NCBI RefSeq assembly: GCF_037042905.1
Contig: NC_087249.1
Location: forward strand, 3,410,001 to 3,474,000
Direction: 5' to 3'
DNA length: 64,000 nt
Origin: Lytechinus pictus
Lineage: Eukaryota
Part shown: positions 1-64,000 of the stretch, piece by piece
Layout: each line of letters begins with the position of its first letter
Numbering within the stretch: position 1 is the stretch's first letter
The notes under the pieces: generated by a model
Told to the model about the DNA's origin: nothing
Databases searched by the model: none
What the model saw: only the letters and a program-made list of their open reading frames with translations
Program-made: the position numbers and the translations under genes

Positions 1-371
1 GTCCAATTACCAACTCTACTACTGTCATTTGGTCTACTACCAGTTTGTCCACTATCCATATTGTTTAATTGCCATTTTGTCCTTTCACCATTTCGTCTAA
101 TAACCAGAGTGTCCATTAGCCATTCAGTCCATGTACCATTTGGTCTAATTGGAGCCTGTGTTATTTGGGCAAAATGAATGAAAATAAAATGGGTACTAGA
201 CCAACTGGTTATGAGATGAAATGGCTATAGATGAACTGGTGATCAGGCAAAGTGGTGATTGCACCAAATGGTTGTTAGACGGAATGTTGATGGACGGAAT
301 GGGATGAGACTAAATGAAGGTATACCATGTGATGAGAAGACGAGTTGGCAGTAGACAAATTGACATTTACC
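1..371. mobile_element. Palindromic MITE-like repeat (left end cut by the window edge)
   Basis: Left half has reiterated GTCTA/GTCCA motifs; right half has the complementary TAGAC/TGGAC motifs, ending GAGTTGGCAGTAGACAAATTGACATTTACC. Confidence 0.55.
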
Positions 372-1131
372 TCTCATAATCTGTGGGTTTGATTCCCAGC
401 CATTCAATCTTCTAAAGCATTATGGTCTGGTGGTACTCACTCTTATCTCACAATCAGTGGGTCATTGGTTAGATTCCCAGCCATTCAATCCTCTGAAACA
501 CTATGGTCTGGTGATGCTCACTATAGCTTCACAAGCAGTGGGTCATGGGTTAGATTCTCATCCATTCAACCCTCTGAAGCATTATGGTCTGGTGGTACTC
601 ACTCTTGTCTCACAATCAGTGGGTCATGGGTTAGATTCCCAGCCATTCAACCCTCTGAAGCATTATGGTCTGGTGGTACTCACTCTTATCTCACAATCAG
701 TGGGTCATTGGTTAGATTCCCAGCCATTCAATCCTCTGAAACACTATGGTCTGGTGATGCTCACTATAGCTTCACAAGCAGTGGGTCATGGGTTAGATTC
801 TCATCCATTCAACCCTCTGAAGCATTATGGTCTGGTGGTACTCACTCTTGTCTCACAATCAGTGGGTCATTGGTTAGATTCCCAGCCATTCTTTCTTGTG
901 AAGCATTATGGTCTAGTGGTACTCACTCTTGTCTCACAATCAGTGGGTCATGGGTTAGATTCCAAGCCATTCAGTCCTCTGAAGCATTATGGTCTGGTGA
1001 TGCTCACTATAGCTTCACAATCAGTTGGTCATTGGTTAGATTCCCAGCCATTCAACCCTCTGAAACACTGTGGTCTGGTGATACTCTTGTCTCACAATGA
1101 ATGGGCCATTGATTAGATTCCCAGCCATTCA
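372..1131 (+). repeat. 81-bp minisatellite (~9 units) derived from a tRNA-type SINE head
   Basis: 27-codon periodicity in the overlapping ORFs. Unit TGGTCTGGTGGTACTCACTCTTGTCTCACAATCAGTGGGTCATGGGTTAGATTCCCAGCCAT aligns to the SINE 5' end at ~4485-4545. Confidence 0.85.
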
Positions 1132-1152
1132 TTTCTCAGCAGGTTTCATTGG

Positions 1153-1395
1153 AATAATAATATAGAGTATTTCTAAAGCGCCAAATCCACATTGATTATG
1201 TGCTCAAGGCGCTACGAAAAGGAAATAAGAGAAAAATTACATGGAGCAGGAAGGGACAAGGATAAAAGAAGCACAGTCATGAAAATGAAAGGAAACTACT
1301 GGAAGGCAATTAAAAAAAAATTGGTTTTTAGAGCAATTTTGAAATTATAGATATTTGAAATACTACAAATGGAATATGGCAACTGATTCCACAAT
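1153..1395 (-). mobile_element. 5'-truncated CR1/L2-type LINE 3' end
   Basis: - strand encodes WNQLPYSICSISNIYNFKIALKT (typical ORF2 C-terminus), then a 3' stem-loop AGCGCCTTGAG...TTTGGCGCT and a (TAT)n tail. Confidence 0.6.
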
Positions 1396-2132
1396 CATTA
1401 TTGTCTGGTTATTCCGATGCTTTGCTTTTAATATCTAGAACGGTTTTGAATTCCAACCAATTCATTCCTCTCCAAATTTCCTTGGAATCATTATGGTCTG
1501 GTGGTATTGACTCTTTCCTTTCAATCAGAGGGTTGTGGGTTCATTCCTGTGCCATAGGAACAAACATGTGTAGTGCCTTTGACATTCTGTATTATGGGTA
1601 AAAGTCCCCTAAATCTCTAAAATGTTGAAGTTGTTATTGTCTTTAATAATATTTCCTTTACTTTTTCTAGATGTATTGCCTGTTATTTACATTTATTCAT
1701 AAAAATACCTGGACATTTTCTCCAGCGTTGGTTTCTCTTTTGGAAGATATGCAAATAAATGTAAACATAAAACCTAATCATGAAACTAACAGTAATCATG
1801 CATGAGTATGCTTCGTACGAACATTGCTCTGAATTGAACTTGGCATCGTTGTGTGTTCTTGAAAGTGAGATAGATGAAAGTTGGAGACTGATTCAGAAGT
1901 CTAGAATGTAAGCCATTCCCCTTTTTTTCAGATTATGGCTTTTAAGGTCAATCCTTAGGTCTAAATATGATTGATGCACTTTTGTTACAACTTCATTGCA
2001 GCCATTACTTTAAGGCTTAGTCTTCCAAGTAATTAGGATAGGAACAGTGTTGTTTGGAGTGAATATCTATGAATATGAAAATGCTTTTATCTCCCTTTTG
2101 TAATATAATTTTTTCTTAAATTGGAATCCCAG

Positions 2133-5100
2133 ATTCCTTCTTCCAGATGTGTCGTCAGTGCTCTCCCCTCTGCCAGTCATGTGAAGCGAACGAGAACAGT
2201 TGCACATCCTGCATCGATGGAGCAGTTCTTCGTGGCTCACAATGTATCACACGATGCATGGATAGCGAGTACATGGAGAATGAGCGTTGCCTCCCCTGTG
2301 ATTCATCATGCTTCTCTTGTAATGGTGGTACAGATACAGACTGTACATCCTGCTTTGATGATTATGTCCACATGGATATGAGATGTGTAGAGCCTCACCA
2401 GTGTGGGGTTGGATACTACATTGTCAACAGCTATGATGTTGCATCTAGGCAGTGCTTAAGGTATCTTGGATTTTCCTACCACAAATATTTTCAACTTTAG
2501 AGGGCGAAGTTTCCCACTTTTAGAGTTGACGAGGGCACCCCAGTTCCCATTCTAATTGAGTTGGGTTATATCATTAGAAGTCACAGAAAAATTAAGTTTC
2601 ATGCAAAAAAGGTGCAAACAGCACTTTCTGATGTTTGCATTTTTCAAAATAGTTCATGAACTTGGACAATATTGGAATTTACATGTAAATACATGTAAGT
2701 ATTGGATTTTGCATACATGTAAATATTTGAATTTACATCATATAAATATTGTAATTTAGTTGCATAGCTGATCATTTCCATAATAATAGCCAATTTTTAT
2801 AAAGCGCTTTTCCCAGAATGGCTCAAAGCGCGTTACAGCATATCATTACCCCGGTCATTGGACATTTCAATCCCGCACGAAAAGTGCACAATTTCCACTC
2901 CCTGGGGAGCATTCCTTGCATTCATCTCAGCCTCCATGAAAGTTAAATGTGATATGTTTAAATCATCTTCAAACCCTCCGTATATGCAGAGGTATACTAG
3001 GTATAAATGTCAATCCAAGTATAATGATCAAAACATTCCTTTCTGATCGTGCTTCACACTTTCATTCTTTGTTTTAGTGTAAAATGCATCATGTTCATGA
3101 TTGTAAACAATGTTTAAAATATATTTATCTTATATGAGAAAAATTACAGCTTGTGCTTTACACTCACATTATTTATTCAGTGAGATATGGATCCTGTTAA
3201 TGATTACAGAAAGTGCTTTAAGCATCCTATTGTCGGGTCTGAATGTGGACAATTGATATACATACATGTATGTCTCCATGTATAAGGTACTTCAAACGTG
3301 TTAGTAGTCAGTATGAAAATATGATAACATTGATTGATTTTATAGCTAATCCTGCTATATGTTTATTGATTCTTTGAAGATGTCATTCAACATGTAAAGA
3401 TTGCCAGGGTCCATCATTTACAGACTGTGTGGATTGCCATCAGGGATTCTTCTTGGTCGGAGGGGCTTGCCTGCAAACATGTGAAAATGGTAAGAAAAAC
3501 CATTTTGAGATCAGATTCCAACATCTTAGCTACATGTATCTGCTATTAAGCCTCTTCAGTTATTTACTCATGCACACGCAATAGCAGACTGAGACTGATT
3601 TACATAGAATTAAAAAGAATATTTTGTTTTGATGTTTTCTTGCCTTTCAAACTTAGACATGAGGGTAAACAAGTATTTTCAAGTTAAGGCTTCTTAACCA
3701 TAAAAAGACAGGGGGGGGGCTGATTCAGCCCCCTCAACATTTTTAACCTGTTGGAGACTAAATGATTTTGTTGTAACATGTGCTCAGTCTCAAGCAGGTT
3801 ACAATCGTTCAGTGCTGAAGGAGTATAGTCCTACCTGGATGCATTAGCCAGTATATGCCAATATATTGTATGTGTGGCCTGCTGTATTCTTCTTTTTATC
3901 CAATTTTTCTGATATCACACATTCCATTCTTGATAAACAAAATTGCTTTACATGAATAATCAAAAATTCAAATTCCTCAAACAAGAATCTCTTAAGTTGT
4001 AAGCAAAAGACAATCTCGATATCAGGAAGCAGAATTAAGAAAAGGACTTGCCACATCTAACATACGTCAGTATACACTGGCTATTTTGATGCCTAAGAAG
4101 ACCGTGCTACTAGTATTATTCCACTGGTTATCATATTTCAATGTATGTTGATCAATTTTGATTAATTTCAATGATCATATTACGTTATGAATATATAGAT
4201 TTGTATTACAAATGTATATTTCATTTTTTTTTCTGTTCTGAAGGTAAATATCTGGCCCCGGATAATAACTGTAAGTCATGCAGCGAAGGATGTGTTCTGT
4301 GCTCAGACGATAGGACTTGTATACAGTGTGCTAAATCAAAGTAAGTGTTTTCACCCTTTTAAGATTAAATCCCAGGCCCCCCCACTCTTTAGGCAGTCAA
4401 TTATACTCATGAGGAATGTTTGTTCCAGACTCTTAAGAGATATTCCCTTTAAGGTGAGGAAAGGGTTACCTTGTTGAGTGTTTTAGTCTGTTGGTTCTGA
4501 CTCTCGCCTTTGAAACAGGGGGTCGTGAGTTCAAATGCCAGCCATAGCCTGATATTTTTCAGCAAGAATTTAATCCACAATGTTTCTGCACTCAACTGAG
4601 GTGAGGTGATTGCATGGATACTGCATAGGATTAATTCCTTGAATGCGCCTCTAGCGGCTGGAGCCAAAGCTGGGGTAATATGAACTGTGCTATTGAAAAG
4701 GCAACTAGATAATTAGCACCTCATAAATGATATTTATTATTACCCTTTTAAGCAAGTGTTGGTACTGCACAATCGGAAAATAGCATTAAAAACAGACATG
4801 CTGAAGTTTTTCAACATGCACTCATTGGAGTTAAATCGCATGAATGAACAGAATGCTAGAATAAAACAATATATAGTAGAACAAAAAATGACAAAAGGTG
4901 CTAAACTACAAGCTGTGACTGGTTGTCAATGTAAACAAATTACCTTTTTGACCCCTTATGACTGACATTTAGAAAGGTAGCCTGCGAACTCTCTTAACTT
5001 TTATTACAGGAACATTTAGTTGTAAAGAAAGCTTGCAAAATTGCCCCATCTCCCCCCCCCCAAAAAAAAAAAAAAAGTCAGGATTGTTCAGGGAATTTTA

Positions 5101-8100
5101 TTAACAGCCTCTGAATAAAATTGTTTCTGATAAAAATGCTACAAGATCATGATTATTTCTGGATTTTTTTTTATATTCATTGATCAATGCTAAAGAATTG
5201 AGTGAAACCAATCAATATTTTTGGGGGGATAGTAGACATTTTATTTCAAGTATTGAAATAAAAATCATCTATTTCGGCCCTTTCAGAAATCTTGTGAAAT
5301 CAACAATGATTTACAAATATTAAGACAAATCTTTACGTTCAAGGGTCTGTAAGTATTACTACCCTTTTTGTGCCTGCCCGGACTACGACGACAAACAAAC
5401 GAAAGCTCGCACGTGTTCTCATACTGGGTAAATAATAGTCAAAACAGCTTTATTGAATCTAGTCTCTTCATTATGGTCAAAGCTGACTCTTTGGCTTGCT
5501 GATTCACTTTGTTCCTTAGATTCCCGTAAAAACTATAAACAAACAAACAAATGAACAAAATCCAACATAAGTATATCATCATATCAAAGCATGTTACAGT
5601 GCAACTGCATTATAACGAGGCACTTGGGACGAGAGAAGATACATTGTTATAGGTAAAGTCTGCCACATCAGTGCCTTTAATAATAAGGTTCCACTGTATT
5701 ATGAGTCTAAACATTATACTAAGGTGAATAACAATTAACTTCAATTTAAAGTAATTGGACTTAAATTATCATAATAGCAATACTGTCCAGTATTTAATAC
5801 ACTAAGTGTTGTGAAAATTAGAAATAAACTCTAAACTGATATCCTACAAATAAGGAATATTTGTAAATGTATTTAACTGTATACAATGGGTGTCGAAAAC
5901 AGCTTAAATAGACAATGTAATTGCAAAAATGTTATGTGAGCAATAAATGTAATGTCAACCATCTTATATCAAGTTTTGGCGTATTTGAGTGCTTATTTCC
6001 TCAGGACTGAGGTTTGAGTTTAATCTAGTTGAGTTATCATTACACAATAAATTCGATACTGATTAAGAGTTTCTGTATATTTCCATACAAACAAATATTC
6101 ATAATTATAGTACTACACAAAGACCTGCACACTATGCGTACAATGCATCAATCTGATACACGAGCTATTGAAGTTCTACAGTAGGATAACACTGATTGCT
6201 GTATGCATACTGAGCGAGTTCTCTTGAAATTAAACCTAAAAGTTCTATTTATGCTTACCACTGTGCCACTTGTTACCAAAGTCTCAGGCAGGCATAAATA
6301 ATATGCCGATTAACGATGCAATTCCTTTTCCATCGCCATAACGTGCCCCAGTTTTGGGCCAAAAATTACAATCTTCGCAGACGATAAAATTATGGAATGC
6401 CAAATAGACAATTACAACCGCACGGTGTATGAAGTGCCTTTACACTCCCACCAAATTTGCCTTCACTGGTAACATAATCACATGCATGAGTACACTTACA
6501 TATATATGAAAATGCATTTACTAGTATTACATAAGTGGTGCATGTGAAATAATGTGACCATAATATGGAAATTTTTAAGCAAGCACTCCATACACCTCTT
6601 GCATGTAAATTGGTACACTTGCAATCTACAACACGAATAACATGGCAATTGAATAGCTTGATCAAACCAGAATGGCATAAGTGATGATGCGGAACTCAAA
6701 CAATGCACGTTTATAACATGTGCTGTAAAAGATTATAACACACACTGCAAAGGTTGTAAGGCAAGCTTAAAGGTTGCGACAATATTTAAGCGCTGTGTAT
6801 CTAAAATTCGCAGCAAACAAGATCAGAATTTGAGTCCTAAATTTTTAAACTGTACCAGAAAACGAAGCACATGTGCAAATGCAAGGTCAAACATTTGTAC
6901 CCGCTCCAAACAATCTCAAGTGTACATACATACCTGCTCTATGGAGGTACCTTTTCCAGAAGCAGTACGAGCTTCTGAACCGGCCTCCAGTATTCGGCAA
7001 GCTTCTTGTTTGGACGACCTTTGTTGTCAAGGTCTTTCGTTCCAACGCGCACCTGTACCCGCCTGACCAGACCATCTTCATCAGGAGTGGCTTCTGCGAC
7101 CATCGCAATTGGCCATTTCATACGCGGAGCTTCATCGTCAGTGAGCAATACAATGTCTCCCACTTGTAAATTCCGTCTGGGCATCGTCCATTTCTGTCGT
7201 CTTTGAAGTCCCAACAAGTACTCTTTCCGCCATCTTGACCAGAACTGTTCCAGTAAGAACTGAACCCTTCTCCAGGCTTTACGCGTGTACACATCCTCCT
7301 TCACAAATTGCCCAGGAGGGGGCAACGGAACCGTCCTCTTCAGAGTAAGGAGGTGGTTTGGCGTGAGAGGTGCATCCGCACTTGGGTCATTCATATTGGT
7401 CACTGTTAACGGTCGGCTATTGACGATTGCCATGGCTTCGTAAAACAAGGTACGAAGAGCGGAGTCTGTGAGTCTTCCTGGACACAGGTCTATGGTAGCC
7501 CTTAAGACACTTCTGACGGTTCGAATCTGTCTTTCCCACACGCCACCTGCGTGACTTGAGTGAGGGGCGTTGAAGACAAATTCACATTGCTGGTCTGCAA
7601 GGTACGTATTCACTTGGTCTGAAGTCATCTCTCTCAATGCAGATTGGAGCTCGTTTCTTGCTCCTACGAAGTTACTGCCTTGGTCGCACCTAATCTGTCT
7701 GACAGCTCCCCTAATTGCTATGAAACAGCGGAGAGCATTGATGAATGCGTCGGTAGTCATGTCGTCGAGCATCTCAATGTGGATACCTCTTGAACAGAGA
7801 CATGTGAATATAAGCCCATATCGCTTAATATCAGAACGACCTCTCCTTACAAAGAAAGGACCGAAACAATCCATACCCACATTCGTGAAAGGAGCCGAAG
7901 GTTCTACTCGATCTCTTGGCAAGTTTGCCATTTTCTGCTCTTCTTGAGGCCTACGAAGACGTCTGCATGACACACACTTTCGCAATACCTCTGCAACGAC
8001 TTTAGATCCGTTTACAATCCAGAATCCATTGGCTCTCAGGTGATTCTGCGTCATTCCTCGACCCTGATGTTTGATGTCCTCATGGAAGTGGCGGATAATC

Positions 8101-11100
8101 GCCCGAGTGATAGGGCTACGCTTGGGCAGGATAACAGGGTGAGCCACTTCTGTCGATAGTTCGCCAAGTCTGCCCTTCACTCGCGTGATCCCATCAAGGA
8201 TTATTGGGTCAAGGTCATGGATGGTACTTGTCGTTTTAACGGTCTTGTCCGACGTCAGAGCCTTGATTTCTTCAGGGTAAGCTTCCTGTTGAACTAACCG
8301 CAGAACGAACAGCTCTGCGTCCTTTCTCTCACGAACTAAGGAACCTTGTCTTGCTCCCTTCACTACCATCCGTAGACGAGCCAATACCTTGATCATCATC
8401 TTCCAACTAGAGATCCTGGTAAGGCGCGAGAGGAGGTTCAACGGTTCCGAATGAGTAGTTGTCGATAGGTTGGTTGCTCTCACTTCCGGATCCCCAACGG
8501 CGAGTGTCGGAGAGATACTTCCTACTGCAAAGTCTTTCTCCCAGAGGAAGCTTGGTCCTTGGAACCAATTTGTGCTACCCAGCTGACTTACGCTCAATCC
8601 TCTGGAAGCATGGTCAGCAGGGTTCTGATCAGTCGAGACATAATGCCATTGGTCGGGAGAAGTCCTATCTCTAATTAGCTGGACTCGATTAGCAACAAAC
8701 GTGTGGAACCTCCGCGCATCATTGTGGATGTATCCCAGGACTACTTGGGAATCTGTCCAGAAGAAATCTTCGGCATCATGATACTCTAGCTCTTCTTTCA
8801 ACATAGAGTGCACCTTAGCTGACACAACTGCCGCTGTCAACTCTAACCTGGGAATTGTAACCACCTTGGTTGGCGCAACCCTTGATTTGCCGAAGATCAG
8901 ACAACAGTGAACTTCTCCTTTCTGGTTAACAAGACGCAAATAAGAGCATTGGCCATAACCAGACTTGCTGGCATCCGAGAAATGGTGTAGCTGCACTGTT
9001 ACAGGATCACCAAACTCAGCAGGATGATAACACCGAGGTATTCTTAGCTCCTCTAGCTGCGGGATTTCCTTACACCATTGCTCCCACCTTGATTGCAGGT
9101 TCTCGGATACTGGATCATCCCACCCAAGCCCGCTACGACACATTTCTTGAAGGATTCTCTTGCCATCGAGAACGACCGGAGCCACAAATCCGAGAGGGTC
9201 ATAAAGGGATGCGACTATGGACAGAATTCCCCGCCGTGTCATTGGTTTCTCTTTCAGGGAAATTCTGAAACAAAAGGCATCCGTGGCCACATTCCAAACT
9301 ATCCCCAGAGCACGCTCTACTTGATCCTCAAAATCCAAGTTCGAGTCAGTGACATCACTGGCACGCTCAGACTTTGGCAGACTCTCCAGAACTGCCTTAG
9401 AATTCGAAACAAACTTGTGGAGACGTAAGCCACCCTTGCTGCAAAGTTGTCTGGCTTCATTGGCCAACTGAATGGCTTCCTCTTCACTGGATACACTCAC
9501 CAGCCCATCATCCACATAGAAGCTGCGCTCGACGAAACGAGATGCCAATGGAAATTCATTGCTGCAATGTCTAGCCAGATACTTTAAGCCATAATTGGCG
9601 CAACCTGGCGAAGAAGCGGCACCAAAAAGATGGACGTTCATGCGATAATCCACTGGCTCCTTGTTGATGTCGTTATCTTGGAACCACAGGAAGCGCAGGA
9701 GGTCTCGGTCATCCTCAGCGACCCTAAACTGAAAGAACATCTTCTCAACATCACATAGCACTGCTACATTGTGCTTCCTGAACCGACAAAGGACTCCCAC
9801 CAATGAGTTTATCATGTCCGGTCCCTTGAGCAGATGATCGTTAAGGCAGGTGCCGCCGTACTTCGCGGAACAATCAAACACTATTCTCATCTTCTTCTTC
9901 ATTGGATGGTACACACCATGATGTGGTATGTAATTTGTTTCTCCAGGCGGCGCCTTGGTCTCTACTTGTTCTGCAAAGCCACCATTAATGATATCTGTCA
10001 TGAAGCTTGTATAGTTGTCTCTATATGCTTCGTCCTTCTTAAGCTTTCGATGGAGGTGTTCGAATCGAACGGTTGCCAACCTTTTATTGCTTGGAAGGTT
10101 TGGCCGGGTCTTGAAGGGCAGCGGCATCTGCAAATGACCATCCTCGCATTGTACAATGTTGGTCTCAAGGTGTTTCAAGAATTGTAGGTCATTCTGAGAG
10201 CATGCTTTGTCCGGCGATTTGTCCTCTGCGAAATCTGCCTCAAGCAACCCTATGATCTCCTTTGGCTTCGGAAATGGTATCTCGCGAGTAGAAACCCTCC
10301 CACACTGGCTACTGAAGTCCATGGCATTCTCTTCTTCGGCAAAGCCAACAATACTCCAGCCGAGGTCAGTTCGAACAGCAAATGGTTCTACATCGCTACC
10401 AGTAACTACTTGTCTTGGTGTCAGAGCTCTTGGGCAATTATAGCCTATCAGTAGGCCGACTTCGCATCTCTGAAGTGCTGGCATTTCTCTTGCAACATCT
10501 TGGAGATGAGTCCACTTTTCAGCAGTACTTCTGCTTGGGATGTGTTCTCTATCAGTCGGTATGAAGTCACGCGTATAGCATTTTCCTATCTTGAGCTGGG
10601 AGGGCGACATCATACCTCTAACTAAGATACTTGAGGTCACGCTGCAATCAATGTTCGATGACGAAGTCATAGTAGATAACTTTAAGCGTATGGGTTGCTG
10701 CTTAGCATTCAGGGCTTGCGCTACTTCATCTAGAATGAACGATGAATCACTCTGGGTATCCAGGAGGGCGTAAGTCAGAATCTCTGACGATGGTGCTTGT
10801 TCTGCCGCGACCCACACTGGTACAATCATCGAAGTGCTAGCTTGTTTTCCAGAACGGACTTGGCAAGACGTAGCCCTGTCCTTAGAAGCTCCTTCACTCT
10901 TGTGCGCATTGTCCTCTCTTATCGTAGGGTTTTCCTCATGAAGAGCCGTGGGATGGCGCTTACCACATGTACTACACTTCAGCCTTTGTTTACATGCCTT
11001 AGAAAAATGCCCCTTCTGTAAGCAACCAAAGCATACATGATTTTCTTGAACAAACTTCCTGCGTTCAGAAAGTGGCTTGGCCAAAAACTTGTCACAGTCC

Positions 11101-14100
11101 TCGGACTTGTGTCCAGTTTCACTACACAGGCAGCAAGGTTTTGGAGCCTTCTTGACTTGGTTTGGGATGTTCTTGCCTTTGGCACTTTCCTTGGTGTTGA
11201 CAGCCAAAGCAGATCCTTTATTTCTTGCTTCTCGCTTGATCTTGAAGGTCTTGGGACTTGATTCTCTTTGAGAGTCCTCAGATTTCAGGGCACCTAGAGA
11301 AGAAATGGGATTGTTGGCTATCCTTGCCTCCTTAGCAACAAATTTCACAAACTTAGAAAATGAAGGATAGCTGCCGCCTTCCAACTCATTTGATACCACC
11401 CTATTCCAGCTACTAATCAGCCAGTCTGGAAGTTTGGCTATCATCTTTTGATTCTCATAGCAGTCGTTTAGCACCTGGAGGCCAGTGACATATGGCATAG
11501 CATCATCACAAGACTTTAAGTAGTCCGCAAACTTCTGAAGACCTATGGCATCTTTGGAGGCTATCTTCGGCCAAGCACTTAGCTTCTTCCGGAACGCTTG
11601 TTGGATATTAAAAGGATGACCATACCTCTGTCGAAGGCACCTCCATGCCCCATCATATGCCTCTTTGGAGTCCCCGAAAAAGAAACCTTCCACGGCCTCC
11701 CTTGCCGGACCAGTCAGGTACTGCTTCAGATAATACAGCATCTCTGTTGGTGGTATGCCACGGTTTTCGATCAAAGTCTTGAAACCTTTGTCGAACTCTA
11801 CAAACTCGAGCGGATCCCCACTAAAGGTGCGTGGCACTGGCATCGGAAGTCTTGTGTGGTACATGTTGTCTGCTAAAGCCTTACATAAGCCCTGGACGTC
11901 AACCGACGTTGTCTGAGGCGGCTGTAGTGGTGTCTTGTCACGAGGTTCCACATGCGAATCAGGTAGACTATCATGTAGCTGGCCTACTCTAAACTCTGGG
12001 CCCATCTCATCTTGAAAGGAAGGAGATGACGTCTTGGCAGGAAATTCTGCTGACTGCCCTTGAATACCTTCAGGTGGTTGGTTTACTCCAACTCCTGGGT
12101 ACATTTTGTCTTGAGGAAGAAGTGATGGTGTGTTACGAGATTCTACAGGCTGTCCAGGATTGCTATCAATGTCAATTACTGGTGTGGCTCCACGCAGTTG
12201 GCTGGTTTCAACCCCTTGGTCCATTTCGCTTAAAATTGAGCTGAAGACCGATGAAGCATATTCTTGTTTCAAGAATTCTTTCGCTATCTGCTTCCGATCC
12301 TCGGCGTCAAAAGGACCTTCTAGGGATCCCAGAACTTCTTCCAAGGCGTTGAGGCTATCTCTGACCATTGCGTTGGCACGGTCCATCCTTGTGGTGGCCT
12401 CTCTTATGGGGACCTTGTGTCTCCTCAAAATCTCGTAGGTTTCCATCAATTCCCTCTCTCCAGCTTCCAGTATGGATATCTGTTGTTTGATGGGACCTTC
12501 TTCTGTCTCTGTCTTAATGATTGTTCTAGCTGCCTTTACTGTGGCCTTAAGGGAGCCATACATCTTGAAAAACTTCCGCTCTGTCTTTGATTCTTCAGAG
12601 GCCTGAAGAGCGGCCATTTTTTCCGTGGGCTGCCTCTCCCTTGATGACTTTCTTGAATCTGCCATGTTTAATTGGCTTTGACACAACAGAAGTGTAATAA
12701 GGAGCTGGCCTCTTATGCTAAACCATGCACTTGCACCTTGTACAGCAAATTGACCAAATTAAATTGTCATGCAACTAGAGTGAAATCAAACATCAATTTA
12801 AGCAAAGCTACAGCGCTAAGCCTACCAACCTCATCAATGTAAAACCGCTTAAAATGCTTCTTGCTAATGCAATTACAAATACTCCATAGTAATTTGATTT
12901 TACATCTCCCAATAAAGCCTTTACGCACGCCTCAAAATTCGCTTATCAAAAGGGCTTGAATGCAGACCACGCGATCATGCGATAAAGTTCAACATCGCCA
13001 CATATTCCTTCCTTGCTTGACTCTGAACTGCGATGTCAATATCACTTTGTAATGAAATTACACCTTTAACTTTCTTGTCACTTGAGCACAAAACTAATGC
13101 TGGCTACCTGCAAACAAAACATGCAGTATTTGCAGAATCATATTGGAAACACTTTTCAATAGACTACTATACATGAAATAGTTATTAAAATTCAACTTTT
13201 ACTTGACCTCTGTTAATTTGTTATCAAGAGTCTTGAAGTTTCACAGAGCCTATTATAGCTCTGGTTCTAACTACTTTTATTTCATCAAGTTCAGATCCAA
13301 TGTTTCATTTATAAATTCAATGTTGTTGGCTTGATTTATGCTTCAAGTTCAAACCTGGCTGGACCTGGACTGTACAAGACTAAACCACGCTGGCTCCCGG
13401 GCTGTATGGCTTGACCGGGCCGATTCCCGGGCTGTTGTTCAAGCTGGACTTCAGCTGGATTAGGCTAGTTCATAAATTATGCTAGGGCTGCTACGAGAGG
13501 CTGACACAGAATAGTCTTGAACTTGGGCTTGGCTGATCCGCTAACATGGGCTTTAGTCCTGTTACATTATGGCTGCATGCCAACTGCTGGTGCAAATTAT
13601 GGTAAAGCCACGTATTTTATAACAGTGTATAATAACGATTGTGGCCGATTCCAGCTTAGCGTCCATAATACACCTCAATAATAAATCGATGACACTGCTG
13701 CATTGCAACCATAATTCATTGTAACTGTAACATTAGTGTAGATCAAACTGCATAGCGTCCATACACAGCTCTACATACCTCGAACTATTGAGACATATGA
13801 GAAATGACTGGATCACAACATCGTTTCACAATCCAAATCAAAATCCATCAACATCCACTCAGATTCTGAGATTCATGCGTTATGGTGCAATTCTAGCTGA
13901 TCTCTAGCATATATCCTGTGCTCGTCGCCAAACGTAGTTACATATGTATGTTCGTAGGTTCATCCAGCTGAAATGTCATGTTGAACTCAACTCAAATGTC
14001 TAGCGTCTATTTATTGGCTCCATCTTGATAATCAGGCTTGTTGATGATGATGAGGCCATTTTGACGCTACGTTGGAAGTGTTTTTACTGTGCCTGCCCGG

Positions 14101-17100
14101 ACTACGACGACAAACAAACGAAAGCTCGCACGTGTTCTCATACTGGGTAAATAATAGTCAAAACAGCTTTATTGAATCTAGTCTCTTCATTATGGTCAAA
14201 GCTGACTCTTTGGCTTGCTGATTCACTTTGTTCCTTAGATTCCCGTAAAAACTATAAACAAACAAACAAATGAACAAAATCCAACATAAGTATATCATCA
14301 TATCAAAGCATGTTACAGTGCAACTGCATTATAACGAGGCACTTGGGACGAGAGAAGATACATTGTTATAGGTAAAGTCTGCCACATCAGTGCCTTTAAT
14401 AATAAGGTTCCACTGTATTATGAGTCTAAACATTATACTAAGGTGAATAACAATTAACTTCAATTTAAAGTAATTGGACTTAAATTATCATAATAGCAAT
14501 ACTGTCCAGTATTTAATACACTAAGTGTTGTGAAAATTAGAAATAAACTCTAAACTGATATCCTACAAATAAGGAATATTTGTAAATGTATTTAACTGTA
14601 TACAATGGGTGTCGAAAACAGCTTAAATAGACAATGTAATTGCAAAAATGTTATGTGAGCAATAAATGTAATGTCAACCATCTTATATCAAGTTTTGGCG
14701 TATTTGAGTGCTTATTTCCTCAGGACTGAGGTTTGAGTTTAATCTAGTTGAGTTATCATTACACAATAAATTCGATACTGATTAAGAGTTTCTGTATATT
14801 TCCATACAAACAAATATTCATAATTATAGTACTACACAAAGACCTGCACACTATGCGTACAATGCATCAATCTGATACACGAGCTATTGAAGTTCTACAG
14901 TAGGATAACACTGATTGCTGTATGCATACTGAGCGAGTTCTCTTGAAATTAAACCTAAAAGTTCTATTTATGCTTACCACTGTGCCACTTGTTACCAAAG
15001 TCTCAGGCAGGCATAAATAATATGCCGATTAACGATGCAATTCCTTTTCCATCGCCATAACGTGCCCCAGTTTTGGGCCAAAAATTACAATCTTCGCAGA
15101 CGATAAAATTATGGAATGCCAAATAGACAATTACAACCGCACGGTGTATGAAGTGCCTTTACACTTTTGTCCCCAATTGATTAAACTTATTGACAGGGAT
15201 ATCTTCTAAAAAATGAATATATGATGTACAAGTCCTAATAATATGAAGAAAAAAAATGTACTTCCTTAAACATGTATCTGATTGATAGTATAAGCTCTTG
15301 AGAGAAAAATGTATTATGATCTCTTTAAAGGGATCGTTTAACTTTGTGAGCAGCTGATTAAAAAAATTCTCAAACTGAGTTGAAACGTGCATATGAGTGC
15401 CTGTATTTGTCCTCAAAAACCCTGAAACAGACCACAATATAGGATGAAAAACTCTAATTTAGATACAAGTAGCAATTTATTAGCCTGATTTTGAGAACCG
15501 TTTAGTAGACGGGTTCAGCTTATGACCAGTTTTCTCCAATTCAAAAAGTCCGTTGGCTATTTTGACTGCCTTCTGTTTTGTGTATCTCCTATACACACAC
15601 TATTAGCTGTACTGTACATTCAGTGTATACCTTGTACACACTGTATGTAGGTCATGATGTGTTCATCTAGAATTAATGTGTTGTGGTGCACAGATTCCCT
15701 GTCATTTAAACCAACTCCCAATTATTTCAAACTTTGGTTTACATCTCCAAGATTTTAAAATTGATCCTGTAAATATAATACTTTGAAACTTTGGGGATGG
15801 TATTTTTACACTATAAGCCTAATGTTTAGCCCATTTTCAGGAACCAAAAGGAGAATTTTTTAAATCAGAACAAAGTGAAATGATTACTTTAAGCTTTGAA
15901 AACTAAATGGTATTTTTATAATATTCTCTGGTTTACAATGGCTTTATTTTTAGTCGCCTTTTAAAAGTGATTATGTGCATGTGTTTTATTTTCAAATAAT
16001 TTTATTTGGAATCAAAGAATCACTTCTCAAAATGATATGCACTTCCAAATTTGTGCAAGAATTATAAATAGGAAAGGAACTTTGAAGACATGGCCCCTAT
16101 CTGGGCATTGTCTTACAAAGAGTTACGATTGATCCAATCAATCGCACTATGGACGGCCCGCAATGTCAACATCTATTATGCATGTTTGTTCAAAATATTT
16201 TCTAGCTATTATGTATATTGGTGCATTTATTGTTTTCTTGAAAATTCACTGCGCTTCTCTTTGCATACAAAGGACATTGTGCAAATTTTTCATAGAAAAA
16301 ATTATGACACTGATGGATTTCCATAGAGTTACAATTGATAGGATCAATGGTAACTCTTTGTAAGACGGGGCTATGATGTTAACTGGCTTCCCATTCAATC
16401 AAGGATCATGTATAATATTTTTGTATTTACATTGCCCCTACTTATCTTCAAGAACTTGTCCAATTCAATAAATCTTCTCTCTAAAATATTTGCCAAGACT
16501 TAATTGCATGAGAATAATGATTATAATAAACATTTTTTGTATAGCCCATTTTTCAATATGATACAATGTCTAGATGTACTTCCAAAGAAATTTGAATTTA
16601 TTACCTTCGATTGACTTGAGCCCTGTCTGTCTTTTACATGACACAAGCATTTTAATGTATTAATTCCTGCCAGGTACTGGTTTACCTTACATGGGTTGAG
16701 TGCAGCACAATGTGGATCAGTTTGAACCCATGTCCCTCTTTTTCAAAGTCCAGAGGCTAAGCCCTCAGGCTTTCTAGAAGGCTGTGCCAATACTATGGAA
16801 TGCTCTTCCTCAAACCTTAAGAAATATTTGATTGCTTCATAGAAGTGTAACACGCGGAAACTGATGTAGAAAGATGACACACGACACCATTCCTTGTGTT
16901 TCGGTTCGTTTAATATCGATGGATCGTTACATACAAAATTCAAAGTACAAGAACACAAGATAGAAAAAATAAAACCTGCAAAAACAAATAAGAACAAAAC
17001 AATTAAATAGAATTATGATATGTTCGAAAAATGCACAAATTAGAAATATACACATATTTGCTTGTGACTCCAAGATAAAACATTCATCAATATGACGTCA

Positions 17101-20100
17101 AGTAGACTCGTAATAATCAATGATAAACATGTTGTCTATATCCATTCATTAAAACCTAATCAATATTGCCTGAATTCAACTCATCTAATCACTAATTCGG
17201 TTCCTCCATCGTTATGGATAACTCTTCCAACAAATAAATGAAATACATCCATCAAGTGAAATTTACCAAACAACAATTAGAATATGCCAACAAATTAACA
17301 TTGAAATACAGTGGTTAATAAATGATAACCACTCACCCTGGCAATCTGGCCTAGAGGACCATATTTCCTCTGGTGAGAGCCTCACCCGCTACACGAATGT
17401 CATGTCAAATACCTTTAAAAGGAAAGTAACAATAATTACACATAGTCAGCAATCATTGTGACCCTTTACTCTGAAAACACTAAACTGAAACATTGAATTA
17501 ACAATTCAATAACCAAAATCAATTTAACCAAAATCTTTCACTCTAAAGATCATTTTACTAAATTGTTTCACTATAAGATTAGAACCGAACACATTCTGTT
17601 TTATAACTACATACTACAATCAAGTATACAAGTACAAGTAATTAATACAAAATATAACAAAATTACATAAAAATCATCTGAAGTAACAAACACAGATAAC
17701 TAATAAACTACTTAATTCACAAAACCCCTTTAACTTAAGACAGATAACATGCTATGCTAGCAAAGATAGCACTTTAATATAACCTAACCTCTTGTTCAAA
17801 ACAATAGAAAATACATTGTGAACTAACTTTATAAACTATTATTAAAAACTAACAGAATTGACAAAATAAGATAATTATCTTACCTATAATTCTGACCCGA
17901 AAATGAAGAAGCCTCTCTGCCTGCCCCATGAATGGGGTGCAGTGCAGGAGTGAATTGGAGCAAAATCCTCTCTCCTTTTTATGCAGTTATCACTCTCCAT
18001 TCACAGATGCTAAGCCTTGACCATAATTATCTACATCATACAAGCTCATAGCTCTGGAATGTGATATTTTGACCCAAAGACCATTCAGCATCACTCTTAC
18101 CCAGAAAGAGTGTGAATCATACTTCTTCAAAAGCATGAAGATTGTTAAATATTTCTACTTTCTACTACTTCCTGTGCACTTCCTGTGAAGGCATCTATCA
18201 CTTACAGATAAATGATTAAGAGTTATGAAAATATATGAATTTCCATTAAACAGTTCATTTTGACCTGTTACAGAAGAACTAACAGTGTACTTATTTCTAA
18301 TGGCCATTGAAGTTATATCTAAAAAATATAAACTGTACATGTACCTATCATGTTCATAATGTTTATTTTATTTTCACTCAAACTTTTACTGTTTTTCCCC
18401 ATGATTCCTCATGCTTAAAAACATTGTGATGTTATGTGTTTACTTAGAACTGCACCATAATTGATGTTAATTATTATCTTTGAAGGGTCCTTCATCAACA
18501 AGGCGGTGACATCATATGTAGAGAGGGGTGTGAAGAGGGGACATACTCGATGGAAGGAGAATGTTTCTCATGTCATTCTTCCTGTGAGACGTGTAATGGA
18601 GGTGGAATCATGGATTGCACTCGCTGTAAACAACTTGGTATGCTCTTCCTATATTCAAACTATTTCAGGGACCACCAGGCCTTGACCATATTTTCAATGA
18701 CCCTACAATGTTCTTGCATACTGAATCTGTCCATAGAGACCACAGATCTCAATTTCTCTTATGAAGTATGTTAGTTATTCCTGTATCTGTCTATAAACAC
18801 CACCTCTCTGTAGGGATCCCATTTTTGTCTCTCCTGCATAGCAGAGCGAGACTAGGCGCCACTTTTCCGACGGCGGCGTCGTCAACATTGAAAAATGTCA
18901 TCATAACTTAGAAAGTATATGGACCTAGTTCATGAAACTTGGACATAAGGGTAATGAAGTATTATTGAACATCCTGCCTGAGTTTCAGGTCACATGACCA
19001 AGGTCAAAGGTCATTTAGGGTCAATGAACTTAGACCATGTTGGGGGAATCAATATCGAAATCTTAATCAAGGTTAAGTTTTCGAAATGTTGTCATAACTT
19101 CAAAAGTATATGGACCTAGTTCATAAAACTTAGATAAAAGGTTAGTCAAGTTTTACTGAATATCCTGCCTGAGTTTCACCTCCATGATTAAGGTCAAAGG
19201 TCACTTAGGGTCAACAAACTTTGGCCATGTTGGGGTTTTTTGAGGAATTGTCATAACTTTAAAAGTTTATGGATCTAATTCATGAAACTTGGACATAAGA
19301 GCAACCATGTATTCCTGAATATCATGCGCGAGTTTCAGGTCACATGACCAAGGTCAAAGGTCATTTAGGGTCAGCAAACTTTGGTAATGTTGGGGGTATT
19401 TGTCGAATCGTCATCATAACTTTAAAAGTTCATGAAACTTGGACATAAGAGCAGCAATGTATCCCTGAATACCCTGTGTGTGTTTCAGGAACATGGCCAA
19501 GATCAAAGGTCATTTAAAGGTCAATGAACTCTGGACGTGTTGGGAGTATGTGTTGAATTGGCATCATAACTTCGGAAGTTTATGGTACTTGCTCATGAAA
19601 CATCGACATAAGGGGTAATCAAGTATGAATGATTGTTTTGCACATGTCTTAGGTCACATGATCATATGGTCAAAGGTTGTTTTGGGTCAATGGACATATT
19701 AGTGTTTTCTTCTGTGAATAATTATTCATTAGCGTTTTTTCAAAGGAAGCACTGATACTATATCGAATTGCGTAATGCAGGCGAGACCGCCAGAGGCGTT
19801 CCACTTGTTGAACTTTAGAATAGCTTTATATTTCCAGAATATGTCCACACAGACGACTTGTATAGATATTGTGACCTTTTTTCCTGTTTCTGATCAATAT
19901 TTCAATATGCTCCTAACTCATCCATAAACCTGTATATAAAGACCACATTTCTCTTGTGTAAAGTATATTTTGTTATGCAGTTAACTTGAAACATAATATA
20001 TTTTGTCCAAATAATATTTTGATGTGTACTGATCGTTATTAAAGGTCAAGTCCACCCCAGAAAAATGTTGATTTGAATAAATAGAGAAAAATCAAACTAG

Positions 20101-23100
20101 CACAACATTGAAAATTTCATCAAAATCGGATGTAAAATAAGAAAGTTATGACATTTTAAAGTTCCGATTATTTTTCACAAAACAGTGATATACACAACTG
20201 AGTGACATGCAAATGAGATAGTCGATGATGTCCCTCACTCACTATTTCTTTAGTTTTTTATTGTTTGAATTATACAATATTTCATTTTTACAAATTTGAC
20301 AATAAGGACCAACTTGACTGAACCATATGGTATTAAACAATGCTAATTCCACATGTTCAGGGAGGAATTAATCGTTGTTTCACTTGGCAATGAGGAGAAA
20401 AATAGAATATTTCATATAATAAAATACAAAAGAAATAGTGAGTGGATGACGTCATCAGTCTCCTCATTTGCATACAGACCAGGATGTGCATATAACTGTT
20501 TTGTGAAATTAAGCGAAACTTTAAAATGTCATAACTTTCTTATTTTACACCTGATTTTGATGAAATTTTCAGTGTTATGTTTGTTGGATTTTTCTCTCTT
20601 TATTCAAATCAAATTTTTGTTGGAGTGGACTTGTCCTTTAATACTTTTTACATATAAATTTCTCTTGTCTCTTGTGGATAAGGTTAGTGGAGGTTTCGTT
20701 GTACATGTATAAAAGGTAAAGTTCGGGTTTAGTGATTGACTTATGAATAGAATGTTTATAATGCAACTAAAAACAAGTATATGCTGTAAGATTTTGGAAT
20801 TATCAAATTTATCAGAAATCAATGATAGATTATAGACCGGTATTTATGCCGTAGAATAAGTGTGTCTGTAAGGTAAATAAATCTGCAGATCCATGCAGAA
20901 TTGTTCATACCTGATATTTATTTCAGAATATATTTAACAATGTTTCCTTCTAATGTTTTTAATATATTTAACAGTGTGTCCATCTAATATTTTGAATGTA
21001 TTCTTTATTTCAGAAGGGAAAACACATTATTTACTCGAAGGGGCATGTGTTGACTACTGTCCAGCTGGTTATTTCAAGTATGATCGTGATAGCTTTCTCA
21101 TCCATACATGTGAGCTTTGTGATGATAGTTGCAAGACATGCACTGGATCTGGTATTGATGACTGCATAGAGTGTGAAGATGGATTGGTGAAGGAAAGTAC
21201 CCGCTGCGTTGAGCCATCAGGTTTTAATTGCGAAGTAGAAAATTGTGAGGAATGTTTAAATGGTGAGAATCCGTGATTTAATTGTTTTTAATTTAGATAA
21301 CAAATCAATTAGAAAACACTTTTTTTTTCTAAATTAATAAATATTTATGAATGCATCAGTGAAAACTTGAAATAAATGAATAATTCATTCATGAGACTTG
21401 TTACGGAAGTTGGCACCAGTGAGTGTCATTTCAAATGAGCATCTGACACAAGTGGATTCAGGAGACTTGTCTGTTGTATTGAATTTGAACTGTACTGGAG
21501 TTTGACAACATACTTGGTATAAGCCCTCTTGATTATGTGCTTCTAATGAAAGCTCCAATAAAGAGAAAACCTATGTTTTTTTCACCTACTTGTAAGTGCA
21601 AGTGCATTGAACCAAGAATGCTTCAATGCCGTATTACTTGGATAGTTCACATTCAAGCAAAATTATTGAGATGGCGATATTATTTTGTACCGATACTAAA
21701 ATGGATTAGACACAACCTGGGCACCATAACACAAAGTATAACAATTCATGTATTCCATATACATGCGCCACCCGCTTTCATTAAAATGAGAAGCTCGTAG
21801 GTCTACCACTTTTTCTCAAGACACACAAAATGGCACGGTGCAAATGAGAATTGAAAAATGTAAGTACTTGACTGAACTTTGAATCCCAAGTGGATGTTAA
21901 AATAGGGATTAATCAGTAAAACTACAAGTGAGATCACATGAAATTGTAGTGTTCAAATTAGGTTTGTAATCATTTTGAAATAGAAACAATGTAATTAATG
22001 CATGGTGTTAACTACACTGAGTGACCAATCTCTCAGGATGAAAGCAAAGGAGTGATGTCACAATACGGGTGCAACTTGCAGGCATGTATTACGAAATGCA
22101 CAAATTGATACAGGAATTATTTTCATTATTGATTGTATTGATAATTATGTTCAATTAATCATTTGGTCAATCAATTGTATGGTCAATCACTTCAAACAAT
22201 GCTTTACAAGGCCTGGGTCACTATATGTATATTATCAACTTTTCTAAATTTCGTTTGATGGCAGGAAACAATGTGTGCCAAGTGTGTTTACTTGGTTTCT
22301 ATCTTGATGGCGGTATTTGTGGGAGAGCCTGTCCTGCTGGCAAGGTTCCCATCTCTAACACCAGACAATGTGAGCTCTGCCACCCTACCTGCAGGACTTG
22401 CATGGTATCACCAGACCAATGCGCTTCTTGCAACACTGGATACTTCCTGGATGAATTAGACAGCCTTTGCCTGACACAATGTCCTGAGGATACCTATGTG
22501 AATCAGGATAATGAATGCATATTGTGCGATGATAAGTGTGCATCCTGTGTTGGTCCGGGACCTAATTCCTGTACTATATGCTATGAAATGGATGAATTCC
22601 TTTCAGGTATGCATCTTTATCCTTTTGACAAAGACTATGCAAGATAATGGCAGAAAATTTCTTTCAGGTTGCCCATTGTGGTATTATGTGTTAGAGTGAG
22701 AGAAGTGAGATATTGCCATTATATCATTATTGATTAGGCCTACACATGTAATGCCAATTAAATATCTCACATCTCTTACTTAAGGAAATTTTCAGGGGAT
22801 ATATATGAAAGGGCCATCGTACATGTAGTTCAAATCTTAACTCACTATATATTTTCAATTGTTGTATTGAAAGATATTTGTGCCTGGACTGATGCTCTAG
22901 TACAGGAGCCTATTGACCTCAGTAGGGACAATCCTTAAATTTTGATAATCGTTTGTGGTTTACTGACTCTATACACCTTAACAAGACTTAAGTCCACCAT
23001 TTTGTGCTTATTACATACAATGGGTGATTTCAAGTTCAGTGTTGACCTTTTGGTGTTGGTGTTAGGTCAATTTTTACACGATTATAACACCAAACATAAA

Positions 23101-26100
23101 ATGAAGATGGTCCCGAAAAGTCACTCACTAGTTGTTGAGATGTCAATATTTTGATCTGGGTCAGTTTTACAAACTCTGAATAAGTTTTAGAGCAAGGTAA
23201 AGCAATCCAAATTTCAACACCATGGCCAACACCGGACTTGAAATTACCCAATGCACAATTTCTCCTGCAATTACGTGCATAAATGTTCTTGTTCATGCTG
23301 TCATATTTTTATTTTTCCATCATTATCCTAGGGACTTCTTGCGTGAGAGATTGCCCAGAAGGGCAGTATGGAGATGAGTATACTGGAACCTGTCGTAGCT
23401 GTCACCCTTCTTGTGTTACCTGTGCAGGCCCTGGTGATCATGAGTGTAATTCTTGCCAGGAAAACTTTGAACTAGAGCTGGGATTCTGCCAATCTAGCTG
23501 CTCGGACAAGTTTTATAAAGGTATTATCATTTAAACTATGAAAATCTTACAGTTGATTTGTCAGCAACAGACATTGAGACCTTGCTAAATGCTGTCTTCC
23601 GTTAGGGTTATGATTAAAAGATGACGTACTAGGAGTTAGGAGTTTCTCAAACAGGAATATACAATCCCAACCATGCATTTTGAAAATTGGCACTTCCCCC
23701 TCATTGAATTTTAGAAATACATTTTCTATTGGGTTTGTTGGTATGTCCATACCTGGCAACAATTAAAAATGCAAAATCTGAACAATTAATGGATAGAGGT
23801 CCAGTGGCGGACTAAGCCCCCGGTGGGGTCAAGGGGCAGAACCTCATGCAGGGTGGGGGATGGGGTCAAGAAGGCATGCAGTACCCCTGAAAATCTTGTA
23901 TTTTAGCAACTTTAATCCTATAAGGACTGGGCTTTTTAAGATGTATTGAGGACTTTGGGGCATGAATGGTTCTATGATTATGAAAGTGTGCAGACTTCTA
24001 TAACTCCTTAAAAATCAATCATGCTTCTGTTCATGTACACTTTATTAATGCCCTGTAAGGCACTGTCACATCAAATATCAAATCATTTGTACGACGATGC
24101 AAAGCTGTACGTCTATGTCAAACTATATACAAGTAAATCACAAATCAATTTATTTATCTGTCTTATTTATCCAGGGTTAATATGCCTATGGTAGTTGTTA
24201 GGGCCCAAATATAAAAGAGAAAATCAATCAATTGTAAGCCTGTGGTGAGTCATGTACAAAAGTCCTATCTGTTTATCTTACTCCATAGGTAGCAATGGAG
24301 ATTGTCATGCATGTCATGAAACCTGCCAGACGTGTACTGGGAGTGGTAGTAGTGATTGTCTCTCCTGTGATTACTACAAGTTTCTTTCTCCTGACCATGC
24401 GTGTGTGACGGATTGCCCCAGTAAACATTACCCTGACTATGAGAGCAATGTTTGTAGAAAATGTGATTCCTCCTGTCTGACCTGCCTTGATTCGGGGCCG
24501 GGGGACTGCATCGAGTGCTCACCTGGTGAGTAAAATCAACACATTATTTGCTTTCTTACTTTTATTAGTGAATTTTGATTAAAAATTGTACAAGATTTGT
24601 GTTGCAAAATAGTATCATTCTGCCATAGTTTTGATTTAGCAGATAATTTTGTGGCAGAAATGATCAGTTGTACGACACCAAATGTTACTAATGTTTACTG
24701 TTTTTTACATTTTACAAAGTCAGGTTGTCCTATAGTATTGTTCCATATGGTAGAATGATGTTGATTTCATTTTCTCAATTTGCCAATTTGGCTTTATTTT
24801 AAATATGTTGTTAATGTTAATGATTATAAAATTGATTGAAAGGAGAATGATTTTAATTATAATAATGATGAATCTTTATATTAATTGTGGTAATGATGAT
24901 ATTAATATTATTTGGTGGAATGATATTAATATTAATATTATGATGGTGGAATAAAAACCAGGGCCTCATTTCATAAGAAGTTGCTATGATAGCAACTCCT
25001 GCTGGAATTTACCAACTATGACAACAGTGAAAATTCTGCTTGCTGATTGACTCTTCTAATGAAAGGTGACATTCCAGCAAGAGTTGCTATCACACATATC
25101 AACCTTTTTTTAAATGGGACCCAGAATTATAATTCTTATTTTCTGGGAGCTATTTTTTTTAATTCCATAGCACACTTTGCATGAAACCCTGTACTGATCT
25201 ATGGGGCAGTATTGATAACTTGCATAAGCTATTTTTGGCACATTGCTAGCAAATTACCATTTGCCCAGGTAGTCAATAATTTGACCAAAATCGTCTGCAT
25301 TTAAGAATAAAAATGTTTGTAATCTGACATGGTTCCTGCAGTGATTTTGATATTTCTATCATTGTTACAGACACCTATATGCTTCTTCGAGATGGGCAGC
25401 TCTGTGTTGAGGTTTGTCCAGAGGGGTATTATGAGAGCACAGAGCTAGGTTTCCGTGACTGTCGTCAGTGTTCCGTAGAGTGCCGGGATTGTCACAGTAG
25501 CTACCTCAACTGCGTCAGTTGTTTTGATGGAACTTACCTATTCCAAGGCAGATGTTTTAGTACCTGCCCTAGGTATGTAGGCAATACATTTCATTAATGA
25601 GTAGTAGAAATCCATCATTAAAGCTAAGGTCAAGTAGCTTCATTGAACAATTATATAGCAAGAAAGTCTTTGAAAGTAAGATGAATTGTTGTCATTTAGA
25701 TCTAGGTTTATAATTTCAACTCCTCTTTTTGTGTTGATTATTTGTAGCACATTTGAGCAAGAATTGTTGAAAAGTTTGATTTTGAGATGTTAAGTCTTTG
25801 GGAGATGCAATGATATAAATTGGCAACCTCTTTATTCATCACAGTTCTAAGTGTACAGTTTTATATTTCTTGTGTGAAAAAAAATCATGTGGAAAAAAAA
25901 TCACAAGTAATGTTTGAATTTGCAGTTCAGAAACAAATTAGTTTATATCATGGATAACATATGACATGTTATTATTTGATTATAATATTTCATTCTCTTC
26001 TCCTGTAATACAGAATGTACAGTGATGGTAAGAAGCTTGCATGATGGGACATTTTAAATGAAAATGAAATCCTATATTCCTAATACCAAGTGTGAAAGCA

Positions 26101-29100
26101 GAACAAAAAGAAAGAAGAAGCTGGCTATTTTGAAGAAAACAATAAATAAAAAGAAGAAAATTATGAATTTTACACTAAATTGGAAAGTTTTGAATTTTAA
26201 AAGTGATCACATGAAATGATGTCATTCCAACGTGGAAGCTAAACATTGGTCTGAATTCTTTCAGTCATTCTTTGGGGGTGTTTGCTAATTTTTTTTTGCC
26301 AATTGCAATCAAATGCAAATTTCTGTTGCAATTTTACCAACAGACCCGATTCTGTGCCGCCTGAAGGAGTTTGTAAGAACCCTTGCGTTTTTAGTTGCTT
26401 CGCTTCAATATACGGCTGGTACCAAGCCTAACTTGTTTGCTTGACAGCCAATCACGGCTCGCCATGTAGTGTCCATTGTCTGTTTACGGTTCTATTATAT
26501 ATTGTTTTGCTCTAGCGTTTAAGTCATTCATGCGATTTTACTCCGATGAGTTCATGTCGAAAAGCTTCAGTATGTCAATTTTTAAGGCTATTTTACGATT
26601 TTGCAGTACCAAACACTTGTTTAATTTCGTAATTGCATGATTAATAGTATAAGTAGCAAGTAAGTTTTCACTTCTCATTGCAAATTGCAAATCAGTTATT
26701 TAGTGAAAATTTTCAATTAATTGCAGAACATGTGATTTATCTGTTTCTCACAATACCCCATATGTCAGCTTTTGTCATATTTCTGCTTTCATACCAATTG
26801 ATTTACTGCAAGATTGGATCTTTTTGTTAGAGCATGTTTGGCAAACGTGAGGAAACAGGCCTATAGGTTATAAGATTTGCTTGGAAAAAAAGTTTTCATT
26901 TATTGGTTTAATCTTTAAATGAAAAGATGGTATAGGTCAATATCAGTGAAGATATTTTTGGTGAATGTGTGTGCATGACAATTTTTGGAGAATAAATAAA
27001 TGAAAATGATAGGTTTCCTTCTTTGTTGAATAAGAAAGCCATATTGTGGTTAAAAAAATATTTATTTGTATAAAAACATTCTCTTTGCATGACTGTGAAT
27101 TGCACATTATGATCATACACACATTTTAAGCTTTGAATGCAATGAATAAAAAGGAAATACAGAATAGCTTTATTTGGTTTTCTCTTAGTGCAATGAAAGA
27201 TTGGATTAATCACAACATTCTTTTATTTGCATTGAATTTCTGTATTGCCATTCTTTGAAATCATAATGCCAATAGACATTGCCTTAAAACATACCAAGTG
27301 TACAATATGATTCCTTTGATGAATGCCACATTTTAAACAATTACAAGTCAAGTACAAGTATGTGTTAAGATGTTGATCCTTTAGCTTTACATTGTGATTA
27401 TACCTAATGGACAGATTATTTTTTAAAAGTGCTTTCTACCATTTTCTGCATAATGGAATGAACAGATATTTTTTGAGAATCCTGGTTTATATGAATGTTA
27501 TTGATATTGCTTGCATGTTGATATTCAGTTGGTATTCTTTACAGTTCATGGAGCTTATTTTGTTTGGAATGGCTGTTTTTTCTTTTGTATTATTGATATG
27601 ATTTTATTTGTCATAATTTGTAGAGGTTGATGCATGTTGAAAAATGTTTGATTTTACTTTTGAATTTGAAGATATTAGTGGTTGACATTGGTTTCAACTA
27701 TCTTTCTTTTACCTGTGTTCCTTTCAAGATGGCTACAGCCATCTTGTAACATGTAGTGTGATGACAACTTGTACAAGGGATGATTTCATGATAGTGGGTC
27801 ATGATCTGACAGTTACCATAGTAACAGTCATGTACCTCTGTTTTTCACCCTCCAAAATCTAGGGCAGTGGTCAGACCTGAGCTTGTTGGGTGTCACATGC
27901 TTATAAAACACCACCGAGGAAACTTTTACATCAACCCATAGTGAAATGTTTTGAAGGAAAAGAATGAATTTTAGAAGTATCAATTAGCAGGGAAATTGTG
28001 AAATAAAGTTGAAAGTGTTGAAGGCATTCACAATAATGACAGATAAAACAAATAGTTAAGTATATGAGATTAAACGAAGAATATCATAGGAAAAGTGAGA
28101 AAAACGATACCTTGAATGATTTCAGAAAATCATAAAATAACTCTCTCCATTTCCTTTTGTCTTCTTTCTTTTTCTGCTATTTCTGTCTGTCTTTCTTTGT
28201 ATACAGTGGATACACAGAGGATGATGAAAGCAATCATTGTTTACAGCATGCAAACATTTGCCCTCTCTATTGTGAAACATGTGATGACTGGGGAGACTGC
28301 ACTGGTAAGTAATATCTGCTATTTGAGGGGGCTTTCATGTAGCAAATTTGCTCCGAGCCAATCAGATGCAATGATTTTAGAAGCCTATAACATATGGTCT
28401 ATGAAAATCACTGATTATTTGCTTTAGATATTTGTGTAAATAGTATGAACTTGAAGACTTGACTTAATATTATTTGCATGTTACATGTACCTTGACAAGG
28501 TTTCTGTGACTGTGGATTACTAGACACCACTCTTGAAGAAAGAAGTGTAGATAGCAGATGGGTCACTTTAAAGAAATAATGATATATGTAAGCTATAGAG
28601 GGAAGAGGAGATGAAAAACAACAACATCATCAGAAGGAAAGAGGAGGCGGTGAAGAATAAGAAACAGGAGGAGATGAAGTAGATAATGAGGAGATGGTGA
28701 AAGGGATGAGGTGAAGAAGGAAAAGAGGAAGGGGAGGGAAGAGAAGTAGGAATAACAAGGAAGGTAAAGAAGGATTTAGGAGGAACATAAGGAGTGGAAC
28801 AGGGAAAGGTAGGAAGATATGTGAGTATTGAGCAGCAAAAGTAACAGCAGTAGCAAGAGGAACTTTATATAATAGTACATGTAGGAGTGTAGTCATATAG
28901 TCATAGTATTAGCAGAAGTCTCATTGTTTCATGTCCTATGCATTTCTTATTCGATCATAGTCTGTCAAGATGAGTACATTGTGTACTTTGGGGAGTGTGT
29001 TAAAGAATCGGACATGGCCTGCCCTATAAACCAATTCATTCTAAGCTTCAACGCTGAAGGGACAGCAACATGTGCACCATGTGACTCTACCTGTGGTACC

Positions 29101-32100
29101 TGTTTGGGGCCGGATCCCACTGACTGCGTTACATGTGTTAGTGACAACTACCACTTTCAGGGAAGCCGCTGTGTGCAGGACTGTGAGCCCGGCAAATTCA
29201 AAGACAAGATCTTGAAAGAGTGTTACGGTTAGAAAATCAGGCATATTTATTGATGTACAGTATGTGAGGTTAAAAGAGGAATATAAAAATGCAAGTGCAG
29301 ACTCTGGCTCGAATTCACAAAGATAGTTTTGAACTTGTCTGAAAACATGGCTTATGCAAGTAATTCATGCTTTAAATATGCCTTATCTTATGCATGAATA
29401 TAGAAAGTATCAAATCATTTTGCACATTTTATTCATAGTGAGATATTTTCATGCTTGTTACTGAGGATAAAGCAAGAGTCTGCAATTTATTTAAATTCAA
29501 TTTTTTTCCCATCAACAATGGGCTCATTAAAGGGGAATCCAACCCTAATAAAAACTTGATTTAGAGGAAAAAGAAAAATCAGACATGTTGATAGGTGAAA
29601 GTTTGAACAATATCGGACAAACAATAGTAAAATTATGAATTCTTAAAAGTTGGAAATATTGGTAATCACTATACACATGGAGACTTCAAATTGGCCGCAG
29701 ATGTGATGTCATAGTGATGTACATGTACATGTAAGGCAAGGACTACTCTTTCATGTACTCCAATACATAAAATTTCTAAAAATATTCATTTTTTTCAAAA
29801 AGTTTTACTTCAAAAAGTATTTTTCTTTCATGAGGCAATAAAACAAAATACTACAAGTACCTGAGTTATATTTTGATTACTGCCTCCGGGAATGGGTACT
29901 CTAGAGAAGACCACAAATCCCAAAAAATTAAGCATTATGGCCTATGGGGAAGTTGTTCTTGCCCCTTGTCCTAATTTTCTTATCCAGTTGCCAATTTGAA
30001 ATCTAAAAAGTCTTGGTGATATCAATTTTAAAGCAGCCCTAACTTTCTTATTATTTGTCTGATTTCTTTCAAACTTTCACCATATTGTTTTATTCATTTT
30101 TCTCCTTTCCAACATTATTATTATTATTATTATTAACACAACATTTTATGACCAAGGCTGGATTACCCTTAAGTTCCAAATGTTGGATTTGTTCATGCTG
30201 TAACCTAGTGTTTGGGAAATCTGTGTACTTGTACTTATTAGATATTTAAACATGCAAATGGTAATGATATGCAATATTTATATATCCCTTAATACAAAGT
30301 TTCTAAGAGCTGCATATTATTGCCCCATGTATCTTTAGCATGGGTACACTGATTGGGTATTTAAAGGAGTTTCTTCCTACCGGGTACCCATGCTACACCT
30401 GACTAGAGAGTGCTGCAGAGGGATTCAAGTCCTGAACCTTGTATTAGCCACATGCATCTCCTCCTCTGCAGGGGAATGACTTCATCGAAATAAAATTGGG
30501 CAACTCATTGGAGACTAAGGCAGCATTTATGCTGGTTGGAGTCTATTGCAAACATGTGGTATAATCAAATCATTCAGTCACCAACAGGTTAATATTCTTT
30601 CTCCTCCTACCCTTCTGCAGATTGTCATCCAACCTGTCTTACCTGTGATGCTGGTTCCTCATTGGATTGTACATCCTGCATTGACGGCATGGAGCTATCA
30701 CAGACTAAGAGCCATGGAATGTGTCAATTTGGCTGTCGACAAGGAACCTACCTATCTGACAACGACTGCAGCCCTTGTGAGGATCCCAATTGTTTTACCT
30801 GCTATAAAGAACAGGATACCAACCAAAATAAATGCCTTACCTGTGACCTTGGATATTTTCTGACAGGTAATTGTATGCCTTTTATCAACCTTCAAAACAA
30901 CTTCTTGATAAAAAAGTGTGCTATATGTTAACATTGCTCTCATAAGAAGTGACTTGGTATATCCTCCATCTTGCTCTCTTCTGGTTTTTCTTTGTCTCTG
31001 GTTCTAATCTCTTGTTTAATCCCTCCTTCCTTCTCTCTCTCACTTTGATGTGTATGAATTCCAAACAGCCGTATCAACAAGACATGTTGAAGTAGTAGAA
31101 CATTTCAATTGTCCATTTAACTTTATGTTCATTTTTGCTTTAAATCTTAGTTCATTTTATAGTATTGATTACCTTTCATTGTTTTCAAAGGAGCCTCACT
31201 CATAAGTTCATAACATTTTGCTGAAAGTCAAGTGTTAATACATAAAGCTGTATAATTGAAGAAAACATGATTGTCTCTATATATTTTGTAATACTGAATT
31301 CAATATATTTTTTTCACGTAATTTCCAAAAACTGCACAATGTGCACCTGAGAAATTTACTATAAATAGCAAACAAAATTTTCACCATGTCAAAATAATCC
31401 CCAAACGACAGATGTTTGTTTTAAAATTAACATTCAAACTTACAAACGAAAACCATGTTGCCACTATTCATTATTAATTTCTTCACTATATACCATTTGA
31501 AAATTGATATAAGGAACAGGAATGTAATTGATTTACTTTACAATATAGGAACTGGAAATTGTTTGAAAAACTGCCCTGAACATACCTATGAGTATATACT
31601 TGAAGATGCAATAGAAGGCAATGAATGCCGTTCATGTCATGAGGGTTGTGATAGCTGTAATGGACCGGGGCCAAACTCCTGTACCAGCTGTTTTGATGAA
31701 ATGGTCCTTGCCAGAGGAGAATGCATGTGGGACTGTCAAGAAGGGTATGTATCTTTGAAATTACCATCTCAAGACCTCATATACCTCATATGATTCATGC
31801 ATTCTTATTCAGTATGCCATATTCTGATATGAAGTGTTATAATGTAGGCTTCGCTTATGTCTACTTTTCTAGACTTCGCCTCAGGTGTTGTAAACATGTC
31901 TGTCTGGAATGATATCAAGAACTTATTTAGTCATAAATTCACCATGTTAACATAAATAGATTTTCTAAATTGTTCACTATAATCTGTAACAGGATGTTAT
32001 CAATTGTGAAATATATTCTACTTACAGATTTTATCAACTGTTCCCCATCACCATCATCATTATTGTCATCTTCGTCATCACTGCGTACATTATTATAATC

Positions 32101-35100
32101 ACCATTGTCATCATAACATTTTCCATTTATCATTTCATAATTTTTGTTTAATATTTTTTCTCTAGATATTATCCAGATGAGCAGAACCAATGTCAGAGGT
32201 GTAACGAGACCTGCCAGACGTGTCTTGGAGGAGAGGACACAGACTGCATGTCTTGTCGTATTGACAAGGTCCTCCTAGACAACACCTGCGTGGATCAATG
32301 CGGTGATGGTTACTTCTTATTGATGGAAGACATCCCAATTTGTCAGGATTGTGATGATTTGTGCTTGAATTGTAATGGTGAGCAGATGACTGTTTTAAGA
32401 TCTTATTGTATGAAACTTGCCATCGATGGTTACTTTGCAATCAGTGATACTATGGTGATATCACTCAACAGGCTGTTGAAATTGGGATTTCCATGGAAGT
32501 TACTACTAAATATCAAGATTTATTATACTTTTTTTTTATTTATAATGGATCCTGATTTATCGTTGTAAGATTAAGAGTTCAAAGTTAAATGTATGTCATG
32601 TTGGACTTTCCTGAAATGATTTGTTTCTGCTCTGTAGTTCATAGGAAAGGTCATAATGCTCTCACATCATGTAGACTCATTAATCCAGATATGTAAATAT
32701 CTTTTATAAGGTAATGCAAAATGAGAAAAAAAATCAGCTGATTACTAATTTTATCATAAACACAATTGACCCAATGGTCCAACAGTCCATGGGTGTTTTC
32801 ACAAAGAGATGAATCTGACTCAAAGTCTGATTTTACAGTCATGCTTAAATGCCTATACACATACTTTGAGGGTAATCTGACCAATGCAATGATGTCCTCA
32901 TGCAACTGAGAATTTACATATCATTTTTGTTTTGTCAGACATGACTCAGACTAAGACTCATATTTAAAAAAAAAATTCCATTCCCTTTGGTAATTATCTT
33001 GAATGCGAGTAGAAATTGTTGGAATGAAATAATTTAAGTGATAGAACAGACATATTTTCTTATCAATAAGCAATAAAAAGAAAGGTAAGATACAAAACAG
33101 GCACACAAAACAATAATAATGTTGGTAACAGAAATCTGATAATATTAAATTGTATATGCAATATATGATGATTATGAACATAATTTCTTTGGTTTTTTTT
33201 TTAGATTATGGGCCATTTGACTGCACTGCATGTCATCCTAATTATGAATTGGATAATGGAGTCTGTTACAATAGATGCGGCAGTGGAAGATACTATAACA
33301 AAGAATCAGAGGTAAAAACAAAAATCCCAAGTATATTGACTTCAAGTTGTGATCTGTGTGCTTTCAAGTAAATCAATGCTAACTGATTGTCCATTATTGG
33401 TTTTCTGATATAATCTCATTCTTACACTTGGCAATGTGGAATCATGTTTGGTTCATTAATTTGATGTGTGGATTGGATTTAATTCCTTGACAAAAACTTT
33501 TGTAATTCACATTTTAGTGTTAGGGAATACAAACATGCACAGGAGTGTTACATGTAGCTCCATGCTCACTTTACAATTGCACTGTACCTCATATTGTAGC
33601 TTGGAATGTGAACTTGCTATCTGAAGAGGTGACTCCAATTTTTCTATCTGCAATTCCATTTTTCCACTTTGGGGACATGTGTTTAGCATTAGGTCATGAC
33701 AGGATATGGTTCCAACTAAGTATGGTTAAAATGATGGTAATGGTTAAGTTTGAAGTACATGTAAAGCCTTATGTTTTGGTGAAGTGTTAAACATGTCACA
33801 GAAATTGAGCTTTGTAGACTTCACTTTATCATGTGGTGCCAATCAATGAAAGATGTGCATAGTTTCAATTGGAGCAGTTTTTTTTCAGGTGATTGCTATG
33901 GAATTATCAAGAGAAGAAATAAATTCTTGAACACATTGCAATTCATTCTATATTCTTGCATCTGCAGAAAATGGACAAGAAAAAGGAGGAAACTTGGTAT
34001 CATATATCAAGATATTGTGTTCACATAAAATTGTAAACCAATTTAATTTTCTTTTTAAAGTTCACAAAATAGGACTCTGAAGATTAACTACACAGAACAA
34101 CACAATATTATAGCTCGGAAAAGACCCATCACCCATTGAAATTCAATGCATATAGTCTGTATATATCTCAGCAATAATGTATTTTGCTCCATAATCATCT
34201 TGCACATTATTATCATTAGCATTCTTTGTTTGTTATTTCGTTGAATTACTGATATGTACAAATTAATTTTGAGATTGTTACAAACAGCTATGTCAGCTAT
34301 TCTACAACATCCCATAATCATTGTTTGTTACCTCTTTGTCCCATTCACAGACGTGTGGTGTTTGCGATGACAAATGCGGGGAATGCTTTGGACCTTCACC
34401 AGACCAGTGCATCTCTTGCAAGGGGCATTTACGTCTAGAGAAAAATGGTCGTAATAACTCACAGTGTATTCCATGCTGTTCAGCTGCTGAGGAAGGGGAA
34501 GAGTGCTGCAAGAAATGCACTGAGGACTCACGTAAGACAAAATTATTCAGTCTCGTGTATCTTTATCGGTTGAAAGCTAGTAGCATATGTTGAAAGTGCT
34601 GGAAACCTTTGTTCTCAGGATACAAAGTCTTTTTTTTTCATTGGGATACATCGTGTTGTTACATTAAGATATATTTATGCGATAAATACGATTAGATATG
34701 TAAACAAACATTAAGAATTTATATAGAATGATATAGTGCAAATTAAGAACTACAGACCCTGATCAATTGAAAAATATATATATTTTTGAAGCCATCTCTT
34801 TCAATGTGCCTCCGAGCAGCAAGAAGATGTCTATCAATCAAATTCTCAAATGAGAATAAAACTGTGTGGAAATATCAATCTTAATGAATAGAAAGGTAGA
34901 AGGCAAGAAATTTCAATAGAAATTAACATATAATCTGTTACAAAATGGGAAAGTGTGATTAGTTATAATTTACTTTCTATTGTTATACATATATGGGCAG
35001 TGTTGCTTTAGTAGTACAATTCTTCATATATTTTCTGCACAAATTTTTTATATTTTTATCCATTATGTTTTAAATGCTGTGTCGTTTGTAAACTATAGAA

Positions 35101-38100
35101 TATACACACATTTTCCCCATGATATATCATGAGTTGATGCAGACAAGCTGCTAGAACGATGTGTATCATGATGATCATCGACATCATCATCATAAAAAAT
35201 CATTATCGCCATCATCATCAATATCATCATCACCATTCTCACCACCACCATCATCACTATTATCATCATCACCGTTTTCATCATCATCATCATAATTATC
35301 ATTATTATTGTTACCACCACCATCATCATAATGTAATGTCCTCATGATCACCACCATCATCACTATCATCATCATAATCACCATCATCATCACCATTATC
35401 ACCATCTCTGTCTTTATTGAAATTGTTAACATCATAGTCATCACCATGAGCAACATCATCATTACCATCATCATCATAACTATCACCATTATCATCATCA
35501 CCATTATCATCATCACCTTCATCATCATCATCTTCATCACCGCCATAAACGTATTGTCATCATAATCACCACTACCATCATCATCACCTTCATCAGTATC
35601 ATTACCACCACCATAAACATTTGTCATCATGATCATCACCAATATCTTCATCATCGTCATCTTCATCATTATCATTACCACCACCATAAAAGTATTGTCA
35701 TCATGATCACCTCCATTATCATCATCAATGATCATCATCAAAATCACCATCATCATAATCACCATGAGCAACATCACCATCATCTTCATCTTTATAATTT
35801 TCACCATAGCCATCATCGTCATCTTCATCACTCTACCTTGTATGGAAGTGGTTATATTGTTTTGTTTACATCAATCTTTTTCACGTCCGCTTGCATCCCC
35901 ACAGGCAAGTGCCCCAAACCCTATGTGGAAAAGCCACAAGTCGTCGCAAGTGTGAAGGTGCAGCACATCGGTACCATCGTCTTCTCCGTCATGTTGGTTA
36001 TTGTCCTGTTCTTCCTGGTGTTCGGTCTCCTACAGGCACGGTCACACGGCAAGCTCTGCTGGAGACATAAGTATGCTAAGGTACCCTCCATGAACTTCAG
36101 CAACAAGGATAAGTATGTTACGCTCGGCAAACCTGATGATGACTACTATGAGGATGAAGAAGACATATATGGAGATGTAAGTAACCGTGACAACAAGGAA
36201 AGAGGGGGGGGGGTAGTGAAAACCAAGCTAAGCACATGGAATACTTGTTAAGGGGGGTGCATTGCGGAAAGAGTTGGGTTTAAATGTGACTAAAAAAATC
36301 AAGTACAAGTCCCTAATATGTGCGTTTCACTGGTTGAAAATCAAATTGTGTTTTATTTTAGTTGATTTTGATCACATCTCTTTCTGCAACAGGCCCCTGG
36401 CAATACTAGAGAAAAGAAGGAGAGATATAGAATGGCATTTGAAGTAGGAAATCTTTCGTTATGTTTTTCTTTTTATTTTATTTGATCATGTTCATGTTTT
36501 AACCAGTTGTCAACTGATATTGTCCAAACAGTTTTTGTCTCACCTGCATAGCAGAGTAAGACTATAGGCGCCGCTTTTCCGACGGCGGCGGCGTCAACAC
36601 CAAATCTTAACCGAAGGTTAAAGGTCAAGTCCACCCCAGAAAATTGTTGATTTGAATCGATAGAGAAAAATCAAACAAACATAACGCTGCAAAGTTCATC
36701 GAAATCGGATGTAAAATAAGAAAGTTTTAAAGTTTCGCTTATTTTTCACAAAACAGTTAAATGCGCAACTCAGTGATATGCAAATGAGAGAGTCGATGAT
36801 GTCCATCACTCACTATTTCTTTTGTTTTTTATTGTTTGAATTATACAATATTTCATTTTTTACAGATTTGACAATAATGACCAACTTGACTGAACCATAT
36901 ATTATCGAACAATGCTAATTCCACATGTTCAAGAGGAATTGATTGTTGTCTCACTTGACATCGAGAAGAAAATCAGAATATTTCACATTTCATATAATAA
37001 AATACAAAAGAAATAGTGAGTGGATGTGCAAATAACTGTTTTGTAAAATAAAGCGAAACTTTGAAATGTCATAACTTTCTTGTTTTACATCCGATTTTGA
37101 TGAAATTTTCAGCGTTATGCTTGTTAGATTTTTCTCTTTTTATTCAAATCAACTTTTTGTTGGACTGGACTTGTCCTTTAAGTTTTTGAAATGACAGCAT
37201 AACTTAAAAAGTATATGGACCTAGTTCATGAAACTTGGCCATAAGGTTGATCAAGTATTACTGAACATCCTGCCTGAGTTTCAGGTCACATGACCAAGGT
37301 CATTTAGGGTCAATGAACTCAGACCATGTTGGGGGAATCAACATCAAAATCTTAACCTAAGGTTAAGTTTTTGAAATGTCATAACTTAGAAAGTATATGG
37401 ACCTAATTCATGAAACTTTGACATAAGGTTAAAGGTATTGTTTAACTTTGTGAGCAGCCGATTAAAAAAAATCCTCAAACCAAGATGAAACATGTGTACA
37501 AGTGCATGTATTAGAACTAATAAACCCTGAAAACAACCATTATTGAAAATGAAAAGCTAAAACTATAAGGCAAACCCCGATTTTGTAAATAGGCGTCTTA
37601 TAGACGCCTAAATAGTACACATAAGTGTATGGGATGAAATTAAGATGGTCTTTCCGGTCACTTTATATTTCAATTTTTGAAGCACTAAATAATTATTTTA
37701 GAACGCAATTTTTTCTGGGTTTCATTTTTGTAACATATATCACAGACACAGGTGACAAGTGTGACCTTCTAGCTCAGATTTTTAAAAAGTCAAACCAATG
37801 TTAACCAATCACTTTAATCAAGTATTACTGAACATCCTGCTTGAGTTTCATGTCACATGACCAATATCAAAGGTCATTTAGGGTCAATGAACTTCGGCCA
37901 AATTTGGGGTGTTTGTTGAATTACCATTATAACTTTGAAATTTTATTGGTCTATTTCATAAAACTTGGATAGAAGAGTAATCAAGTATCACTGAACATCC
38001 TGTGCGCATTTCAGGTCACATGACCAAGGTCAATGAAATTTGGCCATAATGGGAGTATCTGTTGAATTACCATCATAACTTCGAAAGTTTATGGATCTGA

Positions 38101-38997
38101 TTCATGAAACTTGGATATAATAGTAATCAAGTATCACTGAACCTCCTGTGCGAGTTTCAGGTCACATGATCAAGGTCAAAGGTCATTTAAAGTCAATGAA
38201 CTTTGGCCAAGTTGGGGGTATTTGTTGAATTACCATCATAACTTTGAATGTTTATTGGTCTAGTTCATAAAACTTGGACATAAGAGTAATCAAGTATCAC
38301 TGAACATCCTGTGCGAATTTCAGGTCACATGACCAATGTCAAAGGTCAATGAACTTTGGCCATAATGGGGATATCTGTTGAATTACCATCATAACTCTGT
38401 AAGTACATTGGTCTAGTTCATAAAACTTGACATAAGAGTCATCAAGTATCACTGAATATCTCATGCGAGTTTCAGGTCACATGACGAAAGTCAAAGGTCA
38501 TTTAAGGTCATTTAACTTTGGCCATTATAGAGGTAATTATTAGATTGCTGTCATAACTTTCAAAGTTAATATAGATATAGTGTATAAAATGTGGATATAG
38601 GGGTAATCAAGTATCACTGACAAGTTTTAGGTCACATGATCAAGGTCAAATATCAATGAACGTAGTATTGTATCATTATATGAATGGTGTTTTTTGTGAA
38701 TAATTATGTTATAGTAGTTTTCAAAGTCAGCACTGCTGCTATATTGAATCGTGTGATGCAGGTGAGATTGCCAGAGGCATTCCTCTTGTTTTTCAGAAAA
38801 ATTTGATGAATGGACATTGCATTATTTCAACCACTCTGTAATTCTGCCTTCACCTGAACAAAGATTCCTGTTTATCTTTATATTTTTATCTGTAGGTGAG
38901 TGAAGATGATGATGACCTAGAGGAACCAGATACTTTTCAGACCGTTGGAGTTGGATATCGAGGTCAGGATAGGAATGGTGTGATAGACCATCTCTAA
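2133..38997 (+). CDS. PCSK5: Proprotein convertase PC5B/furin-2-like gene, 3' part (Cys-rich furin-like repeats, TM helix, cytoplasmic tail); 18 exons, ~1195 aa in window; catalytic domain lies upstream of the window
   Basis: Hand-spliced exons with AG/GT boundaries and consistent phases: 2133(or 2147)-2460, 3380-3489, 4244-4340, 18486-18637, 21014-21262, 22265-22606, 23332-23520, 24289-24525, 25371-25572, 28207-28304, 28961-29227, 30621-30866, 31549-31744, 32166-32377, 33205-33311, 34351-34531, 35905-36176, 38896-38997 (TAA). They encode repeated CxxCHxxCxxCxGxxxxxCxxC...CxxxCPxGxY furin-like units, then TM IGTIVFSVMLVIVLFFLVFGLLQ, YxxPhi motifs (YAKV, YVTL) and acidic clusters (DDDYYEDEED, SEDDDDLEE). 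No subtilisin domain is visible, so the symbol is inferred from architecture. Confidence 0.8.
2781..2920 (-). mobile_element. SINE/LINE 3' tail fragment
   Basis: - strand CCGGGGTAATGATATGCTGTAACGCGCTTTGAGCC...AAAGCGCTTTATAAAAATTGGCTATTATTA; resembles the tail of the SINE at 4477. Confidence 0.5.
4477..4743 (+). mobile_element. tRNA-derived SINE (degenerate)
   Basis: A-box-like TAGTCTGTTGG, B-box-like GAGTTCAAATGC, core TGCACTCAACTGAGGTGAGG...GGGGTAATA, TTA tail. A homologous copy lies at ~16525-16762 on the - strand. Confidence 0.65.
5369..6444 (-). repeat. 3' LTR of the BEL/Pao element
   Basis: Direct repeat of 14088-15163; AATAAA on - strand at 5449-5454. Confidence 0.97.
6939..12665 (-). 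CDS. BEL/Pao gag-pol polyprotein (Gag, 3 Zn knuckles, aspartic protease, RT, RNase H, integrase), ~1908 aa from the first ATG
   Basis: Uninterrupted ORF. Gag core FSGDPLEF..F; knuckles CCLCSETGHKSEDC, CFGCLQKGHFSKAC, CSTCGKRHPTALH; protease LLDTQSDSSF; RT RIVFDCS...YVDD; RNase H HHFSDAS...TIPRLEL...WTDS; integrase HHCC plus DCFGP/CDQGSNF/WERQI. Domain order PR-RT-RH-IN is typical of BEL/Pao. Confidence 0.97.
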   Translation of the reverse strand: MADSRKSSRERQPTEKMAALQASEESKTERKFFKMYGSLKATVKAARTIIKTETEEGPIKQQISILEAGERELMETYEILRRHKVPIREATTRMDRANAMVRDSLNALEEVLGSLEGPFDAEDRKQIAKEFLKQEYASSVFSSILSEMDQGVETSQLRGATPVIDIDSNPGQPVESRNTPSLLPQDKMYPGVGVNQPPEGIQGQSAEFPAKTSSPSFQDEMGPEFRVGQLHDSLPDSHVEPRDKTPLQPPQTTSVDVQGLCKALADNMYHTRLPMPVPRTFSGDPLEFVEFDKGFKTLIENRGIPPTEMLYYLKQYLTGPAREAVEGFFFGDSKEAYDGAWRCLRQRYGHPFNIQQAFRKKLSAWPKIASKDAIGLQKFADYLKSCDDAMPYVTGLQVLNDCYENQKMIAKLPDWLISSWNRVVSNELEGGSYPSFSKFVKFVAKEARIANNPISSLGALKSEDSQRESSPKTFKIKREARNKGSALAVNTKESAKGKNIPNQVKKAPKPCCLCSETGHKSEDCDKFLAKPLSERRKFVQENHVCFGCLQKGHFSKACKQRLKCSTCGKRHPTALHEENPTIREDNAHKSEGASKDRATSCQVRSGKQASTSMIVPVWVAAEQAPSSEILTYALLDTQSDSSFILDEVAQALNAKQQPIRLKLSTMTSSSNIDCSVTSSILVRGMMSPSQLKIGKCYTRDFIPTDREHIPSRSTAEKWTHLQDVAREMPALQRCEVGLLIGYNCPRALTPRQVVTGSDVEPFAVRTDLGWSIVGFAEEENAMDFSSQCGRVSTREIPFPKPKEIIGLLEADFAEDKSPDKACSQNDLQFLKHLETNIVQCEDGHLQMPLPFKTRPNLPSNKRLATVRFEHLHRKLKKDEAYRDNYTSFMTDIINGGFAEQVETKAPPGETNYIPHHGVYHPMKKKMRIVFDCSAKYGGTCLNDHLLKGPDMINSLVGVLCRFRKHNVAVLCDVEKMFFQFRVAEDDRDLLRFLWFQDNDINKEPVDYRMNVHLFGAASSPGCANYGLKYLARHCSNEFPLASRFVERSFYVDDGLVSVSSEEEAIQLANEARQLCSKGGLRLHKFVSNSKAVLESLPKSERASDVTDSNLDFEDQVERALGIVWNVATDAFCFRISLKEKPMTRRGILSIVASLYDPLGFVAPVVLDGKRILQEMCRSGLGWDDPVSENLQSRWEQWCKEIPQLEELRIPRCYHPAEFGDPVTVQLHHFSDASKSGYGQCSYLRLVNQKGEVHCCLIFGKSRVAPTKVVTIPRLELTAAVVSAKVHSMLKEELEYHDAEDFFWTDSQVVLGYIHNDARRFHTFVANRVQLIRDRTSPDQWHYVSTDQNPADHASRGLSVSQLGSTNWFQGPSFLWEKDFAVGSISPTLAVGDPEVRATNLSTTTHSEPLNLLSRLTRISSWKMMIKVLARLRMVVKGARQGSLVRERKDAELFVLRLVQQEAYPEEIKALTSDKTVKTTSTIHDLDPIILDGITRVKGRLGELSTEVAHPVILPKRSPITRAIIRHFHEDIKHQGRGMTQNHLRANGFWIVNGSKVVAEVLRKCVSCRRLRRPQEEQKMANLPRDRVEPSAPFTNVGMDCFGPFFVRRGRSDIKRYGLIFTCLCSRGIHIEMLDDMTTDAFINALRCFIAIRGAVRQIRCDQGSNFVGARNELQSALREMTSDQVNTYLADQQCEFVFNAPHSSHAGGVWERQIRTVRSVLRATIDLCPGRLTDSALRTLFYEAMAIVNSRPLTVTNMNDPSADAPLTPNHLLTLKRTVPLPPPGQFVKEDVYTRKAWRRVQFLLEQFWSRWRKEYLLGLQRRQKWTMPRRNLQVGDIVLLTDDEAPRMKWPIAMVAEATPDEDGLVRRVQVRVGTKDLDNKGRPNKKLAEYWRPVQKLVLLLEKVPP
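14088..15163 (-). repeat. 5' LTR of the BEL/Pao element
   Basis: Direct repeat of 5369-6444; no differences seen by eye. Confidence 0.97.
15329..15888. mobile_element. Non-autonomous TTAA-targeting DNA transposon (Kolobok-type MITE), family B
   Basis: TTAA at 15325-15328 and 15889-15892; imperfect TIR AGGGATCGTTTAACTTTG / CAAAGTGAAATGATTACT. Left end similar to 37433-37813. Confidence 0.65.
16102..16371. mobile_element. Harbinger-like MITE
   Basis: Inverted ends GTCTTACAAAGAGTTACGATTGATCC / GGATCAATGGTAACTCTTTGTAAGAC. Confidence 0.6.
16525..16762 (-). mobile_element. tRNA-derived SINE (degenerate), same family as 4477-4743
   Basis: - strand GAGGGACATGGGTTCAAAC...ATCCACATTGTGCTGCACTCAACCCATGTAAGG...GGCAGGAATTAAT. 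Confidence 0.6.
16846..18272 (-). mobile_element. Solo LTR (1427 bp), probably Ty3/Gypsy-type
   Basis: Termini TGTAACA...TGTTACA (7-bp inverted repeat); 4-bp TSD GAAG (16842-16845, 18273-18276). On the - strand a CATAAAAA box near 17983 and ATTAAA at 16909-16914. Confidence 0.75.
18822..19809 (+). mobile_element. Helentron/HINE (DINE-1/pearl-like) non-autonomous element with ~150-165-bp internal tandem repeats
   Basis: Starts TTTTTGTCTCTCCTGCAT and ends ATGCAGGCGAGACCGCCAGAGGCGTTCCACTTGTT (subterminal IR plus short 3' hairpin, T-rich flanks). About 5 internal units CATAACTT...GAAACTTGGACATAAG...AGGTCACATGACCAAGGTCAAAGGTCA. Second copy at 36532-38790. Confidence 0.7.
20043..20637. mobile_element. 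Non-autonomous TTAA-targeting DNA transposon (Kolobok-type MITE), family A
   Basis: TTAA TSD (20039-20042, 20638-20641); TIR AGGTCAAGTCCACCCCA / TGGAGTGGACTTGTCCT. Homologous copies at 36622-37177 and 53341-55439. Confidence 0.85.
28590..28865 (+). repeat. Purine-rich (GA/GGA) low-complexity tract
   Basis: Nearly all A/G on the + strand. Confidence 0.7.
29531..30168. mobile_element. Non-autonomous TTAA-targeting DNA transposon (Kolobok-type MITE)
   Basis: TTAA at 29527-29530 and 30169-30172; ends AGGGGAATCCAACC / GGCTGGATTACCC; subterminal GAAAAATCA...GAAAGTTTGAACAA motif mirrored at the other end. Confidence 0.7.
35165..35832 (+). repeat. Degenerate (CAT/CAC)n trinucleotide microsatellite
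   Basis: ~670 bp of ATC/CAT/CAC triplets just upstream of the TM exon acceptor (35904). Confidence 0.9.
36622..37177. mobile_element. Kolobok-type MITE family A nested in the HINE
   Basis: TTAA TSD 36618-36621 / 37178-37181; removing it restores AAGGTTAAGTTTTTGAAATG, as seen intact at ~37360. Confidence 0.85.
37433..37813. mobile_element. Kolobok-type MITE family B nested in the HINE
   Basis: TTAA TSD 37429-37432 / 37814-37817; removing it restores CATAAGGTTAATCAAGTATTACTGAAC of the tandem unit. Confidence 0.8.
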
Positions 38998-41900
38998 ATG
39001 GCTTGGATGTACTTTGTGCCTCATGGAACTTAAGAGCTGAATGTAGTATTATGAAATTAACCATTCCAACTGCTTCATAGAAATATTACCCCTAATTGGT
39101 AGATCTGTTCCATGGTACAAGAGCTGTTCCTGTGATGTCTTTGATGATGACACCTTCAAACATTTAGCAGTACATCAACTATACAGTGATTCACAGGGTT
39201 ATTTCCTCTCTATATCTATATTAATGGATAGCAGATCTTACCCTGTTCTTACAAGTCGTCCGACAACTGTTCATCCATTGACCTGCATTCTGTAATTCCT
39301 GCAGGATCTGTACAGGGATCACCCTGTTCTAGTAGGCAACAGGTTGAAGAATTGGACAAATTGATAAAGATTTGCCACTGACTAGTGAATCAATCATCTA
39401 TGCTGTGTCTTAAAGTCCCTGGTAGTGTTTCAGAGGTTATCAATAATCTCTGCTGAAATATGTGTTGCCTCTTTTGCAGTATTTATACCATGCATCTCTT
39501 ACTCTGTAAGCAAAAGGGATCTTTGCTTTGGGGCTGTTGGAAATGTTTATTTTGATACACAGACGTTCAGTCGATAAAGGTGCCTTATGTTGTATAGAAC
39601 AGCAAGATTTTTATGTAAGATATTAATTTTAATTGCTATATTTATCTGTATCTCTTGTTCAAGTATATGTGATTAATCATTGTGCAGTATAGGCAGGTTT
39701 CATATACTTTTTTGCCTTGTTGGTTAATATTTTTCATTTCCCAAGCTATGTCATCACATCTTTGTAAGGTGTCAGTTGGAGGACTGGAGAAATGAATATT
39801 CTATAACAGGGGATGTTTAAAAAAAGAGTTCAGTCTGAATGAATGTCATGCTCAAGTGTCAACACATACAGGATATGTAACACATAATCTCAGAAATTAA
39901 TAATACCCTTGTCCCATCAGTATGACCTGACTAATGTTCTGATGCATTAGTTACGGCATGCAACAAGGCATTTGATCAGTTGTGAGTTTTTGTCAGTCTT
40001 ATATCTTTGTGTGAAATATCCCTAATCAAAATATGATAACATTGTGTAGTATTATCATAGGATGGATTAATTCAACCCCAGGGTAAGTATGTCCTCTGTT
40101 TTTATGAAGTGCCCGTTGTCAACCCTCTCTCTTGTAAAAATACACATGGTAATTGTAAAATCATCTCAACATTCCCTGTAAAGAAGAGAGTGTTGTAGAT
40201 GAGTTTAATGTGTGGAGTTGAACATGATAATATATATGCTTCTTGAATCAGCACTTATTCATGGAGACTCAATGTCTCGTGAAATTTATGTCTTTGTTTG
40301 TCTTCTCCATAGTTTTGGGAAAGGACTTCATTCTCAATTGGAAGAAAAGAGCAAAATCAAGGATAATAAAAGGATAAAAAAGAGGTTAAATCTGCATTAT
40401 CTAGAATTAGTTAAAGAATTAAATGTAAGGTGTATGATATCATGCACCAACCGGTCAGGGTTGCCAATGTCAGCTTGGTTCGTATCATTTCTGATGAATT
40501 TTCCTTAGATACATTGAAATAAATAGAAGAAGAAGAAAAAAGAATGGCTTAATGATTTGAATGAATACTTAAATGATGTTGAAATGTTGAAAGATCTGTA
40601 GTATGTCAGTATAATGGTTGTATTCATATTTTATGAAGGTTCATTAAATGTATATTTTGTATTCTAACTCTATATTGACAAGTTTTGAGATGTGGGTTTA
40701 TGAAGAATCCCATTTTTCTCTCATGTGATTTTTCTTTTCTTTTTGTAATTTGATATTGATTTCTTTGTGCTTTGTGTTGAGAATGAATTATAGATGCATA
40801 TAAGTTTGGATTAATAATTAACAGTACTTGGGTGTTTCCTTCTCTATTTGCATTTTGATTTAGAATCATGCTTAGGAAATAACTACTTACTAAATAATCA
40901 ATGTGTTTCAATATGAAGCTTCATCAATCATGTATAACTCAATATAATTTACTCTACTTTTTAGTCCATTTAGCTAATTAACCATGTGCCTCAAGATATG
41001 TTGTTACACTGCTAGAAACTGTAGCAATATGCCGTTTTAAAGTTATGTAAAATGCGACATTTAAAATTCATGTAGAATATTCATCAGGCCCCGGTTACAC
41101 CAAGGCTTACAACGAATTGCAAATATGAAACAAAATATTTCTGATGTGGTGCTTTATTGATTGACCATTGCTATTCAGCAATTAATTGCAAATCTTAGAA
41201 TTATGAGGCAATGATTATATCTTAGTTTGCCCATGAGAAATCTATAGAATGGTAGAGATAATGTATTCATGAAGACTTTAGGCTAATCTACTGTTCCAAC
41301 AAGGAATTTCTTTTTAATTTTAGGTTTTCCTTCTCATCTTTCCGCTGAAATTATCATTGTGCCACCTGTTCAAGTACTTCATTTGTATTCAGATTGTAGA
41401 AGTATTCATTTTTTAAATTCATTCCATCCTAATGTACAGCTTTGATTATCTGTATGTATCAAAACGCCATCTACCGTCAATCAAATGTTTGTGATATGTT
41501 TTGAATAAGGGGGATGCATTATGTATTCCATCCTAATTTTCATCACAAACTGACTTTGTATTTGATACAAATATACAATATATCCACAGTATCAGGTGGC
41601 TCATGGCCAAATGTGAATTGAACAACTTAACGGCTTCCATACTTTTTATATTTTATTTTAAAAATTATTTATTACTTAATAAGGTTTGAAATCCAATCCG
41701 TCAGAGTAGTTTTGTGATGGAACTTCCAAACTTAAAGGCCTAGTCCATCTGAACATAAAGTTGATGTGCTTAAATAGAGAGAAATGAGGCATACACTGAA
41801 TATTTAATCATTTTGGGTAAGAATAAGAATGTTACAGTACTTTTTTGTGTAAAATGGGTGGTAAGCAAATACACAAGCTGATAATCTTAACATTCACTAA

Positions 41901-44230
41901 TCTGTATTACATGTATTTAAAATATAAAATTATACATTTTTTTAAAGGTTTGATGAAAGAGAAGCTTTCTATTAGAAAGGGTGTCAATTGTAATAAATTC
42001 AAGTTTAATGAGGAGCATGGTGTATCTTTGATCCATCAGTCTAGGGTTTGAGTGGGCAGGGATTTCGAGGGCATGTTTTAAATCCCACTGCTGCCACCAA
42101 TAAATGACAAGATGTCATTCAAGGAATACTTTATACTCTTTCTTGATTGAATACAGCCACAGCAGGAAGGGGTAGCTCCCACAGTGCATCAACAATGCTG
42201 GTAACAACAATAGTTACTTTGAAAGCCAAAGTGACACAAGGTGGTGCTGTCACATAAATAATGTAACCAAGATATAATGGAAGTTTAATTTGTTTTTATT
42301 TATTCAAATCAACATGATTCAAATAGACTTGGCCTTTAAAGACTGTTTTTGAAAATTAGTCAACAAGTACTTGTTTCCACCAAAGATTTGTGGTTTAGTA
42401 ACATTCCGAGCCAGATTTTGATATGTAAATTTATGAACAGCTTTTGATTGTTAAATTATTAGAATTCCAGAGCTCTTTCACTAATCATGTACTTATTGCT
42501 AGATGTAATTTGTTGTGTACTTTTTAATAATAGACAGGTTTACATTTGAGATGCAGACACTTTGATGTGGAATCAATATCAAACTTTTCTTGTAGGCTAG
42601 AGTCACATCTTGGCACATTTGACTTCTGTTATGTTCAAACACACATACATGTGGGCATACCCAACAAAGCACCTTAACCTGATATCTAACTTGTAAGTTG
42701 GAGTCTTATATCCTGACACCTTAGTGTCTGGAGGGAACAATTGATTCTCATTGAATTACACCAATCATTTAATTGTTTATGCCTTGATATATCATCAAAT
42801 CAAAGCGATTTGTTAATATCTTTAAATTTCTGTTTAATCTTTCTGCACATACATTGTATAGGTATGCCAAAGCGTTACTGTCAGTGTCTGCACAGGTTAA
42901 TCACTCTTCACAAAGTGCAAAGTAAAAATTGCCTTTGTTTTGTGTACAATTTACTATATGCAGCAGTCGGCACAAAGGTGTGAGCCTAGTATTAGCCTGT
43001 GTTGTGATGCAAAGTTGCTTTAAATTTCATGAAAACACAATTTAATGTTATAGCCCTCTTGATTCATGTGCAAGGAGGGAATCAATACATATTGGCGTAT
43101 TCATTGTTTCAATCTCAGTACACTCCCTATGTTGTGTGATATAAAGGTATCATAACTACGGTCAATGAGGGGTTCAGAATTGTGAGCATGATGAATTGAC
43201 TCAGAACAATTGTGAGAAATTAGGGAGTGCAAGTGAGAAGGGGAGTAAATGTCTCGCATTGGCCAAATAAACATGACATAGTAATTGTATCACAAATTTA
43301 AAGCCACTTAATAATTGCATGTAGGCATGAAATAATGATTCGCCATCTAGTGATTTTGTTACCTTATTTGTAGCTTATTGCTTGTATTATGTTTTAATGT
43401 GATTGCTGTAAATTTTTGCAGTGTAACTCTTTTCTTTCAAATGCTGGTAAAAGGACCAAATTTATTTTATTTCTGTTTCTTTTTTTTCTGTCACAAAATT
43501 GTACGTATGTAATGATGACGATATGATTATTTGAAGATATAGTAAGAACCATGTTGATAATTAGCAGCAAATTTTCATCCAGATCAATATTTGTTTAAGA
43601 TTGGCAATGAAAATGCACTGTCTTTATTACTTGAATATGTGATTAATTACTTCTTTTTGCAACTAAAAATATTTAATAAAAAGGTGGACTGGCTTTATTA
43701 ATTTTTCATCCTCACCTATAATTTTATGTACTTTGATTCAGACTACAGAAATATTGAACTTAATTTTGTTGGATACATTTGATATTTTATAGATACATTT
43801 GATAGATTAAAAGCACAAGATATGATCAGCAAAAAAATAAATAATACATTTGTTTCAATAAAAAAAATACTTGTTAGTAGTAAATTTATTCCTGTGTACT
43901 ACTGTACCATGCAAATTATTTATGATCCCCATACAATTAGGAAATGTTGAGTTTAGCAGTTGTATTTTTCATTTCAATAATTACTTTAAAGTTACTGTAT
44001 GAATGCATTAGTATTTGTTCCTGTTATTTCTATTGTGTATTTATGTGTATATGTTAGGGTTCAACAAATGATCTGTGCCTCATGAAAACCGTGCCTTAGT
44101 CAAAATCCAATTAAAGCTGTTATTTTAGTACTTTTCTACTGTATAAATATTTGTAGTAACCATTCTGATATATTGCGTATTCTCTGTGCTGTTTATAATT
44201 TCAAATGATAGATAATAAATGAGGTTTTAA
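38998..44230 (+). other. Probable long 3' UTR of the convertase gene
   Basis: Follows the stop at 38997. AT-rich, no coding exons, few young transposons compared with the introns; AATAAA near 43675, 43857, 43976 and 44214. End point uncertain. Confidence 0.45.
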
Positions 44231-46009
44231 AATATTAATTATTATTTTAAAAATGTGTAAATCATATTGCCATCTTCTTTGAGTATGTAAGAACATTTCT
44301 AAAGATCTTGTGGGAGGTTTGCAGATTGTTGAATAATTCAAGCTGTTAAAGTTTGAAAATAATCTTTACTAGTGTGATGTGTGGTGTAACCTTTATTTTG
44401 AGTGATGATTCACTAGGATCAGTAAGAGGTAAAGAGTAAAAAGTGTAGGGCTATATTATGAGATTGAATATTTCTCCAGTTCTGAAATTGCACCCCTTCT
44501 AAATTGTTTTTGAGGGTTGATGTTTTTTTCTGAAAACCCCCCCCCCCCAGCTTCTTTTGGGGGAGAAAAAGAAAATGAGATAGAGCAGAAAGAGGGGAAG
44601 AGAGAGGGAGAGAGGTGAGGAAGAATTGGGGGAGGGGGGGGGGTTAAAAAGGACATATCAAAATAATCTAAGAATAAGTCGCCAGGTCATTTCCCCTCCC
44701 CCAAGATCTAAATCCAAATAGGATTTTCATAATAGCAACTAATACCTCGATTATGAGTCGTGTCTTTTGTGGTTGGTCCCTTTATGCAGATTGAATAATG
44801 TACATACACTTGCACGCTGCACTTCACCGTGAGTACGACAATACACCAGACGGTGGACTGTACTGTTTCCAGAAGAAGAAGAAGATTGATATATTTTCAA
44901 GTGTTTATTCAACTGAAACGAACAGTTGGCCTAGAACCAACACCCCCCCCCCCAAAAAAAAAAAGAGTACTAATCAAAATAGGTAAATTAATCATCAACA
45001 GCACTATCGAAACTGCAATTAAATATCTTGAATTACAACGACTTCACAGTCCATGTTTTATATTAATTTAATAACATTGTAAACATGAATATTTTGAAAT
45101 AATAGAAAGTATGAAATCAGTTATTGGAAAGAAAATAGTCCTTTCCAAAAGTTTAGTCCTCCTTTTACTCTAACGCAGGACCGTCTCACACGCGGACCCC
45201 TCCGTATTATTTCATGATACCATACGCTTTGATGGAAATTTACTCAGGCGATGAAGGCACGACAATCATCAATAGCCATTCTAAATAACAAAATGGATTA
45301 AGACCGACTTAAAAAGAAATCTCTGTTATTACCGTCCGCATTCTCAATCTCATTTTCTGTTCTGATATTGTGTGTTAGCAACGGACGTGCATGTAGTTTT
45401 ATGCCATGCCCTCCTTTCTTAAAGCTTGCATCGAATCATCATGTACTGCATCAAATCACTGCATCGTCTATGTAGAAAGGAAACTGATACTCTATTTTTA
45501 ACTGAAGAATATGAGGCTACCCTAATTCTGAGAAAAATCTACCCTGGAAATAATTCATCCCGCAAAAGTTTATAAAGACGGATTGAAAGATGGATTCTAG
45601 TGCTTTGGCCTTCAGTGGATAGATGTGTAACTGAATTCAAATTGTCGTCATAGAGGTTTTCTGGACGTGGAAGAAGCTGGAAGTGAGCTTTATTCTGAAG
45701 GAGATGACTTGTACAGCAAGTGATAATATTTTTAAGGTGCATGTTTTGGGGAGCATGCATAAGGGTGCGATATTCACTGAGGAAGGAATTATTTTGTTAT
45801 GAAAATGTAAAAAAAATACAGATTAAAAAAAATAAAAATAACCACCACAAGCGCAATCCGATTCCGTTATTCCTTTTCGTCACCTCATCACGGATCAGCC
45901 TATCTGACCGTTGTCACGGGATATACCAAACTTAATATATTGTCGACCGTGAACCCGACGGTCAACATCTTCCATAGAATTTTCTGCAGCGAAGGACTCG
46001 TGGCTAATT

Positions 46010-48329
46010 ATGTTTACCAGTATTTTCAGTTTGAAGCCATGGTCATTGACCACGTCATCGCTGCTACTTAGTATTTTCGTACTTGTTGTTGTCCTCGTCA
46101 TCGCTAACGCTAATCGGCGGAGATCAGTGGCACCAACTGAGGATAGAGTCATGTGGTTACCAGGCCCTCGGGGAATCAGAACAACTATTAAAGATCTCTT
46201 AGGAATAAGAAGAAAAGGGTCCAGAAGTGAGTAAAACTTAATGATTATTCATTCGTTATACACTCGAATAAATAGATAGTAAACAAAGTGATTAAATAAG
46301 AAAATTCATGATTGTGCTACAGGAAAAACAATTAAAAAAAGAAGAGTTTTATTGGTTATTAATAATGATGGTGCTAAAAGCAAAAATAACTTTATCTGGT
46401 TGGTAAGTGATTTACTAAACTCGGCGGCTAAAAAGTTTCCCAATGTCTACCTGACCAGGGGCAGGGGTCCCGATCGGGTTTGGTATTTTTTAATCTTGCA
46501 TTTTTGCCTCTTTTCATCCCCAATGTTTGTTCGATTCATCGAGACGAATTACATGTATTCTCTCTCTACCTTTCAATAAAGACATGTATGAGAAGACAAA
46601 GACTTATGGGAAGATCTTTGGAATCGGAAGTGGTGAAGGCGCTTACGTCATAATAATGGATTACGCTCATCTTGAAGAGGCCTTTGTAACCAAAGCAGAC
46701 ATGTACTCTGATCGTGGAGGAATCATTCGTACAATGCTGGAATCCGTCCTTCCAGAAAGAGGTAAAGCGCACGATTAATAACGAATCCAGGATTTCTTTC
46801 GATTTGGAGATCTTTCAAAAGTTCCCTGGCACATACTCCAATGGGATCACCTTATCTGCACCATTCCGTTAATTAATTAAATCCGTTATTAATTAAATTT
46901 TAATTGATATACAAATACTGTATTGCCAGGGGCGGTGCCATCTTATTTTGATAGTGGATCGAGGGCAAGAATATAGGGGTATTGATTATTACAAACCTGC
47001 ATGACATATATTCCTCTTTTCTTAGTGTCTTCCTCTGCATGTTTCTTTCCCTTTTCTCTATATAATGTTTCCCTTATAAAAAAAAAACAGTGTCCAACGT
47101 ATAAAGCTGTATATTCGGCTGCCCGAAAGCCGCCGAATTGATTTGAAATATACCCTTCATTTCGGGTAGTCCTGATTGATTACAGGTTTTCCCTAGTAGG
47201 TATGCAACTCGAAAATGTAGGCAATAACTCACTGGTATCGATATATTTTGTCCTCAATCAACAGGCTCAATCTTCAACAACGGCACAGCATGGAATGAAT
47301 CTCGCGGATTTGTCGCCAAAACCCTCAAAAACCCAGATTTCGGCGCTACAACCATCTCCCGCTGTATCAGCGATTCACTACCAATGTTATGCTCCAAACT
47401 GGATGCATTGGTTGAGCATCCGCTCGATCCGAAGGGGATCTATCAATCATTCTTTATCGACGTGTTCCATCGCATTGCATTTGGTGTCGGCATCAGCTAT
47501 TTAGATGAAGACATCAAGAAGTTCATTGACGACTTGGACAACGTAGTTTGCCAAACACTCAATCCCAGTTCACTTTTACTCTTTCGTCCATCTCTCATCA
47601 ATAGCCGTCTCTTTAGAGGGTATCGGTCAAATGTATACAGTACCCTTATGGGGTGTTGCAAGAAACTCGCGATCAATTGCAAGTCTATATTTGGTCCCTA
47701 ATACCCCTTTCCAGAGGCGTCGATCCTGGGGGGGGGGGGGCAGGGGGGGGGGGCGATCGCCCCACCAATGAAAATATTGGGGGGGGGGGCAAACATATCG
47801 TTTTGCCCCCCCAATAATTCAGCATGTGCAAAAAATAAAATAAGATTGTAATGTTACACAGAATTCAGCTAGCGAGATTGAGATACACAACTCGTTCTTT
47901 ATTTACAATCGTGCTCAAAATGTCCGCTTTTCATATTGGAATATAAAAAATTTCAGCTCGCGCTTCGCGCTCGCATCATTTCTGTAGCAAAAACCCATAC
48001 TTTTCATGATTAATTAGGTGAATAGAATGTCCCGTTTTCAGTTCTAAACCTCAAAAGAACTCCTGCTTCGATTTGCAATATCTTTTGTTGGATTTATATC
48101 TTGTTCTGTATTAAATACGTCCATTAAAATCAATTTTTTTTCAGATCGAAATATCAAAATTTTAAGCTCGCATCTATTATTTTTAAAATACCCATCTTAA
48201 TCACTTGTACCAAAAATGCTTAGAGTATCAAGCTTTCAGGTCAGAATATAAATAAATTTCAGCGTGCGCTTCGCGCTCGCATTAATTTGTTGGTGAGATA
48301 TGTGTCTCTATCTCATGAGTCATATATAT

Positions 48330-48370
<41 letters not shown>

Positions 48371-51300
48371 ATAGGCATATGTATGTGTGTGTGTGTGAGA
48401 GTTTGTTTGCTTTGTGTGATCGAACGCCTTTGGAAAGTTGATTCATGATTTTGCCCCCCCCAATCTGAAAAATGGATCGACGCCCCTGCCCCTTTCATAA
48501 ACCCATCCTCCAATTAGCCGCCTAAGAGTAATGCGGATAATTCAATAAAAATGGCGTTCACAAACTCCGAAAATAATCCGCACTATTTTTACGAGCGCCC
48601 GTCCTGAAAAAGGCGGATAATCATCATGGCAACCGCACACACCCCCTCCGATGCGGTTGTGTTGGAAAAGGGTGACCTTGTGACCGCACCATGGCAATTA
48701 TCCGCATTACTTTGGAAATGCGTTCATAAAGTCAAAATCTGGTCCCGATGCCGCTATTATGCGGATAATTGCAGCATCAAGATAATGCGGATAACTCTGG
48801 TCCTCCTCCGAATTTACGACCAAATTATGCTGCTATTAGCCGCATAATTGGGTTTATGAAAGGGGTATGTCTTGCAATTAATTGCAAATTAGAAATTGAT
48901 TGCTGTTCTGCTCCTTAAAACAAGAAGTATAATCTGATTTGCTACAGCTAACCTGGAACTATCACTTGTAAAATTGCAACAGAATATTTACAATTTATTG
49001 ATTGCAAATATTTTCTTGCAACACCCCCTTAGTTTGATAATCAGTTTATATCTAATATAGATATCAACTGAAATCATTTGAAATAAACCCAGATCGGTTA
49101 TGGTTAGTGACCTGGTGACCAGTTGGTCTCTGGATTCGATTTTGATCCTAAATGTATATTTTTTCATATCTCAGTATTAGGCCTACATAACGAATTAATT
49201 CGGAAGTGAAAACCCGGTGTTGGTCTACGATTTCCCTTTTGTTTCCCTTTCTTAATGTTTACATGGGAGCGTAATTAAAATTAATGCCATTACTATAATA
49301 TTGTTATGATTTTGTTTGTGGTTTTTTTTTTGTCAGATTTTTTAAGGCAATTTCCCCTTTATTCATGAAATCCTAATATTATCTCCTATAATCGTGCATT
49401 ATTTGCTTTATTGTTATTCTTGATATCAGCTTCGGAATTCGTCTCGCTACGTGAAAACACAATCAGAAGATGTACTCGAAAAACGACATGCCCCGGAAAA
49501 GTCTTCGAGCCTCATTGCACTCTTCGCCAAGTATGTTGAGGATATTCGCTCATCCGGTAAATCATCGTATTCGGAACCGGAAGATGGGTGGGTTATTGTG
49601 TACAACATGTTTTTTGCTGCTGCAGACACTATCCACGAAGTCCTCCTGTGGCTTACACTATTTCTTGCCGCTCATTCACATATCCAAGTCAAGGTAAAAT
49701 GGGAGCGAGGCATGGAACATGTGGAGATTGTTATGTTAGATAAACGTACGGTTCACTATTTCTGAAATATATTAATCTAAGACTGGTATGGAGCTGTTTA
49801 AAAGAAGCCAGACATAATATATTTGTGTAATGTTTTTAGATCATATTGGTTTAATATTGGAGCCGAGAGTTTGCAAATAACCTGATAATTACGTTGGATA
49901 TTTTTTTTTTTTCTGAAGACCGGGTACAGTTAATTTCTTTATATTGTTATAAAAGGAGAAATAGAGGTAAAACAGATAAAGCATAGAAAAATAACGACTT
50001 TGATAGTTTTTTTGTGTCTTTAAAGAAAAGTATATACGTTTTGATCGAGGCATAAGTCTGGATGACAAAAGCTTCAATGAAAAATAGGAAGGAAAGTTTT
50101 CGTTAATCTTATTACCTAGCTTTGTCTACGGGTGTTTTTTTAACGATTTGTTTGTTTGTTTGTTTCTGTTTATGGTAACTCCCGTATAGGAACTCGGCAG
50201 GACAGCATTTTTGCTGATAAACGCCAAGCTGGTATATAACCAATTACAGAGGAAACATTTGATTTAAATTGTACTTCTTGACTATCAATTCGTCTTGGAA
50301 GGTCATTTTGCAAAAGAAAATATTTTGTCACTATGATCATTTGGACAGTGAATCTGACAAAGAAATACAAAAAATATATATTTGATTGAAAACGGTATCA
50401 TAGATAACAAAGAGCTTTCTTTTATGTTTTTATTTTTCTTTTATTTTGAACACAATTTTGGTTTCAACAGATGCGAAACGAAATAGAAACTATCATCAAT
50501 TCTGGCGGAACTGCACCACTGTACGACCAGCGATCTCATTTCCCAGTCGTGATGAGTACCATTTTGGAAGTTCTGCGCATGCGTCCCGCTGCTCCAATGG
50601 GTGTTCCCCACATTGCATCCGAGACGGGGAGTATAGGTGGATACAGTATACCAAAAGGTAGTCAGATATTCCCTAACATATGGGGGATGCACAACGACCT
50701 GGATATTTGGGAAGATCCTGGAGTCTTCAACCCTAACCGGTTTGTCGATGAATCCGGTAAACTGAACGAGGATAAAGCAAAGTTGGTGATTCCATTCTCA
50801 ATAGGTATAACAATATTACAAGTTTTTTTTTCCAGCAGAAAGTGGGAAAGAGAAAGGGGCGCGGGAAAAGGGATAGCGATCGAGGAGAGAGATATTTTGA
50901 CGTAACTATGATAACAGTCTTGATAACCCTTATTTTAAAGTAGTTACTAAATGTATAAAGTCTATTCATTAATNNNNNNNNNNNNNNNNNNNNNNNNNNN
51001 NNNNNNNNNNNNNNNNNNNNNNNNNNNNNNNNNNNNNNNNNNNNNNNNNNNNNNNNNNNNNNNNNNNNNNNNNNNNNNNNNNNNNNNNNNNNNNNNNNNN
51101 NNNNNNNNNNNNNNNNNNNNNNNNNNNNNNNNNNNNNNNNNNNNNNNNNNNNNNNNNNNNNNNNNNNNNNNNNNNNNNNNNNNNNNNNNNNNNNNNNNNN
51201 NNNNNNNNNNNNNNNNNNNNNNNNNNNNNNNNNNNNNNNNNNNNNNNNTTTTTCAGCAGGATTCTTGCTATCTATCCTTCCCACTCCGAATTGAGACACT

Positions 51301-51724
51301 AGTTTTCATCCGGACCCATCACAATTCCCATTCTCTATATTTCTCCCACCCAATCCCTTTGTCATTGGCTCATTAGATCATGTAGTTATTTTTATAAACT
51401 TCTAGCTGCTATCGTGCCCAGCAAATTCCTCAATCACACGATCTACCCAATAACCTAAACCTCGTTCACATTATTTTGTCACAACCTATTCTAGGACCAA
51501 GATCTTGTCCAGGTGAACAGGTAGCCAGGAGAGTCATCTTCCAGACCGTGGTCAGCATGGTCACCAGGTATAGGATATCACTTCCCGAAGGAACACACTC
51601 ACCTCGGTTGGACAACGAGAAACGATCCTTCACTATGAATCCAGAAAGGTTCAAAGTTGTCTTCGTCAAGACGCATTCAAATCAGATTCAAGTTAAAGAC
51701 CTGGAAACATCAATCGCGATGTAA
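46010..51724 (+). CDS. Cytochrome P450, microsomal, clan-2-like; 6 exons, ~530 aa
   Basis: Exons 46010-46226, 46582-46761, 47265-47632 (donor weak, least certain), 49430-49693, 50471-50804, 51495-51724 sum to 1593 nt in frame. N-terminal TM anchor plus LPGP hinge, C-helix WNESR, I-helix FAAADT, K-helix EVLR, PNRF meander, heme motif FSIG|PRSCPG split by a phase-1 intron. Confidence 0.9.
47704..48865. mobile_element. TA-flanked MITE nested in the Harbinger MITE
   Basis: After removing the hAT insert, ends read CCCCTTTCATAAACCCA / TGGGTTTATGAAAGGGG, with TA on both sides. Confidence 0.75.
47712..48488. mobile_element. Non-autonomous hAT-type element
   Basis: TIR CAGAGGCGTCGATCC / GGATCGACGCCCCTG; perfect 8-bp TSD CCCCTTTC (47704-47711, 48489-48496); poly-G subterminal tracts and CAGCTCGCGCTTCGCGCTCGC internal repeats. 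Confidence 0.85.
50974..51248. other. Assembly gap (275 N) in CYP intron 5
   Basis: Run of N. Confidence 1.
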
Positions 51725-53407
51725 TACAATAGGGGGCCTATCTGATATCTCTTTTTGATTGAACAACTCAATGGAGCTTATTTGCCTCAATACCTGAACA
51801 TTTTTGCAGAAGCTGGACGATTTTAAATGCGGAGCCTTTTCAGTTTATGAAAATAATCCGTTTTTCTTATAGTGCTTATCACATCAATCGGAATGACGTC
51901 TCTCTCATATTCGCTTCTTATGTATATTCTTACTTGCTTGTGTGTTTGTGTGTGTGTATATAATATTTTCATGAAATTGTTGATCTATGTATTCCGTGAG
52001 CAGTTAAGCGAATTTTACGATATTACAAATCTAAAATAGTTTAAAATATGAATTGCTTATTATTGTGTGTCAAAATAGATATAGATATAATGTAAAAGAA
52101 ATCATCTTCAGTACCACCGAGTTTTCTAATGATTCATTACAATTTGAAACTGGAGTTCAACTAGCTGAAAAGTGACTGGTTGTTTGATTGACTGATAGAT
52201 TGTTGATTAAGTGATTGATAGCTGAATGGTGATTGAATACTTGATTGAGACTGATTTATTGGTTTATTGATTAATTTATCGATTTATAATTAATTGATTG
52301 ATTTTTGATCAAGCAATTGATAGCTGAATGCTGATTGCATTGTCTATAACACGGTAGTGATTATTTAGTGATAGGTTGTGATCGTGATCGACTTCAGATG
52401 GAGTGTCAAGTTAAAATTCAAGTTCGTCTTTATATATATCCATATTGAAAATTTGTTTTGAACACAGTTCTTTTCTAAGTAACATGACAAAAAGAGAGAC
52501 TTATGAGGTAAATATATAGCCTGAGTAAAAATTATTTGCGTAGACAGAAAGTATTATATTAAAAATGCAACCTTGAAGCCAAATCGATCCTTTTTGTGTT
52601 TTCAATATCATAAAATTCAGGCGAGGTCTTAGCCCTTAGAAGGTATGCAAAGCGTCAATGCAAGATCGAGTAATGGAATTCGGAATGATGGATATGGTAT
52701 GTGGTCTTCATATTTTGAAGGGATCGAGACCAATGAATATGGAAGATATAGTACATAAGCACACCCTGGAAGAAAGGGAAAGATGGAAGGAGAGAGGGAG
52801 AGAGAGAGAGAGAGGGGGGGGGAGAGACAGGGGGAGATAGAGGCGTATATATAGCCTTTTGACTGGGCAAACTTAAATTAAATGTGTGGGCCATTTTATA
52901 AGGAAGCCCCCTCCCCCCCCCCGTGGGCACATATGCACCGAATTTATGAAGATAAACTTAATGATAATAATGAAAAATCCAGATTGGGAGATATCTAAAA
53001 CTTTGCTATATAAAAGTGGCAATCGGAGAAATTTTCCCCATATGACTCTAACGGGACTTGCACTGGCATAAAAATGGGGCGATTTTTTGGATGGTTGCCC
53101 CCAAAAAAGGTTTCAAAGACTTAAAATGAGGAGACAAGTAAGCAATTGAAGAAGAAAATGGTAAAAATGAAATTATTTTCTCGATATAAAATATGTCAAA
53201 CTTTGTCACAATATAAGATTTCCATTTTAGATTGATATTGTTGCTAGCTCGCTTCCCTAGCTTGGGACTTTTTAGACCCCCACCCAGTACGCCATTATTC
53301 TGTCCGTCAAATTACGCAATGCTGATTTTTATGTTTTTAAAGGACAAGTCCACCCCAACAAAAAGTTGATTTGAATAAAAAGAGAAAAATCCAACAAGCA
53401 TAACACT

Positions 53408-55089
53408 CAGTGGCGTAACTACGGGCGGGGGGCATGGGGGTGGGGGGGGGGGGGGTCGATCGGCTGGCCAAAAAAAAAAGGAGAAAAGAAAGAGAAACGT
53501 AGTGGGAAAGAAGAAATTATTGTTCTTTATGATTTTATCATTACTATTATGTAAACACAATTTGCTCAGGGCCTATGTCTTCATTGTTCCTGGTGCTCGT
53601 ATTGTCTGTTTAACGAGATATATAATCCTGTTGTGCTAAAACCTTCCGTTTTCAAATCAATATACTCCAAACATATTTCCTCGCACTTCGAGTTATTATT
53701 GTTTTATGTAGTGACATATGCTTCTTTTTCATGACAACTAAAGCGATTGCCCCACTCTAAGGTCTTCAAATAAAACATTTCCTTCCGTGCTCACGTTTGC
53801 AATAGTGGATTGGTGAGGTATGTCTGATCTTCATGAATTCCTAAAATCAGTCCTTAATTAATGTCCCTTTTTCTGATCTGAATATCAATTAAAAAAATTT
53901 CAGCTCGCGCTTCGCGCTCGCATAATTTGGTTAGTGAAATGCGTATGGTCTTAGTGAATTCCTACAAACGAGCCTTAATTAGAATGTCCCTCTTCAGGTC
54001 TGAACTTCCTGAATTTTCAGCTCGCGCTTCGCATTCGCAATATTTGATTTGCGAGATGCGTATGAGAATCATGATTACAATGACTATAAAAAGTAATTCA
54101 TGTGTTTAGATGTAGTTCTAGCAAAATCAGCAAGCGCTTGGCACTCGATTAGATGACTATGGTGAGATATGTATACTCTTAATGGATTCCTTAAAAAATA
54201 GCCCTTAAAATATGCCTGTATGGGGTAAATGTATACAAGTTCAGCTTGCGCTTTGCGCTCGCGTTGTTGTTTAGCGAGACAGGTACGTATCATAACAAAA
54301 ATTAGCTTTAAAGGAGAATGAAACCCTTGAAACCAGCTGAATCCATATCAAAGAGAAAAATCAAAGAAACATATTGTTGAAAGTTTGAGGAAGATTGAAT
54401 GAATAATAAGAAAGTTATGAGCATTTGAATATTGAGATCACTAATGCCATGTAGATCCTTCCTGTTGGCAATGCAACCATAAGATCTGTGATGTCACACA
54501 CGTACAACTCCCTCATTACTTTAGTACTTATTTCCCTTATATTCTCACTTTTATAGAGTCTATCACAAGGTGAGGTGTTCTCTTTATGAGAGGACAAGTA
54601 CAGAGGTTTCACAACATTATATCATTGATGAATCGTTTGTCATATGATTAGAATAAGCAAAAGGAGATGTTTTGGGGTATATTTTCAGCGTCCAAAAGGG
54701 GAGAGTTGTTCATCTGTGACATCATAGATATTGCTCGCATTGCCAATGGGAGGATCTCCATAGCATTAGTGATCTCGACATTTAAATGCTCATAACTCTT
54801 CTATTGCTAGTCCTATTTTACTCAAACTTTTGTTGATCTTATTCTTTGATTTTTCTGCTTTCACAAAAGCTAACTTGCTCCAAGAGTTTCATTCTCCTTT
54901 AATGTCTATTTTTAGGTCTGAATATCAAAAATTTTAAGCTTGTGCTCGCATTATTTGATCAGTGAGATACACATTCGTTTAATGGCATTGCGCCGTCCTT
55001 AAAATGTATTAGGTTAGTATACTCACACTGAGTGACTCAAAATTTTTGCTGGTGCCCCCCCCAATGCTGTGACCCACGGTACGCCACTG
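53408..55089. mobile_element. Non-autonomous hAT-type element
   Basis: TIR CAGTGGCGTA / TACGCCACTG; 8-bp TSD ATAACACT / ATGACACT (one mismatch); shares CAGCTCGCGCTTCGCGCTCGC repeats with 47712-48488. Confidence 0.8.
54312..54898. mobile_element. Kolobok-type MITE nested in the hAT element
   Basis: TTAA TSD 54308-54311 / 54899-54902; TIR AGGAGAATGAAACCCTTG / CAAGAGTTTCATTCTCCT. Confidence 0.85.
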
Positions 55090-56780
55090 ATGACACTGAA
55101 AATTTTATCAAAATCGGATGTAAAATAAACGATTAATTCCTCCCTGAAAATGCGGAATTAGCATTGTTTAATACTATATGGTTCCCTCAGTTAAGTTGGT
55201 CCTTATTGTCAAATCTATGAAAAATGAAATATTATATAATTCAAACAATAAAAAACAAAAGAAATAGTGAGTGATGGACATCATCGACTGACTGACCTAG
55301 TTGTGCATGTATATCACCGTGTTTTGTGAAAAATAAGCGAAATTTTAAAATATCAAAACTTTCTTATTTTACATCCGGCATGCCAGTTTGATTTTTTTTA
55401 CTTATTAAAGTCAGCATTTTCCTGGGGTGGACTTGACCTTTAATAAAGTAAAATGGTAGAGTTAAAAAGGGAGAGATTATTGTTAGTATTATCATTAATT
55501 TTTTTTAATTATTGTTATATAGGTGGATCCAGGGGGCCAAAGCAGTCGCACTTCCCCCTATATTGGCGGGGCAAACTACAGGGAAGGGGGGGGGGGGGGG
55601 ATTAGGCCATCGAATCAAATTGAGCATTTATCTCGCCCTTTGTGCTCGCATAGCCTAAAATAGATTTTTAAAATCTGCTCAAGAGGATAAAGGTAGGCCT
55701 ATAATTATGTAAGAGTAAAATATTCATTCCAATGTAGCAGCTTATATAGTTGTCTAAATTATATATCACTAGACCTTGGGTATATTCAGGCAGTGATACA
55801 ACCACCATGACCACATGACCATATAATAACAATACTTTAACCAAATGAAAACACCACCATCAGTGGCAAACAATAGATTCCCTCAGATTAATCTTCCTCC
55901 CTTCATTAGTTCGTCTCAATCCTTATTCATTACTCTTTGTTCCCTACATCTTCCAGACCTGTCCTTTGTTCTATTTCATTTAGTTGTCTACTCATGTACA
56001 GTCACAATAGATAAGTCCAAAGGGGTAAACACCTCCCCTCAGAGTATAAATTAGAGGTGCTTGATATTCTCTAGGTTCTTTCCTTAGTCTTCGGACTACT
56101 ACTCCATAAGCTTGCGCTCCTGCCCTTTGAGGCCTTGATAGGGGAGTGCCCGAGTTCTCAACAAGCGACTGTTCATTTATATATATATATGTCTGCGTGA
56201 TTAAATATCATCTGAACTTTATATACTTTGAGTTGGATTCCCTTATTGAAGTCTTACCACTAGCTAACACTCATCCATACCTACCACGCTACATTTAAAG
56301 AGTGTTACAATTATATGATTCCTGTTCATGATTGAGCGGTGCTGGATCGATATAAAAAAATTGATTAGTGAAATATATTTAGCTTCTTCAATGATTCAAA
56401 CAAACTTGTCACAAATATGATTCTTTGAACTCAACTGGCACTTTTTAGGCATTTAGTCTATCGACTACTAGTATATGCGGCTCTAATCTAATGGTCCTTA
56501 TTACAAAAAATATATATATATAAAAAATAGCTGAATTATTTGTCTTATGTATGGTTACATACTAAGTAAGTCGACTACATTACAATTGCTAAATTCAATC
56601 AAATATTGCATGAAATATACGGTATCACTGAACTAGAGATACGTATTTACGTATATACGTACATGTATTTCTAGTTCAGTGTACGGTATACGGTACGCGT
56701 AAATCTAAGCTGAACATAGCCAACAATCTTGGTCCTTACACGAATCTGTAGTGTAGCTGTCCATACGCGACTTCATCACC

Positions 56781-59700
56781 ATGTCTGGCAAAAAAGCAAA
56801 GGGGAAATCCGACAATTCGTTGGAAAAGGAGGACGTTCTCCAAGCAGTTGTTATTGCAGATAGCTTCAATACTAGGTTTTCTCCTGTAAGCCTGGAAAAA
56901 CCGCGAGTGAGTATCTGCTTATGCCTACAGATACAATAATTTTTGGTAGAATTTGTAAGCAGCTGGTGTGTGATGCGTGCGGATGCGGTACCGTATACGG
57001 TACGGTACCCGTACGTAGTAGCCGGCTTCAGTCCCCCGGGCTCGGGCCGTCCCGTCCCAGGTGGGCCGTGGGTAGACAGCTGGCAGCCGTCTGTTTCGAG
57101 GAGTTTTTTAACATTTTTTAATTTTTTTAATTTCTCCTCATACACAGACGGCTCGCTATCGTGCAGCCACCATTAGGGGACTTACAATGCAAAATCCCCC
57201 CGTCGGGGCTCTTCAATTTTTGTCTTTAATGAATCAAACTTTTGAAAATTAACGCGACCGAAATGCAAATTAATATTCCCTCTTGGCATTAATTGCCAAA
57301 AAACGGGGAAAATCAAGTTAAAAGGAACAAAAACAGTGACTTACCTCGGCTGTCGCACAACTTCACTGCCCTGTTTTATCCAAACTTAATACACATAAAC
57401 ATATGGCCATTGAGTCCCCTGTACAGATCGCGCTAGAACTTCGGTCTCTGTATTTGGTGAGTGAAGCCAACGGAGTTCAGCTGAACAACCAACATAACAG
57501 AGACAGACTGAAGCTTTTGGTCTAGGCCGTGGGTAGCCTGGGGCCCGTTTCTCAACACATGGACAAGTTACTTAGTCATATCTATATCCACCAACCACGG
57601 AGTTAGTTCCAATCTTACTAAACCTGTTTCTCGAAAGGCTTCCTAACTTATAGAATACCTTGATATCGATACTCGGTAAAAAGAGCAGACGAGACGTAGC
57701 CTTAGACTTTTAGTCACAAAATAGCATCATTTTCAAAAAGAAAAATTATGACAAAATTGCAAATATTGTGATGAATTGGGAAATAAATCTTTTCAAAATA
57801 ATAGCACAGGTGAATTATGCATCATACATACTTAGGCCATGAAGACTGGACCATTCAACATGTTCAATAGCAGTGAAAATTGATTTATGAATAATTCATT
57901 TCATGACTAAAAAATCACTTGTTGTGGATGTTGAGATGGGTACCCCCGGGATATCAAATTTTAATAGTTTACGAAAGTAAACCATAACGATTTTCTATGT
58001 AAAATGATGATAATTATACGGTCTTTTATGACTCCGAAAGTCATCAAAATTATAGTTTAACGAAACATTTTTTAATAATTGATACCGAAACATACGAAAT
58101 TTGACAAATTATATGCATAAATTAGAGATAGAATTATCCAACTGTTAATAGGGGTCTGAAAACAACTAATACGAGTTCAGTTATGGATGGCCTGACGTGG
58201 TAGAATCTTTATCGATTAAATCATTTTACTATTTCAAAATGAATGGTTCTGTGGCGTTTTGTTATTACCAACAGTTTTTATAGTTTCTTTGTATTACAAT
58301 TATCATTGAATGCATTATCCCACTTGTTTTGTGATGTAATTTCAACCTCTATGATTGATTACGTAAGATTATAATTTGAAAATTTCTAGGCACTTTTGCA
58401 TGTCAGTCTACCCACGTGATGCCATACGTCATTAAGAAAGAAGTTATGACAGGTTCGGAGGTGTCATAAATATTTAGTGAGGTTGTACCCGATCTTGGTA
58501 AAGAGGGCTTCGTGAAACGGTTAGCAGACAAGTAGCTCACTATCTCCGATTTAGTCAAGAAGTTAGACTTATGACGGTGTTGAGAGACGGGCCCCTGGAG
58601 GCGTCTGGGGAGTAAAATTATTTCTACTATACGTAGGCTTACTCCCCGTGCATATTGCATTAATGAACATGCATACCAACGAACGTAGAGGGCAGCAACA
58701 CACTTCAGTGTTGCTGCTGTCCTCTACGTTCGTTGATGCATACATGCTACTAGTACGGGCGACCAAGCGTTCCATCACCGTAGTAACGTGATGTGCACGT
58801 GAATATTGCTTTCGCTATGCATGGAAATTTCCAGAACGAATTGCGCACAAACGCTGCTGGGAGAGCTGCATTGCGTAAGTAGTATGTAGTGTTGTACTTA
58901 TAAATTTATTGTGGGTCCAATCTGGTAAGGTGTGCGATCGCGATCGGTAGGCTGGTTTCACAGAGCTTAATTTGTGCAATTCCTAGACTGGATTTTATAG
59001 ATTGTATTATCAATTAGGATGCTTTTGGAACCAATTTTTTTATACTTTAAAACTAAGATTTCTCACCGAATTCACTGTTTTTTTCAAAACTGTGTTTTCC
59101 GCTTTCTACCCCGGTTTCCGCGATTTCCGCGGAAAATCCGCAAAGCGGAAAACTTAGGGCAGTATCTATGGGGAATGGTTGACTTTGATATCATTACACC
59201 TTGACATTCATATTCTATTAAATAACAACTCTAGTTACCTGCCATCCATGTAGGAACTCAGTTTCTAACCACATCTTTTCATTTTGTTTATGTTTGAAGG
59301 CATTGCTTCCTCTGGTGAACTGTCCAATCATTGACTACACGCTGGAGTTTCTTGCAACCAACGGTGTTCAGGAAATATTTGTCTTCTGCAGTTCACATTC
59401 CAACCAAATCAAACATCATGTTGAGTAAGTTTATTTTCTGATCAATTTTTGCAGGTTAATTTAATATTTAAAAAAAAATATCTTAAGAGCAGTTTGATAA
59501 TCAAGTCACATTCAATATAATTTGTAATTAAACACAATCTCATTCTCATGTTGTCATAAAGTAGGAACAAAGTTGATATAATTCCACAAGGGGCTGTTTC
59601 ATAAAACTGTAAAGTTACATATGACTTAACAAATGATAAGAATTTATGTGAAATGCTAAAATTTTGTTCTGAAGTTTTTCTTAAATTTGAACGAATTTTG

Positions 59701-62700
59701 TCGGTGTTTGATATTTGGTTTAATTTAAACTGCAGACTATAGATATTAAAAATTTATTAAAATTTCAAGCATCAAAATGTGCAATTTGAAACATTAGCTG
59801 AATTAATTATTGATGATTCAGAAAATCTTTTTGTATTGGACTCATTTGAGATCAAATTCATGGATAACTTTACATATGGCTTTGTGGAACAGCCTCCGTA
59901 TCACATTGTTTCCAATATATGATTGATATTACACTCAATTTGACTTAATTTGAATGATTGCAGTATCTCTAAAAAAAAACCTAGAAATTACAAGTAGACT
60001 AAATTCCACAAACATTTGAAGTTCACATGTGATACATTTGCCAACATCTAACCTCAACTATTATATTGAATTTAAGAAACATTTTTATTTTTCTCATGAA
60101 ATGATGATAAGATATTTTGAATTTTGTTAGATTTTCTTTGCTGTGATTGAAATCAAGTTCTCTAATTTGTTTTCCTCACCAGAACTTGTAAGTGGAATGA
60201 GAAGACCTCACCATGCCATGTCTTCCCTGTTGTATCAGAGGGATGTCATTCTTTAGGAGATGCTCTGAGGGAGATGGAGAGAAAGTCACTGATCAGGTCT
60301 CATTTCATCCTTGTGACAGGAAACCTAGTCTCCAATCTCAAGCTTAAAGATGTCCTAGAAATGCACAAGTGAGTTCTGAGAAGTATTAATCTCTTAAATC
60401 TTGGAAAAAGGAGATGGAGGTTCAAGAAATACACAAGTATATTTGGAAAATGTGCAAGTACAGTTAAGAAATGTAAAAGTCTTATTTACAATGGAGAGCC
60501 TTGTAAAAATAAGGCTATGTTGATTTTAGGTTTATATTACTCAGGATTATTATACTTCAGGAAGAACTTGTTAACTTTGTTAATAGCTTGATTTGTACAC
60601 AGTAATCTCTACCAATAGTTGTGATTCCTATTCAATTACTAATGAAAATCTGTTTCTTATTGAAAAGATTCATGTTTATTACTCTGCTCTCTTTTTTTTC
60701 ACTGCAGGAAAAGATTCCAGAAGGACAAACTCTCAGCAATCACTCTTGTCTTCAAAGAGGTTTATCCAGGTCACAGGTCAAGGTCAAGTGAGGGGGAATT
60801 TGTAGTTGCCTTGGATACCAATCAACAAATTAGTCACTACCAAAAGGTCCAGAAGAAGAAGGAGGTTCATTTTCCAGCAGTAAGCCAGTGCCGATTAACA
60901 TTTCAGAAAACCTAAGGAAAGATAGGTGAAAAAAGAAAGAAAAAAGAATAAGGAGGAAGGAAATAAGTAAATGAATGAATCAATGAAACGATTAAGAAAT
61001 AATTAAATGAATAAGCAAATTGGTAGATAAGTGAGTAAATAAATGAATAAATAACTGGATAACTGTAGTGGAGGCTGTTAATATTTTTTTCATATTTTAA
61101 TATTTCCAGTGGCAGGTTGTTTCAAAATTAATGAACTCAGTAACATGTTAACTGATAATGAAAATCTTGAAGAATTTCTTAAACTTTTAGGCACAGTAGC
61201 TCAGAGAAATTTTATACTGTATATGCATTGTTAATCATAAGATACCAGATTGCATACATAAATCTGACAATATTTATTTTCTATTGCAGAGATTATTTAA
61301 AGAGAACAGTAGAGTGAATGTGCGATATAATCTACTCAACACTCATATATGCATCTGTTCACCAAGGGTATCAGAGCTCTTTGTGGATAATTTTGATTAC
61401 CAAACCATGGATGATTTCATCAAAGGAGTCTTAGTTTCTGAAGAGGTAAGTTGTTTACAGTCAACAGAACCACCTTATTGAATAACCACACATTGTTGTT
61501 TTTTAGCAGTGCAAAGTGGAACTTATAATTGGTCTAAAATCCCATTTATGTGCAGTATTGCATTTATACATATTAATCAATGAGATAATGCATTAGATAT
61601 CCTTTGTGTGATGGTACTCAATCATAACCATCACATTTGAGTCTTTTTGAAATTGCCCGCTGTGTTCCTAATGATTTTTTTCATATGTGCTAAAAAAATG
61701 ATAAAGATATTGATTATCTCATTGTCATAAATCTAAAATTTTAAGAGATGTTTATGAGTGATTAAGTGCATTCACAGATACCAGGTCTGCCAGTGCTCGT
61801 ATAAGAAACAAAATAATAATAATAATCAGGACTTTGTTGATGTGACACAAAACTTGAATCCTTTTTCAAATACAATGACACAACATTCCAACTTAATTAT
61901 GATGGTCTGTATTGTTGTATGCTACCCACAACATATTTTTAGATTTTTGGCACATACCATACATGTATATGTTTCACATTTGTATTTGCCTTTTTTCTTG
62001 ATATATTCATGAAACAACCACAAAACAAATTTTTGGTCCAAAAGATCAAAATGTTAATAAATTACACCTAATAAATCAACAGTTGTTGAATAGTATTGTT
62101 AATCATTATGTTGCTATTGTAATTGATTTCAGATTGAAGGTAATAAGCTGTTCATGCACATCATACAGGATGACTATGCAGGAAATATGTCTAATCTTCC
62201 TCTTTATGATTCCATTAGGTAAGAAGTTATACTGCCCTCAACTCAAAGACACCAATCTTTTGAAATGTTGCCTTAATATAAAGTAGCACGGCACCCCTTT
62301 CTTTAGTTATTCTGTAGTCTTGGATATCATAATCTCCAAGTTTTATTATTAAAATATGTTATTTAGATATTCGTAGTTAATCAGAAGTGATGATCAGCAT
62401 TTCTTTTCGTTGTTCTTATGCAAATAAAAGTCTGGAGTAAGCCTAGACTTTAGAATTTAAAATTCAATAGGACAAATGTCTTTGCATAAATATACAATCA
62501 CTATTATTATTGATTGATTGATTTTTTTTTCCTTCAATTTTTTACTTTTTAAAAAACTTTTATGTATTTATCCATTATTTATCTATTTTAGTTATTTATT
62601 TAATTATTATATTTTTTTTTTTTGAGGGGATGTAACAAGATTGGTATTCACTTTGTGTTTTACATAGAAATTTCAACAAGGCCCTTTAAAAGCAGCAATT

Positions 62701-63187
62701 AGGTTAAAGGTCTGACTATCACAAAAAATACCCTTTATATTATCGTGGGATTTTCTTCTCAAGTCTTGAGCCCTGTTCCATTAAACTTATTTCCAACAAG
62801 AGTTGTCTGATGTAAAGTCTGCTATTAGCCAATGAAAGTGGACAATTTGAGTAGCATGTGATGATTAAGCATGACACTTCCCTTTTGTTAACAGGTTTCA
62901 TGGGTAGAATGATTGTGATATGATAATGAGATTGTCTGTTCTCAATGAAGATAATGAAGGAGTTTTGCTGAGTTTTTGTTAACAAAGAGATTAATATTAA
63001 TGGCACTAATGCAGATAAGTATGGAGAAGATGAGGCATGTTGATGTTAATTTTTCATTTGATTGTAGCAAAGATGTGATCCATAGATGGGCGTTTCCCAT
63101 GGTACCTGACAACCTCTCCGTTAGCAATGCTCCGTATTCATTATCAAGGCACAATGTTTACTTAGCGAAGGATGTCACATTAGAAAG
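56781..63187 (+). CDS. EIF2B5: Translation initiation factor eIF2B subunit epsilon, exons 1-7 (continues beyond window)
   Basis: Exons 56781-56906, 59300-59424, 60183-60368, 60708-60879, 61290-61445, 62133-62218, 63068-63187 splice in phase. Product reads [23 protein letters not shown]|[18 protein letters not shown]...SLGDALREM...FVDNFDYQ (NF motif)...[12 protein letters not shown], diagnostic of eIF2B epsilon. Confidence 0.95.
57541..58594. mobile_element. Harbinger-type non-autonomous element in EIF2B5 intron 1
   Basis: TIR GGGCCCGTTTCTCAACAC / GTGTTGAGAGACGGGCCC; 3-bp TSD CTG (57538-57540, 58595-58597). Confidence 0.8.
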
Positions 63188-64000
63188 GTGAGGTCAAACT
63201 CAGATGAGGGTCCTACAACACAAACCTTAGCAATTAATTATACAATTTATTTTAAGAATGGATTTTATATAGTTGATAATGTAATCAATTGTAAAAATCA
63301 GTCCTATGATCAATTGCTATACTTTGTGTTATTGGGTATAGTATTTTTTTTTTCTGACAGTTAACAAACAGTCTGTAGGTATAGTCATTGATTTGGTCCT
63401 CTATTAACTAGTGGGTATTAACGGGAGTCTAGCAAAAGTTCCATCCTGAAATGGTGCAGTAATGATTCCCTTTTGTGTCAGGTAGTCTGTAAATTCAGAC
63501 CCCTTATAGTATGTTTTGACAGACATGAGGCTTGCATCGTTTGTATTCCTGTAAGCCAGCAGAGTTCTTAAAAACAAAGCAATTAATATGGTTTGAGTAT
63601 TTTGAAGACTACATTGTGCTGTTGAAATCAGGGTACCGAGACCAGTAAATCCGTGCCTGGTTCAGTAAATCAAAGATCGGAAAGAAAACTAAGCAAAGTT
63701 GATGCTTATTCTTCACATATAAGTAGAAAATTGTATAGTTTGATCTGTACGTTGTACATTATTGTATATGAAGTCAAAGGAAATTTACTACCCCCCCTGC
63801 CCAGAAAGTAAAGAAAAAAGGAAAAGATAATTGTTTAAACAATATTGACTCCTTTTCCCAAATATTTTAACATGCATTTAAAAGCAAGCATAAAATCATT
63901 ACCATGATATAAAAGTTATGTTGATATTTAGTTGTTTGAAAAGATTATTTCTTGAAGAAAAAAAAGTTATGATTTGTTTAAATTGTTTCATAATTCATGA

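Follow-up and report, generated by a model that had tools for sequence, protein, structure and literature searches.

A BEL/Pao retrotransposon of Lytechinus pictus with an LTR intron whose removal would assemble a candidate self-primer

A complete BEL/Pao LTR retrotransposon lies on the minus strand of the analysed window, a stretch of 64,000 nucleotides of Lytechinus pictus DNA. The clade to which it belongs probably primes minus-strand synthesis with its own RNA, in a way that resembles Tf1, with a primer that is split in the DNA by an intron inside the LTR. Both a chance match and a host tRNA as primer are effectively excluded.

Structure of the element

The element comprises 9795 bp (5369..15163, minus strand) and is flanked by the 5-bp target duplication AAAAG (15168-15164 and 5368-5364). 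The 5' LTR (14088..15163) and the 3' LTR (5369..6444) are identical, 1076 bp long and of the form TGT...ACA. Their limits were set from the 100% identical repeat 5369-6446 / 14088-15165 together with the TGT..ACA ends and the target duplication. A single uninterrupted gag-pol ORF of 1908 aa, counted from the first ATG (6939..12665, minus strand), holds the Pfam domains DUF1759, RVT_1, Peptidase_A17 (1.3e-50), Integrase_H2C2 and DUF5641. The protein is 100% identical to a RefSeq protein of L. pictus, and a query of the contig index with it returned no record. The polypurine tract GGTGGGAG is located at 6445..6452, and its context TTTGGTGGGAG|TGTAA is kept throughout the clade. An AATAAA lies at 14173-14168, and the poly(A) site at 14141 delimits a U5 of 53 nt (14088..14140). 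As working R for strand transfer, the segment from the putative cleavage site to the poly(A) site was taken (14141..14244). The TATTTAT at 15013..15019, which precedes the first complementary base by 32-38 nt, is a candidate TATA box.

The assignment to BEL/Pao is based on the Pao-type aspartic peptidase, reverse transcriptase and integrase in one gag-pol polyprotein, and on further features that a sister copy shares, namely TG..CA at the LTR ends, a short target duplication and a polypurine tract. Descent from Ty3/gypsy chromoviruses does not apply, the proteins being those of BEL/Pao. Likewise, the gag-pol order, Peptidase_A17, LTRs of 0.2-1.2 kb, the polypurine tract and 5-bp target duplications agree with canonical BEL/Pao elements (PMC8742986). 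Unlike these, for which the ICTV profile describes an 18-nt primer site that pairs with the 3' end of a host tRNA, either tRNA-Arg or tRNA-Gly (PMC8742986), neither the window element nor seven related families carry such a site. Since a tRNA primer site is a descriptive and not a phylogenetic feature, the membership by protein homology stands. The L. pictus genome also holds a 70%-identical element (C346) and a group of 55% identity.

Removal of the LTR intron

The LTR contains an intron of 726 nt (14252..14977, minus strand; GTAAGC...TTTATAG, 31% G+C). It extends from the donor CAGTG|GTAAGC (GT at 14977-14976) to the acceptor TTTGTTTGTTTGTTTATAG|TTTTTACGGG (AG at 14253-14252), in agreement with the GT..AG consensus, and the pyrimidine fraction of the acceptor (0.75) ranks third among 60 AG sites. 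All coordinates given for donor and acceptor in the earlier note, which was made from the sequence alone, were reproduced, as was the AATAAA that follows. The 3' LTR carries the same donor (GT 6258-6257), the same intron (6258..5533) and the same 7-nt start of exon 2 (5532-5526).

The predicted intron is real, as its exact removal is seen in a retro-copied sister element on contig C11. This copy is 99.86% identical, has its own target duplication (CACAA) and possesses two identical LTRs of 350 bp, both of which lack exactly 14977..14252 and read CACAGTG|TTTTTACGGG. As a retro-copy of LTR-spliced RNA it is comparable to processed retrocopies, the classic proof of intron use, except that here the retrocopy is the element itself with an uninterrupted gag-pol ORF. 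A genome-wide search did not find the intron sequence outside the LTRs of this element, so that an inserted repeat is ruled out as the origin of the 726-nt segment.

The junction of 14978 with 14251, which had been suggested for testing, is thus present as DNA and was also found in sequencing runs. In run X11 (presumed RNA), a 59-nt contig (29 + 30 nt) joins the two positions at a depth of 95, compared to 38 for contigs of the intron. At least 20 public runs, most of them presumed RNA, contain 31-mers of the junction; all four sampled 31-mers, taken from a 60-nt stretch centred on the junction, are present in 19 runs from about eight studies with three organism labels. An oligo-dT RNA-seq run contains two of the four. 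The junction in RNA could alternatively have its origin in intron-less DNA copies that are transcribed. The raw single-cell RNA reads (X23/X24), from which the rows 14250-14280 had been dropped as repeat, showed no joint and thus speak neither for nor against spliced reads. Poly(A)-tailed sense reads end at 14141 and continue unspliced into the intron with a depth of 25-29, compared to 50 in exon 2.

The primer site and its complement in the LTR

The LTR ends with ...GGCACA at 14088, and the internal region opens with GTAAAAACACTTCC at 14087. The putative primer-binding site GTAAAAACACT (14077..14087, minus strand) is therefore flush with the LTR end, and the absence of TGG beyond this end, as described before, was confirmed in letters and coordinates. 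The last 4 nt of LTR exon 1, AGTG (14978..14981), can pair with nt 8-11 of this site, and the first 7 nt of exon 2, TTTTTAC (14245..14251), followed by GGG, are complementary to nt 1-7. Joining 14978 to 14251 results in AGTG|TTTTTAC, the exact complement of 14087-14077 over 11 nt, while the unspliced RNA of the window element pairs over 8 nt, both as the earlier note had claimed. Accordingly, a complement of about 11 nt in the element's own RNA, flush with the end of the 5' LTR as in Tf1, is present in the window element only after splicing.

Taken alone, a 4-nt extension at some GT among the 58 in question has a chance of about 0.2. Since the donor is fixed independently by the intron-less genomic copy and the junction contig, the chance of a 4-nt extension at this very site is 1/256. 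With shuffled primer sites, at least 11 nt were reached in 0.7% of the trials for the window element, and for six relatives the real value was reached in 0-4.7% of the trials. In the minimum-energy folds of the spliced leader, the helix is predicted in six of six elements. In the predicted fold of the unspliced leader it is absent in the window element and one relative.

Relatives and covariation

Relatives were drawn from other species by a search for contigs encoding related proteins. Seven elements have LTR ends verified by target duplications; for two relatives (L071, L076) the LTR end was set by the ACA|GT motif and not by a second LTR. Three metagenome contigs of 66-71% relatedness (L069, L070, L086), in which no boundary between LTR and primer site was visible, were left out.

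Seven related families share the same layout, namely a pyrimidine tract and AG, followed by a 7-nt complement of internal nt 1-7. A predicted upstream donor adds 3-5 nt in six of these (Apostichopus japonicus, Patiria miniata, Glandiceps talaboti, the fish Acanthochromis polyacanthus, one element from an NCBI assembly and one metagenome contig), while the seventh, known from run-assembly (Logan) contigs, is intron-less and contains the 11 nt contiguously. The 7-nt stretch is followed by GG in the relatives, except for GT in the element from the NCBI assembly. In seven intron-bearing elements exactly 7 nt separate the acceptor from the conserved GG downstream, the introns of the relatives being predicted, and the intron lengths range from 163 to 726 nt. 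The donors of the relatives are likewise predictions, some of them weak (GTAGTA, GTTTGT); for the fish elements, two to three candidates are equally good.

Altogether, the pairing comprises 10-12 nt flush with the LTR end in nine elements of eight families, with no mismatch at nt 1-10. At six positions (nt 3, 5, 7, 9, 10 and 11) the changes are compensatory, and they hence span the junction, as for example AGTG/CACT in the window element and AGCG/CGCT in the metagenome relative. When elements with differing primer sites were paired crosswise, only 2-10 nt were obtained. The covariation between primer site and LTR junction that had been proposed as a check is thus observed.

The U3 regions were too diverged for a useful MAFFT alignment. 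TATA-like boxes precede the first paired base by 22-38 nt, and in five of eight families this base coincides with a pyrimidine-purine step. Both features are no more than suggestive of a paired stretch that may represent the first bases of the transcript. At its other end, the context ...AC|GG is conserved, and the 3' end of the primer would be placed after 14245, a position conserved in all relatives.

A possible course of priming

Transcription would start shortly upstream of the donor at 14977, and the LTR intron of 726 nt would be removed, a splice whose occurrence is supported by the evidence above. According to folding and covariation, the junction AGUG|UUUUUAC could then pair over 11 nt with 14087-14077, directly after the LTR. 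By analogy to the RNase H cleavage in Tf1, the RNA would be cut after ...UAC and before the conserved GG, and the freed 3' end would be extended through U5 and exon 2. The strong-stop DNA would be transferred to the 3' LTR via the 104-nt stretch 14244-14141, from which follows that U3, exon 1 and the intron would be copied from the 3' LTR. As long as this copy is unspliced, the 5' intron can be spliced without loss. If the 3' copy were spliced as well, progeny with short intron-less LTRs as on contig C11 would result. The earlier concern of how the intron survives is answered in principle, since the 3'-end reads are unspliced and the C11 copy corresponds to the outcome of splicing in the 3' LTR. 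Plus-strand strong-stop synthesis would presumably copy the primer and rewrite the primer site in every cycle, which would explain the perfect covariation. The fold-back of the transcript proposed in the earlier note is supported at the level of sequence by the junction, the covariation and the lack of a tRNA-like site.

Several points weigh against this course. Exon 1 contributes no more than 3-5 nt, and 8-9 nt are paired in the unspliced RNA already. The intron-less members show that a primer can be had without the intron. If transcription started downstream of the donor, the junction could not come from the 5' LTR; a separate spliced LTR transcript might also act as primer in trans. If, as in Tf1, the RNA begins with the paired stretch, exon 1 would comprise only 3-5 nt, and to our knowledge a spliced first exon of this size has no precedent. 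On balance, we lean slightly towards splicing as an obligatory gate of reverse transcription in an old BEL/Pao clade that spans echinoderms, hemichordates and teleost fish. Only RNA spliced in the 5' LTR would prime, and only RNA retaining the intron in the 3' LTR would pass it on, with a first exon of perhaps a few nucleotides. Since priming would need the 5' splice and inheritance the 3' retention, one transcript would have to be spliced at one repeat copy and not at the other.

Alternative explanations

Self-priming as in Tf1 might also proceed independently of splicing. In this case, transcription would begin at the acceptor-like CAG/TAG or close to it, the first 8-9 nt of the transcript (GUUUUUAC here) would pair with the primer site, and the intron would belong to U3 and be spliced only as a 3'-UTR intron; or else only intron-less copies would replicate efficiently. 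Every element shows unspliced pairing of 8-9 nt flush with the LTR end, which would seldom arise by chance, the motifs TCAGTT and TCAGATC in two relatives resemble initiators, intron-less LTRs with a contiguous primer exist and the 3' reads are mostly unspliced. However, nt 9-11 of the primer site pair with the end of exon 1 and not with the end of the intron. At nt 9 (A here, G in the metagenome relative), the site mismatches the A of the intron and matches the T and C of exon 1. Furthermore, separate lineages show the extension by exon 1 at donor motifs that are homologous (GGnnnCAynnG|GT); the joint probability of this by chance is about 1e-5. The 20-nt pyrimidine tracts are features of acceptors and not of promoters, and it would be surprising if seven families all had an acceptor precisely where the transcript starts. 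We regard this explanation as unlikely.

Less probable still is that the complementarity has a structural role in the RNA, such as in packaging, dimerisation or the folding of the leader, while a host RNA is the true primer. The helix does close the entire R-U5 domain in the predicted folds, and the reading as self-primer is derived from sequence. Nevertheless, all seven elements with verified target duplications pair from the first base after the LTR, a position defined by the 3' end of a primer, and no tRNA-like site is found within 30 nt. The primer site also varies by family and tracks the LTR of its own element, which a conserved host RNA would not allow.

Priming at GTAAAAACACTTCC might be due to a host tRNA, as the ICTV profile has it for BEL/Pao elements (PMC8742986), or to a tRNA half as in copia; host tRNAs were looked for at the loci of matches to the site and in the window. 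Such priming appears highly improbable. A TGG 29 nt downstream was rejected as unlike a tRNA end. The 14-mer complement of the primer site has 11 matches in the genome, compared to 11 in the control, and five of the 11 are copies of the element. ARAGORN predicted no tRNA at these loci or within the window, and there was no match to an Rfam family. Based on these chance-level matches a host tRNA was rejected as primer. In addition, the required primer would contain TTTTT, which terminates transcription by Pol III and is therefore unlikely to be part of a nuclear tRNA gene. Finally, the site differs by single compensated bases among hosts with conserved tRNAs. A functionless chance match is next to inconceivable, since, short and AT-rich as the match is and with some 4-nt extension expected in about 20% of cases from 58 GT sites, the same layout recurs with different sequences in eight families, the shuffle controls give p <= 0.05 for each and the donor is fixed independently. 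The three findings that the earlier note had named as speaking against its proposal (a host tRNA match, missing covariation and an unused junction with a downstream transcription start) have each been addressed at least in part, and all came out favourably.

Comparison with known systems

Self-priming is reportedly known from Tf1/Tf2 of Schizosaccharomyces pombe and other Ty3/gypsy chromoviruses through work of the Levin laboratory. As in Tf1/Tf2, no tRNA primer is apparent, about 11 nt of the element's own RNA (the 5' RNA in Tf1) pair flush with the LTR end, the helix closes R-U5, and cleavage behind the paired nucleotides would release the 3' end of a primer. Contrary to Tf1/Tf2, the elements belong to BEL/Pao and not to Ty3/gypsy and live in animals and not in fungi, so that they would be Tf1-like in working and unrelated by descent. 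Moreover, the putative primer is non-contiguous in the DNA of most members, being split into 3-5 nt and 7 nt by the LTR intron.

Copia is primed by an internal fragment of tRNA-Met, which is still a piece of a host tRNA. The primer sites of copia and of the present elements share that they do not begin with TGG, but here the complement sits in the element's own LTR and covaries with the site. In HTLV-1 and BLV, the major splice donor lies in R, the acceptor is internal and splicing yields subgenomic mRNAs. A donor in the repeated region, as in these viruses, implies that its 5' and 3' copies must be used differently. In the present elements, donor and acceptor are both located in the LTR, and the proposed product is a replication primer.

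Hairpin formation or self-priming in chromoviruses is mentioned in the literature (PMC3601003), while a large survey of BEL/Pao elements does not discuss primer sites at all (PMC3118150). In the literature searched, no self-priming of BEL/Pao elements was found, nor any splice-made primer, nor a link of this kind between splicing and replication.

Implications

Priming is a defining step of LTR retroelements, and the accepted view for the Belpaoviridae is a host tRNA (PMC8742986). The data point to a BEL/Pao clade, large, active and widespread, that would instead prime with its own RNA. If the primer exists only as an exon-exon junction, nuclear RNA processing would be tied to the start of replication. 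Annotation pipelines that seek tRNA-complementary sites next to LTRs would miss or mis-score such elements, whose signature would be an LTR pyrimidine tract with AG, followed by 7 nt and GG, the 7 nt being complementary to the start of the internal region in ACA|GTnnnnn. Length polymorphism of LTRs (1076 and 350 bp here) could then result from splicing and not from deletion. Furthermore, an old question would become accessible to testing, namely how splicing can use a repeated signal near one end of an RNA and pass over its copy near the other.

Element structure and copies

A complete LTR retrotransposon was found at 15163..5369 on the minus strand, delimited by its LTR pair and a 5-bp target duplication, AAAAG, on both sides. 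The 5' LTR (15163-14088) and the 3' LTR (6444-5369) comprise 1076 bp each (TGT...ACA) and are 100% identical, and the polypurine tract GGTGGGAG adjoins the latter. A single uninterrupted ORF on the same strand (12665..6939; 1908 aa counted from the first ATG) encodes DUF1759 (gag), RVT_1, Peptidase_A17, Integrase_H2C2 and DUF5641 domains, and the element was therefore assigned to BEL/Pao. Its polyprotein is 100% identical to a Lytechinus pictus RefSeq protein. The leader from the primer site to the gag ATG (12666-14076) comprises 1.4 kb, compared to 60-200 nt in the relatives from sea cucumber and fish and in the Logan family (Logan: run-assembly contigs), and contains no ORF of more than 60 aa; in contigs under organism code B, 7 nt are inserted after 13546.

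Five full copies are present in the assembly, on contigs C3, C5 (two), C7 and C11, together with one solo LTR on C8, and each copy inspected has its own target duplication. In the C7 sister copy (G000:C7:6471787-6484604, TSD ACAAT), the 3' LTR is interrupted by ~3 kb of inserted sequence, on both sides of which LTR positions 739-746 are present as an 8-bp duplication. The solo LTR (G000:C8:16007767-16008842, TSD CATGG) belongs to the same family and bears the intron. At least 99 BEL/Pao RT-protease matches are present in the genome, many inside open frames of 1800-1950 aa, and their identities to the window element fall into groups at 70%, ~55%, ~49% and ~38%. Other repeats in the window are a tandem array of an 81-bp unit (305-1171; about 8 or more copies, 70-96% identity) and three diverged direct repeats of ~149 nt each with a spacing of 159-191 nt (18901-19399).

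Evidence for an intron within the LTR

The first internal bases after the 5' LTR (14087 downwards, minus strand) are GTAAAAACACTTCC, with no TGG. On the same strand, the LTR contains a donor, CAGTG/GTAAGC (GT at 14977-14976; slashes mark splice junctions and LTR boundaries), and an acceptor, TTTGTTTGTTTGTTTATAG/TTTTTACGGG (AG at 14253-14252). An earlier note had pointed out that joining the two yields AGTG/TTTTTAC, the exact complement of 14087-14077, and that unspliced RNA pairs with the site over 8 nt. Rechecking the sequence reproduced both statements and all of the coordinates.

The intron predicted there proved to be real. When the LTR was used as a DNA query against the genome, the matches in both LTRs of the C11 copy were restricted to positions 1-186 and 912-1076 of the query. 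According to the alignment it is a full element with 99.86% identity over 7994 bases and its own target duplication, CACAA, and its LTRs comprise 350 bp, are mutually identical and contain the sequence CACAGTG/TTTTTACGGG. What they lack are 726 nt that coincide exactly with the predicted GT..AG segment, except for an ambiguity of one base (G). The absence of a segment from a retro-copied element is a classic sign of its splicing from RNA. Since the segment has no other occurrence in the genome, its origin as a repeat that landed in the LTR was ruled out.

When reads and contigs were aligned to 13300-15300, sequencing run X11 provided a 59-nt contig consisting of 14223-14251 and 14978-15007 with a depth of 95, compared to 38 for the intron contigs and 60 for the leader; 59 nt is what a junction-specific unitig should measure at k = 31. 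Public runs were searched with a 60-nt stretch centred on the junction, from which four 31-mers, all junction-spanning, were sampled. All four were present in 19 runs, which come from about 8 studies and carry three organism codes, and two of the four in one run of oligo-dT RNA-seq from an echinoderm metagenome. For most of the runs with the junction, RNA as the source is only a guess, and for some the guess is DNA, so that other animals probably have intron-less DNA copies as well. Altogether, these data support the removal of the intron from some RNAs and the reverse transcription of such RNAs into new copies.

In the single-cell RNA run X23, the reads were sense-oriented, and four carried poly(A) tails after 14141, 27 nt past AATAAA, which places the R/U5 boundary at 14141/14140 and results in a U5 of 53 nt. 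The 3' reads run unspliced over the acceptor to about 14440, with a depth of 25-29 compared to 50 in exon 2 (the LTR part from 14251 on). LTR RNA with the intron retained is therefore common, and 3' ends of this kind exist; the read set, from which raw-read rows at 14250-14280 were left out as repeat, is compatible with spliced raw reads as well as with their absence. In both single-cell RNA runs, U5/R and the central part of the LTR intron (14037-14840) were also covered by antisense reads at a low level. At 14152, 14191, 14404 and 14587, all organism B reads and contigs differ from the window; the change at 14152 is common to organism B and the intron-less C11 copy and could help to phase spliced reads.

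Distribution among urchins

RefSeq contains a Strongylocentrotus purpuratus protein that agrees with the L. pictus polyprotein (6939-12665) at 1172/1188 aa (99% identity). In runs under three organism codes, 92-94% of the 31-mers from LTR and leader (13600-15165) were present, and junction words occur under the codes B, C and E, the last being a fourth label. As the urchins concerned diverged tens of millions of years ago, such identity suggests a recent horizontal transfer of the element; mislabelled or mixed samples would also explain it.

Covariation of primer site and spliced junction

Relatives were chosen from protein-database matches to the pol protein, and their contigs were compared. 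The LTR ends could be derived from LTR pairs together with target duplications in Apostichopus japonicus (L072, ATGCA), Patiria miniata (L073, TGATG), Glandiceps talaboti (L074, GATGT), the fish Acanthochromis polyacanthus (L075, CAGAT) and an NCBI assembly element (L087, GTCAC), and for the metagenome contig L071 and the circularly permuted Logan contigs L076-L085 they were inferred from the conserved ACA/GT motif. The Logan contigs represent a 61%-related family, with permutations of 6636 nt (internal region plus one 295-nt LTR) and a 30-nt end overlap; shorter versions of 6370 nt end just after TGTAAGTAACTCTGCAGATCTTCTGGTAAA, at a graph branch which could reflect a second variant of the LTR. 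The polypurine context TTTG(G/A)TGGGAG/TGTAA is common to all relatives, and TGG after the LTR is absent in every relative compared.

Each LTR contains, 74-157 nt before its end, a pyrimidine-rich tract with an AG, followed by 7 nt and then GG (GT in L087), and in each element these 7 nt are the exact complement of internal bases 1-7. With the intron end in lower case and the first internal bases in brackets, the window element shows tatag/TTTTTAC (GTAAAAA), L071 tacag/TTTTTAC (GTAAAAA), Apostichopus ctcag/TTTTGAC (GTCAAAA), Patiria gtcag/ATCTCAC (GTGAGAT), Glandiceps accag/ATCTTAC (GTAAGAT) and the fish elements gtag/CTCTTAC and ccag/CTCTTAC (GTAAGAG). Upstream GT sites were ranked by how far the preceding bases lengthen this complement. 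The best donor of the window element was GGCACAGTG/GTAAGC (total pairing 11), and the best predicted ones were GGAAGCATAGCG/GTTAGT in L071 (11), GGAAGACATAAG/GTATGA in Apostichopus (12), GGCCCACGAG/GTAAAT in Patiria (10), GGCCCACGAG/GTAGTA in Glandiceps (10) and GG(A/G)GAACAAG/GTTTGTA in the fish elements (11), all with a recognisable common motif. The Logan family, as read from its contigs, has a 295-nt LTR without intron, in which a contiguous AAAG+CTCTTAC matches GTAAGAGCTTT, and so adds another intron-less case to that of C11.

In nine elements, primer-site bases 1-10 are all Watson-Crick paired with the spliced junction (14978/14251 in the window element); the pair type varies at positions 3, 5, 7, 9, 10 and 11, and the pairing ends at 10-12 nt. 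Across the junction, AGTG with CACT in the window element corresponds to AGCG with CGCT in L071, and CAAG with CTTG in the fish element to AAAG with CTTT in the Logan family. Cross-family combinations of junction and site pair over 2-8 nt, and over 10 among three closely related CTCTTAC families. When the sites were shuffled and any GT and any AG allowed, 0-4.7% of the trials for each element attained the real value. The data support an exact complementarity, with covariation, between the spliced junction and the site that directly follows the LTR.

A pairing supplied by unspliced RNA alone cannot explain positions 9-11, as the intron ends in (c/t)AG, but position 9 of the window element is an A, which pairs with a T of exon 1 (the LTR part ending at 14978). 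Minimum-energy folds were calculated for exon 1 (15 nt), exon 2, U5 and 25 nt. In the spliced form, the primer/site helix was formed in 6 of 6 elements, enclosing the R-U5 domain. With 15 nt of intron instead of exon 1, it was lost in the window element and L071, and in the remaining elements it extended past the 7-nt core by two pairs.

A run of five U is a Pol III terminator. Priming of Belpaoviridae is attributed to host tRNA-Arg or tRNA-Gly in the ICTV profile (PMC8742986), and primer sites are not treated in the large BEL/Pao survey (PMC3118150) or in the Sinbad paper. A primer for GTAAAAACACTTCC would have to end ...GUGUUUUUAC and contain such a five-U run, which makes a nuclear tRNA unlikely. 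In 812 Mb, there are 11 occurrences of the 14-nt complement of the site, compared to 11 in the reversed control; five of the former are element copies, and no tRNA lies at any of the others. A tRNA search of the window found none, and an Rfam search of LTR and leader gave no match. The strongest argument against a host tRNA primer is the comparison with the relatives: their sites differ in single bases, every one of which has its match in the LTR of the same element, and a conserved host RNA cannot explain this.

Proposed mechanism

For self-priming by the spliced junction, the transcript would start upstream of the donor. The first paired base is preceded, at a distance of 22-38 nt, by TATA-like boxes, and in 5 of 8 families it lies at a pyrimidine-purine step. 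The junction would fold back onto the primer site, and the element's RNase H would, by analogy with Tf1, cut after ...AC, leaving a primer RNA ending ...AGUGUUUUUAC and joined to the strong-stop DNA 5' end at 14088. DNA synthesis would then pass through U5 and exon 2 (157 nt in the window element) and be followed by strand transfer via 14244-14141 to the 3' LTR. Everything upstream of the cut, including the intron, would be copied from the 3' LTR, so that the 5' intron would be expendable, while the 3' intron must be retained. This would remove the difficulty raised in the earlier note of how the intron is inherited; under the proposed scheme, C11 shows the outcome when the 3' intron is not retained. 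At the 5' end, the cap-proximal donor should be favoured, while splicing of a 3'-UTR intron would be disfavoured, as it invites nonsense-mediated decay. If the primer is copied when the plus-strand strong-stop DNA is made, the primer site would be rewritten in each cycle, which would account for the absence of any mismatch.

Self-priming is known from Tf1 and other chromoviruses. A full-text literature search returned nothing relevant on BEL/Pao self-priming, introns within LTRs or splicing-linked priming; for chromoviruses, self-priming is mentioned in PMC3601003. Like Tf1, the clade of the window element would be self-priming, but it belongs to another superfamily and its primer would be assembled by splicing. 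We therefore propose that the system represents a Tf1-like self-priming in a different superfamily with a splice-assembled primer.
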